64,000 bases of DNA from assembly GCF_028641065.1 (NCBI RefSeq), contig NC_073380.1, positions 81,220,001-81,284,000 of the forward strand. Reading direction: 5' to 3'. The translations under genes and the position numbers were made by a program. The notes under the pieces are model-generated. The model saw only the letters and a list, made by a program, of their open reading frames with translations. It did no database searches and was not told where the DNA came from. Shown piece after piece: positions 1 to 64,000 of this stretch. The stretch comes from Leucoraja erinacea. Lineage: Eukaryota. Every line of letters starts with the position of its first letter. Within the stretch, counting starts at the first letter, position 1.

Positions 1-559
1 GTTAACCAGAAAGAGGCTCCTGGAATTATGCCAGGTGCCTGAGTCTCCTCCCTTCCCCACACAAACTACTTGGCACTTAAACTTTCAGTATTATCTACTT
101 TAATTCTAAAATTTGTTATCTCTATATACGAGCTAGTCAGTCTTTTTTAGCACATTATTACATTTTGTCCATTATATAGTTCAGGTTAGTTTCCATTTAT
201 ATTTCTATATTAGCATTGATAATTATTGTTAATTCTCTATATTTTGTAAAGCTATTTTAAGATCTTAAACCGCTATTTGTCCTTGTGATGTTTTCCACAT
301 TCGGCTCTGCTGTTCGTCTCTGTGTTGCTTATCAGTCTTTCCTTCATTTTGAACAAAGAATGTCCTTGAGTTGAATTCCAAAGCGTCCAAAGGAGATGAG
401 GTGTCTAGACCAGCGCACATGGAAATGCTCTTCCATTTTAAACTTTTAGAGAATGGTGTTTCTTCCCTTATCTTCGGGTGTTCTCTGTGAAGTAATAAAA
501 GGAAATAATTTGTCCATATCATACCCTGCCTTGATTAAACGGAGGATTATTTGTTGTAT

Positions 560-870
560 GTGACGGCTGGTGGGGCGAATGGTGAGGACTAGGGGGCTCT
601 GCCCTTGTTGCGAGTGTGGGGATGGGGAGAGAGAGCAGTGTTGCGGGGTATGGAAGAGACCCTGGTGCGAGCCTCATCTATGGTGGAGGAGGGGAACCCC
701 CGTTCCCTGAAGAATGAGGACATTTCAGATGCCCTGGTGTGGAACGCCTCATCCTGGGAGTAGATGCGGAGTAGACGGAGGAATTGGGAGTAGGGGATGG
801 AGTCCTTATAGGAAGTAGGGTGGGAAGAAGTGTAGTCCAGATAGCCATGGGAGTCAGTGGGTTTATATGA
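560..870 (-). mobile_element. Penelope-like retroelement fragment (RT C-terminal region)
   Basis: YKPTDSHGYLDYTSSHP..KDSIPYSQFLRLLRI is typical of the Penelope RT thumb region. Confidence 0.75.
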
Positions 871-1315
871 TAGCCATGGGGAAATGATGTGGAGAGGATG
901 TTTCCACTCGTGGGTGAGTCTCGGACCAGAGGGTACAACCTCAGAATAAAATGGCGTACCTTTAGAAGGGAGATGAGGAGGAAATTCTTTAGTGGCCACA
1001 TATGTTTTCTCCGGGTACTCCAGTGGTGAATCTGCGGAATTCATTGCCACAGACGGCTGCGGAAGCCGTCATTGGATATTTTTAAAGCAGAGCTTGACAT
1101 ATTCTTGATTAGTAAGGGTGTCAAAGGTTATGCGGGAGAAGGCAGGAGAATGGTTTTGAGAAGGATAGATACATCCGCCATGATTGAATCATTTTCCGTG
1201 CTTGTTTCACATTTTGAACATCTGCGTTTACCTTAGACGGAGATTTGCATGCACCACACCTGTTAATTGTTTTTGAACAAGTTAAACGAGCACAATGGAT
1301 AACATTGGTATGTTG

Positions 1316-1354
1316 AGTTTATGTACTGGTTCCTCGTCGCTGTCGGCCACCGTG
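1316..1354 (-). other. 23-bp-spacer RSS of V1
   Basis: Heptamer CACGGTG (1348-1354), 23-nt spacer, nonamer ACATAAACT (1316-1324). Confidence 0.92.
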
Positions 1355-1818
1355 TTGCCAGTAAGCACAGTAATATGTACCAGCATCGTTCGCCCGGATG
1401 GTCTTCAAGATCAGAGTGCACGATTGAGTCTCAATAACTTTTTCAACAAATAACCTTTGGTCGGTCACGTCCTTCTGTTGGTCCGATGGCGTTTTAAAAT
1501 ACAGCAGCCGCTGCAGCCCTTCTCCCTGCCTCTGCCGGTACCAATGTATAACAGCTCCGCTGAACGCTATGTTTTTTACTTCACAGTGAAAGCGCACAGA
1601 TTTTGTGGCATCTTTGGTGATCGATAACTGGGACTGTATCAATGTTTGAGGCGCCGATTTACCTGCTGGGAAGGGGGGGGGGGGGGGAGAGAGAAAAGCA
1701 CAAAGTTATCGAACTATTTCATAAGGGGACAGCGAAAGGCTCATGAAAATTGGCGTTAACATTCATACTACTGACCGAGAAAGGAGATAAATAAAATGAC
1801 AGCCACGACCGGCTTCAT
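1355..1818 (-). CDS. TRGV: TCR gamma V segment V1 (family A): leader exon 1776-1818, intron 1663-1775, V exon 1355-1662
   Basis: Leader MKPVVAVILFISFL, donor G|GTCAGT, acceptor cag|GT. V exon reads ...VRFHCEV...VIHWYRQ...DAGTYYCAYWQ, open frame, and abuts a 23-RSS. Confidence 0.93.
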
Positions 1819-2328
1819 GTTGAGGAGTTGTAGGGTGATGGCGTTCAGCCAGGCGACTAAGATGCTGGCGTTTTGATCTCACAGCCGCCGCCGCTCCAGT
1901 CGAGTACTGACGCGAAAAACGCAGGTGATTAAAATGTGAAGTAAGCACGGAGAATGTTGGAGAGAGTCATAAGTTCATAGTTCACACAAGCTACCGGTTC
2001 CATTTGGTGCGATGATGTGTAGCCTCTCATTTACTATTGTGGCGCATCATTAAATGCCACTCCGGATCTCCACTCCCCCTCCCCACCACATGGCCCACGG
2101 AACCTAAACCAGCTGCTGCAGGTTTACCACCGCCCTTTGTGCAGGAGACCTCCAAAGACTTCCGATTCAACGAGAAAAAAGCATCATCCATGTCCTATAC
2201 AGTATACACTGTAGTACATACAAAATACCAATCGCAAGTGATAAAGTATTGGAGGGAATGACGGGCTAAAAGCGGATAATTAATGAGGAACAAGCAGACT
2301 GCATGTTGGGGGTTCAAAGGAGGTGACA

Positions 2329-2622
2329 AAGGATAAGGGGGAAATCTTTTAGGACCGAGATGAGGAAAACATTGTTCACATAGAGAGTGGTGAACCTCTG
2401 GAATTCTCTGCCACAGAAGGTAGTTGAGGCCAGTTCATTGGCTATATTTAAGAGGGAGTTAGATGTGGCCCTTGTGGCTAAAGGGATCGGGGGTATGGAG
2501 ATAAGGCATGTACGGGATACTGAGTTGGATGATCAGCCATGATCATATTGAATGGCTGTACAGGCTCGAAGGGCCGAATGGCCTACTCCTGCACCTATTT
2601 TCTATGTTTCTATGTTTCTATG
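2329..2622 (+). mobile_element. CR1 LINE 3' end
   Basis: FTxRVVNLWNSLP-coding tail, conserved 3'UTR and (TTTCTATG)n terminus. Confidence 0.85.
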
Positions 2623-2919
2623 ACTGCAGAGATGGCAAATCCATTGGTTGAAACATCTCATAAATTGATAAACTCTGGGTGGGTACCAGAAGATTAGGAA
2701 ACAGCAAATGTAACTCTTGTTCAAAAAACAAAAGTTGGGGAATTACGCCAGTTGGTTTAAGAGTTATTATTGGTAGGACGCTATAGAAAAATAGGACGCT
2801 ATAGAAAATAATCAAAAGAGAAAAATTGATAAATATTTGGTAATGCTGGCAGCTGAGTGTTGAGTAAGCAGAGGGGTCTAGGATTACATGCACATAACTC
2901 TAGGGCTGAGGGTTTGCCG

Positions 2920-5092
2920 TTTGGATTAATCTATCTCAATGATATTCTGGTGGCCAGCAGTTCGCAGACTGAACTCGTTAGGCATCTCCGCCTGCTCTTT
3001 GAATGGCTGCCTAAGCATGGGTTGGTGATCAACCCCGCGAAGTGCCGGTTTGGATTGCGCTCCATCTCCCTTTTAGGTCACAGGGTAACCTGCCAAGGCG
3101 CACAACCGCTGCCTGAGAAGGTCGACGCGATCCGTCATTTCCCGAGGCCACTATCCGTCAAGGGCTTGCAGGAATTCATCAGAATGGTCAATTTCTACCA
3201 TCGATTCGTCCTGTCAGCAGCCGCCATCATGCGGTCGTTGTTCCAATGTCTGGTGGGCAAGCACAATGATCTGGTTTGGTCCAAGAAGGCCGGTATAGCT
3301 TTCGAGGGGGCTACGAGCGCGCTGGCATGCTGGTACACCCGAGGGCATCTCACCATGGATGCATTGCACGCCCTCGAGCAGCGGGTAGGTAACAGTCGGC
3401 TGCCGCTGGTGTTTTACAGCAGGCAGCTGCCGGCCCCGGAGATCAAGTACAGCGCTTTCGATCGGGAGCTCCTCGCACTTTACCTAGCGATCCGACATTT
3501 CCGGTATTTCCTAGAGGGCCGCTCGTCCACCGCATTCACGGACCACAAGCCGCTCACGTTCGCCTTGAATAAGGTGTCCGACCCCTGGTCTGCCAGGCAA
3601 CAGCAGCACCTCGCCTTCATATCCGAATTCATGTTTGACATTCGGCATGTGGCGGGGAAGCTGAACATTGTAGCCGACCCGCTGTCCCGTCCGGCCTAGA
3701 TGTGGATTATGCGGAGCTGGCAGCGGCCTAGGATCTTTGGTCCAAAGGGCTGATGCCGGCATGGAGTTTTACCGCAATGCTGAATCGGATCTCAAGCTGA
3801 CTGAAGTGCCTTGCGGCGCCGCAGGCGTGCGAGTCATTTGCGATGTCTCAACGGGTAAACCCCACCCGATCGTCACGATTGCCTGGAGGCGTCGCATTTT
3901 CGACATCATCCACAGCCTAGGTCTCCCGTCCATCCATGCCACCTCTGCCCTGGTTGCTTCCAAGTTCGTCTGGCACGGGTTACGAAATCAGGTCGCAGCA
4001 TGGGCCCGCGCTTGTATCCCCTGTCAGACCTCCAGTCGGCAGGTTCCTGCACATCCATGTTGACCTGGTGGGTCCCTTGTCTTGTTCGCGTGGGGCCAAT
4101 CACATACTAACCATCGTAGGTAGGTTCACCGGGTGGGTGGAGGCGATACCGTTAACCGATAACTCCGCTTAGGCTTGTGCCCGCGCTATTGCCTCCAATT
4201 GGATCACTCATGTCGGAATTCCTTCAGATATCACTGCCGATCGTGCGGCCCAGTTCACGTCCTCCGTGTGGTGTGGTATGGCGTAGCTGTACGGCGCGAA
4301 GCTGCACCAGGCCATCGCGTATCATCCGGAGTCGAATGGTTTAGTCGAGCTGTTTCACAGACACCTTAAATCGGCGTTGAAGGCCCGGTTCACCAGCCCC
4401 GATTGGGTTGACCAGTTGCCCTGGGTTCTCCTAGACATCAGAACTATGCCAAAGGAAGATCTCGACGCCTCCTTGGCCGAGCTGGTTTATGGCTCGGTTT
4501 TGCGGGTACCTGGGGATTTTCTGCCCGCCACTCGCGATCAGGAGGTCCCGGCTTCGCCGGTCTAGTTGACCTTCGCGTTGGTCCAGGTTCCCACCTCCCG
4601 ACATGGGTGGCCCGCGGTGCATGTGCCTACTATGTTACGGGATTGTGCTTATGTTTTCCTTCATAGGGATGCTCACCGCTCGCCGTTACAGCGGGTGTAT
4701 GAAGGACCGTACAAGGTGGAAGAGACTGGTTCCTCGACGTTCACGTTGGACATGGGTAGCAGGGAGGATTTCGGCTCCGTCAGCTGCCTTAAGCAGCCTG
4801 CATCGACGAGGATAGCCCGGTGGCTGTGACCGCTCCACTGCGTTGGTGGCGTCTGCCAGACGTTTTTCCGCCCTCTGCACCTGTTACCCCTGGTTATGTT
4901 TCACCGGTCCCCTCTGTTACCCCCGTCCCTCGTTCGCATTTGTCGCGTCTCTCCGGTTCTGTTTTGCCGGCCCCAAATGTTACGCTCGCCTCGCGACCTC
5001 GAACTACGTGTTTCGGTCGAACCGTCCGGTTACCCCTGCATTTCCGTACCGCGGATTTGGGGGGGTGGGGGGGGGGGGGGGGCATGTAGCGG
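2920..5092 (+). mobile_element. Ty3/Gypsy LTR retrotransposon pol remnant (RT, RNase H, integrase) ending at the PPT
   Basis: YLNDIL, YSAFDRELLALYLAIRHFR, TDHKPL, HIHVDLVGPL and EGPYKV motifs, with stops and frameshifts. A G-rich PPT is followed by TGTAG. Confidence 0.9.
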
Positions 5093-6690
5093 TTGGTTCT
5101 CGACAAATGCTGACTTTAACCGGTCGATGGATACGATGTCAGTTTTTCCGTTCCAACAGATCACAAAACTTTTGGGTAACATTTGGATAACTTGGTAAGG
5201 GCCATCGAATGCGTGCTGAAGAGGTTGGTGGATGGGGTCATGTTGGACCAAAACGTGTGTGCAGCGTTGGAGGTCAGCAGGCACGTAGACCATTGTGGGT
5301 GTTCACCATGTCACAGTTGCCCTGAGTAGCTGCAAAGTTTGCCTAATTGATCGACATATCTGCTTGGGTCATAGGACCTGCCTGTGGAATTTGCATCGAC
5401 AAATTCGCCAGGCAGCTTCAGAGTTGTGCTATAATCCATTTCTGCCAACGAACATCTTAGGTCTGCTTTCACCGCCGTACGAATGCCAAGCAGAACCAGA
5501 GGCAACCGTTCACTCCAGTTTGACGTTTCTCCTCCGGCTGCCAGGGCGGCTTTCAGCTGGAGCCATTCAATTAGGCCATTCGTTTGTGGATGATACGCAG
5601 TCGTTCGAATTCGGTTCCTCCCCAAGAGGTTGGTTAGTGTTTGAAACAGTGCAGACTCGGATTGCGGTCCTCGGTCTGTTGTGTTCGTACTTGGTACCCC
5701 AAAGTCCGAAATCCATCGGTCAACAAAAGCGCGGGATATTGCTTCCACTGAAATGTTGATGACTGGGATAGCATCTTGCCATCTTGTGATTATCTACTGA
5801 CTTGGCTTCACAAGTGAGCGGATATGTGTGGCTTCTTGATGGTGGGAGTGGGCCGCCCTAGGTACAGGAAACTCACAGAAAGGGGTCCTAGTTCTGGAGT
5901 GCCTGGAGTTCTCGGATTGTTGACCTGGTAGACAAGTCTTCGCCTATAATCCAACGTCACCAACGTCGGGCATTAATCCACCTGCATAGAAATGTGTGAA
6001 AGAAAATCCGCTCCGATAATGGGGTTTGACACGACTGCGACTATCGTTTTCTGCAGTCGAGCATGACTGATTTCTGACCAAATGTCTGTATGCTAGAATT
6101 GTTTGCATCAGGGTTAGGGTGAACACGCTCTTGGGAATTGGGAGGAACGACTGATAACTCGGCGCCGGAGGCGATGAGATAGTGCATACCCGAAAGGCGG
6201 TCACTGAGAAAAAGGCGGTGGCAAGTTTGCCCACGAGCAGCTGTCACCTCTACTGCCGGGCCTCGTCGTTTCCCGGGTGTTGATATTTGTAGAAGGAGCA
6301 AGGAGGTTGACACGACCGGGCCGCTGCAACATATTTCCGGTGTTTCCAGCAAATGCGTTGGGCGTCGCCTCGGCCCCGTCCCTGACCCCCAAGGTTTGCG
6401 TTAAACCTGAAACGGGGATGGTTCTGCTGGGCTGCCAAAGCCTCGAGTTGCGCAGTGAGCGCTTCAATGTGCTGTTCCTGCTGTGCATTTTCTGGCTTTA
6501 CTGTTGTTGCATTAACCACAGTCACCTGCAGTGCAGTGGTTGGCTCCATGACAATGTCGGCCTGTTTTGTGAGCTCATCTACGCTGGCCGATTGAAACAT
6601 ATCTATCAGGTGCCCCTATACCTGAGTAGGCATCAGGCACGTGCCGTGAATAAATAGTCAGGATAGGCATTCAGTATCGGCTCTCAAAAA
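5093..6690 (-). mobile_element. Second Gypsy remnant (gag, protease and integrase pieces)
   Basis: CWKHRKY..AARSCQPPC (gag), YLIASGAELSVVP (degenerate protease), TTDRGPQ..TTAYHPQTNG (integrase) and DGPYQV. Confidence 0.85.
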
Positions 6691-6974
6691 AAATCTTGAA
6701 AAACTGCGCATGCGCAGATTGTTCTCTCAACTTTTATAAAGTAACTAGACTAAGTGGGACCCGTTGGGTCCCATGTTCACACGGGTGGGCTGGTCCCCCG
6801 GCGCAATATTCCACCTCCACCAATTCCAATATTAGTGGACAGTGGGGGGGTGCTTCCTGGAGTGCTGGTATGGGTTCTTGGGGTGGCAGCTCAGTTCCTC
6901 AAGCCTGATCTGCTGGCAGCTCACTCACGGCTGGTGGGCTGGCAGTTGACTCATGACTATTTCTTGAAATTCCT

Positions 6975-8740
6975 TTTCAAGCAGGGTGCAAGACCACCAA
7001 ATTCAAATCCATGTTCCTTCCATTTCAAGCTGAATCCAAGGCCACAAAATTCAAGTGCAGTTTCCTACCACTTCAAGCAGGGTGCAAGGCCACCGAATTC
7101 AAGTGCAGTTTCAAACCACTTCAAGCTTGATCCAAGGCCACCAAATTCAATGACTATCGACTAGTGGCACTAATGCCGGTGGTGATGAAGTGCTTTGAGA
7201 GGTTGATCACGGAGCAAATCAACTCCTACCTCGACAAAAACCTGGACCCACTGCAGTTCGCTTACCGCCACAACAGATCAACGGTGGATGCGATCTCACT
7301 GGCCCTCCACTCCGCTCTGGACCACTTGGACAACAAAAACTCATATGTCAGGCTGTTATTCATCAGCTAAAGCTCGGTATTTAACACAATCATCCCCTCC
7401 AAGCTGGTTACCAAATTCGCAGAACTGGGTCTCTGCACATCCCTCTGCAATTGGATCCTCAACTTCCTCATTCACAGACCACAGTCTGTTCGTATTGGTG
7501 GAAATGTGTCAGCCTCAATAACAATCAGCACGGGAGCACCTCCAGGCTGCGTGCTCAGCCCCCTGCTGTACTCACTCTATACTCATTACTGCGTAGCCAG
7601 TCACAGTGCCAACTCCATCAGCAAGTTTGCTGATGACACCACTGTTGTGGGATGTTTCACTGATGGGGATGAGTCAGAGTATAGAAGAGAGATCGAGAAA
7701 CTGTTCATATGGTGCCAGCGCAATAACCTGGCCCTCAACACCAGCAAAACCAAGGAACTGATTGTGGAATTTGGAAGGAGTAGGAGGGGGACCCACAGGC
7801 CTATTCATATCAATGGGTCGATAGTTGAAACGGTCAAAAGCTTCAAATTCCTGGGCGTGCACATCTCTGAAGATCTTTCCTGGTCCGAGAACATTAATGC
7901 AATTATCAAGAAAGCTCATCAGCCCCTCTACTTCCTGAGATGATAACAGACAGTTGGTTTGTCAAGGAAGACTCTCTCTAACTTATACAGGTGCACAGTA
8001 GAGAGCATGCTGACCGGTTGCATCATGGCTTGGTTTGGCAATTTGAGCGCCCTGGAGAGGAAAAGACTACACAAAGTAGTAAACACTGCCCAGTCCATCA
8101 TCGGCTCTGACCTTCCTTCCATCGAGGGGATTTATCGCAGTCGCTGCCTCAAAAAGGCTGGTAGTATCATCAAAGACCCACACCATCCTGGCCACACACT
8201 CATCTCCCTGCTACCTTCAGGTAGAAGGTACAGGAGCCTGAAGACTGCAACAACCAGGTTCAGGAGTAGCTACTTCCCCACAGCCATTAGGCTATTAAAC
8301 CTGGCTCGGACAAAACTCTGATTATTAATATCCATTTTCTGTTATTTGCACTTTATCAGTTTATTTATTCATGTGTGTATATATTTATATTATGGTATAT
8401 AGACACACTTATCTGTTTTGTAGTAAATGCCTACTATGTTCTGTGTGCTGAAGCAAAGCAAGAATTTCATTGTCCTATACAAGGACACATGACAATAAAC
8501 TCACTTGAACTTGAACAAGTGCAGTTTCATATTACTTTCAGCAGGGTGCAAGGCCACCAAATTCAGTGCAGTTTCATACCACTTCAAGCAGGAGGCAAGG
8601 CCGCAAAATTCAAGTGCAGTTTCATTCCACTTCAATCAGGGTGCAAGGCCACCAAATTCAAGTGCAGTTTAATTCCATTCCAAGCAGGGTGCAAGGCCAC
8701 CAAATTCAAATGCAGCTTCATACCATTTCATGCAGGGTGA
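6975..8740. repeat. About 48-bp tandem repeat array split by a LINE (parts 6975-7150 and 8515-8740)
   Basis: Unit ttcaagcagggtgcaaggccaccaaattcaagtgcagtttcataccac on both sides of the insertion. Confidence 0.85.
7151..8514 (+). mobile_element. 5'-truncated Rex1/Babar-type LINE (RT C-terminal half)
   Basis: [35 protein letters not shown] and LLPSGRRYR motifs with in-frame stops; (CTTGAA)n tail. Confidence 0.85.
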
Positions 8741-9104
8741 AACCACCATAAAACCACACAAAACACGAAACTCACAGTTCAGTGTGTTCAGTTGATTCAC
8801 AGCTCAGACAGAGTCGTGACCCCTCCCTCCCCCATCATGCAGAGACTGAGCCACACCCACACTTCCGGGTTTTATAACCCCTCCCCCTCCCACCAGAAAA
8901 GGTGTGGCTTTAATGGCGTGATTGACAGGACAGAGATTCTCAACAATTTTTAAACACTAAAAACACTTTTTTTTTTCATTGATGAGAAGAATTCTCTGCA
9001 CCTGCTCAGTGGAGTGGGGACTGAGTAAGATGGCCAAAAATCACAGCCGTAAGTGGTAGCGTTTTTTCTCAAATCAATATACAGTGCAAACAGGAAATAC
9101 GTGC

Positions 9105-9710
9105 ATTTGTAGTGCCTTTTAACTTCAAGCCAAAGCACCCAAGCCGCCATTTGCAGTAAGTAGTGCCTTTCAACTTCAAACCAAAGCACCCAAGCCACCG
9201 TTTGCAGTAAGTAATGCCTTTCAACTTCAAGCTAAAGCTTCCAAGCCACCATTTGCAGTAACTAGTGCCTTTCAACTGCATGCCACCATGTGCAGTAAGT
9301 AGTGCCTTTCAACTTCAAACCAAAGTTCCCAAACTACCGTTTGCAGTAAGTAGTGCCTTTCAACTTCAAGCCAAAGCTCCCAAGCCACCATTTGCAGTAA
9401 GTAGCGCCTTTCAACTTCAGGCCAAAGCACCCGCCACCATTTGCAGTAAGTAGTGCCTTTCAACTTCAAGCCAAAGCACCCAAGCCACCATTTGCAGTAG
9501 GTAGTGCCTTTCAACTTCATGGCAACATTTGAAGTAAGTAGTGCCTTTCAACTTCAAATCAAAGCACCCAAGCGACCATTTGCAGTAAGTAGTGCCTTTC
9601 AATTTCAAGCCAAAGCACCCAAGCCACCATTTGCAGTAAGTAGTGCCTTTCAACTTCATGCCACCATTTGCAGTAGGTAGTGCCTTACAACTTCAAGCCA
9701 ATGCACCCGC
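9105..9710. repeat. 51-bp minisatellite (about a dozen units, some truncated)
   Basis: Unit aagtagtgcctttcaacttcaagccaaagcacccaagccaccatttgcagt; explains the 17-aa repeat ORFs. Confidence 0.92.
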
Positions 9711-9764
9711 CAAGAAACTTGCGCTGCACATGCACGTTGCCCACGGTTTAACATATGTCAGCAC

Positions 9765-10414
9765 TCATAGCAAAAGGATTTGAGTATTGAGAAAAGATTT
9801 GATTTGAGGTTCTACTACAGTTGTACAGGGTCATGGTGAGACCACACCTGGAGTATTGCGTACAGGTTTGGTCTCCTAATCTGAGGAAAGACATTCTTGC
9901 CATAGAGGGAGTACAGAGAAGGTTCACCAGACTGATTCCTGGGATGGCAGGACTTTCATATGAAGAAAGACAGGATAGACTCGGCTTGTACTCGCTAGAA
10001 TTTAGAAGATTGAAGGGGGATCTTATAGAAACTTACAAAATTCTAAAGCGGTTGGACAGGCTAGATGCAGGAAGATTGTTCCCAATGTTGAGGAGGTCCA
10101 GAACAAGGGGTCACAGTTTAAGGATAAGGGGTAAATCTTTTCGGACCGAGATGAGAAAAACATTTTTCACTCAGAGAGTGGTGAATCTGTGGAATTCTCT
10201 GCCACAGAAGGTAATTGAGGCCAGTTAATTTGCTATATTTAAGAGGGTGTTAGTTGTGGTCCTTGTGGCTAAGGGGATCAGGGGGCATGGAGAGAAGGCA
10301 GGTACAGGATACCGAGTTGGATGATCAGCCATGATCATATTGAATGGCTGTGCAGGCTCGAAGGGCCGAATGGCCTACTCCTGCACCTATTTTCTATGTT
10401 TCTACGTTTCTATG
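9765..10414 (+). mobile_element. CR1 LINE 3' fragment
   Basis: VRPHLEYCVQVWSP...LRxDLIETYK...RVVNLWNSLP and (TTTCTATG)n tail. Confidence 0.9.
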
Positions 10415-10629
10415 TAAAGGCCGAATTTCAGCTGCCTTTATAGACCGTTGACACCGATGGCTTGAAGCAGCGTCGATGGCACGTGAGTAGCATATACTTC
10501 CATGTTTTAAATGTAGTGCGGATGAAAGGCACGGGAGATCGATCTCTTAGGTAAACATAATTCTCCCGCGCCTTTACTATTTATATTTAATAATTACCGT
10601 TTTATAATTTTATTCAGGGTAGGCACTGC

Positions 10630-11416
10630 TTACCCTGCCTACCCTGACGGCACGTGCCTGGTAGGCATGCAGTGGAGAAACTTCTGTTTCCAGACATCGC
10701 CGTCAATCTTTTTGTTTACCTCCAGCCTGTGCCATCTCTGCAGCATTTGTAATGGCCTCCTATCGCCGAGATTATCATCTCCTAGCAGCTCCAAAATGTG
10801 GGCTTGCTTCGAGGGCTGCGTTCGCTCCAAAATAGCGGATGTAAGCACGTTGTCTGGCATCATTTCTTCAGGATTAAGGAGCACGTCCTCTACTTCCCAT
10901 GCCATCTGCTCTGGAAGACGAGCTACTAGGCACCTGAATTTCGTCCGTTGGCTCGTGACATTGAGGGAGTGTAATCGAGCTTCTGGTCAATACTAGTCAA
11001 AGCACGCCCCTGCGCTGGTTGTAAAACGATTTGGGACATCGAGTTTTACTTCGTCGGCTGGCACTGTGTCACTTTCATCGTCATACATTTTGTGAGTAAG
11101 TGGAAGGTTGCGTGTAGCAATGCGGTCACCAGTTGTAGGATCTACTGAATCTCACGACAGAAAGCAAGGAACAAATGGCACATAGCTGAGCCAGACACAA
11201 GGTGTCACGTTTATTCCAGAAGCCCCTTTTACCTACATTCTCACCAATCATAACCCGTGTGCAGATAAGGCCAATTAGTGCATCTGACTTTGGAGTTATT
11301 ATTGAGCTCGCTCTTGTGGCTGGACCTTCTCGTGAGGCAGATGGCGAGTCGCCAGTGGTGACAGGCTGTATGCAAAACCATCGTGGGTTTGAAGGCGTCA
11401 CAGTAGTCCTGTAACA
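10630..11416 (-). mobile_element. Gypsy 5' remnant: LTR (about 11134-11416), PBS and gag
   Basis: LTR ends TCCTACA, followed by a TGGTGACC PBS and gag motif LGDRRP.QML. Confidence 0.65.
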
Positions 11417-12954
11417 TAAATGTCAATTTTCATTTCCTGGTCCATGCCTGAATTTTGATTACATATTGGTGTTGCAAGTAAATGATTCTTCATTTGCTGA
11501 GTAGTTGTGAATGGAGCTGGATATTTTGTAATCATCAACAAACATCAGACCTCATGAAATCTTGGCATTGTACAGCATAGAAATGGGTCTTCTCCTGACA
11601 GACAATGCTGAATGTAACGACTAGCTAAGCTAACCCCATCTGCTTATATTAGAACTGTATCTCATGAAGCAATTGAAGATGCCTAGGAAGAAACTCTTGC
11701 AGTGATTTTCTGTGTCTGAAATGATTAACCACCAACATCCTCATGCATCAACCCTAGTATGAGTTATGGCAGCAGTCCTTGGAGGGATTTCCCTTTGATG
11801 CCTAATAAGTTCGGCTTTACCAGAGGTCCTATGTGGATACAGTCAACCATGTTCTGCATTGAGATCAAGAACAATCACTCCCACCTAAGCTCTGGAATTC
11901 AGCACCCTGATATGTGTATGGACCAAGGCTGCAAAGAGGTCTAGGGCCAGTGGTCCTCATGAAATCAAAACTGAGATTTGGCAAGCAAGTTGATGGTGAG
12001 TTCTATTTAAAGGCCTTGTGACGACATCCTCCACCACTTAGCTAATGATTGAGGCTGTTCTGATTGCGTGGCATTGGTCATTTGGATTGCTCTGCTGTAT
12101 CTTCATCATTGACCATCAGATTAGCTGGTCAATTTGCCATCTGATAGAACCAATGGCAGCAGCTACCTATACTGGAACAGCTTGTGTCGAGAATCAGCCA
12201 AGGTGCAGGGCAACTGTACTACTGATTTGTTTTTCTGGTCTCAAAGCCTCTGCTGAACCCAATGCCCTCACTCATTTCTTGTTGCACATGAGAAATTTAA
12301 GATTAAGATTAATATTTCATGTACCTGCAGGTTGGCCAGGTCAGCGTGGTGGGTTCCAATCACATTTCCTTGAGAGTGCCCTATACCAAATATCCCAGGT
12401 CACCCATGCAAGATCCCAGTCAAACTTGCAGAGACATAACTCATAGGTAAAGTGTTAGATTTCTCTAACACATTCTTTGGATATGATATGCCCCACTTGT
12501 ACAATGGTGTGAAGGTGATAGTCCTCGTCTATGCATGTATCACGGGGTACAGATACAATGAGAATCATGCTTGCAACAGCATGATGTTGGCTGAGTATAC
12601 AGTATGTGCACAGGTGCGTACACTCAGACAACACACACAAGGTAAATTATACTTAAATTATACGTAAATTTTGCAAGACAATAAAAAATATATTAAAAAA
12701 TAAGACATTAGTGCAAAACAATTAGACAACAAGTCCATGGTATATCAAGAGGTGGCCTGGAATGTTAACAAGGAAGGAATATGGTTGTGCAACTTGGTTC
12801 AAGAACCTGGTAGGAGAGTAGTCTCCCTTAACCAGGTGGTGTGCGCTCTTCCTGGCTGACAAACCAGAGACTCGACCCTGCCTTGATGAGAAGGGCATGT
12901 TGGGAGAAACACCAGATTTATCTATTATTGACGAGACTGCCCAAACAAGTAAGT

Positions 12955-13714
12955 AAGTAAGTAAGTTTTGGCCAAGTATTCACATGCAAGGAATTTGCCT
13001 TGGTGCTCTGCCCCACAAGTAACAACATGACATACAGTGACAGTTACGAACGACTCAGAAAACACTAAACATTAATAATAATAAAATATTAATGATAAAA
13101 CACCATTGATCAAGCATGGGAACCAACAAAATACCAGATCAAAGGGAGATTACAGATTTTTGGCTGTTGAGTAGAGCAACTACTCGTGGATAAAAATTGT
13201 TTTTATGTCTGCCTGTGGCAGCTTTGACAATCCTGAGTCGCCTTCCAGAGGGAAGTGATTCAAAGAGTTTGTGGCCAGGGTGAGAGGGGTCAGAGATGAT
13301 CTTGCCCGCTCGTTCCTGTCCCTTGCAGTGTACAATTCATCAATGGAGGGAAGGTTGCAGCCAATAATCTCCTCTACTGATCGGACGATTCACTGCAGCC
13401 TCCAGGTGTCGTGCTTGGTGGCTGAGCCAAACAAGACCACGATGGAGAAGATGAGAACAGACTCCATGATGGCCGTGTAGAATTGGATCATCATTGCCTG
13501 TGGCAGATTGTGCTTCCTCAGCTGCCGCAGGAGGTACATCCTCTGTTGTGCCTTTTTGACTGTGTAGTCGATGGTAGCCCCCCACATAAGACTACTTTGG
13601 AGATGATGGTTCTCAGGAACTTAAAAGACTCCACAGATGTGACTGTGGTGTTGTTGATGGTTGGGGTGAAGGGAGGGGGAGCCCTCCTACAGTGTACAAT
13701 CAGTTCCACTGACT
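12955..13714 (-). mobile_element. Rex1-type LINE 3' part, interrupted by a CR1
   Basis: KKAQQRMYLLRQLRK..FYTAIMESVL. Host sequence resumes after 14697; (TAAG)n tail on the plus strand. Confidence 0.8.
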
Positions 13715-14697
13715 TATTAATGATCTGGATGAGGGAATTGAAGGCAATATCTCCAAGTTTGCGGATGACACTAAGCTGGGGGGCAGTGTTAGCTGTGAGG
13801 AGGATGCTAGGAGACTGCAAGGTGACTTGGATAGGCTGGGTGAGTGGGCAAATGTTTGGCAGATGCAGTATAATGTGGATAAATGTGAGGTTATCCATTT
13901 TGGTGGCAAAAACGGGAAAGCAGACTATTATCTAAATGGTGGCCGATTGGGAAAGGGGGAGATGCAGCGAGACCTGGGTGTCATGGTACACCAGTCATTG
14001 AAGGTAGGCATGCAGGTGCAGCAGGCAGTAAAGAAAGCGAATGGTATGTTAGCTTTCATTGCAAAAGGATTTGAGTATAGGAGCAGGGAGGTTCTACTGC
14101 AGTTGTACAGGGTCATGGTGAGACCACACCTGGAGTATTGCGTACAGTTTTGGTCTCCAAATCTGAGGAAGGACATTATTGCCATAGAGGGAGTGCAGAG
14201 ACGGTTCACCAGACTGATTCCTGGGATGTCAGGACTGTCTTATGAAGAAAGACTGGATAGACTTGGTTTATACTCTCTAGAATTTAGAAGATTGAGAGGG
14301 GATCTTATAGAAACTTACAAAATTCTTAAGGGGTTGGACAGGCTAGGTGCAGGAAGATTGTTCCCGATGTTGGGGAAGTCCAGGACAAGGGTCACTGATT
14401 AAGGATAAGGGGGAAATCCTTTAAAACCGAGATTAGAAGAACTTTTTTCACACACAGAGTGGTGAATCTCTGGAACTCTCTGCCACAGAGGGTAGTTGAG
14501 GCCAGTTCATTGGCTATATTTAAGAGGGAGTTCGATGTGGCCCTTGTGGCTAAGGGGATCAGGGGGTATGGAGAGAAGGCAGGTACAGGATACTGAGTTG
14601 GATGATCAGCCATGATCATATTGAATGGCGGTGCAGGCTCGAAGGGCCGAATGGCCTACTCCTGCACCTAATTTCTATGTTTCTATGTTTCTATGTT
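13715..14697 (+). mobile_element. Young CR1 LINE, 5'-truncated
   Basis: SKFADDTKL...RPHLEYCVQFWSP ORF and (TTTCTATG)n tail; near-identical to 38937-39920 in reverse. Confidence 0.92.
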
Positions 14698-15646
14698 TAA
14701 GATCATTGAGCTGTAGGTTGTTGCAATGGCACTAGGACGCCAGCTGCGATACTTCCTGGAGAGACCACATCACATGGCTTCAATGCTAGGTGGGGGGGTC
14801 ACAGTCAGATAGTAAACAGGGGTGGGGGGGGGGGGGTCTTATAGAAACTTACAAAATTCTTCAGGGGTTTGACAGGCTAGATGCAGGAAGATTGTTCCCG
14901 ATGTTGATCAGCACAAGGGGTCACAGTTTACCGATAAGGGGGAAATCCCCCACCAGCATTGAATCCATGTGATGTGGTCTCTCCACCGAGAAAGGCAAGG
15001 CAACCAGGCCAATGAGATAATTCCTCCCGAGGTTACACTCTATGCCCATCCTAGCTCAGAGATACGTCGCTGTTCACTGGAAAATTCCCATTTTCGGAGC
15101 TGCAGGCAGGGGCGAAAATCCTGGAGGGGCAGGGGGGACGCGCCCCCTCCCTGCTCTGAGAGGTGGGGTGACCCCCCCCCCCCCCCCCCCCCCCCCATGT
15201 TTTGTAATCCGGATTTTAGCAGATGCTTTCGCCGTTCGCGGGGCCTTTCAGCGCCCGGCGCGGTTAAAATCAAACTGCTGCATTGAGGCGATCGAGGTTC
15301 CAGATGTAAAAGCTCCCGCCGGCCGATGAAAACCCCCCCCCCCCCGTGAACGGGCCGCCCCCCCCCCCCCCCCCCCCCCAGCATGTTTTGATCAAAGACA
15401 CTAGAGCGGTGGTTTTGATAGCGATTTCCGTGCCGCCTTCAGGGACTGGTGTTTGTGGGTAAAGCGGAGTTCAGCAACGCAGGGCATCAGTATCCCTCTG
15501 CCGCCCCACCGGTGTGTTTGTGTGTTTGCTTACATCCTTCACCCACCGCTCCACGGAAGGCGACCCTCTGGTTCGGACCCCAACACCTGGCCCTGGGAGA
15601 AGATGTGGTCGAAGACGATGAAGTCTCCGGATCAGGTACACACTCG

Positions 15647-15685
15647 GCTTTTTGTGCGGAGTTTGTGTTTATGTTACACGCTGTG
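15647..15685 (-). other. 23-bp-spacer RSS of V2
   Basis: CACAGCG, 23-nt spacer, ACAAAAAGC. Confidence 0.92.
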
Positions 15686-16121
15686 TATAGCCAGTAGGCG
15701 CAGTAATAAGTGGCAGATTGTTCTGCCGTTAATCTTTCGATAATGAGATAGAATTCAGAATCTGTATTTTTTTCAATTTTGTAGGAATTCCCGAATCCTT
15801 CGTCCCATGTCGTGCTGTCTGTAAAGTAGAGCATCCTTGTGAGCGATTGGCCGGGTTTCTGTTGATACCAGTGAATGGGGTTGGAGCTGCTAATCCTGGT
15901 TCCATTTACTTGACACCCGATTCTCCCCGTTTTCCCGGCAGGCTTGCTAAGCGATGCTTTGGGCTGGATCAGGGTCTGGGCCAAACATTCACCTGGAGAA
16001 AAAAAAAATCAGATACAGATTAAAAAAGACTGCACGGCGGAATGGGCCGATAAACCCCAGCAGAAGTTGCAGGACACGCACAGGTCAAAGTCAGCGCTAG
16101 GAACCAGTAACTCAGCCACAT
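15686..16121 (-). CDS. TRGV: TCR gamma V segment V2 (family B): leader 16082-16121, V exon 15686-15992
   Basis: Leader MWLSYWFLALTLT, donor T|GTGCGT, acceptor ctccag|GT. V exon reads GRIGCQV...NPIHWYQQ...SATYYCAYWL, open frame. Confidence 0.93.
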
Positions 16122-17971
16122 GTTCACTCATCTGTCTCGGGGCGATTTACCCGACCAACTGGTTAGAAACTGGGAGAAATCAACTCCCTTTCCTCGGGAT
16201 ATTGGTGTCGGAGATTAACCCACTCCGCTCCCCTTCGCTAGACGTGTTCCATCATTTATAGGCAGAATTTTAGTGGCCCTCTGTTTCATTGGAGGATAGG
16301 ATTGGAGGAGGGGTGGGACACCAACATGGAGAGGCAGAAGGAAGAGCCCATTCTGCCCTTTGAACCTGCTCGCCATTTACCGAGATCCCGTCTGATCTCC
16401 CACTTCAGCGCCATGTTCCAGCATTATCCCACTTATCTTTGATTCCCGCTTTGCCATCTCCCTGCTATTCCGTGGCGATTCTGCTCTTGTTCCGTCCCTA
16501 CCCGAGGAGATATCCGTCTGCTTATTTTCAACGCAGTCTCATGCATCCAGCCCTCGCATTTTAAACCGTCGATACCGAATTACCGCGACATTGGGACATG
16601 AAATTAAAGTGTCAACGGACGCGGCGGTTTATTGTACACCGGCTTCCAGCAACATAGTTTTATGTTGGGTTCTTGAGCAGCCCGCAGGGCGCTATATACC
16701 GAAGATAGACACAAAATGCTCGAGTAACTCAGCGGGTCAAGCAGCATCTCTGGAGAAAAGGAATATGTGGCGTGTAGGATCGAGGCCGATCTTCATATTG
16801 CGAGCCAGGGGAAAGTAAATGTATTGTTCGCCTGGTCAATGAGCGGGAGCACCGCAATTCTGTCAGCGTTGTGTGCATTAAGCACTGCACTGCACTATTT
16901 GAAGAAGGGTTTCGGGCCGAAACGTTATCTATTTCCTTCGCTCCATAGATGCTGCTGCACCCGCTGAGTTTCTCTAGCATGTTTGTGTACCTTCGATTTT
17001 CCAGCATCTGCAGTTCCTTCTTGAACACAATTGGTGGGATGTTGTGCTCCCTCGACATGCTCCTGATTACTGATGTGTGTAGAATCCGTTCACTTCAGCT
17101 CCTGGTTCTGGTTTTGTCGGCAAGTATTATTGCAACACGATAAAATGTGATTCTCATCGTAGGGAGTCTTACACGTTTATTTCTTTTTATGTATGTACGG
17201 CGTAGAAACAGACCCTTCGGCCCACCGAGACCGCGATGACCAGCGATCACCCGAACACTAGTTCTATCCGACCCACAAGGGACAATTTACAGAAGCCAAT
17301 TATCCTACAAACCTGAACGTCTTTGGAATATGGGAGGAAACCGGTGCACCCGGAGAAAACCCATGCGGTCACAAGGAGAACATACAAACTCGGTATTGAC
17401 AACACCCATAGTCAGGATCGAACCCGGTTCTCTGGCACTGTAAGACAGCAGCTATACCGCTGTGCCACCGTGCTGCCCGATCCTACCACCCGATCCCCAA
17501 TCTCGGATCAAAAAGCGACCATCCACCTGCCTCCACAGATGGCAGAAAACTCGAGTGTATATGTTGAAAGAAAGGGGTGCAGAAACTGCCTTCTTCATCT
17601 ACACCTATCTTTTTTTTGGCTACTTCCATGAAGAAGAGAATCACAGTACATATAGATATGTAGATATGCATTACAACGCGTCAGTAGTCTGTAAATTGTT
17701 AACAATCACGTACAAATGAGTGACCAAACATTCAAATGGTGCCTAAACTAAATGACTTCGCGATTGTTGTAACATCGACGTGAAATAGAGCAAAAATGGT
17801 GCAGATGTGGAATCAGATATGGAAGGAAGGTGAGGAGTGAAATGTAAAACTGGGGGGAGGGATCGTGAGAGGAAGGTAAGTTATCAGGGGTGAAAGGGGA
17901 ACATCAAAGGATATTGGGTACGTAGCAGGTAGGAGTGGGAGATGAGTGGAAGGAACGGGACAAAGGAACAT

Positions 17972-18610
17972 AATATAATTAGTTTTCATCTGCAATTTGA
18001 GAAGGAGAAGGTTAAATCGGAAGTGTCAGTGATGCAGTTGAACAAAGGGGACTATGAAGGCATGAGGGAGGAGCTGGCCAAGGTAGACCGGAAAGGGATC
18101 CTATCAGGAATGATGGTGGAACAGCAGCGGCAGGAATTACTGGGCATAATCCAGAAGACGCAGGATCATTTCATTCCAAAAAGGAAGAAAGATTCTAGGA
18201 GGCAACCGTGGCTAACAAGAGAAGTTAGGGATAGAATCAAACTATAAGAAAAGATGTATAACACAGAAAAGAGTAGCCGGAAGCCACAGGATTGTGAAAC
18301 TTTCATAGGACAACAGAAGGAAAGAAAACGGGCAATACAGGCTAAAAGATGAAATAGAAGGGAAGCTGGCCAGGAATATAAAGAAGGACAGTAAAAGCTT
18401 CTTTAGATATGTTAAGGGAAAAAGAGTAGCAAAGTCAAATATGGGTCCCTTGAAGGCTGACATGGGTGAAATTATTATGGGTAACAAGGAAATGGCAGAA
18501 GAGTTGAATAGGTACTTCGGATCTGTCTTCCCTAAGGAAGACACAAACAATCTCCCAGATGTACAGGCGGACAGAGTATCTAAGGGGGTAGAGGAACTGA
18601 AATACATTTT
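17972..18610 (+). mobile_element. CR1 ORF2 internal fragment
   Basis: KGDYEGMREELAKVD...PWLT and MAEELNRYFGSVF motifs. Confidence 0.8.
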
Positions 18611-18978
18611 CAATTGGGCAGCAGCCACTTTACAGCCGCATCAAGGGGACTCACCGTGGAGTAAACGTGCGTTCAGTGTTATTCGCAGCTCTGAGAGCCG
18701 TGACCCTCTCGCTTCCTGGATCTGGCAGAGACTGAGTGATGGAATACACTTCCGGGTTTTACAGTCCCCCCCCCCCCCCCCCAGCGGGAGCAGCAGAGAG
18801 AATGGCAATTTTCAAAATAACATTAATATCCCGACGGGAAAAATCCTCCAGGTCACGAAGGCGGAGGGGGGCTCTGAGCGAGGTGGCCAAAAATGACGGC
18901 CATAGGTGGCGGCGTTCTCTCGGAAATTGCAGCACAGTGGGCCAAAAGCGGTCAAGGTCAGACTTTTAGTAATATAGA
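18611..18978 (-). mobile_element. Helitron-like 5' end fragment
   Basis: Minus strand A|TCTATATTACTAAAAGTC; internally similar to 8790-9080. Confidence 0.55.
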
Positions 18979-19139
18979 TATTACTCTTTCTCATCGGGAT
19001 ATTTTGTACCAAGCCCGTGGCCGTGAAGAAAATTGGTTTTCCTAAAGGGCCGAATCTGTGTTGTGGATATGGAGGAACTATTTAGTCACTAGAAGATTTT
19101 GAAAGAAGGTATATGCCATTACTTTCAATAAGGCAACAA

Positions 19140-19540
19140 ACACAAAGCCATCTACGCCCAAACACACTGACTGGACAAACCCACCGACGTCCAAATCCAT
19201 CCTCTCCCAGCCTACCTACTCTCTAATCATCCGCTTCCCAAACCCAACTATTCCCAAATCATCCACTCGTAAACCCAGCCACTGCTCAAAGCCACAAACC
19301 TACCTCCTCCTAAAAACCACCCACTGGCCAATGCTATCTACTCCCAAACCTACCCTCTCCCCCAAATCACCTGGTCCCAATGTTACCCACCCCAAAACAC
19401 CCACTCCCCAAACACACATACTCACAAACCTACCCACTCTTTAAATGCACCAATTCCCAGACCCACCTGCTCCTCAAACCCAGCTATTATCAAACCCACG
19501 CACCCAATGCCACTCATTCCCAATCCACCTACCCCAACTA
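19140..19540. repeat. Degenerate C/A-rich short tandem repeat
   Basis: Recurring cccaaacc(c/t)acc..ctc units. Confidence 0.65.
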
Positions 19541-20801
19541 TGCCGTGCCGTTTACAATCCAGTCCTAGTTGCCTGTCTTGGAGGTCTTCACCTATGGGAA
19601 GAGACAGATGAGCTGTTTTTTTATGGGGAGAAGGAGGGCGATGAATGAGCAGATTGGGATGTAAAATTAAGTGCCATAGATAGAGTAGATATAATCTCTT
19701 TTCAATGATATGGGATATCAACAACAAGACGGTACAGCTTTAAGATGAGAGGGATAGGTTTTAATGGGGGTAGACACAAAATGCTGGAGTAACTCAGCGG
19801 GACAGGGAATGGGTGACGATTCGGGTCAAGACCCTTCAAAGGGTTTGAGAGGAAAGTTGTTTTTAACTGACAGTGGTTCATATCTGGAACGTGTGTGTGT
19901 GCGTGTGTGTGTGTGGGGGGGGGGGGGGGGGGGGGGGATAAATCAGATACAACCACATCCTTTAAGAGACACATATGAATGTAGTTATATCAATAAGGCA
20001 GAAAAAAGGAAACGGAGCTAATGCGGGGCAAATGGGTTCAATATAGATCATACAAAAGGTCAACATGGATATGGTGGGCCGAAAGACAATTTTCCCATGG
20101 TGTACAATTCGATTACTCTAGTTCAGAGAAGGGAGCTTAGATTGAACTATTTGTTCCTTGTGAACATGGGACGACAGAAGTGGCTTGGGTATTCGTTGGT
20201 ATCCATATAGAAGCATGAGGGGGAACCTCATTGAAAGTTACCGAATAGCCTGGATAGAGTGAGTGGATGTGGAGAAGATGGTTCCACTAGTGGGAGAGTC
20301 TGGGACCAGAGGTGATAGCCTCAGGATAAATGGACTTTCCCTCAGGCAGGAGATGAGGAGATTTTTTTTGTCAGAGTGTGGCGAATCTGTGGAATTCATT
20401 GCCACAGAAGGCTGTGGAGGCCATGTCAATTGATATTTTTTAAAGCAGATATAGATTCTTGACGTCTATGCGTGTCACGGGTTATGGGGGGAAGGCAGGG
20501 CGGGGTTGAGAGAAGATAGATCGGCCATGATTGAATGGTGAAGTAGACATGATGGGCCAAATGGCCTAATTCTGCTCCCATCACACGAACATATGAACTA
20601 ATGTATGTCCTTCGGATCCACGTTGATGCGCATTTTTAATTTGTCAAAACAACTTTATTCATTCCAGTTATAAAATAAAATGCAAATAACATCGTGGAGA
20701 AAACCGAATGCCTCCCGGTATACGCAGATGTTCGCGGAGATCTGCAGACGCCACACCTGTGATTTGGTCTCGAACCACTTGAACATGTTGCGCACAAGTT
20801 G

Positions 20802-20840
20802 GGTTTATGTACTGGCTTCCCGTCGCTCTCGGCCACTGTG
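20802..20840 (-). other. 23-bp-spacer RSS of V3
   Basis: CACAGTG, 23-nt spacer, ACATAAACC. Confidence 0.94.
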
Positions 20841-21284
20841 TAGCCAATAAGCACAGTAATAGGTACCAGCATCATCCGCTCGGATATTCGTCAGGAGCAG
20901 AGTGCACGAATTTTTCTCAGATATTTTACTAGCAGTGAATCGTTCCTCCGCCACATCTTTCTGATATTCGTATGCAGTCTTAAAATACAAAAGCCGCTGC
21001 AGCCCTTCCCCCGGCCTCTGCCGGTACCAATGTATAACGGCTTCTTCCAAATCTATATTTCCAACCTCACAGTAAAAGTGGACAGGTTTCGTTGGACCTT
21101 TAGTGATCGATAATTGAGACTGCGTCAATATTTGAGCCGCCGATATACCTGCAGGAGAAAAGAGCACATGGTTATCGAAATGTTTCACACGGTAACAGTG
21201 AAAGGCTGATGAAAATGGTCGTTAAAATGCTAACCACTGACAGAGAAAGGAGATCAACAAAATGACAGCCAAGGCCGCCCTCAT
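20841..21284 (-). CDS. TRGV: TCR gamma V segment V3 (family A): leader 21242-21284, V exon 20841-21148
   Basis: Leader MRAALAVILLISFL, donor T|GTCAGT, acceptor ctgcag|GT. V exon reads HFYCEV...VIHWYRQ...DAGTYYCAYWL; paralogous to V1. Confidence 0.94.
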
Positions 21285-21611
21285 GTTCAGGAGTTGGGGC
21301 ATCGCGTCCAGCCAGGCGACTGAGATGCTGCTGGCTACTGGTCTCACCACCGCCCCACTTCTGTCACACCAGGAAGTTGCCGCTTCCATTTGGTGCGATG
21401 TCGTTTCCTATTCCAGCTCAGAGATAAATTTCACTCCGGATCTCCGCCTCACTGCGTGGTGCTGGAGCGCAAACCAAGCGCTACAGGCAGAGTGTCAAAG
21501 TATTGGTAAATGCAATACCGATCCCACTTATAGACTGGGAACGCTCCCCCTGGCAATAAACCGGAGTTCCCAATGCTCGGCGAGCAGTCAAACTGCCAGA
21601 GAGGCTCGAGG

Positions 21612-21650
21612 GGTTTTTGTATCGAACACCTGTCATTGCATCACACTGTG
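21612..21650 (-). other. 23-bp-spacer RSS of V4 (perfect consensus)
   Basis: CACAGTG, 23-nt spacer, ACAAAAACC. Confidence 0.96.
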
Positions 21651-22059
21651 AGACCCATCCGGCACAGTAATATGTGGCGGCATCAGACAGGTCGGTGTTA
21701 TCAATCACAAGAGAGAAAGTTGAGTCACTTCCCTCGGCTGAGAATTTGGCGGGTATTCCCTGATCCCGCTCCGATTTCCCTTTGCTATAGCGCAGGATCC
21801 TTCTGGGCGCCTGGTCGCTGCGTTGTTGATACCAATGGATATCATCGAGACCCTCTGCCAAACACTGTATCTTCACGGTTGTGGCCACAGGCTTCGTGAT
21901 CGACATCTGAGGCTGTTGCAAATCATTGGCAGAATATCCAGCTGTAAATTAAAAAACCATTGAAGCTACATGGACAAGGAAAGACGGGAAAGTGGTTGTT
22001 TCCATACAGTACTTACCAAGGAAAATCCACCAGATGGTAACTAGACAACGTAGCGACAT
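21651..22059 (-). CDS. TRGV: TCR gamma V segment V4 (family D): leader 22017-22059, V exon 21651-21941
   Basis: Leader MSLRCLVTIWWIFL, donor G|GTAAGT, acceptor ttacag|CT. V exon reads VKIQCLAEGLDDIHWYQQ...DAATYYCAGWV. Confidence 0.93.
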
Positions 22060-23790
22060 GCTGCCGCGGTAACTATTCGGATGGACTAGCTCCTCTGATC
22101 ACATGGTTAGAATGAAATGCGAGGTGCCCCGGTTGTGGTCTGCACCTTTATCTGCAAGTTGATTTGTGAATACATTTGCCCAGAGAGAGGTGGGAACAGG
22201 AGTGGTTTTACGACCAGTCTGCAGACGGAGCACCTTCAAATAAATAAGTTGCAACATTGAAGTCATGCAGTTGATACTGGCTGTCGTGCAAGTTCTCGCT
22301 TGCTTTGGAAGCAACAGCAATAAGATCACATTCACAGTTAGACACAAAGTGCTGGAGTAACTCAGCGGGCCAGGCAACATCTCTGGAGAAAAGGAATAGG
22401 TGACGTTTCGGGCCGAGACCCTACTTCAGATTGAAGAATCCCGCATCGGAATGTCTGTCACCTGCCCTTTTCTTTCAGAAATGCTGCCTGACCCGCCGAG
22501 TTCCTCCAGCACTTTCTATCGATCTTTGTTATAAACAAGCATCTGTTGTATTTTTGTTCCTACGTTCTCGTATTCACAGTTCTTCTGTCCATGCTTGCCA
22601 TCCTGGTTGCACTTTGCCTCAAACATTCCCCATGACATTATCTCGCATCTTCTTGTGATCTCCCCGTTATATTTTCCACATTAGTCCTTGCCACCTCGGT
22701 GATTATACCAAGTTCAGAAGTCTCAGTCTGGCAGCATAGCTACTGCTCGATCTGCTAGGTGCTTCCAGCGTTTTCTTTTTTCTTTTTCCTTGCAATCACA
22801 AGAATTTGAAGGGACCTGTAAACATTGGGCACTTCGGTTTATCTCTCATTGGTTCAAATGTCATGCCAGAGAACTGAGGACATTAAAAAAATGGAGAAAA
22901 TGAGCAAGAGCACGTCAGTGGTCCCTTCAACGCGTTCCCATTCATTAAGGTCATCAACTGAAGGTATTTCTCCTGGTCGCCGTTTCCTTGCACGACCCCC
23001 GACCGAGGTTCAAGGGTCAAGACGGTATAATTGGCATGATACCGACAACGGAACAATTACATTCTTACTTCCTGCAGTTTAACAGGCCGGTAAATGCAAC
23101 AGCACGCTGATATATATAACCATCAAAAACAGCATCACTTAATAGCCATTAAGACTACATAACCAAAATAATGAAAAGATCCAAGTCCGCAACGAAACCA
23201 AAGACATAGTCATAGGAACATATAAAATAGGTGCAAGAGCCTACACCGCCATTCAATATGATCATGGCTGATCATCCAACTCAGTATCCCGTACCCGCCT
23301 TCTCTCCATACCCCTGATCCCTTTAGCCACAAGGGCCACATCTAACTCCCTCTTAAATATAGCCAATGAACTGGCCTCAACTACTCTCTGTGGCAGTCAA
23401 CAGAATGTCATAGTTGCTGAGGTTAGTGTTGTTTAGTGTTCAAGAACTGATGGTTGGAGGGAAGAAGCTGGTCTTGAAGCTGGAGGTCATGGTCTTTAGG
23501 CTCCTGTACCTCCTTCTCGCTGGTAGTAACAAAATAGGGCACTCAAATCCAGAAATTATCCTGCATAGGCACTGAATGAATGTAATAAGTAAGTCGCTAT
23601 AGTCCATGGGACAGAGATACATATTTACAAATTGGAATGGCATGCAACCTGGAGGGGAATCTGCAGGTATCAATGCACCAGTTAAATTAATCTATGATGG
23701 ATGAGAATTGTCAGTAATATGGGTGAATAATTGTAGTGCATCTCATAACCTGCAGAGAGAGTGCAGTTATCTGCAATATCTTATCTGCAT

Positions 23791-26262
23791 AACATGGTCA
23801 GGTTTAATCTACAATTGGAGAGGGAGAAGGGTAGATCGGACGTGTCAGTGTTACAGTTGAATAAAGGGGACTATGGGGCCATGAGGGAGGAGCTGGCCAA
23901 AGTTGACTGGAAAGATGCGCGAGTAGGGATGACAGTGGAACAAAGATGGCAGGAATTTCTAGGAATAATACAGAAGGTGCAGAATCAGTTCATTCCTAGG
24001 AGGAAGAAAGATTTCAAGGGGAAAAAAGGGACAACCATGGCTGACAAGGGACGTCAGGGACAGGATGAAAATTAAAGTGAAGAAGTAAAACGTAGCAAAG
24101 ATGAGTGAGAAGCAAGAGGATTGGGTAACGTTTAAAGAACAGTAAATAACAAAAAAGACAATACGGGAAGAAAAGATGAGGTACGAAGGTAAGCTAGCCA
24201 AGAATATAAAGCAGGATAGTAAAAGCTTCTTTAGGTATGTGAAGAGGAAAAAAATTAGTTAAGACCAAAGTTGGACCCTTGAAGACCGAAAAAGGTGAAT
24301 TTATTATGGGGAACAAGGAAATGGCATCTGCCATGAGTTGAACAGGTACTTTGGATCTGTCTTCACTAAGGAGGGCCCAAACAATCTTCCTGATATAAAA
24401 GTGGCCAGTGGACCGAGGGTGACGGAGGAACTGGAAGAAATCCACATTAGGCAGGAAATTGTGTTGGATAGACTGATGGGACTGAAGGCTGATAAATTCC
24501 CCAAGGTCTGCATCCCAGGGTACATAAGGACGTGGCTATAGAAATCGTGGATGCGTTGGTGATCATTTCCAATGTTCTATAGACTCAGGATCAGTTCCTG
24601 TGGATTGGTAGCTAATGTTATCCAATTTTTTAAGAAAGGTGGGAGAGAGAAAACATTGGAATTATAAACCAGTTAGCCTGACATCGATGGTGGGGAAGAT
24701 GCTGGAGTCAATTATAAAAGGTGAGATAGCTGAACATTTGGATAGCAGTAACAGTAAAGTGGGCCCCTGATGAAGTGGGCCCCCTTTGTCTCAGTAAAGT
24801 AAAGGTCCGAGTTCTTGACTAAATCTTCTGGAATTTTTTTGAAGATGTAACTAGGATAATGGAATGAGGGAGAGCCAGTGGATGTAGTATACCTGGACTT
24901 TCAGAAAGCATTTGATAAGGTCCCACATAGGAGATTAGTGGGCAAAAATAGGGCACATGGTATTGGGGGTAGAGTGCTGACATGAATAGAGAAGTGGTTG
25001 GCAGACAGGAAACAAAGAGTAGGGATTAACGGGTCTCTTTCAGAATGGCAGGCAGTGCCTAGTGGGTCTATGAAAGTAAGCATGCAGGTACAGCAGGCAG
25101 TGAAAATGTTGGCCTCATATGCGGAGAGAATGAAGCAGCTGGGCTTGTACTCTGGAGTTTAGAAGGATGAGAAGGGATCTTATTGAAACATATAAGATTG
25201 TTAAGGGTCTGGACACGCTGGAGGCAGGAAGCATGCTCCCGATGTTGGGGGAGTCCAGAACCAGGGACCACAGTTCAGTAGCAGACTGGGTCTAAAAATA
25301 TGGGTTGCCAGGAGACAAAGGGGGCCCACTTCATCAGGGGCCCACTTGCCATTGGGCAAGCTGACACCCTGGCCAGTCTGAACGAAGACGAGGAAACACT
25401 TTTTCTCACAATGAGTTGTGAGTGTGTGGAATTCTCTGCCTCAGAGGGCGGTGGAGGCAGATTCTCTGGATGCTTTCAAGAGAGAATAGGGCTCTTAAAG
25501 CGGAGTCAGGGGATATGGGGATATGGGGAAAAGGCAGGAACGGGGTACTGATTGGCCATGATGACATTGAATGGCGGTGCTGGCTCGAAGGGCCGAATGG
25601 TCTACTCCTGCACCTATTGTCTATTGTCTATTTATAACAAGAGGAATCGAATATAGGAGCAAAGAGGTCCTTCTGCAGTTGCACAGAGCCCTAGTGAGAC
25701 CACACCTGGAGTATTGTGTGAAATTTTGGTCCCCTAATTTGAGGAAGGACATTCTTGCTAATGAGGGAGTGCAGCGTAGGTTTACAAAGTTAATTCCCGG
25801 GATGGCGGGACTGTCATATGCTGAGAGAATGGAGCAGCTGGGCTTGTACACTGGAGTTTAGAAGGATGAGAGGGGTTCTCATTGAAACATATAAGATTGT
25901 TAAGGGTTTGTACACACTAGAGGCAGGAAACATGTTCCCAATGTTGGAGTGGTCCAGAACCAGGGGCCATAGTTCAGGAATAAGGAGTCAACCATTTAGA
26001 ACGGAGACAAGGAAACACTTTTCTCATAGAGAGTGGTGAGTCTGTGGAATTCTCTGCCTCAGGAGGCAGTGGAAGCAGGTTCTCTGGATGCTTTCAAGAG
26101 AGAGCTAGATAGGGTTCTTAAAAATAGCAGAGTCAGGGGATATGGGGAGAAGGCAGTTACTGATTGGGGATGATCAGCCATGATCACATTGAATGGCGGT
26201 GCTGGCTCGAAGGGCCGAATGGCCTCCTCCTGCATCTATAGTCTATTGTCAATTGTCAATTG
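23791..26262 (+). mobile_element. Cluster of CR1 ORF2 fragments with 3' tails
   Basis: YLDFQKAFDKVPH-coding segment, RPHLEYC, and (CTATTGT)n tails near 25620 and 26250. Confidence 0.85.
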
Positions 26263-27615
26263 TTATTAAGCGCAGTTGGTGGTGAGCATAAATGTTCAGG
26301 GCGGTTGATGAGGTGGATGCTCAACAGGTCTGGCAGGACTTGGACATCATCACGTCCTACAAGGTGACACTAAGTAGGTCGGGGGACATAGAAAGATCAC
26401 TTCTGGATGAGCTCAATGTCTTCTATGTTTGCATCAAAGGGAAGAACAAAGGGCCTTCACGATTCCCCACATCCCCCATGACACTGTGATCTCAGTGTCC
26501 GAGACCAGCATCTGAAGATCCTTCGAGACTCAAGGAACTGCAGGTGCTGGTGTACAAAAAAAAGTGACTGAGTACCGGAGTAACCCAGCGGGTCTGGCAG
26601 CATGTCCGGAGGACATGGATATGTGACCTTTTGAAGATAGACACAAAATGCTGGAATAACTCAGCGGGACAGGCCGCTTCTCTGGAGAGGAGGAATGGTG
26701 ATGTTTCGGGTCGAGACCCTTTTTCAGACTCATGTCTGAGATGATGTATTCTCAGCACAACCCCCCACCCCAGTTCAAGAAGGAGAATGAGAACCTTGCA
26801 ACCTGGTGCCATAACAAAAAACCTTCCTTCAATGTCAGCAAGATTATGTTTTACTTCAGAAAGCAATGAGGTACACACACACCAGTATACATTAAAGGCA
26901 CCAAAGTAGAGATCATCAAAAGTTTAAAGTTCCAAGGAATAAAGATCACTATAAATCCTTCCTTAACCAACCACATCGAAGCTCGGGCAGGGAAAGCACA
27001 CCAGCATATCTGCTTACTGAGATAGACGCAACATGCTGGTGTAACTCAATGAATCAGGCAGCATCTCCAGAGAAAAGGAATAGATGACGTTTCGGGTCAA
27101 GACCATTCTTCAGACTGCCTGACCTACTGAGTTACTCCATCATTTTGAGCCTATCTTCGATGTAAACCAGCATCTGTACTTCTTTCTTACACATTTCGTC
27201 TACTTCCTTAGAAGGCTGAGGAAGTCCCAACATCACTTACCAGCTTCTACAGATGCCCCATAGAAACCATTTTACTGGGATGCATCATAGCCTAGTTTGG
27301 GAACAGCACCATTCTTGACCACAAGAAAATTCAGAGAGTTGTGGACATAGCCTAGATCATCACGCAAACCAACATTGACTCCATCTACACTTCACATTGC
27401 CTTGACAAGGCCACCAGCACAATCAAAAACTAGTCTCGCCTGGTCACTACCCCCTTTCCCATCAGGCAAGAGGCACAGAAGTTTGAAAACACTTTACTCC
27501 AGATTCAGGGATCGTTTCTTCCCAGCTGCTATCAACTGAATCGCCTTCTCGCCAACTAAAGTGCCATCCTGACCTCCCATCTACCTCATTGGAGACCTTT
27601 GAACTATATTTTATC

Positions 27616-28016
27616 ATAGAAACATAGAAAATAGGTATAGGAGTAGGCCATTCGGCCCTTCGAGCCTGCACCGCCATTCAATATGATCATGGTTGATCAT
27701 CCAACTCAGTATCCTGTACCTGCCTTCTCTCCATACCCCCTGATCTCTATAGACACATGGGCCACATCTAACTCCCTCTTAAATATAACCAATGAACTGG
27801 CCTCAACTACCTTCTGTGGCAGAGAGTTCCACAGATTCACCACTCTCTGTGTGAAAAATGACTTTATCCTCTCGGTCCTAAAATATTTCCCCCTTATCCT
27901 TAAGCTGTGGCCCCTTGTCCTGGACTTCCCCAACATCGGGAATAATCTTCCTGCATCTAGCGTGTCCAACCCCTTAAGAATTTTGTAAGTTTCTATAAGA
28001 TCCCCCCTCAATCTTC
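27616..28016 (-). mobile_element. CR1 LINE 3' end
   Basis: LRGDLIETYKIL...RVVNLWNSLP; (CATAGAAA)n on the plus strand. Confidence 0.9.
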
Positions 28017-29704
28017 TATCAGACCTTGTCGTGCACAAAATGTTGTACCCTTCAAGCTTTACCTTTACACTGTGGACAGCTTGCTTGTAATCATGTATAG
28101 AGTTTTTTTTGACTGGAAAGCCCACAACAAAAAGCTTTTCACTGCACTTCTATACACTTGCAATAATAAACTAAAGTAAACATTAAGCTGCAAGATATCC
28201 AATTGGAATGAGCGGTACTGATCTTCCAGTTTGCGTGTGGTCTTACTCTGGCATGGTGGTGGCCCAGGTCAACAAGGCCAGTATATGAATGGGAAGGGGA
28301 GTTAATGGTTAGAGGAGGTGCATTTGTCTCACCTGGAAGGACTGCTTCTGCTTCTTCTTTCGTGTGGCGTGCACAACCTAGAGTTGTAGGACAACTTGTT
28401 CTATTTGATCTTCTGTTTGTGCACGTCGAGTTGATTGCATTAATCAAAACAGGGCGGACCACGTGAAGGTTGAAATCTTCCACCCCGAAGGACCACTAGA
28501 ATCTCTGGATGGATGTAAGGGGGGAAGATATAGGTACAGGAGGATCTTCAGAAGGATCTGAAGACCCTTCTCAATCACAATCACAATAATACTTTATTAG
28601 CCAAGTATGTTTTGCAACATACGAGGAATTTCATTTGCCAAGTCAGTCATACAAATAAAAAGTAACAGAACGCACAAAACACATTTTAACATAAATGCCC
28701 ACCACAGAGACCCCACATTCCTCACTGTGATGGATGGCAAAACAAAGTTCAATCTCTTCCCTTAGCTCTCGGTCGGGGGCCTCGAGCCCTCCGTTCACGG
28801 GACGATCTCCACGTCAGGGCGATCCAGCTCCTGCATCAGGGGGATGTCAGCTCCCCCACGCGCTGGCCGATCGAACCCCGCGTCGGGGCTGGTCGAGCCT
28901 CTGCGTACGTCGGAGCTCTCGATTAGCCTCTCCCGAGATTGCAAGCTCTTGATGGTAAATCTGCAGGCCACTGTTGGAGCGATCCCTGGCAAGGGAGCAG
29001 CTCCGATATTAAGTCCACGCCCTGGGATGGGGGCCAAGGTCAGTCCGAAGAGACCTCCAGCTCCATCGATGACAGGCCGCAGAGCGACCCGAGATGCGAC
29101 CTGGAAACATCGTGTCTCCTTTCAAGGTAGGAAACTGAAAAAAAAGATCACCCGCCACATAAAACAAACCAGAGAACATTTACACAAAACTTATAAAATG
29201 CACTAAAATTTTTTAAAAAGACGTAAAACAAATAGACTGTTGGCGGGGCTGGCAATCGTTTAGCGCCCCTAGTGGTGGTGTGATGAGGGTGAACCCTCAT
29301 CAGGCATCCACTCCTGATGATGTCGCTGGTCACTGCGGACTAAATGGCTGGAGCTCTTGCAGACATCTTCAACCTCTTATTATAATTGTCCAAGATCCCT
29401 TAATACCAATGCCAAAGAAAAGCAAGTTATATGCCTCAGTGACTACCGACAAGTGGCATGTCTCTTGTGATGAAGTGCTTTGAGGGTTTGGTTGTGACCA
29501 GTATCAATTAATGCCTTGGTAATGACATGGACTCACTTCAATTCACTTCAATTCACCACAGAAGATCAATAATGGATGTGACCTTGTTGGCTCTCCACTC
29601 GGCACTGGACCACTTGGACAACACAAATACATACCCTCCATCATCCCTTCCAAACCTATTGTTAAATGCAGGAAAATTGATCTCTGCTTGACACAATACA
29701 ATTG

Positions 29705-32700
29705 AATAGTAAGATTAAATGAGAACTTACCAGTTCGAAGTTTGATCATTATTTTATGAGGAGTAACGTTGAGGGATTACGTGAAGAACCCGCCAGAGCG
29801 CAAGCGTGTCATTCTTCAAAGCAGCGGTGTGAAACCACAGATAACAGTAAATGACTGAACATAGTAAGATTAGAGAAGAGGATACCAGTTGAACTTTATG
29901 ATCAAGGGTGGGAGCGGAGGGCACGTAATCCCTCAACGTTACTCCTCATAAAATAATGATCAAACTTCGAACTGGTAAGTTCTCGTTTAATCTTACTATT
30001 TTACATTGGAGTCACGTGAGTGACTACGTGAAGATTTCAAAGCTCTGTGATTTCATGCCGTGGAAACGAGTCCATGCATCACATCTGCCTTAATTGACTA
30101 AGAGAGGAATTGTGTTAACATGTTTAAACATGAATCTGATATTGAAAATCCATGATAAATTTATTAACAACAAACTATAGCCCCTATTTTATGGGGTGAA
30201 ATCATATTACAGAACTTAAAATTGATTCTGCAAAAGTTCCAGGTTTAACCACTGGTTTATGGTAGAATTGTTGGAACGTTTTTTCCCTTGACCATCCTGC
30301 TGTCTCCAGGATTTGGTCCATCGGTACATCCAAGTCGTATTGTCCAGCCTTAACTTACGTAAAGACTGTACCCTTTGTGCTGTGACCAAAGCCATCAGCA
30401 TGACTGTTTTATGCGTCAGCTTTTGCAGGGACAGAGCTGTTGCTGGAGACCAGTTCCTTAGCAACGTTAGGACAATACTCACATCCCATATTTGAGAGTA
30501 CCTGGTTCTTGGGGGATTGATATTAAAAATTCCCCTCATAAGTTTGGTTACCAGGGGGTGAGTCCCAACAGAATGACGCTCTGATCCTCGCCATAGATAT
30601 GTTGAACGGGCACTTCTGGCACAGTTAATGGCACTGTAACTGGGCCCCTCATCATAATGGAGGCCTGCCAGGAATTCCAGAACAGACGTTATGTTCATCG
30701 AGCTGTAAGTGATGTTGTTTCTGTGACAATATATCTCTCATTTCCTGATGTATACCAGATATTGTTTTTTGGTGGACTTCCTGTGAGCCGCTGAGATAAT
30801 GTTCAATGTTCGGTCCGTCAGTCCCAGTTCCAGCTGAGGTCTCTTTAGACTCTACAAATTAATAAGTTTGTCGTTTTATGACATGGATGGCTATCCCCAG
30901 TTACGGGATGAACCAACAAATCTGATCGTTTCAGGATGATGATACATGGTTCTAAGACCATGTCGAGTATCACAGGGAACCATGGTTGAGTAGGCCAATC
31001 GGGCACTACCAAAATACCAGACTTGTTGTATTTTGCATAATACCCGACTGATGAGACAAAAGGAGGGAATGCATAGAAAAACAATTTCCCCCAATGCAGC
31101 GAAAAAGCATCTATCCAAGAAACATAATTTGGTAACTGGTGATTGAGTCTAGATGCAAATAGATCGATATCTGGTGTTCCGTACCATGCTACAATTTCAG
31201 CAAATACTTTTATATCCAACATCCATTCGATGTTTTCATTGAATTTGCGTGACCTGGTGTCTGCCACTGAATTTAGGTTACCTGGTAGGTAAGTAGCTGA
31301 TATCCAAATATTTCTCTGGATACACCATTGCCAAATTGTATTATCCAGATTGTCACATGATGTCGATTTGATTCCACCCATATGGTTAATATATGCCACC
31401 ACGGTGGTATTGTCAATCTGTAGTCTAACATGCTGGTGATATATTCCAGAACAGTATAACTTTAGGCCATAGAATACATCCAACATTCCCAGGTAGTTTA
31501 TGCCAAGTGGCTGTAGTAATGATGCCTCCTGTGCATTCCATCTACCTCCACACTGGAGATGGAATTGGTTGCACCCCAGCCAAACGCACTGGCATCAGTT
31601 TGTAGCACCACTGAGCGGTTGCTGATAATAATAGGGCTGGAACAATGCCGAATATTATCCCTCCACCATTTTAATTCCATAATTGCTTTGATTGGTAGCT
31701 TCATTGGTCTGTCGAAATGACCCGCATTAATTTTGAATGCTTGTACTTTTGCCCTTCGTAAATTTTGATAATACAAAGGTCCAAATTGTGTGGCTGGAAA
31801 AGCAGCCAATATTTTGCCAATCACCATTGCTACCAATCTGATAGTGGTTCACTGATGTCAATGAGGTTGTTGCAGGCCTCAATTAAGACTGTAGCCTTGT
31901 CCTTTGGTAAAGTCACTGACATGTGAACTGAGTCAATAGTGACCCCCAAATAATCCATTATGGTGGAAGGTGTTAGTTTAGATTTAACTGGATGGATGAT
32001 AAACCCCAGTTTCTCAAACAATTATTTGGTGGCTGGTACAGCTAGTTTGGCTAGTTCCAAAGTTTTGCCCACAATCAATATGTCATCTAGATAGGCCATG
32101 ATCATATGTTTTTGTTTCCGAAGAAACGCTAGGGCTGGTTGCAAAATTTTTGTAAACAGCCTGGGGGCTGATGTTAATCCATTTGGTAGAGCTCTATACT
32201 GCCAGAGCTGCCCCATCCAGTTGGATTTTAAATATCGTCTGTGGTCAGTCCGTATAGGCACTGAATAGTAAGCATCTTTTGTTTGGCAGTAACTAAGGTT
32301 TCCATTTTGAAATGAATATATTGCACATATGTATTCAAGTTGGTCAAATCTATGATGATGCGACAAGCACCATCTTTTTTTGTGTTTGGTAAAGATATTA
32401 GACACAATTTCCAGAGAATTATTTGTTGGGATTTTTCAATTACCCCCTTTGCGTGAAGTCTCACCAGTTCAGCATGTGCTTCTAATTTTTCTTTTCGTGA
32501 AAGTACGAACGTTCGGTTCGGTACATGCTGAACTGGGGGGCTATTTTTGTGCACAAATTCAATGGTATATCGCTGGATACTGTTTAGGATATAAGTGTCT
32601 GTTGTCAATGCACTCCATGCCTCCCAAAAGAAGTGTAATCTCCCACCGATATGTGTATGATCCACACTTCCTATTATTTGTAAGGGACCAAACCCACCTA

Positions 32701-34131
32701 CCTCCATGGTTACCAGTGGAAGGTTTACTTCTTCCTGTGTGGTCTTCGAGGAGGTTGAGGTGCCGGTGTCTGGGTTTAGGTTTGGGTTTGGGGTTTGCGC
32801 ATTTTCCACGAAGGCCGGTCTGGGCCATGGCCTAAAAAAGACCGCTGTCCTGTATGCCGTGCCTTTGAGCTTTTACCAACTTCTCCTGTTCTGCTGGTGG
32901 GTGCGTAAGGGTGCTGTTTGTGGCTGTGGGAAGTCTTTGCTGTTGTCGCCTTTATGAGCCCCAGGGTTTTTGCCTCCTCATCGAGCTCCTTAACCTGCTT
33001 GGACAGGTTTCCACCAAATAATAATATTGGTGGCTTTGTGTCTCTAGGTTTGTACAGGCCTGAAAATTTTGGATTTAAGGCAGGTCAGATGGCACTCTTT
33101 CTGACATTTCATACTGCGTATTGCAGAATAGTGCCAGTGCATCCTGTTGTTCTTGTGACATTTCCTTCCCATCCACTGTGCGAGCGAATGCTGTGATCCC
33201 TGCTGTTAGTAGTTTTAGTATTCTCTGGAGCTTGACATCCATGCTTCTAACTGCTGCTCCGACGTATTTCCAGATACAATTATTCACGACTGGAACATTC
33301 AGGGGTACGCAATTTCCTAGTGCCAGTGGTGTCCATCACAGCCTGTTCCTGTAGTTGCTTGAATGACAGGACATCAATGCTGGCAGCTAGTTTCTGTTCT
33401 ACATTCCGTCCAGCCTGATCCAGCTGTAAGTAGTTGGACACCATGTCCAGTAGATTTTCGCCTTCCTGCACCCCCTGCACACTTGTAGTTTGTTCAGCAA
33501 ACCCCTCTTCGGGGTCAGCCCAGAATTGACCCCCAGTACACCCCTCTGACGAGGGAGATGCACTGTGCAGCCCTAGGTGCTGCTGTGGGTGTTATATATG
33601 ACCCACGGTGACTAGACTCCCATCTCCCGGAGTCTGTCACGTTGAAGCATTTGCTCCATGAGCCGCTCCATCCGGCTCCAGCGCGCACGGTCGCTGGCCG
33701 CTCGCGGCTCCTCAAAGTCGGACTCCCCAGAGTCAACGGCTCCATTTGTTTTTCTTTTTGCCTTCCCGCCCGGACGCGGTGTTGATCTGGCAGGTGCGGG
33801 GGCTAAGTCGGGCACAGCTGATCCCATTACGGGTGATTCCTGTGCCGGCCGCTGCTGGCTGCCCGCAACTCCGCGGTCCTCCCCCGCCAGCTTTGTCGCA
33901 GCTCTGGTTGATTTTTTGGATTTGTCCATCGTTTCCCCACCTGTGAAACAGTATGGGAAAAATAAAGACCGCAGAGTAACCACTTACCTGTCAGTCCCGG
34001 CTTTTAAACTTGCCGCTGCGGGGGAACGTCGTTCCACCCCGCCTGTCATTTCGCAATGCGTGTAGCGATATGACACGAATTCTCCATGGCGGGTTCTTCA
34101 CGTAGTCACTCACGTGACTCCAAAGTAAAAT
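29705..34131 (-). mobile_element. DIRS1-like tyrosine-recombinase retrotransposon; termini intact, ORFs decayed
   Basis: gag-like ORFs, RT (KDAYY, LPNGL..APR.FTK, YLDD), RNase H (TDAS..GWG, DNTT), methyltransferase-like (DLFAS, YAFPP) and YR N-terminus. Inverted terminal repeats and an internal complementary region at 29922-30034. Confidence 0.93.
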
Positions 34132-35776
34132 CCTTAACTTCCTCATTGGCAGAACTCAATTGGTATGAATTGGCAAAGGCAACTCCTCCACACTGACCTT
34201 GAGAAACATAGAAACATAGAAACATAGAAATTAGGTGCAGGAGTAGGCCATTCGGCCCTTCGAGCCTGCACCGCCATTCAATATGATCATGGCTGATCAT
34301 CCAACTCAGAAGCACATGAAGACCGCATGCTCAGTCATCCCCTACCATTTCTATACTCGTGACTGTGCAGCCAGACACAGCTCCAACACAAACTTTAAAT
34401 TCACACATGACACCACCAATGTTGGATGAATAATGGTAAGGATGTCAGAGTATAGGAGTGAAAATAATAATCTGGTTGAGTGGTACCAGAACAACAAACT
34501 CGCTCTCAATGCTAGCAAGACCAATGAGCTAATTTTTCATCAGGAAGGGAAAACTGAGGTGTTCTTACACCTGTCTTCATTAGTGGGGTGGCAGTATAGA
34601 GAGTCAACAGCTTCAGGCTCCTTCATGCACAGATCTCCGATGATCTATCCTGGGCCCAGTATAATGATGCAATTACAAAATAAAACTCGCCAACATCTCT
34701 ACTGCCTCAGAATTTTGAGGAGATTTGGCATAGTACTGAATACTCTTGTGATTTACTATAGGTGGAGAGCATACAGCCTGGCAACTCTACAGATAATGAC
34801 CTCTCCACCATTAACGGGATCTACAGGAGTTGGATAGATGAGTTAATGTGGCCATAAATGAGGTATATTATCGATCCACACCACTAAATGTGTCATGGCC
34901 TGAAACATGCTCTTGCTGGTACACCAGTCATTTGGAATGCAGGTGCAGCAGGCAGTAAAGAAACGAAATGGTATGAGCTTTCATTGAAAAAGATTTGAGC
35001 TTCAGAGAGTAGTTGTAACAGGTTTTTCTGGAGTATGCGTACAGTTTTGGTCTATCAGGCTATTTGAGTCTTATTCCTTGCGGACTGTCTTATGAAGAAA
35101 ACCTGACCTCAGGGGCACCAAATTCTTAAGGGGTTGGACTACGAAATTTTCCGATGTTAGGGAAGTCCACAAGGGGTACTTATCCTTTTGTTTTAGTGGT
35201 GAATCTCTGGAATTAGTTGGTCTAGCTAGCCCTGCTTTATGGAGAGAACTGATAATTTGATAGTATAATTGTGGCGGTGCGTAGTGCACCTAATTTTGCG
35301 TTTGAAATATGTCTGTTACCATTAAAGCAGCAGCTTCGTAGCGTTTTTCCATTATTTATCAGGCTTTTGAGTCTTATTCCCTGTGCACATGACACTACTT
35401 ACTTTGTCTTAACTCTAGCTAGCTGCTAACTGAGAATTTGTATAATTTAAGTGATGTCTGTTTTCCCTGCACATGACAATTAAGGTGTTGATGCTTTTTT
35501 GATGGTGTTGAGATTTTTGAGATATGTTGGAGCTAAACTCATCCAGCCAGAAGCATTACTTTATCACACACCGGCCTTGTGCCTTGCAGGTAATGGAAAG
35601 CCCCTAAATGTCATCCCATGATATCTAGTCTTGCACGTGTTGCCCCAGTAGTGAATTGGCTGGTCCAGTTCACTTTTTTCTGGCCATGGAATAGCAAGGA
35701 TGTTTCATTAGACTGACTTGCTGTAGATTGTCACTTCTTGGTGCACTTGTTACACAGACGGAGTTCATTGATGAAA

Positions 35777-36597
35777 CAATAAGTGAGTTCGGTATTTCGA
35801 AAAACGCAAGGAAACATGGGATTTGTCAAAGGTCGTAAGCTATAACAGTAAATAGATCTCAGCGCTACAGGGGGCTGCATGTAAGGTCATCGGGTCAAAG
35901 GGCGTGACGCACGGAGCAGCTCAATCTGTCTGGAGGACATGGCAGCCTCCCGCATACACTGTTAACACACGAAACGCGTACTTTTTTACTTGTTAAAACC
36001 GCCGAAATGGTCAATTTTTGCGCTGTAAATAATTGTGGAGGGTGACTGAGCGCTCTGAACCACATGCCCTACTATCTTTGCACTGAACCCGAACACCAAG
36101 GTGTAAGCGGCAGGGGGATAGATGGCCGGGGTCCACGAGTGTGGATCCAGTCTGCGTGGAGTCCGGAGGCTGGGATAGAAGACGGGCCCCTTCACTGGAA
36201 GCCAGGGTAAGTGCTTACCAAAGACACGCTTACCTGCAGTTCACCGCATGTACTCCAGTTGGCGTTGCGTGGCAACAGTACGAGTCCGACTGAGGGGAGG
36301 AGGTGGAGGTGGAGGGCTGCCGGGGCCAACCCGGCGGGACAGGCAGAGCCGAGCTGGAGCCAGCGGCTGCAAGTCCAGGGTCGCCCCGCCAGCCCAGGGC
36401 CAACCAGGACACATCCAGGCAGGGACGGGACACCGGGGAGGGGACGGCCCAACAGCACCCGCAGCGACGGAGGGCCAACCCCGACTACTGACGAAACGCG
36501 CTTGCACACAATGCAGCATCACCGTTGCCAAGGCTGTTTTATAGCTAGTGACCTATAACCTGGGCATGCGTTGTCGGAATACCGAACACGCTTATTG
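35777..36597 (+). mobile_element. Non-autonomous TIR DNA transposon retaining a THAP-like start
   Basis: About 31-bp imperfect TIRs CAATAAGyGwGTTCGGTATTyCGA; ATG at 36007 encodes MVNFCAVNNC followed shortly by a stop. Confidence 0.65.
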
Positions 36598-36900
36598 CAG
36601 ATTTCTGGGTGGAAGAAAATAGCCCTGCAGTAATGTCTTGGAATCGGGATGATGTTTTCTGACGAGCAGCGTCAGAGTCGGGTGATTGGGAACTCTGTAG
36701 GTAAAGCGAGTCCATTTGTCACCACACCGGCCGGGCCAGTCCCTCGCCCACCGCTCCGCGGGAGGACAGCTTCCAGGAATTGGGTAACACAAGGGTCAGT
36801 CTCATCGTTCAAGCGGAAACGCTTCCTTGTAACTGGAGATCCGGGCCGTTTTAGCGGCTGCTACTCGCTTGGACCCCAGCACCTGTCCCTGTGAGAAGCG

Positions 36901-36996
36901 GTAGGCGAGGGGTGCATCGGCGTGTTGTTGCAGTAGGCGAGGGGTGCATCGGCGTGTTGTTGCAGTAGGCGAGGGGTGCAGCGGCGGGTTGTTGCA
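36901..36996. repeat. 3 x 32-bp tandem repeat just 3' of the V5 RSS
   Basis: gtaggcgaggggtgcatcggcgtgttgttgca at 36901, 36933 and 36965. Confidence 0.9.
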
Positions 36997-37027
36997 GTCT
37001 CCGGATCAGGTGCACACAGGTGTTCTG

Positions 37028-37066
37028 GCTTTTTGTGCGGAGATTGTGTTTCTGTTACACGCTGTG
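37028..37066 (-). other. 23-bp-spacer RSS of V5
   Basis: CACAGCG, 23-nt spacer, ACAAAAAGC (same heptamer and nonamer as V2). Confidence 0.92.
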
Positions 37067-37494
37067 TAACCCAGCAGGCGCAGTAATAGGTGGCAGATTT
37101 GTCAGCCGTTAATTCAATTGCGAGGTAGAATGCGGTGTCAGTGGTTTTCCCACCGTTGAAGGAGGTCCCAAAGCCCGGATCCCGCACCACGCTATTTCCA
37201 AAGTAGAGTATCCGAGCGATCGGCTGCCCGGCTTTCTGTTGGTACCAGTGAATGGGGTTGGTGTCACTAATTTGGCCGTCATTCACTTGACACCAGACTC
37301 GCACTGTTTTACCGGCAGACGAGGTTAGCGATCCTTTGGGCTGGGTCAGGGTCTGGGCCAAACACCCACCTGCAAAAAGAACAGATTTTGATTAAATCGG
37401 CGGTGCCACGGGAGAGACCGACAATACATAGCTGAAGAACCATCTGACACGCACAGCTCAAACTTAGCACGAACAAACAGGAAAACAGCCACAT
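37067..37494 (-). CDS. TRGV: TCR gamma V segment V5 (family B): leader 37455-37494, V exon 37067-37369
   Basis: Leader MWLFSCLFVLSLS, donor T|GTGCGT, acceptor ttgcag|GT. V exon reads VRVWCQV...NPIHWYQQ...SATYYCACWV; paralogous to V2. Confidence 0.92.
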
Positions 37495-38936
37495 GTTCGC
37501 TCAGCTGGATCGTTGTTTAGAAAGTGAGAGGAATTAAGTGACTTCCCTCAACACACTCGGCCAGCTATTGGAGTCGGCGCTGAACCCGCCCCGAAACCAT
37601 CTCCTCGGCTGAGCCCGCAACAATGATTCGCGTTATTCCGGTGGCGTCATGTTTCATCTCGGAGAGTGGGTGTGAGAGGTGCAAGCACACAGCGGGTCAT
37701 TTCTTCCTTCCTTTCCAACCCACAAATTAGGTTGAAATTACCTCAGCCATTTCTTCCGGACCATTGGTTCAAAAGGCCATTCTGTCCCTGTGTCTGCCCC
37801 GACCTCGCCGTTTCATTCGCATTAAGACTGATCTTTATCTAACATGGAAATCAGTAATACTGGAGAGAGAAACAGAGTTAACGCTGCAGGTCGAAATTTC
37901 CGACATGTATTCTCATGTGCTTATCCTCTCCTGTATCTCTCCTCTGCACCAACTGCACGATCGCCTTTCCGAGCAAGTTCTTCTACCTCCCGCTAGCATA
38001 TTTCCGTGTTTAAAGCCTCTCCCGGTCGTCGGAGTTTCGATCCTCCCGACGAGAGGGCCTGAACATCGGGCCGTCGGCAGCGGTGAATGCGACGGTTCAA
38101 AGGCCTCGACCACGGGTGAATAAAGGAGGAAGATGGCTGAACTTTATTGCCTTCCTTCACAATGAGGAATGATGATTCCACTGTGGTGGATGTTTATGTT
38201 AAATTTCATATTATGTGTGTATTTTGTTCTTTTCGCTTAATATGGCTGTATGGTAACTCAAATTTCACTGTGCCGTAATCGGTTGTGACAATAAATGCGA
38301 ATTTGAACTTCAACTACTTTATTGTCTGCGTGCCGACTGGATTAGATACGACGCATTAGATGTTGTGTCTGTGGAGCACTGCGCCCTGCAGTGCGGGACG
38401 CGGGCTCGCCATACTACTGACTGTTAAAGTGTGTGGGATGTGTGGGGTGGTGCTCCCCCACATCTCCCCGCTGGTATGTTGAGAATCCGTAACCCCTGTT
38501 CTGCGTTCACGGCTGATCTTCTGCATCAGCGCCGTTTCTAGCATTATTCCCCACCTTTGATTCCATGAATATCCTGAGTGCGGCAGCCTGCTGGATGGTG
38601 GAGATTCCCCGCCAAATAAACCCTTCGATCACTTTAACAGCCCACGTGGATTCGCTTCACAATCCCCTGCAGACGAGCGAAACTGTTTTCAAGAGGAGGG
38701 TCGTTAAAACAAATCTTCTCACAGTGTGATGTGAATCTCTGGAATTCTCCACCCATGTGGATTACTGGAAGGAGACATGTTTGACAGACCATGGACGAGC
38801 TGCGCCAAGGGGTTTGTTTCCGTGTGTAGCTTTGTGAGTCTATGACGTGGAGAATTAAAGACCGTGGAGATCCAACAAAGTGGTTGAGGCCTCGGGCAGA
38901 TTAGCCGTGATCACATTGAATGGTGGGGCAGGCATG

Positions 38937-40376
38937 AAAACATAGAAACATAGAAATTAGGTGCAGGAGTAGGCAATTCGGCCCTTCGAGCCTGCACCGC
39001 CATTCAATATGATCATGGCTGATCATCCAACTCAGTATCCCGTACCTGCCTTCTCTCCATACCCACTGATCCCCTTAGCCACAAGGGCCACATCTAACTC
39101 CCTCTTAAATATAGCCAATGAACTGGCCTCAACTACCCTCTGTGGCAGAGAGTTCCAGAGATTCACCACTCTCTGTGTGAAAAAAGTTCTTCTCATCTCG
39201 GTTTTAAAGGATTTTCCCCCTTATCCTTAAGCTGTGACCCCTTGTCCTGGACTTCCCTAACATCGGGAACAATCTTCCTGCATCTAGCCTGTCCAACCCC
39301 TTAAGAATTTTGTAAGTTTCTATAAGATCCCCTCTCAATCTCCTAAATTCTAGAGAGTATAAACCAAGTCTATCCAGTCTTTCTTCATAAGACAGTCCTG
39401 ACATCCCAGGAATCAGTCTGGTGAACCGTCTCTGCACTCCCTCTATGGCAATAATGTCCTTCCTCAGATTTGGAGACCAAAACTGTACGCAATACTCCAG
39501 GTGTGGTCTCACCAAGACCCTGTACAACTGCAGTAGAACCTCCCTGCTCCTATACTCAAATCCTTTTGCAATGAAAGCTAACATACCATTTGCTTTCTTT
39601 ACTGCCTGCTGCACCTGCATGCCTACCTTCAATGACTGGTGTACCATGACACCCAGGTCTCGCTGCATCTCCTCCTTTCCCAATCGGCCACCATTTAGAT
39701 AATAGTCTGCTTTCCCCGTTTTTTTGCCACCAAAATGGATAACCTCACATTTATCCACATTATACTGCATCTGCCAAACATTTGCCCACTCACCCAGCCT
39801 ATCCAAGTCACCTTGCAGTCTCCTAGCATCCTCCTCACAGCTAACACTGCCCCCCAGCTTAGTGTCATCCGCAAACTTGGAGATATTGCCTTCAATTCCC
39901 TCATCCAGATCATTAATATATATTGTAAATAGCTGGGGTCCCAGCACTGAGCCTTGCGGTACCCCATTAGTCACTGCCTGCCATTGTGAAAAGGACCCGT
40001 TTACTCCTACTCTTTGCTTCCTGTTTGCCAACCAGTTCTCTATCCACATCAATACTGAACCCCCAATGCCTTATGCTTTAAGTTTGTATACTAATCTCTT
40101 ATGTGGGACCTTGTCGAAAGCCTTCTGGAAGTCCAGATACACCACATCCACTGGTTCTCCTCTATCCACGCTACTAGTTACATCCTCGAAAAATTCTATA
40201 AGATTCGTCAGACATGATTTACCTTTCGTAAATCCATGCTGACTTTGTCCAATGATTTCACCACTTTCCAAATGTGCTGCTATCCCATCTTTAATAACTG
40301 ACTCTAGCAGTTTCCCCACTACCGATGTTAGACTAACTGGTCTGTAATTCCCCATTTTCTCTCTCCCTGCCTTCTT
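38937..40376 (-). mobile_element. Young CR1 LINE, 5'-truncated (about 1.4 kb)
   Basis: NYRPVSLTS, YLDFQKAFDKV, GVPQGSVLGP and KFADD motifs; (CATAGAAA)n tail. Confidence 0.93.
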
Positions 40377-41782
40377 AGGTTTACTCCTACAGCAACTGCA
40401 GTTCCTGCTCCTGCTCCTACCGCTGTTCCCACTCATGCTCCTGCACCAACAGCTGCTCTTGCTCCAGTTCCAGTTCCTACAGTTGCTCCTGCTTCTAAAA
40501 CTGGCCATACCCCTACACTGGGGTGGGAGATTGCAACCTTCGAAACCGTGTTTTGACTAATGCAATTAACCCAACGTTGTGTTAGGCTGTGGTTAGGGGG
40601 AGGGTAGTAGACGCAAATACTCAATTTGGATACCAAAGGTTACAGACGCTGGAACCTGGAGCAATATCTAACTGCTTTTCAAACATTTCTTTCAAAATTG
40701 TGCCTACCTCTAAATGGGCGGAGAATTCCGGAGACTCACTTCCCTCTGCAACTATTAATAGCTGGAGGAACTGTGTGGAGCAGCTGGGGCGGGCGGGGGC
40801 GGGGGGGGGGGGGGGGGGGGGGGTGGGGTAGGGCAACTTTTCGTGTGGCGAACCTACAGCAGGACCGAGAGAGACGGTTGAAGAGGAAGGGGGAAGGCGA
40901 GATACGGACTAGTGGATAATAGGTAGCCTGAAGTTGGGAGAACCTTTGACGGGAAGATGAAGCCATATGGGGAGGGGTTAAATTGGGAGACAGACGTGCG
41001 TGGATACAGGCAATGAGAAAGAGGATGGATGGAGCCAAATGGAGGGAGAGGAGGTTGAAGCTGAAGACAGAGGACAGATTGTGACAAGCGACCACACAAA
41101 GACTGGGCATTGGAAACAGATAAGTAAAGAAGGTGATAATGGGGAGAGGTGAAAAGCAGATGGAACTAGATGATGAGGGGACCCTGTGCGTGGGAGTATG
41201 TGAATGGAACCAGGAAAGGGGGAGGAGGAGCCTAAAGAAGTAATGAGGGGGCTGAGGGGGTGTATGGGAAAGCCTAAGATAGTCACAAAATGCTAGAGTA
41301 ACTCAGCCGGCCAGGCAGCATCTCAGGAGAAAAGGAATAGGTGACCTTTTGGGTCAGTTCAGTTTAATTTTGTTTTTTGTCACGTGTACTGAGATGCAGT
41401 GAAAAGCTTTTGTTGCGTGCTATTCTGTCAGCGGAAATATAATGCATGATTACAATGGAGCCATTTACAGTGTGTAGATACATGATAAGGGAATAACGTT
41501 TAGTGCAAGGTAAAGCCAGAACAATCCGATCAAGGATAGTTTGAGGGTCACCAGTGAAATAGACAGTAGTTCAGCACAGCTTCAGCCCAAAATCATCACC
41601 TATTTCTTTATCCAGAGATGCTGCCTGACCCGCTGAATTACTGCAGTATTTAATGATTATCTTTGGTGTAAACCAGCATCTGCACTTCATTGTTTTCAAG
41701 AAGGAACTGCAGATGCTGGAAGATCGAAGGTACACAAAAATGCTGGAGAAACTCAGCGGGTGCAGGAGCGAAGGAAATAGGC

Positions 41783-41810
41783 GACGTTTCGGGCCGAAAC
41801 CCTTCTTCAG
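41783..41810 (-). ncRNA. Minimal hammerhead-ribozyme-like core within a Penelope-like short repeat
   Basis: CTGAAGA-A-GGG-TTTCGG-CCC-GAAAC-GTC. Confidence 0.5.
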
Positions 41811-43758
41811 ACTGCACTTCATCTGCACTTCATTCCTCTGCACTTGTTTTGAACCTGCATGTTCTGGTATTTTAAGTTGAATTCCTGCGAAAGCCCGATT
41901 GGAGTCTTCTACATTGTGGGCCTACATAAATGTAATTTATTGTTTACATGGTCACTGGATCTGAAGCACTTGTTTCTCTTTTCCCAACTCCTGATGAAGG
42001 TTTTAACTCAAAAGGTTAAATGTTTCTCACTCCAGGGGTGCTGCCTGAACTGCTGAGCATTGCCAACATTTCCTAATTTTATTTCAGATTTTCCGAGTGT
42101 GCAGATTTTTAACTTATTCACGACTTCGATTTTGAAAAATCACTTATTTTCAAAAGTTGACTGCATTTCATTAACCTTCTCAGATAAAGTTGAACTAAAA
42201 TAGCCCCGGCCTAGGCCAAGATCCTTGGGTCAGGTATCCATCCGATTCCCTTTTTAAAGATTAAAAAAAAACAGTGAATGCTAGAAATCTGAAGTCTAGA
42301 AATTGATTGAGAAAGCATTGACTAACATTTCCACCACCCACGTAGGCAGTGAATCTTAGAATATAATGATGCTCTGTGTAAATATATATGTTTGTCCCTG
42401 ACATTCCTATTCTATCTCTTGCCTAAATAGTCAGAGATTGAAACAGCCTGGAAACAGGCCCTTCAGCCCAACTTTCCCCTGCCAACCAAGATGCCCCATC
42501 TACGCCAGTCCCACCTGCCCACGTTTGGCCAATATCCCTCTAAAGTTTTCCTGTCTGTGTACCTTTCCTATCCAACCTGACTTTTTACATTTTGTTGTAG
42601 TACTTGCCTTAACTATCGCCTCCGACAGCTCTTTCTGGATACCCACCATCATCTGTGTGGGAAAAGTTGCCCCCAGATTCTTATTAAATCTTCCCCTCTC
42701 CCCTTAATCCTATGTCCCCCGGTTCTTGATTTCCTCTACCTTGGGTAAAATACTCTGTGCTTTCACCCCCATCCAATCCCCTCAAGATCTTATACACGTT
42801 TAAAAGATCACCCCTCAGCCTCCTGTGCTCCAAGGATTAAAGTCCTCGTCTGCCCATCCTTTCCATATAGCTCATGCCCTCAGCTCATGCCCTTAGGTGG
42901 AACATCCTTGTAAATCTTTTCGTAAATATTAAATTTGTGCCCTGATTCTTGAGCCCTCCTTGATTAAATGAGTCATGACTGATTGAATTGAAAGATACAG
43001 CATGGAAACATTGGCTCACTGAATCCACACCAACCATCGATCACCGGGTTCAGACTAGTTCTCATTTTTGCACATGAAAAAATAATCAAAGAAAAATGCA
43101 AATATTGGAATTTGAAACCAAAACTGAAAATGCTAGAAACAGCCAATGGTTCAGACCACATCTGTGGAAAGGGAACAAAAAGTAATGTTTCAAATCAGAC
43201 ACTTCTTCAGAACTAAGAAGTTGAGAGAACAAGTTAAACTGCAGTGAGACTGGGAAAGGGAGGGAAAGGACAAAGAGAATATCTCTGACAGAATTATAGA
43301 ATAGTTATAGCACAGCATGAGGCTATTTGTCCCATCGTGTCTGTGCCAATTATCCATCAGCTGGTTCCACCTCCTGGCCTCTCTGTATTTTTGCAAATTT
43401 TAACAGCACCATGTATTGATCCAATTCCCTCTCAAAGGCCACAGTGGAACCCGCCACACCCCAAACACACACTGTCAGCGCCTTCTGGATTCCAACCACA
43501 GACTGGGTGATAAATCATTTCCCCACCAGAGGAGTAGCTGTGTGGACAAACTGTTGACAAATACGTGGTTCATAGATTAATGATAGATAGCAATTAGAGA
43601 AAGACCACAAACAAACGGTGCAGCAGTAAAGCTGCAGCCTCAAGATGCCACAGACCCGGTTCAACTCCTGTGTGGAGTTTGTACAGTCTTCCAGTGACTG
43701 CATGGGTTTCCTCCGGGTGTTCCAGTTTCCTACCACGTCCTAATGATATGCGAGCTTG

Positions 43759-45517
43759 TAATAAACAAGTTCGGTATTCTGAAAAATGCAAGGAATTGTG
43801 GGATTTCTCAAAGTCATTAGAGAAAAAAAAATGCGAATGGGGCTGCCAGGTAGCGGGAGAGCGGGGTGTACCAGCGAGAGAGAGGGGGCATATGCGAGTG
43901 GGAGACAGGGGGAGAGACTGGACCAGCGGAGAGATGGTGAGAGGTAGGGGAAAGAGAAGGGGGGTGAAAGATGTGCATAGAAACATAGAAACATAGAAAT
44001 TAGGTGCAGGAGTAGGCCATTCGGCCCTTCGAGCCTGCACAGCCATTCAATATGATCATGGCTGATCATCCAACTCAGTATCCCGTACCTGCCTTCTCTC
44101 CATACCCCCTGATCCCCTTAGCCACAAGGGCCACATCTAACTCCCTCTTAAATATAGCCAATGAAGTGGACTCAACTACCCTCTGTGGCAGAGAGTTCCA
44201 GAGATTCACCACTCTCTGCGTGAAAAAAGTTCTTCTCATCTCGGTTTTAAAGGATATCCCCCTTATCCTTAAGCTGTGACCCCTTGTCCTGGACTTCCCT
44301 AACATCGGGAACAATCTTCCTGCATCTAGCCTGTCCAACCCCTTAAGAATTTTGTAAGTTTCTATAAGATCCCCTCTCAATCTCCTAAATTCTAGAGAGT
44401 ATAAACCAGTCTATCCAGTCTTTCTTCATAAGACAGTCCTGACATCCCAGGAATCAGTCTGGTGAACCGTCTCTGCATGTTTGTGTTTTGCTCACAGATG
44501 TGTTTAGTTTAACATTCCACGGTGAGTGCCGGGGTTTGCACGTCGGTTGCAGAGGCGGGCAATGTCCCCCAGTTCCTCCCTTCAGTCCGGGGTGGGGGGG
44601 GGGGGGGGGGTTGTGGGGGGGGTTGGGATTATCCCCTCACAAAAGGGGAAAACATTTGTTCGGCATGGACTTGTAGGGCCGAGATGGCCTGTTTCCGTGC
44701 TGTAATTGTTATATGGTTATATGGTTATTATCCTAGTGCCGGGGAGTTCTTGTGGAGACGGGGCGTCCAGGACCTGCAGTGAAGCCGCGATAGAGAGTTC
44801 CTCTCTCCCCATTTCTCTTCCCATCCCTGTCCCCATCTCTCTCTCTGCTGCCTCTTCTTTACCCATGGACAGGCGTCGCTCTGTCAGAAGGAACTGCAGA
44901 TGCTGGTTTACAGCGAAGGTAGACACAACGTATTGGAGTAACTCAGCGGGACAGGCAGCATCTTTGGAGAAAAGGATGCTGTTCGGGTCGAGACCCTTCT
45001 CCATAGATGTTGCCTGACCCGCTGAGTTACTGCAGTATTTTGTGCGAATCCCCGTTGATGACAGGTGCTCGGTTTTCGCCAGCACCAAGGGGGTCAACCG
45101 ACAGCCACCGGATAAGGTGAGAGATGCAGCAGATGGTCCCCAGCCCATCAGGGAACGGTTTCCTCGGGAGTTGGAGTAGAGTTGATCTGGAGATAGCCCT
45201 GACTGTAAGCCTGGGGCCGCCACTACTCCAGGCCAGTGTCCCATCACCCCGGGCATCTCCGGCCCCTCCCCATGACAGGGATGGGACACTCGGGAGGGGA
45301 CGGGGACAATAGTGAGATCACCCGTTTGCACTTGTTCTACATTATCTAATTCCAGTAGCAATTCAACAGCTCTTGCAGTGTAGGAGACCCGGGTTCGATC
45401 CTGACTACGGATGAAACGCAGGTCTGTTAACACGCAGCAGCTCAGCTGCTGAAAATGTTTATCGCGACTGACCTATGACCTGGGCATGCGTAGTCGAAAT
45501 ACTGAACTCGCTTATTG
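43759..45517 (+). mobile_element. Second copy of the TIR element family, with nested CR1 (43976-44477) and short repeats, inserted into a SINE
   Basis: Left end aataaacaagttcggtattc, right end gaaatactgaactcgcttatt. The SINE halves at 43625-43758 and from 45517 onward are colinear. Confidence 0.6.
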
Positions 45518-45989
45518 GCCTCTGCAATACCTCTAGTGTGTAGGAAGTGGGTGAGTGTGTGGAATAACACATACTTGTGTGATTGGGTGATCGTTCAGTG
45601 AGGACTTGGCGAGCCAAAGGTACTGTTTCCAAGCTGTATCTTTCAATCAATCAAAAAAAGGAACATAAATCCTGTGGTAGACAATCATGCTGGAGAAACT
45701 CAGCGGGTGAGGCAGCATCTATGGAGCGAAGGAAATAGGCAACGTTTTGGGTCGAAACCCTTCTTCAGACTGATGTGAGGGTGGGGGGGTGGGGGGGGGC
45801 GGGAAGAAGAAAGGAAGAGGAGGAGCCAGTGGGCTGAGGGAGAGTTGAGAAAGGGAGAAAGTAGGGACCGGGGTTTGTTCCTGTCTGTATGGAGTTTCCA
45901 CATTCGCACTGTGGCCGCATAGGTTTTCTCCAGTTGCTCCGTTTTCCTCTCATATTCCAAAGGCGTGCAGATTTATAGAGTAATTGGCT

Positions 45990-46745
45990 TCTATAAGGGG
46001 GTTGCCCTAAGGTAATCGGGTCAAAGGGCGTGATGCAAGAAGCAACTCAATCCATGTGGAGGACATGGCGGCCTCAGCACGCACTGTTATCGCACGAAAC
46101 GCGTACTTTATTTCCTGTTAAAAACCGCCAAAATGATCATTTTTGCGCTGTAAATAATTGGCGGTGCGGGAAGGTATCATCTTTAAACTGGTGTTATCTC
46201 ATGGTGTAGCGTATTTTACAATCCGCGAATAATAGCCGCATTCATTGTCGTGTCCAGAGAAACAGCACCATCTCGATAAGCCTTCGCTAAATAAAGTGAA
46301 CTCAAAGTCAGAGCACCAAGTCTGAACCCGAGCACCAAGGTGTAAGAGGCCGAAGGAGCGCATCCCTCGGGGCAGACCCCACTCTCAGCGCTGTCCGGCC
46401 ATGTCTCCCCCTGTGGGCCGCATTGTCAGGGGCTGTGAGTCGGCAGCGCCCACACACATGGAGCGGGGCCGGGTGGGGCTGGATGAGGTGGGGCCGTGGC
46501 TCTGGACAGTGTCAGCTGCAGCAAGGTTGGGGACGGTCTGCTCCCTCCGCCCACCCAGAGTCACTGCACCGCCACCCCGATCTCTTCCTCCCCCCGGGCC
46601 GCGGGGATAGACGGCCCGGGGTCAGCGAGTGTGCAACCAGTCCGGATGCTGGGACAGAAGAAAATCCCACTGTGCTGGCAGCCATACCTGCAGTTCATCG
46701 CGTGTATGCCAGTTGGCGGTGCGTGGCAACAGTACGGGTCACGGG
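45990..46745 (+). mobile_element. Internal fragment of the same TIR element family
   Basis: Blocks match 35866-36040, 36083-36107, 36115-36180 and 36230-36285. Confidence 0.65.
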
Positions 46746-47375
46746 TCGTGATCCTCGACTGCGTGCAACCTCCCTACAAAATTGTCCCTCCAGAGCTGCC
46801 TCGGCCGCAACATGTGCCTTAGGCTCGTCGGCAGGAGACCAGGAACCTGCCCCCAAATTGTCGCAATTCCTCCCAAGGCTCGCGGTCAGGGGGAACTCGC
46901 GGTCGGCGGGAACTCGTCTGAACGCTCATCGTTCGGCGGAATTGGGACCTCGTCCAAGAGCTTGTCGGGGAACCCGCTCGAAGGCTCGGCAGACAGAGTT
47001 AACGAGAGGGATCAGGAGTAGTCGGACGCAAGACGTCAAGATCGGTTGAGGGGTGAACCGGGAAGTTGCCTCCAGCGCCTAGAGAGTACAGATCGGCTGT
47101 AGTACCTCAGGGCACAAAGGTGGCTTGGCATGAAGAGGGACCCTCAGTTTATCCAGCGTGTTCTTGTGTTGTTAGGCCTCTGTCCAGTTTCTAGGGTTAA
47201 TATGCGGCAGCGTCTCGGCGGCATGCGGTTCTCCCTCTCAAATATCTGGAACCTGAATTGGTAATTGGATTGAACAATTGAGACGGGAATAATGGACAGC
47301 CGGTTTAACCTGACTCGAGCGACTGTAACAACACAGCAACATAGTGTGGCAAGCTGCAGCCTCGGCTCGGCGCTG

Positions 47376-47414
47376 AGTATTTGATCTGGGCTCCCGCGGC
47401 GTTGTATCACTGTG
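47376..47414 (-). other. 23-bp-spacer RSS of V6 with divergent nonamer
   Basis: CACAGTG, 23-nt spacer, TCAAATACT. Confidence 0.8.
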
Positions 47415-47859
47415 CTCTTCCAATGAGCACAGTAGTAGTCCCCCGCGTCGCTCTCGTCTATGTCTCTGATGTCCAACAGGCTCGCTTTCTCCTTCGACAA
47501 ATTCTCAGCGAAGAATTTGTCGCCGAAGCCCGGGTCCCTGACTGGCTCGGATTTCACGCTGATGTACAGGATGCGCTGCATGCCTCCGCTCACGGCGTTT
47601 CGGTACCAATGCACCTGCAGACCGTCGAAATCATCCTCGGTGTCAATGACGCAGCGAAAGCGTGCCGTCTTCCCTTTCGACCTGGTGTTGGATGCTTTTA
47701 GCTGGAGTAGAGACTGGGAAGGGCAGCAGCCTGTTGAAGGAATACCGCAGTTACTACCGACCTTTTGGGATAACATGAACCTTAAAATGAGCCAAACCTG
47801 AACTACCTACAGAAGGAGAAGGCCAGGAGCAGCAAGGGAGCTGCGATCTCCGCACGCAT
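47415..47859 (-). CDS. TRGV: TCR gamma V segment V6 (family C): leader 47811-47859, V exon 47415-47730
   Basis: Leader MRAEIAAPLLLLAFSF, donor T|GTAGGT, acceptor caacag|GC. V exon reads ARFRCVI...QVHWYRN...DAGDYYCAHWK. Confidence 0.9.
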
Positions 47860-48644
47860 TACTTTGCTTTACCGCTCCAGCTGAGTGGATTCGCTGGTTC
47901 GTGGAAATGAAGCGGATAACGTCTCGGCACTCCTGCTGTCACCAGATGTGTCGGCTTTAAACCGACTGCGAGAGACGTTGAAATATTTCCTCCCTGACGT
48001 GGTTAGCACTGTTGGCTAACAACGAACAGCGGCCGCGGACTCCGTGTATGATCTCAATGTTGCTGAAATGCAGGTGAACCGTTTCCAATTGGAGCGCATG
48101 GTCCCGGAAGAAGAGGTACGTCAAATGCTTGGTTAGTGATTAATCTGTGCAAGAACTTCATTGGTTCTTCCAGGTAGGGACTCCTAATGCACCTTCTTGC
48201 GAATTACTCAACGCCAAAGATTCATGCAAACAATGACCATGGGCGATTGGAATAATTTCACAACAGAGATATTAGCTTGTGCAGCAACCCAAGGGTTTCG
48301 GCCCGAAACGTTGCCTAATCCTTCGCTCCATAGATGCTGCTGCACCCGCTGAGTTTCTCCAGCATTTTTGAGTACCTTCGATTTTCCAGCATCTGCAGTT
48401 CCTTCTTAAACACAAGATATATTAGCTTTCTCACCGACGGTGGATGAGCCTCAGCCGTGTGTATCGTGGCACGGGAATTCCTTTCCCATCACCTGCCCTC
48501 TTAAATCTCCCCACCACTTGAGCCACTCCCGCCTTTAAAACCATGACTTTGGTCAGCTGTTTGACTGTATTTTAAGAACAACCGTGAGCCGCCTGGGGCG
48601 TTTCACCTTGCTAAAATGGGCATTTATTTTTCAGCATATATAAA

Positions 48645-49086
48645 CATAGAAAATGGGTGCAGGAGTAGGCCATTCAGCCCTTCGAGCTTGCACCGCCATT
48701 CAATATGATCATGGCTGATCATCCAACTCAGTATCCTGTACCTGCCCTTTCTCCATACCCCCTGATCCATTTAGCCACAAGGGCCACATCTAACTCCCTC
48801 TTAAATATAGCCAATGAACTGGCCTCAACTACATTATGTGGCAGATAATTCCAGAGATTCACCACTCTCTGTGTAAAAAATGTTTTTCTCATCTCAGTCC
48901 TAAAAGATTTCCCCTTTATCCTTAAACTGTGACCCCTTGTTCTGGACTTCCCCAACATCGGGAACAATCTTCCGGCATCTAGCCTGTCCAATCCCTTAAG
49001 AATTTTGTAAGTTTCTATAAGATCTTCTAAATTCTAGCGAGCACAAGCTGAGTCTATCCAGTCTTTCTTCGTATGAAAGTCCTGAC
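48645..49086 (-). mobile_element. CR1 LINE 3' end
   Basis: DRLDAGRLFPMLGKSRTRGH...RVVNLWN. Confidence 0.88.
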
Positions 49087-49307
49087 GTGGATTATCGTAT
49101 TTAGAGTTTTGGCTAAAGAACCTCTAGGTTATACGAGCAGCAACCAGTTCTGTAATCAAGGGCAGGAGCGTCATACCCTTGTTGGGGTTGCCGTACTTTG
49201 CTGTGACTCTTCTATATGTCCCCACAACACACAGTGTTGAAAACCATTCAAAAAGGTGGTGAGCAAACACAGTTTTTTTCTCGCCCACTTCACTTGGATT
49301 CTCTTGC

Positions 49308-49337
49308 TATAATAATAATAATAATAATAATAATAAT
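49308..49337. repeat. (TAA)n microsatellite
   Basis: Visible directly in the sequence. Confidence 0.9.
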
Positions 49338-52329
49338 TGTATTTATAGAGCACTTTAAAACAAACATAGCTGCAACAAAGTGCTGTACATCACTAATCAT
49401 TGACAAAAAAGTTAATACACAAACCAAAATAACAATCAAAAGAAGATGTAAGTAAAAGACAGGTAACATAAAGAAACATCAAAACACCACAAACAAGACC
49501 CAATCCTAAGCCTCAGGCCATGGTCACAAGCCAGGGAGTACAAATGCGTTTTAAACACACTTGGGATGTTGAATAATGGACATGAGGGGGCTGTTCCTGA
49601 TTTTTCAGCGGCCGGTGTTCCAGAGTGGCCGGAAGCAGCAACAGAGAAGGCTCTATCCCCTCTATCCCTATAAGATCTGTTATATTGTTTCACAACCATG
49701 TACAGCAACCACGCTGATTTTCTAGAATAGAGCTTCCCTCAGGAGACTGATCAGTCTCTGTTTAAGCAGGACTATTGTAAGAATTTACCAGCTGTCAATG
49801 GTAAAGAAAATCCAACCCATTAATCCAAGACTAATCTATTGATATAAATTGGGACTAGAAAACATAGAAAAATAAGTGGCCGGAGGAGGCATTCGGCCCC
49901 TTTGAGCCACCATAGCCATTTCATTGTGATCATGGCTGCGTCGTCACCTATCAAAAACCCGTGCCTGCCTTCATTCCCCCATTTTCCCTTGACTCCACTA
50001 GCCCCTAGAGCTCTATCTAACTCTCTCTAATCCATAACAGTGACTTGTGCCTCCACTGCCCTCTGTGGGAGAAGTCCAAAATTCCATAAATCACACTCCT
50101 GGGAAAAAAGGTGTTTTCTCACCTCAGTCTTAAATTACCTCCCTTTATTCCAAGACTGTGGCCCCTGGTCTGACTTCGCCCATATTAGGAACCATTTCTT
50201 CCTGCCACTAGCTTGTCCAGTCCATTTTTTAATTTTATATTGGTTTCTATAAGATCATCCCTCATACTTCTAAACTCCATTGAATACAAGCCTAAGTCTT
50301 TTCATCTTTCCTCTAGTTCATTCCCCGCCATCCCATGGATCAATTACGTGCAACTTCGCTGCCCTGCCTCAATCACAAGGATGTCCCTTCCGCAAAGTAG
50401 GAGACCAAAACTGGTACACCATACTCCATATGTGGTCTCACGCAAGACCTATCAACCTGCAGAAGCACCTCTTACTCCTAACTGAAATTCCTCTTGTTAT
50501 GAAGGCCATCACGTTAGCTTTCATTCGCTTTCTTCACTTGCCTCTGTAAACCTGCACGCCATTGTAGAATTGACACCATTAACCCCTCATATTTGCGTTC
50601 ATCTTAGTTTCCTCCATGGTATCTGCTGGATGTTAATAAAATCCAGAAATAGGGGTGTTCTGCAAACCCCAATGTCCATATTTCCTTTGTGAAAACCTTT
50701 CTGCAGCAGCATCTTCACAAGTTCGGGGTTAAAGTGCGCCTAAGAAAAGGTTTGAAGCATTAACTCCATTTATCTCCATAGATGCCTGCCTAGCCTTTTG
50801 TATTCCAAAAATAGAGTCTGTGTTTTTTGTGTGATCGCAAGAAATATTTTTTGCATGCAGTGCACTGGAACCTTTGGCGGAAGAACTGAGAACAGACGGG
50901 AATGACCTGGCCCTGTAAATACATATATTTCCTTTCATTGACACCAACTGCTTGCAGTAACTCATCGGGTCAGACAGGAGAAAAAGGAATAGGTGACGTT
51001 TCGTGTCGAGACGCCCTCAGTGTCACAAGTTCACCAATCTGGAGCTATCTCCTTGGCAACATTTCGTCAAAGAGACCCAAACGATTTCACGAGCTGTCCA
51101 GCGGTTCAGGCAAACCTGTGGAGACAATGGAAGAGTCAACATTTCAGGTTGAACCCCTTTCCATAAACTGTGCAAGGGTCTCCGGCGAAGTGTCCTCCTG
51201 CCTCCAACCTAACCGCCAGGGTTCCTCCATCAGTCAGTATTTGAGCTGATGAAGGCAGCAAGGTAAAACTGTTCTGTTGGCCTCAAGTGTCCAGAAGGTT
51301 ACAGTCCTATCTTGCACAAAGTAAAAATGGTGGTGGTTGTCAGAAATTCACTGATTGTACCCTGTGATCGCATGTGTTTACTGCTGGGTACTCGGTATTC
51401 CCATATTCCCAACATTTCAACAAAGAACGTGCAGTGTTGTGATGCCCCTAGTGTGTAAGATAGAAGTCGTATATGGTCAGCGTGGGGGACCTCGGTGGAC
51501 CATCAGGTCTGTTTTCCACGACGTATGTCTAAAAACTGTTTATATAAAAATGCAATTTCCATTGTGAGTCACACAGTGTCTCAAACAACTACGCAGCTCA
51601 CGTCTGTATGCAACGAGCTTTAGACAACCAATTCATCATGGGCTGGTAAGTGCCAGGTAATTGACCATAAAAGAGCCAGTCAATGACCCAATAGAGAATT
51701 GAGAAACTCCACCGCCGTCGCTAGGGGGGGGGGGGGGACTATTCAATTTCCTAACCTCTGCTAATTCAGACTGGACCATTTATAGTATGTTTAGTATGGC
51801 CAGACACTTACATAGACAATATGGCCATGAGAAGCTTGGTATCCTACTAAATCTCCCACTGACCCCAGGGTATTTCCACCATAATACAAGCCACATGTAT
51901 ATCATGGAGTCATGTGCTGCAGAACACTCTGTATCTTCTACTGTGCTCTACCTATTGTATTCGAGTTTGGCTTAACTGTATTTATTATAGTATAATAACC
52001 TGAACATAGAGCACACAATGCTGGAGCAACTCCCAGGACAGGCCGACTCCTCTGGATAAGAACCGTATGAAGACGAAGGTTGAACATTTCGGGTCGAGAC
52101 TGTAGAGGTCAGGAGAGAGGAGACAGCGCATACTGGAACGGTAAGGAGGTGAACACGAGAATATGTGAACTGTTTGGGTTAGCCTTGCAGAACAAAGACT
52201 TTTCACTGTAACTGTGCTGTACCGAGGTGACAGTAATAAACCTAAACCCAACCTGAACCGAGAGTTGTACAGCACATAAATGGGTCACCCTAGACACGCC
52301 TTGGAAATAACCCTCTACTTGCACTAATT

Positions 52330-53135
52330 CAAGTTCAGTTCAAGGTGAGTTTATTGTGTCATGTGTCCCCCCTGCTAGGACATGAAATTTCTTGCTTTGG
52401 CTTCAGCCATAATAGAACATACTAGGCATTGACTACAAAACAGATCAGTGTGTCCATCATGCCATTATATAACTATATACACACATGACTAAAATAGAAC
52501 TGTTAAAAGTGCAATATCCTATCATGTGTTATTAATGGTCAGATTTTTTGTCGGAGCCAGGTTTTTAATCGCCTGATGCTGTGGTGAAGTAGCTTAGTTC
52601 GTGAACCTGGTCCTTGCAGTCTTCAGGTCTCCTGTACCTTCTACCTGAAGGTTGCAGGAGAGATGTGTGTATGGCCAGGATGGTGGTGGGTCCTTTGAGA
52701 TACTGCCACCTTTTTGAGGCAGCGCCTGCGATAATCCCCTAGATGGAAGGAAGGGTCATAGCTGATGATGGACTGGTGCAGTGTTTACACTTTTTGGGTT
52801 TTTTTCCTCCCATGGCGCTCAATTGCCGAAACCACGCCACGAGCACCGGTCAGCATGCTCTCCTACCGTGCACCTATAAGAAGTTAGAGAGAGTCCTCCT
52901 TGACAACCGCCTTTCCGTATCTTCTCCGAAGTAGAGGCGCTGATGTGCTTTCTTGAATATTGCATAGTGTTCTCGGGACTCAGGAAAGGTCTCAGAGATG
53001 TGCCACCCCAGGATTTGAAGCTCTTGGGAAGAAGCTCTTGAAAAAAGAACTTGTGAAAAAAGAAAAGAGCTTGGAAAAAATCGAGAAAGAAGGAAAAAAA
53101 GAACCCTTTTCAACCTCGACCCGTTGATATAAACG
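52330..53135 (-). mobile_element. Rex1-type LINE 3' part (noisy)
   Basis: Reverse complement of 7810-8510 with many indels (KKAHQRLY, LSRRTLSN). Confidence 0.75.
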
Positions 53136-53370
53136 GACTGTGGGGGGGTGGGGTTGTGGGGGGGTGTGGGGTGGGTTGGGGGTCAGTGGGTTGGTGGGGG
53201 TTGTTGGGGTGGGGGGGGGTGGTGGGTTGGGTTGCTGGGGGGGGGGGGGGGGTTGGTGGGGTGGGGGTGGGGTGGGGGGGGGGGGTTGGGGTGGGGGGGG
53301 GGTGGGTGGGTGGGGTGGGGCGAGGGAGGGGTGGGGTTTGGTGTGTGGGCGGGTGGGGGCTTGCATGGTG

Positions 53371-53470
53371 NNNNNNNNNNNNNNNNNNNNNNNNNNNNNN
53401 NNNNNNNNNNNNNNNNNNNNNNNNNNNNNNNNNNNNNNNNNNNNNNNNNNNNNNNNNNNNNNNNNNNNNN
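53371..53470. other. Assembly gap (100 N)
   Basis: Run of 100 n, preceded by G/T low-complexity sequence at 53140-53370. Confidence 1.
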
Positions 53471-55777
53471 CACGTACCAAAACCATGCTGACTATCCCTA
53501 ATCCAGCCCTTGCAACGTCCACATGCCTTAATAATCTATCCCTCATGTTGAAAATGTAGAGGCTTTTATTACCAACCCCTGCGTTCCCTCTTATTGAATT
53601 CATCAACTACAACCCAGACAAACGTCCCCATTCCTCGGCGGACCTGGTCGATTTAGATTTCGGTTCAACGTAAAAGAACAATCAGGGAGTGTACAGCTTT
53701 GTTTCCCATTTCTGGATTAGCCTATGGCTCAGCACATTGAAGTGCGAGACTAGTCAAAAACTCTTATGTAGTAATTTCTGGTGTAACTTTGCAAAATGAT
53801 GCGCTGTTTCAGCATTTGTTTTTACTCTCAGACTTCCAGCACTATAAGGTTTATTTATTCACTGATATCTGTCCGTGTTAAAGGGATTCGGCCTGAGTTG
53901 TTGCAATTAGTTTTTTGTGCGGCCACTGGCCATGAAATTAATAAATATTATAACCTTAATCCGTTCAAGTTCTTGCCCTTCCCGGAGAGTGTTTTGCGTT
54001 CGATGCAGCCAATTTCAATTGATCCCATTTTTCAATTTGTAAAAAAGGACGTTATCAATCTATACTTCTGCTTGCCACTACCACAAGGTCCTTCGCTCAT
54101 GTTTCAAAGCCAGTAGTAAATAATAGTACCTTTGGACAGGGATTGGTTGGAACCCTCAATGTCGTGCAGTACATATAAACATTATTTCAATAACTTGGCG
54201 CTTCCATGTTGTAACGTCCGAGTACCTGACGCAACCGTCCTACCTGACCCCCTGAATTACTCCGCACTTTGTGATTGCTCCATTGCCCCAACGTTGCATT
54301 TCCCTGGTTTTCCAATTTTAAAAGGTTGCTTCGGCATTGTTTGTTTTTAAGCAACTTTTTTTGACCATTTCTTGCAAACCAACCGGCCAGAGATTTACTT
54401 GAGCGGGGCACTATCTATTTATTTTTGAAAACTCGAGAAAATTGGAAATTATGTCAATGGGTAATGTTCTTTCTTCTTCTCACGAGTCCACATTGCAAGA
54501 TTAGAAATTGTACTGCCACCCTGTACACCCTCATCGGCATTCGCTTGCCATGCGTCTTGCGCGTTTTGTTGGCTTCTTGTTCGTGTTGGTGGAAGTTTTG
54601 GTGACAAGGGCCGTGACCATGCACGCTCTTGTTCTCTTTGGACCCCTAGAATTTACGGTCCATTGTTTGATACTTTGCTGACGAAACAAAGAACTGCAGA
54701 TGCTGGTTTACAGGATACACAAAAAATGCAAAATTGCTGGGCAAACTCACGGATCAGGAAATAAATGTGACGTACTTTAACACAATTGGGCGAAGTGTCT
54801 GAAGCCGTTCAGAAAACATGTTAAGGTGGTATCCGCGTTACTTTAGAAGAGTGAGCGAGACTTGATTTGAAAATACAATAAACCGAGGACCTTACGGTGG
54901 ATAGTAGAGTTTTTTTCTCTTCTCTTGGAAACTCTAGAACTAGGTGGCCCACTTTAAAAATAACTGGCTTGTCGCACATTAAGTCTCGAGTGAGTGGTGA
55001 TTTTGTAGTTCTCTCGGAGTGGTCGGTGGAAGCATAGATTTTGAATAGTTTCAGTGCGAGTTATGATATTACTCTATTATGACGCATGCGGTGAAAGGGT
55101 TGCCGGTGGTGGTGTTTGTGGGCGGAGATTTATAGTCAGCATACCCATGCTCCGCAATTTATCTGTGGTAACAGAGAGCTCCCTTATGTCGGACGCCCGT
55201 ATGGTGGTCGGCGCTGGTGGTGAATCATTTTTGCCTTGCCTCGTGGCCTCTATTCTCAGAGACGGGTCCACCTGCCCTGATTACCGATCCTGGTTTTCAG
55301 GGTCTAACACAAGTTAGCGGCTAATTCCCAATGGAATAATTGGGCTGACCACATCCTGTATTTTCCGTTTGTTTTATTCGGAATAAACACTCACCGGTCA
55401 CGATCAACGCATTAAAAATTCAAAGTAATCTTACTAACTCGTTTATGGTCCGTTTCCTAGAATGAACATGCTTTCAAATGCGTTGAAATGTTAGCAAAAG
55501 ATTCAGCAATACCAGTGATTTGATGAAACAACAAACCGGCACCCCCACCCCCACAACAGTCTCTCTGGCATTAGATTAACGCTGCTCCGTTCTCTGTATT
55601 TTGCTCTGTAATCACCGTTCTAGCTTCAACACGCGGCCTTCATTACCTCTTACAAGCCAACCATTTTTGCAACAGATGTACATCGCTTTGTAGCGCAACG
55701 AGTACATAAGACGGAAGCTTACATGAATGGAAGACATTATCAAAATGTACAATGTACAAAATTTAACAAAATACGAG

Positions 55778-55893
55778 TTACACTGCTTCTTCGGTGCCCT
55801 CATTATTCCATCTTGGTAGAAGTATGCACGAGATGATGCCGCGCTTTACACGGTGTTCAATGTCACGCCCTGCAGTGAGCTTCGCCGATATTC
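55778..55893 (-). CDS. TRGC: Probable TRGC transmembrane/cytoplasmic exon (corrupted)
   Basis: Candidate acceptor cctag|GA, then fragments reading TV(Y)..GIISCIL(Y)KM...KKQC-stop, resembling TCR gamma TM ends. An AATAAA lies downstream on the minus strand at 55373-55378. Confidence 0.35.
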
Positions 55894-58800
55894 CTAGGTG
55901 GACATGGGAAATGTAAAATCGTACTTTCCGGTTTATTCGCAGAACTTATGATTCTAAGTATTTACGATAGGTATGTTGGTGTTTTTTTCGAAGCGAATGC
56001 GCAGATACCGCCAATGGTACAAAAATAAGCTTAGCCAAAGCGTGGGCAAATGTCTCCAGCATGTCAACCTCCCATAATCAGTGACTCAATTTTGGCATAT
56101 TTTTTATTCCAGATGGATGTAATGTTGAATTCTGTAACGTTGTACCTGCTTTGGCTGGACAAGAGGCGAACAGCATGCTCAAAATTAATTTCACCTATCA
56201 TATTCAATGATGGTTTTGAGTGTTTTCTGAATATGGACGTATTGTACAGCAAAATCACAGGAACGTATACCCAACGAGTTCATGCTCGTGTTCGTGTTTA
56301 CTTTTTTTAAAATTACATTTAGTGACTCTTAAATAGAAAATGTCCTTTACTGATACAATGTCACAGTAATGTCATGTTTTGTCCTGCCATCTTTCCCAAC
56401 GTTAAACCTGCGCATTAAAGCCACGGAGCCAACAGACTCCCAATTCCATTATTTAATAACTTATGTCTTTAAACTGGTTCATTTCTATGTGATTCTCTCG
56501 GTGTTGATTTTCACAAATTTACATTTTTGTAGCGTACGTTGGCAAAGCGATTTAAAAATATTGTTCAACTTTGATGTTTTCTTGGTGAAGTTGTATCACG
56601 AGGTGCCCCTTATGGTCATTACGAATGCACGTGTACCTTATTTATACATGTGACAATAACTGACCTTGAACACCTTGAAGATGTGCCCCTTATTGACAGT
56701 GCTCTACGGGGTGAGTGCTTGTTTCTGTTACCCAATGATATATCTACAGTGGCTTGGTAGCTTCGTCGTTCATATGGTGTCTGCAAACTCTTTATTTTCT
56801 TTTACATTTCTGGTTAACTTAATGTTGGGCGTTTCTTTCTAATTTCCTTTTCAATTACCCTCTCTCCATATTGCTCATCTATTTCATTCCTTTTCATCGT
56901 CCTCGCTCTTGTACGTTGCACAGAAGGGGGCGGGTCGTAAAGACATATAACTATTATTTCCTTCATTTCATTTTCTTCATTTCTTCAACACTGTGTGCGC
57001 CTTTTGGATAGTTTGATCTTGCATTAACTCTGTGTATCTCCCATTTTCTGTGTTTCTACGTTGCTAACTGTGTTACACTGCGGATTTATCTTTTAAAATG
57101 TCAAAGACCATTTTATTTGTGTCCGTAGCGTCCATTCTAATGCTGTTTCTTCTGGGCAACCTGTTACAATAATTGGGTCGTTTCTTTCATTTCCTGTCCA
57201 CAAATCGGATATCTTGGATGACCTATCTTAAGCCGCTTCATTTGACAGAGTTGGGGTCATGCCGGAATTAGAGACATTTGCACCTCACCCTTGCTCTTTC
57301 TAAGGACATTACATGAAACCGGCCCCGTCCCGTCAGAAGGTCAACTAGTTTGATTTATTTCCTGTCTGGTAATCCTGTGACTCGCGGGAAGCAGCCCATT
57401 TTTACAGTTAAGCTGTAGTGTCACCACGGTACCAGACCATTTACGCCTGCCATAATACGCGGACCACTGGTTTTGCTTTAAAAGCAGTATTTACCGTCTT
57501 CCGTTGTTCCCTGATTTTCCTGGTACTAATCGGCGGGGCAGTGGGAACCCACTGCTTACCATCCCTGGCGCCTCTAAATGGGTTAAAGAATACAGAAACA
57601 TGTCATTAGAAATATCGACAATTCCAAGGATTGGTCGCATTTACGCTTTAAAGTTAAAACGAATTATATTTCAAACCCGTCCCGCAGAAATGGGTGCGTT
57701 TGTTCGAACTTCTATAGATATTCATATACAGGAATTTACCTTGGTGTCGCCGCCGCAAGTGACAACCTGACATCCAGTGACATATAGAATACATATAAAA
57801 CTTACACATGATAATAACATTATCGATGAAACATTAATTAAATAAATAAAGCAACGAGGCTGCTATTTTTTGGGTTATGAGTAGAGCTACTAACTCGGGA
57901 AAAAAACTGTGTTTAATGTGTGCCTGTGTGCAGCTTTGACTCCGAGTCGCCTGCAAGAATGGAAGGTTATTCAAAGGAGGGGGTTGTGGGCCAGAACGGC
58001 AAGAGGGGTCAGCGACGATTCTTATCCGCTCGCGCCTCCTCCTTGCAGTAGTACAGTTATGTCAATGGTGAAGGTTGCAGCCAATAACCTTATCAGCTGA
58101 TCGTGAGTATTTGTGCGGCCGACCGAGTCCCCCGCCGCCCACGATCACTTATCCTATATCACCAGGGGAATGTACATGTTTGTTCACCGATGCCGAAGTA
58201 AACCAAGAAAACCTGGACTATCTTTGGTAGTGAGTGTGAGGGGTGAGGAAACCGGAGCACCCGGATAAAAAACCCACAAGGATAACGTACAACTCGTTGC
58301 AGACAACTCCCCTAGTCAGCTCCGAACCCGCGTTTGTGGCTCTCTAAGTGCAGCCAATTCCACCATCCTGCCGCCCTAATTGGTTAGACGGTTTTGTGGT
58401 CCCATCTTTCCCCCCCCGGCCCTTCTCCTGCCGTTGTTACTATTGAGCGACTGCGAAATTAAATGACTCTCCAGTGAAAGGTTGCCATATTTCCGCTCTT
58501 ACTTTCACTTGTGAGGTATCTTCTCTGTGCATTTGTAACACTAGACCGAATCCTAGATCTGTCTAAATTCAACAGATATAGCATGAAACCGGAAAAAACT
58601 ACAACAATCTGTTGACGTACGATATCATATTGCGACGTAGTTACAAAACCAAAAAGAGTATTATTGGTAGATGGTATTGGTATATACTTATATATAGAAA
58701 ATACTTGTCGTGGTTTATATAAATTAGAAATAACAAGAGTGTAACCCCCACCAGAATTATGTTGTGAGTATTGGGTTACAAGGCCTTGTCAAGCAGACGT

Positions 58801-59507
58801 TACAATGCCCTTCTCCGGACCGCCCGAACCTCCAGGACGTGTGGTAACAGGACACTTCATTGCCCATAGCTAATATCGGCTCCTGACCGGCCTGCTGAGT
58901 GCCCCCCCATCACCCCGGGACCGTCTCCTCCCTCTGATGCCTACGTCGCACAGACACATCTGCCACTTTAAGTCTGTTGTGAAACTGTGTTTTTTACTGT
59001 TTTAACTGTTTCTTTTTACAACCTTGTTTCTTTCTTCGTCTCGGGTAATCTAAATCCCAAATTGTACTTAGTTATTTATGTTAGGACGTCGGATGGAAGC
59101 TGCAAACCCAATCTCGTCGTTTGCGCCACTTAGGTGCCATGACAATAAAAGTATATTATTATTATTATTATTATATTAATGAATGGGGGGTATTGGGGGG
59201 TTATTATTAGATGACCGACGCAACGTTCGCGAATGGGAAAAGAGGTTCGGATGAAAGGAGTGCTGCTCTGGCGGGAACTTCATTCCGGATTATCCGCTTG
59301 AGCATTCGTTGGGGACAGCAGCTATTTATTGTTATTATCTCGCTGCTCTATTTGGGAGCGCGGGGTTGGGGGGGGGGATGGGGGGTGGGGGTAAAGGGCT
59401 GCACTTGGAGGAAGCTGTTCTAAAGTTTAATTTGGTAGAGCTGGTGATTAATTGTATTTTGTCAAGTCTTTCATGCCAACATTGCTGCGGTCGCGGAGGC
59501 TGCGTAC

Positions 59508-59889
59508 CCTTATTTTGCCTGGCCTTTTATCGATCATTCTGCGACGGGGGAGGGTCGATGTCATGTTTCGCGTTGGCAAGAAATTGTTTCCTCCGACTAC
59601 CCATTGTAGGCTCTGGTGGACAACGAGTCGGGCTCATCTGCGAATACGTGTTGGTCCCCATTTTTTCGTCACCGATCCGATCCTCGACCTCTTCGGCCAC
59701 CGCATCCCGTCGCAGACTTTCGCCACCTGCTCCTTGGCCACCGATTTGTTTCCACTCGCCCTTGCTCACCTCGTGGAAGAAGTCGGTAATCATCAGACGC
59801 AACGGACTTGCTATTTTGCTTTTCACCTCCGTAGGCTGACCTGGGCTGGAAAAGACGTTGATTTATTCCGAAGCTCTGGGTGGTACAAT
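59508..59889 (-). CDS. TRGC: TCR gamma constant Ig (C1-set) exon, frameshift-corrupted
   Basis: Acceptor tttttacatcag|AT (phase 1, giving Asp). ORF fragment reads ...ITDFFHEVSKGEWKQ...TNTYSQMS...KQFLANAKH, matching the C1-set DFFPxV.V.W, TYSxxS and F.C...H pattern. The 3' boundary is approximate. Confidence 0.7.
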
Positions 59890-62800
59890 CTGATGTAAAA
59901 ATAGCAATTATGGATTAGAAATTCCAATATTCGCCACTGAAAATCCATCGGCTGCAGATGGGAGAACACCGTTCGAAATTTAACAACCGTGCCGCTGACA
60001 ACTCTTGACGAGGAGTCAGGCTATTGGCAAAAGAATATAACATAATGACGACTACTTTACAATTATGTAGCAAGGGTCTTAGATTAACAGGCAAGCTGCT
60101 GTGCACAAGTTCTGGGAGCGCAGGAGATTGGGCGGTTTTAAAGGGCTTGTGGAAAGGGATGTAACACCTGACTGTCCGTGTCCTCAATTCCTACAGTGGA
60201 CTTGTGAGTATCGGGGGGGGGGGGCGATTTAAGACCGCCTTTAGATATCTATGCTATTACCGATTTGCCGAGCACTGTGGCGCGCATGTTTCATGCTCAC
60301 CTAATATCACTTCTTCTGTCCTGACAACGAGGGCCCTTCCGCCCACGAACCCTCCTCTTCAGGGCTGTGCATTCCAGATTTCGAACCACACAGTTGTAAG
60401 TGACCCACTTTTTCCTTCATATAAGCCTTCACCCCTTTATTAATGCTGAATAATGCACTCCTATTGTTGGCACTGGTTTACCTACGCTGCCAATGTTCCA
60501 CCTACATTTTTGGGTCGATCGTCAAACAGTCCCCCGGGGGCATCAATACGGTCTCTCATACTCCCACGTGTCTTGCTTCCACCATACTGTTCGCCTCTTT
60601 GCATTTTCCTCGCCGTTCTGTAACTCCGGCTTTCAGTCCCCAGCTACACCTCTACTCTTGCGCTCCCTTCCTGAGCAACGTGTGTTGTCCATGCCGTCGA
60701 CCGAAACATGCACAATAATTCCAGCGGTGTCTTAACTAGTCTCTTGATATGCCACGTATCAGTAGCTCTCTGCTTTTATATCTCGTACCCCGCGTGAATG
60801 AAGGCACCTTGGTGTCTTCCTACTACTACTTAAATAACCCCGCTTTGCTGGTTATAGGGGGCCCCCTAGACAGTTGCAACAACTGGGCGCGTGGCCACCC
60901 TACGATTCCTCAATACATTCACTGGTTCCCATCACTCGGTTGCTTTTGTCCTAGCCGTTAATATTCCCCCAGATATATTATTCTTCATTTTTGATCCAGT
61001 ATTAAATTGCATTTAGCGCAGTCCTTTGCACATCTGATGAATGGTGGATGTCGTTTGTATAACAGAGAATAATCCGCACCCCTATTTTCTGCAGCACACG
61101 AAGCGACCTTGGTGGTCGGGCAGCTAACGCGCTAATTCATATCCACCCAAAAAAACCAAAGGTCCACGGCACTTATCATCACGGCTTCCAATTTGAAAAA
61201 ATACCGTCCATTACCCGCCCCTTCAGTCCAAATTCCCGTAATTTCCCCTGGATCCCAGGGGAGGCATTTCTCCACATCTTTTACTAGTCTGGCATTTTCA
61301 ATTAATAACTAGTGCCATGCAGTGTTCACAAAGCTATAACTCTCGGATCGAATTACAAACGGTTCCTATCGTTGGGTAGCAGCAAAATCTGTGACTTTCC
61401 AGCTAAAAGAAAGGAACTTCAATTTCTGAAACCGGGGCGAAGCTACACTTAGACTTACGCACTGGTAATCCGATACAACCTCTGGCCTGAAGACCGGGCC
61501 CTGTTTTTTTTTTTCCTTATCACTGCTCAACCAACCTCTCTCTGGGGTGTTGCAACCCCAGACTTCACACTGACAACCTGTGTCAAGCTTATCACACGGG
61601 GCTACCTTGTGTTACAAGCGGCTACGTGGAACATAACGAGCACTTGTTGGCGATCACAAGGAGTCGCAAGACTTCGGACATCCGCAATCCACAGTTTGTT
61701 CGCCGTCAAGAAGCCCAGTTAGTCTCAACGACAACCCAATTTTGTAGAAGATCGTTAAATCTTCCTGCCGGGGATTTCAATGCAATGTAATAACGAACTT
61801 CTACAGCGTTTATGTTTTGAACGCCGGGTGTTAAATCGTTTTCGGGTGTGATCTCTACAACAGTTGTTGGATCTGAAACGTGGCGGAAGACCACCGCTGC
61901 CCAAAAGCTTAACTACACCTCGGCTATCCCGTCCACTTAGGGCAACCCACCATTAGCGTGCCCTTTCCACCGACAACAGGGCGTCGTTAGCAAAAACATA
62001 GCCTCAACCGTTTGTAATTCAGTCAGCTGCCAGAAAGACTAGCCAAGCAGCAGCCACACAATCCAGGCTTGTACGCAGACTCATCTCGGATCTCGATTTA
62101 CCGTCTCTCTCTACAGAACTATTAACAGCTCTGCAACAGTGGTGAGTTCCATAACGCGGCTTTGATTCTTGATGGTACACGAACGACACTCGCGTTCTCT
62201 GTTCGCCCTCGTGTCTTAAACTACAAAACGGCGGGATAGAGAACAGAGTTTAACTTTTTTAATTCGAAGAAGCACCTCATTGTACATTAACTCTATTTCT
62301 GTCCACAGTTACTGTTTATCCTTGCTTTCGGCTGCTACTGAATTGTCTATTTTTAATTTCCTCGCATCGTTATATTTAATGTTTTATGGCGGAGACTCGC
62401 GGTCCCTCCCGTTTCAGCTGTTCTCGAGCAGCCTAGTCCCTTAATGAAGGGGGCCCCGACCCGAAACGTCACCTCTCCCTTTTCCTTTCCTATATCCTGC
62501 CTGAACCCGCTGAGTACTCCACACTTTGTTCTATCTATCTCGAGCAAATCTGGCTTCGTACAAATTCACAATAAATGTTAGTAGGTGTATGACAGGAATG
62601 CATCTGCTTGGTTTAAACCTAAGATAGACGCATGACATTCTGGAGTAACCTCATCGGGACATTGGCTTTTGCATCTCTGGGCTAGAAGAGATGGGTGACG
62701 TTTCAGGTCACGAGAACCGATTTATCGTCCTGCGTCTCAGTACGGGCCCGAGTTCTGTTCTACTCTTGCAAAAAGCGAGCATTACCAACCCTTGGCTGCA

Positions 62801-62994
62801 GCCCTCCCGCACTCTCTGTAATTAATATAGCTGTTTAGAAGGAACCTCTCAGTTGCTGGAAAAATCCCCAGGCCACCCCAACCCTGCTCGGGAAACTCGC
62901 AGTGAGCAGCATCGATGGAGCGAGGAAACTGTCGAAGATCTTTGTCGGGTCGATACCCACCTTGCTTCAGGATGCCCTTCACGCCCGAACCTAC

Positions 62995-63054
62995 CTGTTG
63001 ACATAAGCCCATTACTAATGCCGAATATTTCTACATGTAGGGCACTGTAGGGTA
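62995..63054 (-). other. TRGJ: J-gamma-like segment plus junction, fused to the V3 copy
   Basis: Minus strand ...tacagtgccctacatgta GAA ATA TTC GGC att agt aat ggg CTT atg tca ACA G|GTAGGT. This gives IFG-x4-L-x2-T with the spacing of FGxGTxLxVT, followed by a phase-1 splice donor. Confidence 0.7.
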
Positions 63055-63515
63055 TAGCGATTAGCACCTCTAGGGACTACATCATCCAGTCGGATATCTA
63101 GTCCGTTAGCAGACATGGTCACGAATTTTTCTTCAATATTTACTATCATTGAAATCGTTTCCTCCGCCACATCTCTCTTTATTCGTATGCAGTCTTAATA
63201 CAAAAGCCGCTGCAGCCCTTCCCACCGGCCTCTGCGGACCACTGTCCTGAACGGCTTCATTCAAACTATTCTTCCCACTTCACAGAAAATGGCAGGTTTT
63301 CGTTGGACCTTTAGGTGATCCGTTAAATTGAGGACTGCGTCAATATTTGAGCCGTCGATATACCATCGCAGGAGAAAAGAGCCACATGTGTTAATCGAAA
63401 TGGGGTCACACAGCTGGTGGGTACCAGTGAAAGGCTGATTAAAAGGTCGTTAAAAATGCTAACCACTGACAGAGAAAGTAGATCAACCAAAAGGGACAGC
63501 CAAGGCCGCCTATTT
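63055..63515 (-). other. TRGV: Indel-rich second copy of V3 (leader, intron, V exon) lacking its RSS and joined to a J-like segment
   Basis: Colinear with 20841-21284 (e.g. caaaagccgctgcagccctt, cgttggacctttag, ctaaccactgacagagaaag) with scattered indels. The V3 RSS spacer, nonamer and 3' flank are absent. Confidence 0.85.
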
Positions 63516-63884
63516 GTTCAGGGAGTTGGTGCCATCGAGTCCACTCCAGGCGGACTGAGATGCTGCTGGCTACTGGTCTCACCACCCGCCCCCTTCTTCA
63601 CAGTCCTGCACCAGGAATTGCCGCTTCCATTTGGTGCGATGTCGTTTCCTATTCCAGCTCAGAGATAAATTTCACTGTCGCGGAAGTCTCTCGCCCTCCA
63701 CGCGCGTGGTGCGTGGGGCGCAAACAAGCGCTACAGTCTGAGTGTCAAAGTATCGGTAAATGCAATAACAGAGCCGATCCCACTTCTAGACTGGGAACGC
63801 TCCCCCTGGCAATAAACCGCGAGTTCCCAATGCTCGCACGCGAGCCAGTCGGGAAGCACTTGCCAGATAGGACTCGGCCTAGGA

Positions 63885-64000
63885 AGTTTTTGTATCGGAA
63901 CACCACTCTTCATTGCCATCACACTGTGAGACCCATCCGGCACGAAGTAATAGGTGGCGGCACTAGCAGGACAGGTCGGTGTCATATCAATCACAAGAGA
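63885..64000 (-). other. TRGV: Indel-rich copy of the V4 3' end and its unrearranged RSS (runs off the window)
   Basis: cactgtgagacccatccggcac matches 21644-21665. Heptamer at 63922-63928, nonamer-like at 63885-63893; the spacer is inflated to 28 nt by indels. Confidence 0.85.

What the first reader, a model, noticed from the sequence alone, without database searches (positions are those of the whole stretch)
55370..59889. Corrupted TRG constant-region exons placed upstream of the germline V array
Seen: about 3.1 kb downstream of the J donor lies a phase-matched acceptor and a C1-set domain remnant (ITDFF.EV..W, TYSQMS, F...AKH). Further on are a TM-like GIISCIL..KM segment and an AATAAA. This completes L-V-J-C on the minus strand. 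Established: the described sandbar shark TRG locus is a translocon with C 3' of all V segments. A C located 5' of six V segments therefore means either a mis-scaffolded duplicate or a second cassette, as in mammalian multi-cassette TRG loci.
Basis: partly seen in the sequence, partly recalled or inferred. Interest (0 to 1): 0.7.

Follow-up and report, generated by a model that had tools for sequence, protein, structure and literature searches.

The report
False second T-cell receptor gamma gene
These broken exons are an error-riddled second copy of the genome's one intact T-cell receptor gamma constant gene, which lies 29 kb left of the window; the copy most likely comes from a single unpolished long read of a T cell that had already joined its V and J segments, so it is likely an assembly artefact and not a second gene cassette.

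Summary
One intact three-exon constant gene lies 29 kb left of the window, next to a MENTAL-domain gene (STARD3NL position), and spliced RNA matches it. The contig right of the gap (53471 onward) repeats the same locus: collinear with the clean J-C region, then jumping 46.4 kb from the C-proximal J straight to the coding end of the V at 20840, then collinear with the V array for 31 kb. Its first 10.5 kb are only about 83% identical in exons, introns and UTR alike, insertion-rich, with 62% A/C or G/T swaps and a strand-skewed spectrum; the other contig end at the gap shows the same errors. That is the published raw PacBio profile, not evolution. Best reading: a falsely duplicated overlapping contig whose tip is one uncorrected read from a somatically V-J-rearranged T cell. 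True locus: 7 V, 3 J (one atypical), 1 C. A germline-joined allele is not fully excluded (about 3%). The scan noted an analogous somatic joint in another genome (e1-10291785, unchecked).

The parts
53371..53470 (.). 100-N scaffold gap; the only gap in the 354 kb read around the window
53471..64000 (-). noisy tip of the right-hand contig: second copy of the 3' flank, C, J-C intron, J and V; about 83% identical to the clean locus; identity rises to 95-99% from about 64500 (beyond the window)
55373..55378 (-). AATAAA, copy of the clean C 3' UTR signal
   Evidence: UTR 88.4% identical to the clean one
55778..55893 (-). corrupted C exon 3 (transmembrane and cytoplasmic); clean copy G000:C4:81187667-81187800
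   Evidence: 78.1% identical, 5 inserted and 23 missing letters; clean exon matches P0003 residues 104-147 at 100%
59508..59889 (-). corrupted C exon 1 (C1-set), 382 bases against 342 in the clean copy G000:C4:81191257-81191598
   Evidence: 81.8% identical, 28 insertion and 5 deletion events, 1 transition and 22 transversions; clean copy is an open C1-set frame
62995..63039 (-). J part of the joint, from the C-proximal J (clean J at G000:C4:81194411-81194467), first 10 bases and signal sequence absent
   Evidence: scores 69 against this J, 19 and 16 against the other two
63040..63054 (-). 15 letters between V end and J; cannot be read as N nucleotides or for frame because of the noise
63055..63515 (-). 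corrupted leader and V exon of the rearranged V, copy of the germline V at 20841-21290, ending at its coding end with no spacer or nonamer
   Evidence: scores 386 against V20840, 108 against its paralogue V1354, at most 23 against the other five
63890..64000 (-). 3' end and signal sequence of an unrearranged copy of the V at 21650 (frameshifted by the same noise)
20802..21290 (-). germline V used in the rearrangement, with its 23-spacer signal (heptamer at 20840)
49087..53370 (.). noisy tip of the left-hand contig, same error signature; internal control for the assembly's raw-read errors
   Evidence: 89.7% identical to its right-hand copy, 70% A/C or G/T swaps; against a third repeat copy the left tip has 54 gap letters in 715 columns, the right copy 5 in 685

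Best explanation
The block is a second, error-riddled copy of the single T-cell receptor gamma locus in which one V is joined directly to the C-proximal J, and it is most likely one uncorrected long read from a T cell that had rearranged this locus, left as the tip of an overlapping contig that was never purged. Shown: collinearity with the clean J-C region, a 46,383-base skip whose two ends fall at the V coding end and 10 bases into the J, a 31-kb overlap of the two contigs, and the error spectrum. Inferred: (1) RAG made the deletion in one lymphocyte present in the sampled tissue (12/23 coding joint, both signals lost); (2) the assembler extended the second-haplotype contig along this read, which has no partner reads across the joint and so ends the contig; (3) polishing reads aligned better to the clean copy, so the tip stayed raw and in two patches was probably overwritten by repeat-bearing reads; (4) scaffolding placed the contig next to its neighbour with a 100-N gap.
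For: Only two C-like DNA matches in the assembly (2 of 2 candidates); in the protein search of 66 candidates only the clean exon scores above 43% identity, the noisy copy has 43% and a stop, the other 27 matches are 26-37% identical Ig-type domains on other contigs. 53471-62581 aligns to window-relative -34790..-25989, and 63052-94022 aligns to 20838-53026. Identity is flat across function: exon 1 81.8%, TM exon 78.1%, UTR 88.4%, J-C intron 82.2%, C introns 84.3%, V side 83.6%. Whole block: 9303 columns, 504 substitutions, 763 inserted and 279 missing letters; 62% A/C or G/T swaps, 20% transitions; G>T 114 against its complement C>A 15 (P 5e-20), which double-stranded neutral mutation would not give. 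Polished overlaps: 97.5-98.8% identical, 61-76% transitions, 0.09-0.19 indel events per substitution against 1.3-1.8 in the large noisy parts. The left contig's tip, ordinary sequence, has the same spectrum. Raw PacBio reads have about 8% insertions, 3% deletions and elevated A/C and G/T swaps (PMC7671305, passages); duplications at contig boundaries of about read length are a common assembly error (PMC8081667, passages). Two DNA runs of one sample hold 84% and 81% of 489 sampled words of the clean J-C stretch. A contig of run X20 splices clean exons 1-2-3 with 0, 1 and 1 differences and introns of 1837 and 1541 bases; 2 reads of X23 and 1 of X24 show the same joints.
Against: I could not see the long reads, so 'one read' and 'somatic' are inferred from the error level. 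The substitution rate (5.4%) is above the 1-2% reported for PacBio in PMC7671305; alignment penalties, allelic differences and mis-polishing may explain it, untested. The insertion excess is weaker in 53471-58000 (276 inserted, 185 missing) than in 58000-62560 (479, 94), so the tip may be a poor consensus of two reads. Two patches (62560-62718, 62817-62989) resemble dispersed repeat copies (about 72%) more than the collinear clean sequence, and 213 bases are missing at 54758-54764; mis-polishing or haplotype difference is assumed, not shown. Eleven letters spanning the joint equal the start of a dispersed repeat found 3 times in 354 kb, so the joint letters may be overwritten. The best DNA runs are one sample and may be the assembly's source.
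Confidence: 0.9

Rival explanations
1. The right-hand contig is the animal's second haplotype and carries an inherited, germline-joined V-J (46-kb deletion made by RAG in a germ cell); only its tip happens to be unpolished.
For: Germline joining by RAG-like activity is documented for shark Ig light chains (PMC2193156, abstract and passages). The polished part of the right contig differs from the left by 1-2.5% with a transition excess, as alleles do, and runs X1 and X2 hold two contig versions at L023:6544-6668, one identical to the right copy.
Against: An inherited allele would be covered by about half of all reads and should be corrected; instead 31-mer sharing with the clean locus is 0-3% in all seven 1.5-kb bins from 53471 to 63970 and about 50% right after, and the noise is densest around the joint. 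The joint region has no second copy in the assembly.
Confidence: 0.03
2. A real, old, decayed second V-J-C cassette 5' of the V array, as in mammalian or salmon multi-cassette TRG loci.
For: Cassette loci exist in salmon, ruminants, carnivores and mouse (PMC7349638, section 6 and passages). The copy sits in the same orientation next to the array.
Against: Transition/transversion ratio 0.05-0.29 and more indel events than substitutions, against 0.92 and 0.10-0.20 for true V paralogues; strand-skewed spectrum; divergence falls from 17% to under 5% within about 1 kb inside one continuous copy; the copy begins exactly at the gap; its J is already fused to a V, which cassettes are not.
Confidence: 0.02
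3. The skip is a library chimera or an assembler misjoin of germline DNA, with no T cell involved; the block is still a false duplicate.
For: The 15 joint letters are unreadable and include 11 letters equal to a repeat end; nearby patches look overwritten.
Against: Both ends fall within 0 and 10 bases of a 23-signal V coding end and a 12-signal J coding start, in the order and orientation of deletional V-J joining. With 7 V ends and 3 J starts, 15 bases each, in about 75 kb, chance is near one in a million (own arithmetic). Neither germline breakpoint carries that repeat.
Confidence: 0.05

Closest known systems
Sandbar shark TRG locus, 5 V - 3 J - 1 C (Chen et al. 2009, not held; read through PMC7349638 section 6 and PMC5931798 passages)
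   Same: After removing the duplicate the locus here is a single cluster: V array, three J, one three-exon C.
   Different: Seven V instead of five; one of the three J is atypical; the assembly adds four false V copies, one false J and one false C.
False duplications at contig boundaries, heterotype and homotype (Rhie et al. 2021, PMC8081667, passages)
   Same: End-to-end overlap across a gap, allelic-level differences in the polished part, low consensus quality at the tips, noisy tip of about read length.
   Different: The tip is not collinear germline DNA: it carries a V-J joint, so a somatic rearrangement is the likely cause of the contig break.
Germline-joined V-J genes of shark Ig light chains (Lee et al. 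2000, PMC2193156, abstract and passages)
   Same: A fused V-J with lost signals seen in genomic sequence of a cartilaginous-fish-type locus.
   Different: Those were recovered repeatedly from erythrocyte DNA and several animals; this one is a single copy with raw-read errors, in a translocon T-cell receptor locus.
Multi-cassette TRG loci of ruminants, carnivores, mouse and salmon (PMC7349638)
   Same: A C gene upstream of further V genes.
   Different: Their cassettes hold unrearranged V and J and diverge by ordinary substitutions; this copy does neither.

Membership tests
TRG locus (clean copy) | V segments with 23-spacer signals, J with 12-spacer signal, no D | tested here: met
   Seven intact V frames with 23-spacer signals; 12-spacer signal at the C-proximal J; signal consensus is recalled; no D-type signal pair appeared in the scan
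TRG locus (clean copy) | C of three exons: C1-set, Cys-bearing connecting peptide, transmembrane with Lys | tested here: met
   PF07654 at 55 bits; spliced exons 1-2-3; P0003
TRG locus (clean copy) | STARD3NL in opposite orientation at the 3' end | tested here: met
   MENTAL-domain exons at G000:C4:81155875-81162203 on +, about 25 kb beyond the TM exon; a second MENTAL gene is on C27; synteny from PMC7349638
TRG locus (clean copy) | AMPH at the 5' end | tested here: inconclusive
   BAR-domain search gave 9 matches of 42 candidates, none on C4; exon-wise search can miss short exons
TRG locus (clean copy) | Best sequence match is a named TCR gamma chain | tested here: inconclusive
Second TRG V-J-C cassette | Unrearranged V and J with their signals inside the cassette | tested here: not met
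   V is fused to J; signal matches near the joint score 13, the median of 156 background windows is 12-13
Second TRG V-J-C cassette | Divergence from the other C by ordinary mutation | tested here: not met
Germline-joined V-J gene | Joint present in non-lymphoid DNA, at depth, in several animals | not testable with these tools
Somatic V-J coding joint | Deletion from V coding end to J coding start under the 12/23 rule, with end trimming and added letters | tested here: met
   V kept to its last base, J lacks its first 10, 15 letters between; added letters not readable
False duplication at a contig boundary | Overlap across a gap with low-quality tips | tested here: met
False duplication at a contig boundary | Halved or collapsed long-read depth, optical-map or Hi-C conflict | not testable with these tools
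   No long reads, maps or Hi-C on hand

The most novel reading that the evidence does not exclude
One haplotype of this animal carries an inherited, germ-cell-joined TRG V-J with a 46-kb deletion of three V and two J, giving a pre-assembled gamma chain; germline joining, known for shark Ig genes, would then extend to a translocon T-cell receptor locus.
Probability: 0.03. Interest if true: 0.75.

Novelty: not a real feature. Interest (0 to 1): 0.14.

Why it matters
As biology it changes nothing: the locus has the ordinary one-C layout. It matters as a correction: an annotator counting from this scaffold would report 11 V, 4 J and 2 C where there are 7 V, 3 J and 1 C, and might publish a second cassette or a germline-joined receptor. 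It also shows how one lymphocyte's recombination can likely break and duplicate a contig at an antigen-receptor locus, and gives a by-product snapshot of one V-J use (fourth V from the 5' end to the C-proximal J).

Tried and rejected
No RNA holder listed in the run search; no evidence either way. RNA lay: no reads over the J segments, so no V-J joints were seen and the V-J pair could not be checked in transcripts; most laid reads were repeats. Protein search among longer proteins found nothing at E 1e-10; PDB searches did not name the chain. AMPH not found. Retained V or J signal at the joint (hybrid or open-and-shut joint): rejected, scores at background. Somatic hypermutation as the source of the differences: rejected, because they cover 10 kb including introns and 3' flank and are mostly indels. 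Real SINE insertions in the J-C intron: not supported, the two patches replace sequence of similar length instead of adding to it. The noisy exon 1 could not be scanned as protein because of stops. Reading frame of the joint: not determinable. Literature: listings showed no title or abstract start on a rearranged T-cell read inside an assembly, and those none on a germline-joined TRG; only listings were seen (13 of 14, 25 of 43, 3 of 3, 9 of 9, 20 of 301), so this is no claim of absence. PMC12090573 passages held nothing on the point. The species was not determined. No supplements were read.

Full report
Coordinates are window coordinates; negative values lie left of the window (window 1 = G000:C4:81220001).

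Observation. A hinge exon at 57573-57495 completes the set. The block begins right after the only gap in 354 kb, 100 N at 53371-53470.

The clean gene. A DNA search of the whole assembly with the remnant gave two matches from two candidates: itself and a copy 29 kb left of the window at 80% identity. That copy is an open 113-residue C1-set frame. The protein search gave 29 matches from 66 candidates: the clean exon at 100%, the noisy copy at 43% with a stop, and 27 Ig-type domains at 26-37% on other contigs. A 450-base contig of run X20 splices clean exon 1 to exon 2 to exon 3 (0, 1 and 1 differing letters, introns 1837 and 1541); two reads of X23 and one of X24 show the same joints. An unnamed public protein, P0003, has the same spliced sequence. 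Upstream lie two ordinary J (-25533, about -25320) and an atypical third (about -24200), and seven intact V frames with 23-spacer signals (heptamers at 47414, 37066, 21650, 20840, 15685, 1354, -12191; the signal consensus is recalled). MENTAL-domain exons on the opposite strand lie about 25 kb beyond the last C exon, the place of STARD3NL, the 3' neighbour of TRG (PMC7349638, section 6 read whole, other passages). AMPH was not found and no search named the chain, so 'TRG' rests on anatomy and synteny. The layout matches the one-C sandbar shark locus as given in that review (5 V, 3 J, 1 C); the original paper was not held.

What the block is. Aligned to the fetched neighbourhood, 53471-62581 is collinear with -34790..-25989, and 63052-94022 is collinear with 20838-53026. 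So the right-hand contig is the same locus again, with a skip of 46,383 bases (20840 to -25542). The V side matches the V at 20840 (score 386; its paralogue 108; the other five at most 23) up to its last coding base; the J side matches the C-proximal J (69; the others 19 and 16) from its 11th base; 15 letters lie between; neither signal sequence is retained above background. This is the anatomy of a deletional V-J coding joint.

Why it is noise, not decay. Identity to the clean locus is 78-88% in every part, coding or not. Over 9303 columns there are 504 substitutions, 763 inserted and 279 missing letters; 62% of substitutions are A/C or G/T swaps and 20% transitions; G>T outnumbers its complement C>A 114 to 15 (P 5e-20) (gaps of 10 or more were left out of these counts). 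Three polished stretches of the overlap are 97.5-98.8% identical with 61-76% transitions; two true V paralogue pairs have a transition/transversion ratio of 0.92 and 0.10-0.20 indel events per substitution, against 0.05-0.29 and 1.3-1.8 in the large noisy parts (the short TM and hinge windows gave 0.67/2.8 and 0.20/0.5). Identity rises from 84% to 93% and then 95-99% between 63500 and 65000 within one continuous copy. The tip of the left contig (49087-53026) shows the same spectrum (70% A/C or G/T swaps), and a third repeat copy shows that there the left contig is the noisy one. Raw PacBio reads carry about 8% insertions, 3% deletions and elevated A/C and G/T swaps (PMC7671305, passages). False duplications at contig boundaries, of about read length, are among the commonest assembly errors (PMC8081667, passages). 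Two DNA runs of one sample hold 84% and 81% of 489 sampled words of the clean J-C stretch; they may be the assembly's source.

Mechanism. Shown: duplicate, overlap, joint position, error spectrum, clean spliced gene. Inferred: a T cell in the sampled tissue deleted the 46 kb; one long read from it extended the second-haplotype contig; no other read crosses the joint, so the contig ends 9.6 kb later; polishing reads preferred the clean copy; the scaffolder kept both contigs. Confidence about 0.95 that the second C is false, 0.9 for the somatic-read origin.

Results against or unexplained. The substitution rate (5.4%) exceeds the published PacBio figure; the insertion excess is weaker in the left half of the tip; two J-C intron patches resemble dispersed repeats more than the clean sequence; 213 bases are missing at 54758-54764; 11 letters at the joint equal a repeat end. 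Mis-polishing and allelic differences would explain these but were not tested. Long reads were not available.

Rivals. A germline-joined allele (known for shark Ig light chains, PMC2193156, abstract and passages) should be well covered and polished; 0.03. A decayed second cassette fails the spectrum tests; 0.02. A chance chimera would not land on both coding ends; 0.05.

Verdict. Observation confirmed; the second-cassette reading is not supported; the feature is an assembly artefact over an ordinary one-C TRG locus. Interest 0.14.

Noticed in passing
window 20838-53370 and G000:C4:81283052-81314022: About 31 kb of the V array is present twice across the gap; V47414 is identical in protein in both copies, V37066 differs at three residues, so V counts from this scaffold are inflated by four.
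   Followed up: yes
G000:C4 clean C exon 1, L007:1258-1596: The C1 domain holds a perfect 24-base tandem repeat (eight residues twice); it is in the clean copy, the noisy copy and the RNA contig of X20, so it is real.
   Followed up: partly
L007 about 5750-5810 (window-relative about -24200): A third, most V-proximal J-like segment with an atypical motif (FGFGIKL) and no canonical signal found by the scan; use untested.
   Followed up: no
window 62560-62718 and 62817-62989: Two patches of the noisy copy look like hybrids of the clean sequence and a dispersed short repeat; possibly overwritten during polishing.
   Followed up: partly
window 20840-21950: Two V genes of different families lie only about 800 bases apart (heptamers 21650 and 20840), far closer than the other V spacings of 5-15 kb.
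   Followed up: no
window 53150-53370: The left contig ends in a degenerate C-rich run with no counterpart in the right copy; probably read-end junk.
   Followed up: no
G000:C25:22.30-22.98 Mb: A dense cluster of at least 20 C1-set exons, 30-36% identical to this C, mostly in 108-residue open frames; possibly an Ig light-chain or other Ig-family cluster.
   Followed up: no
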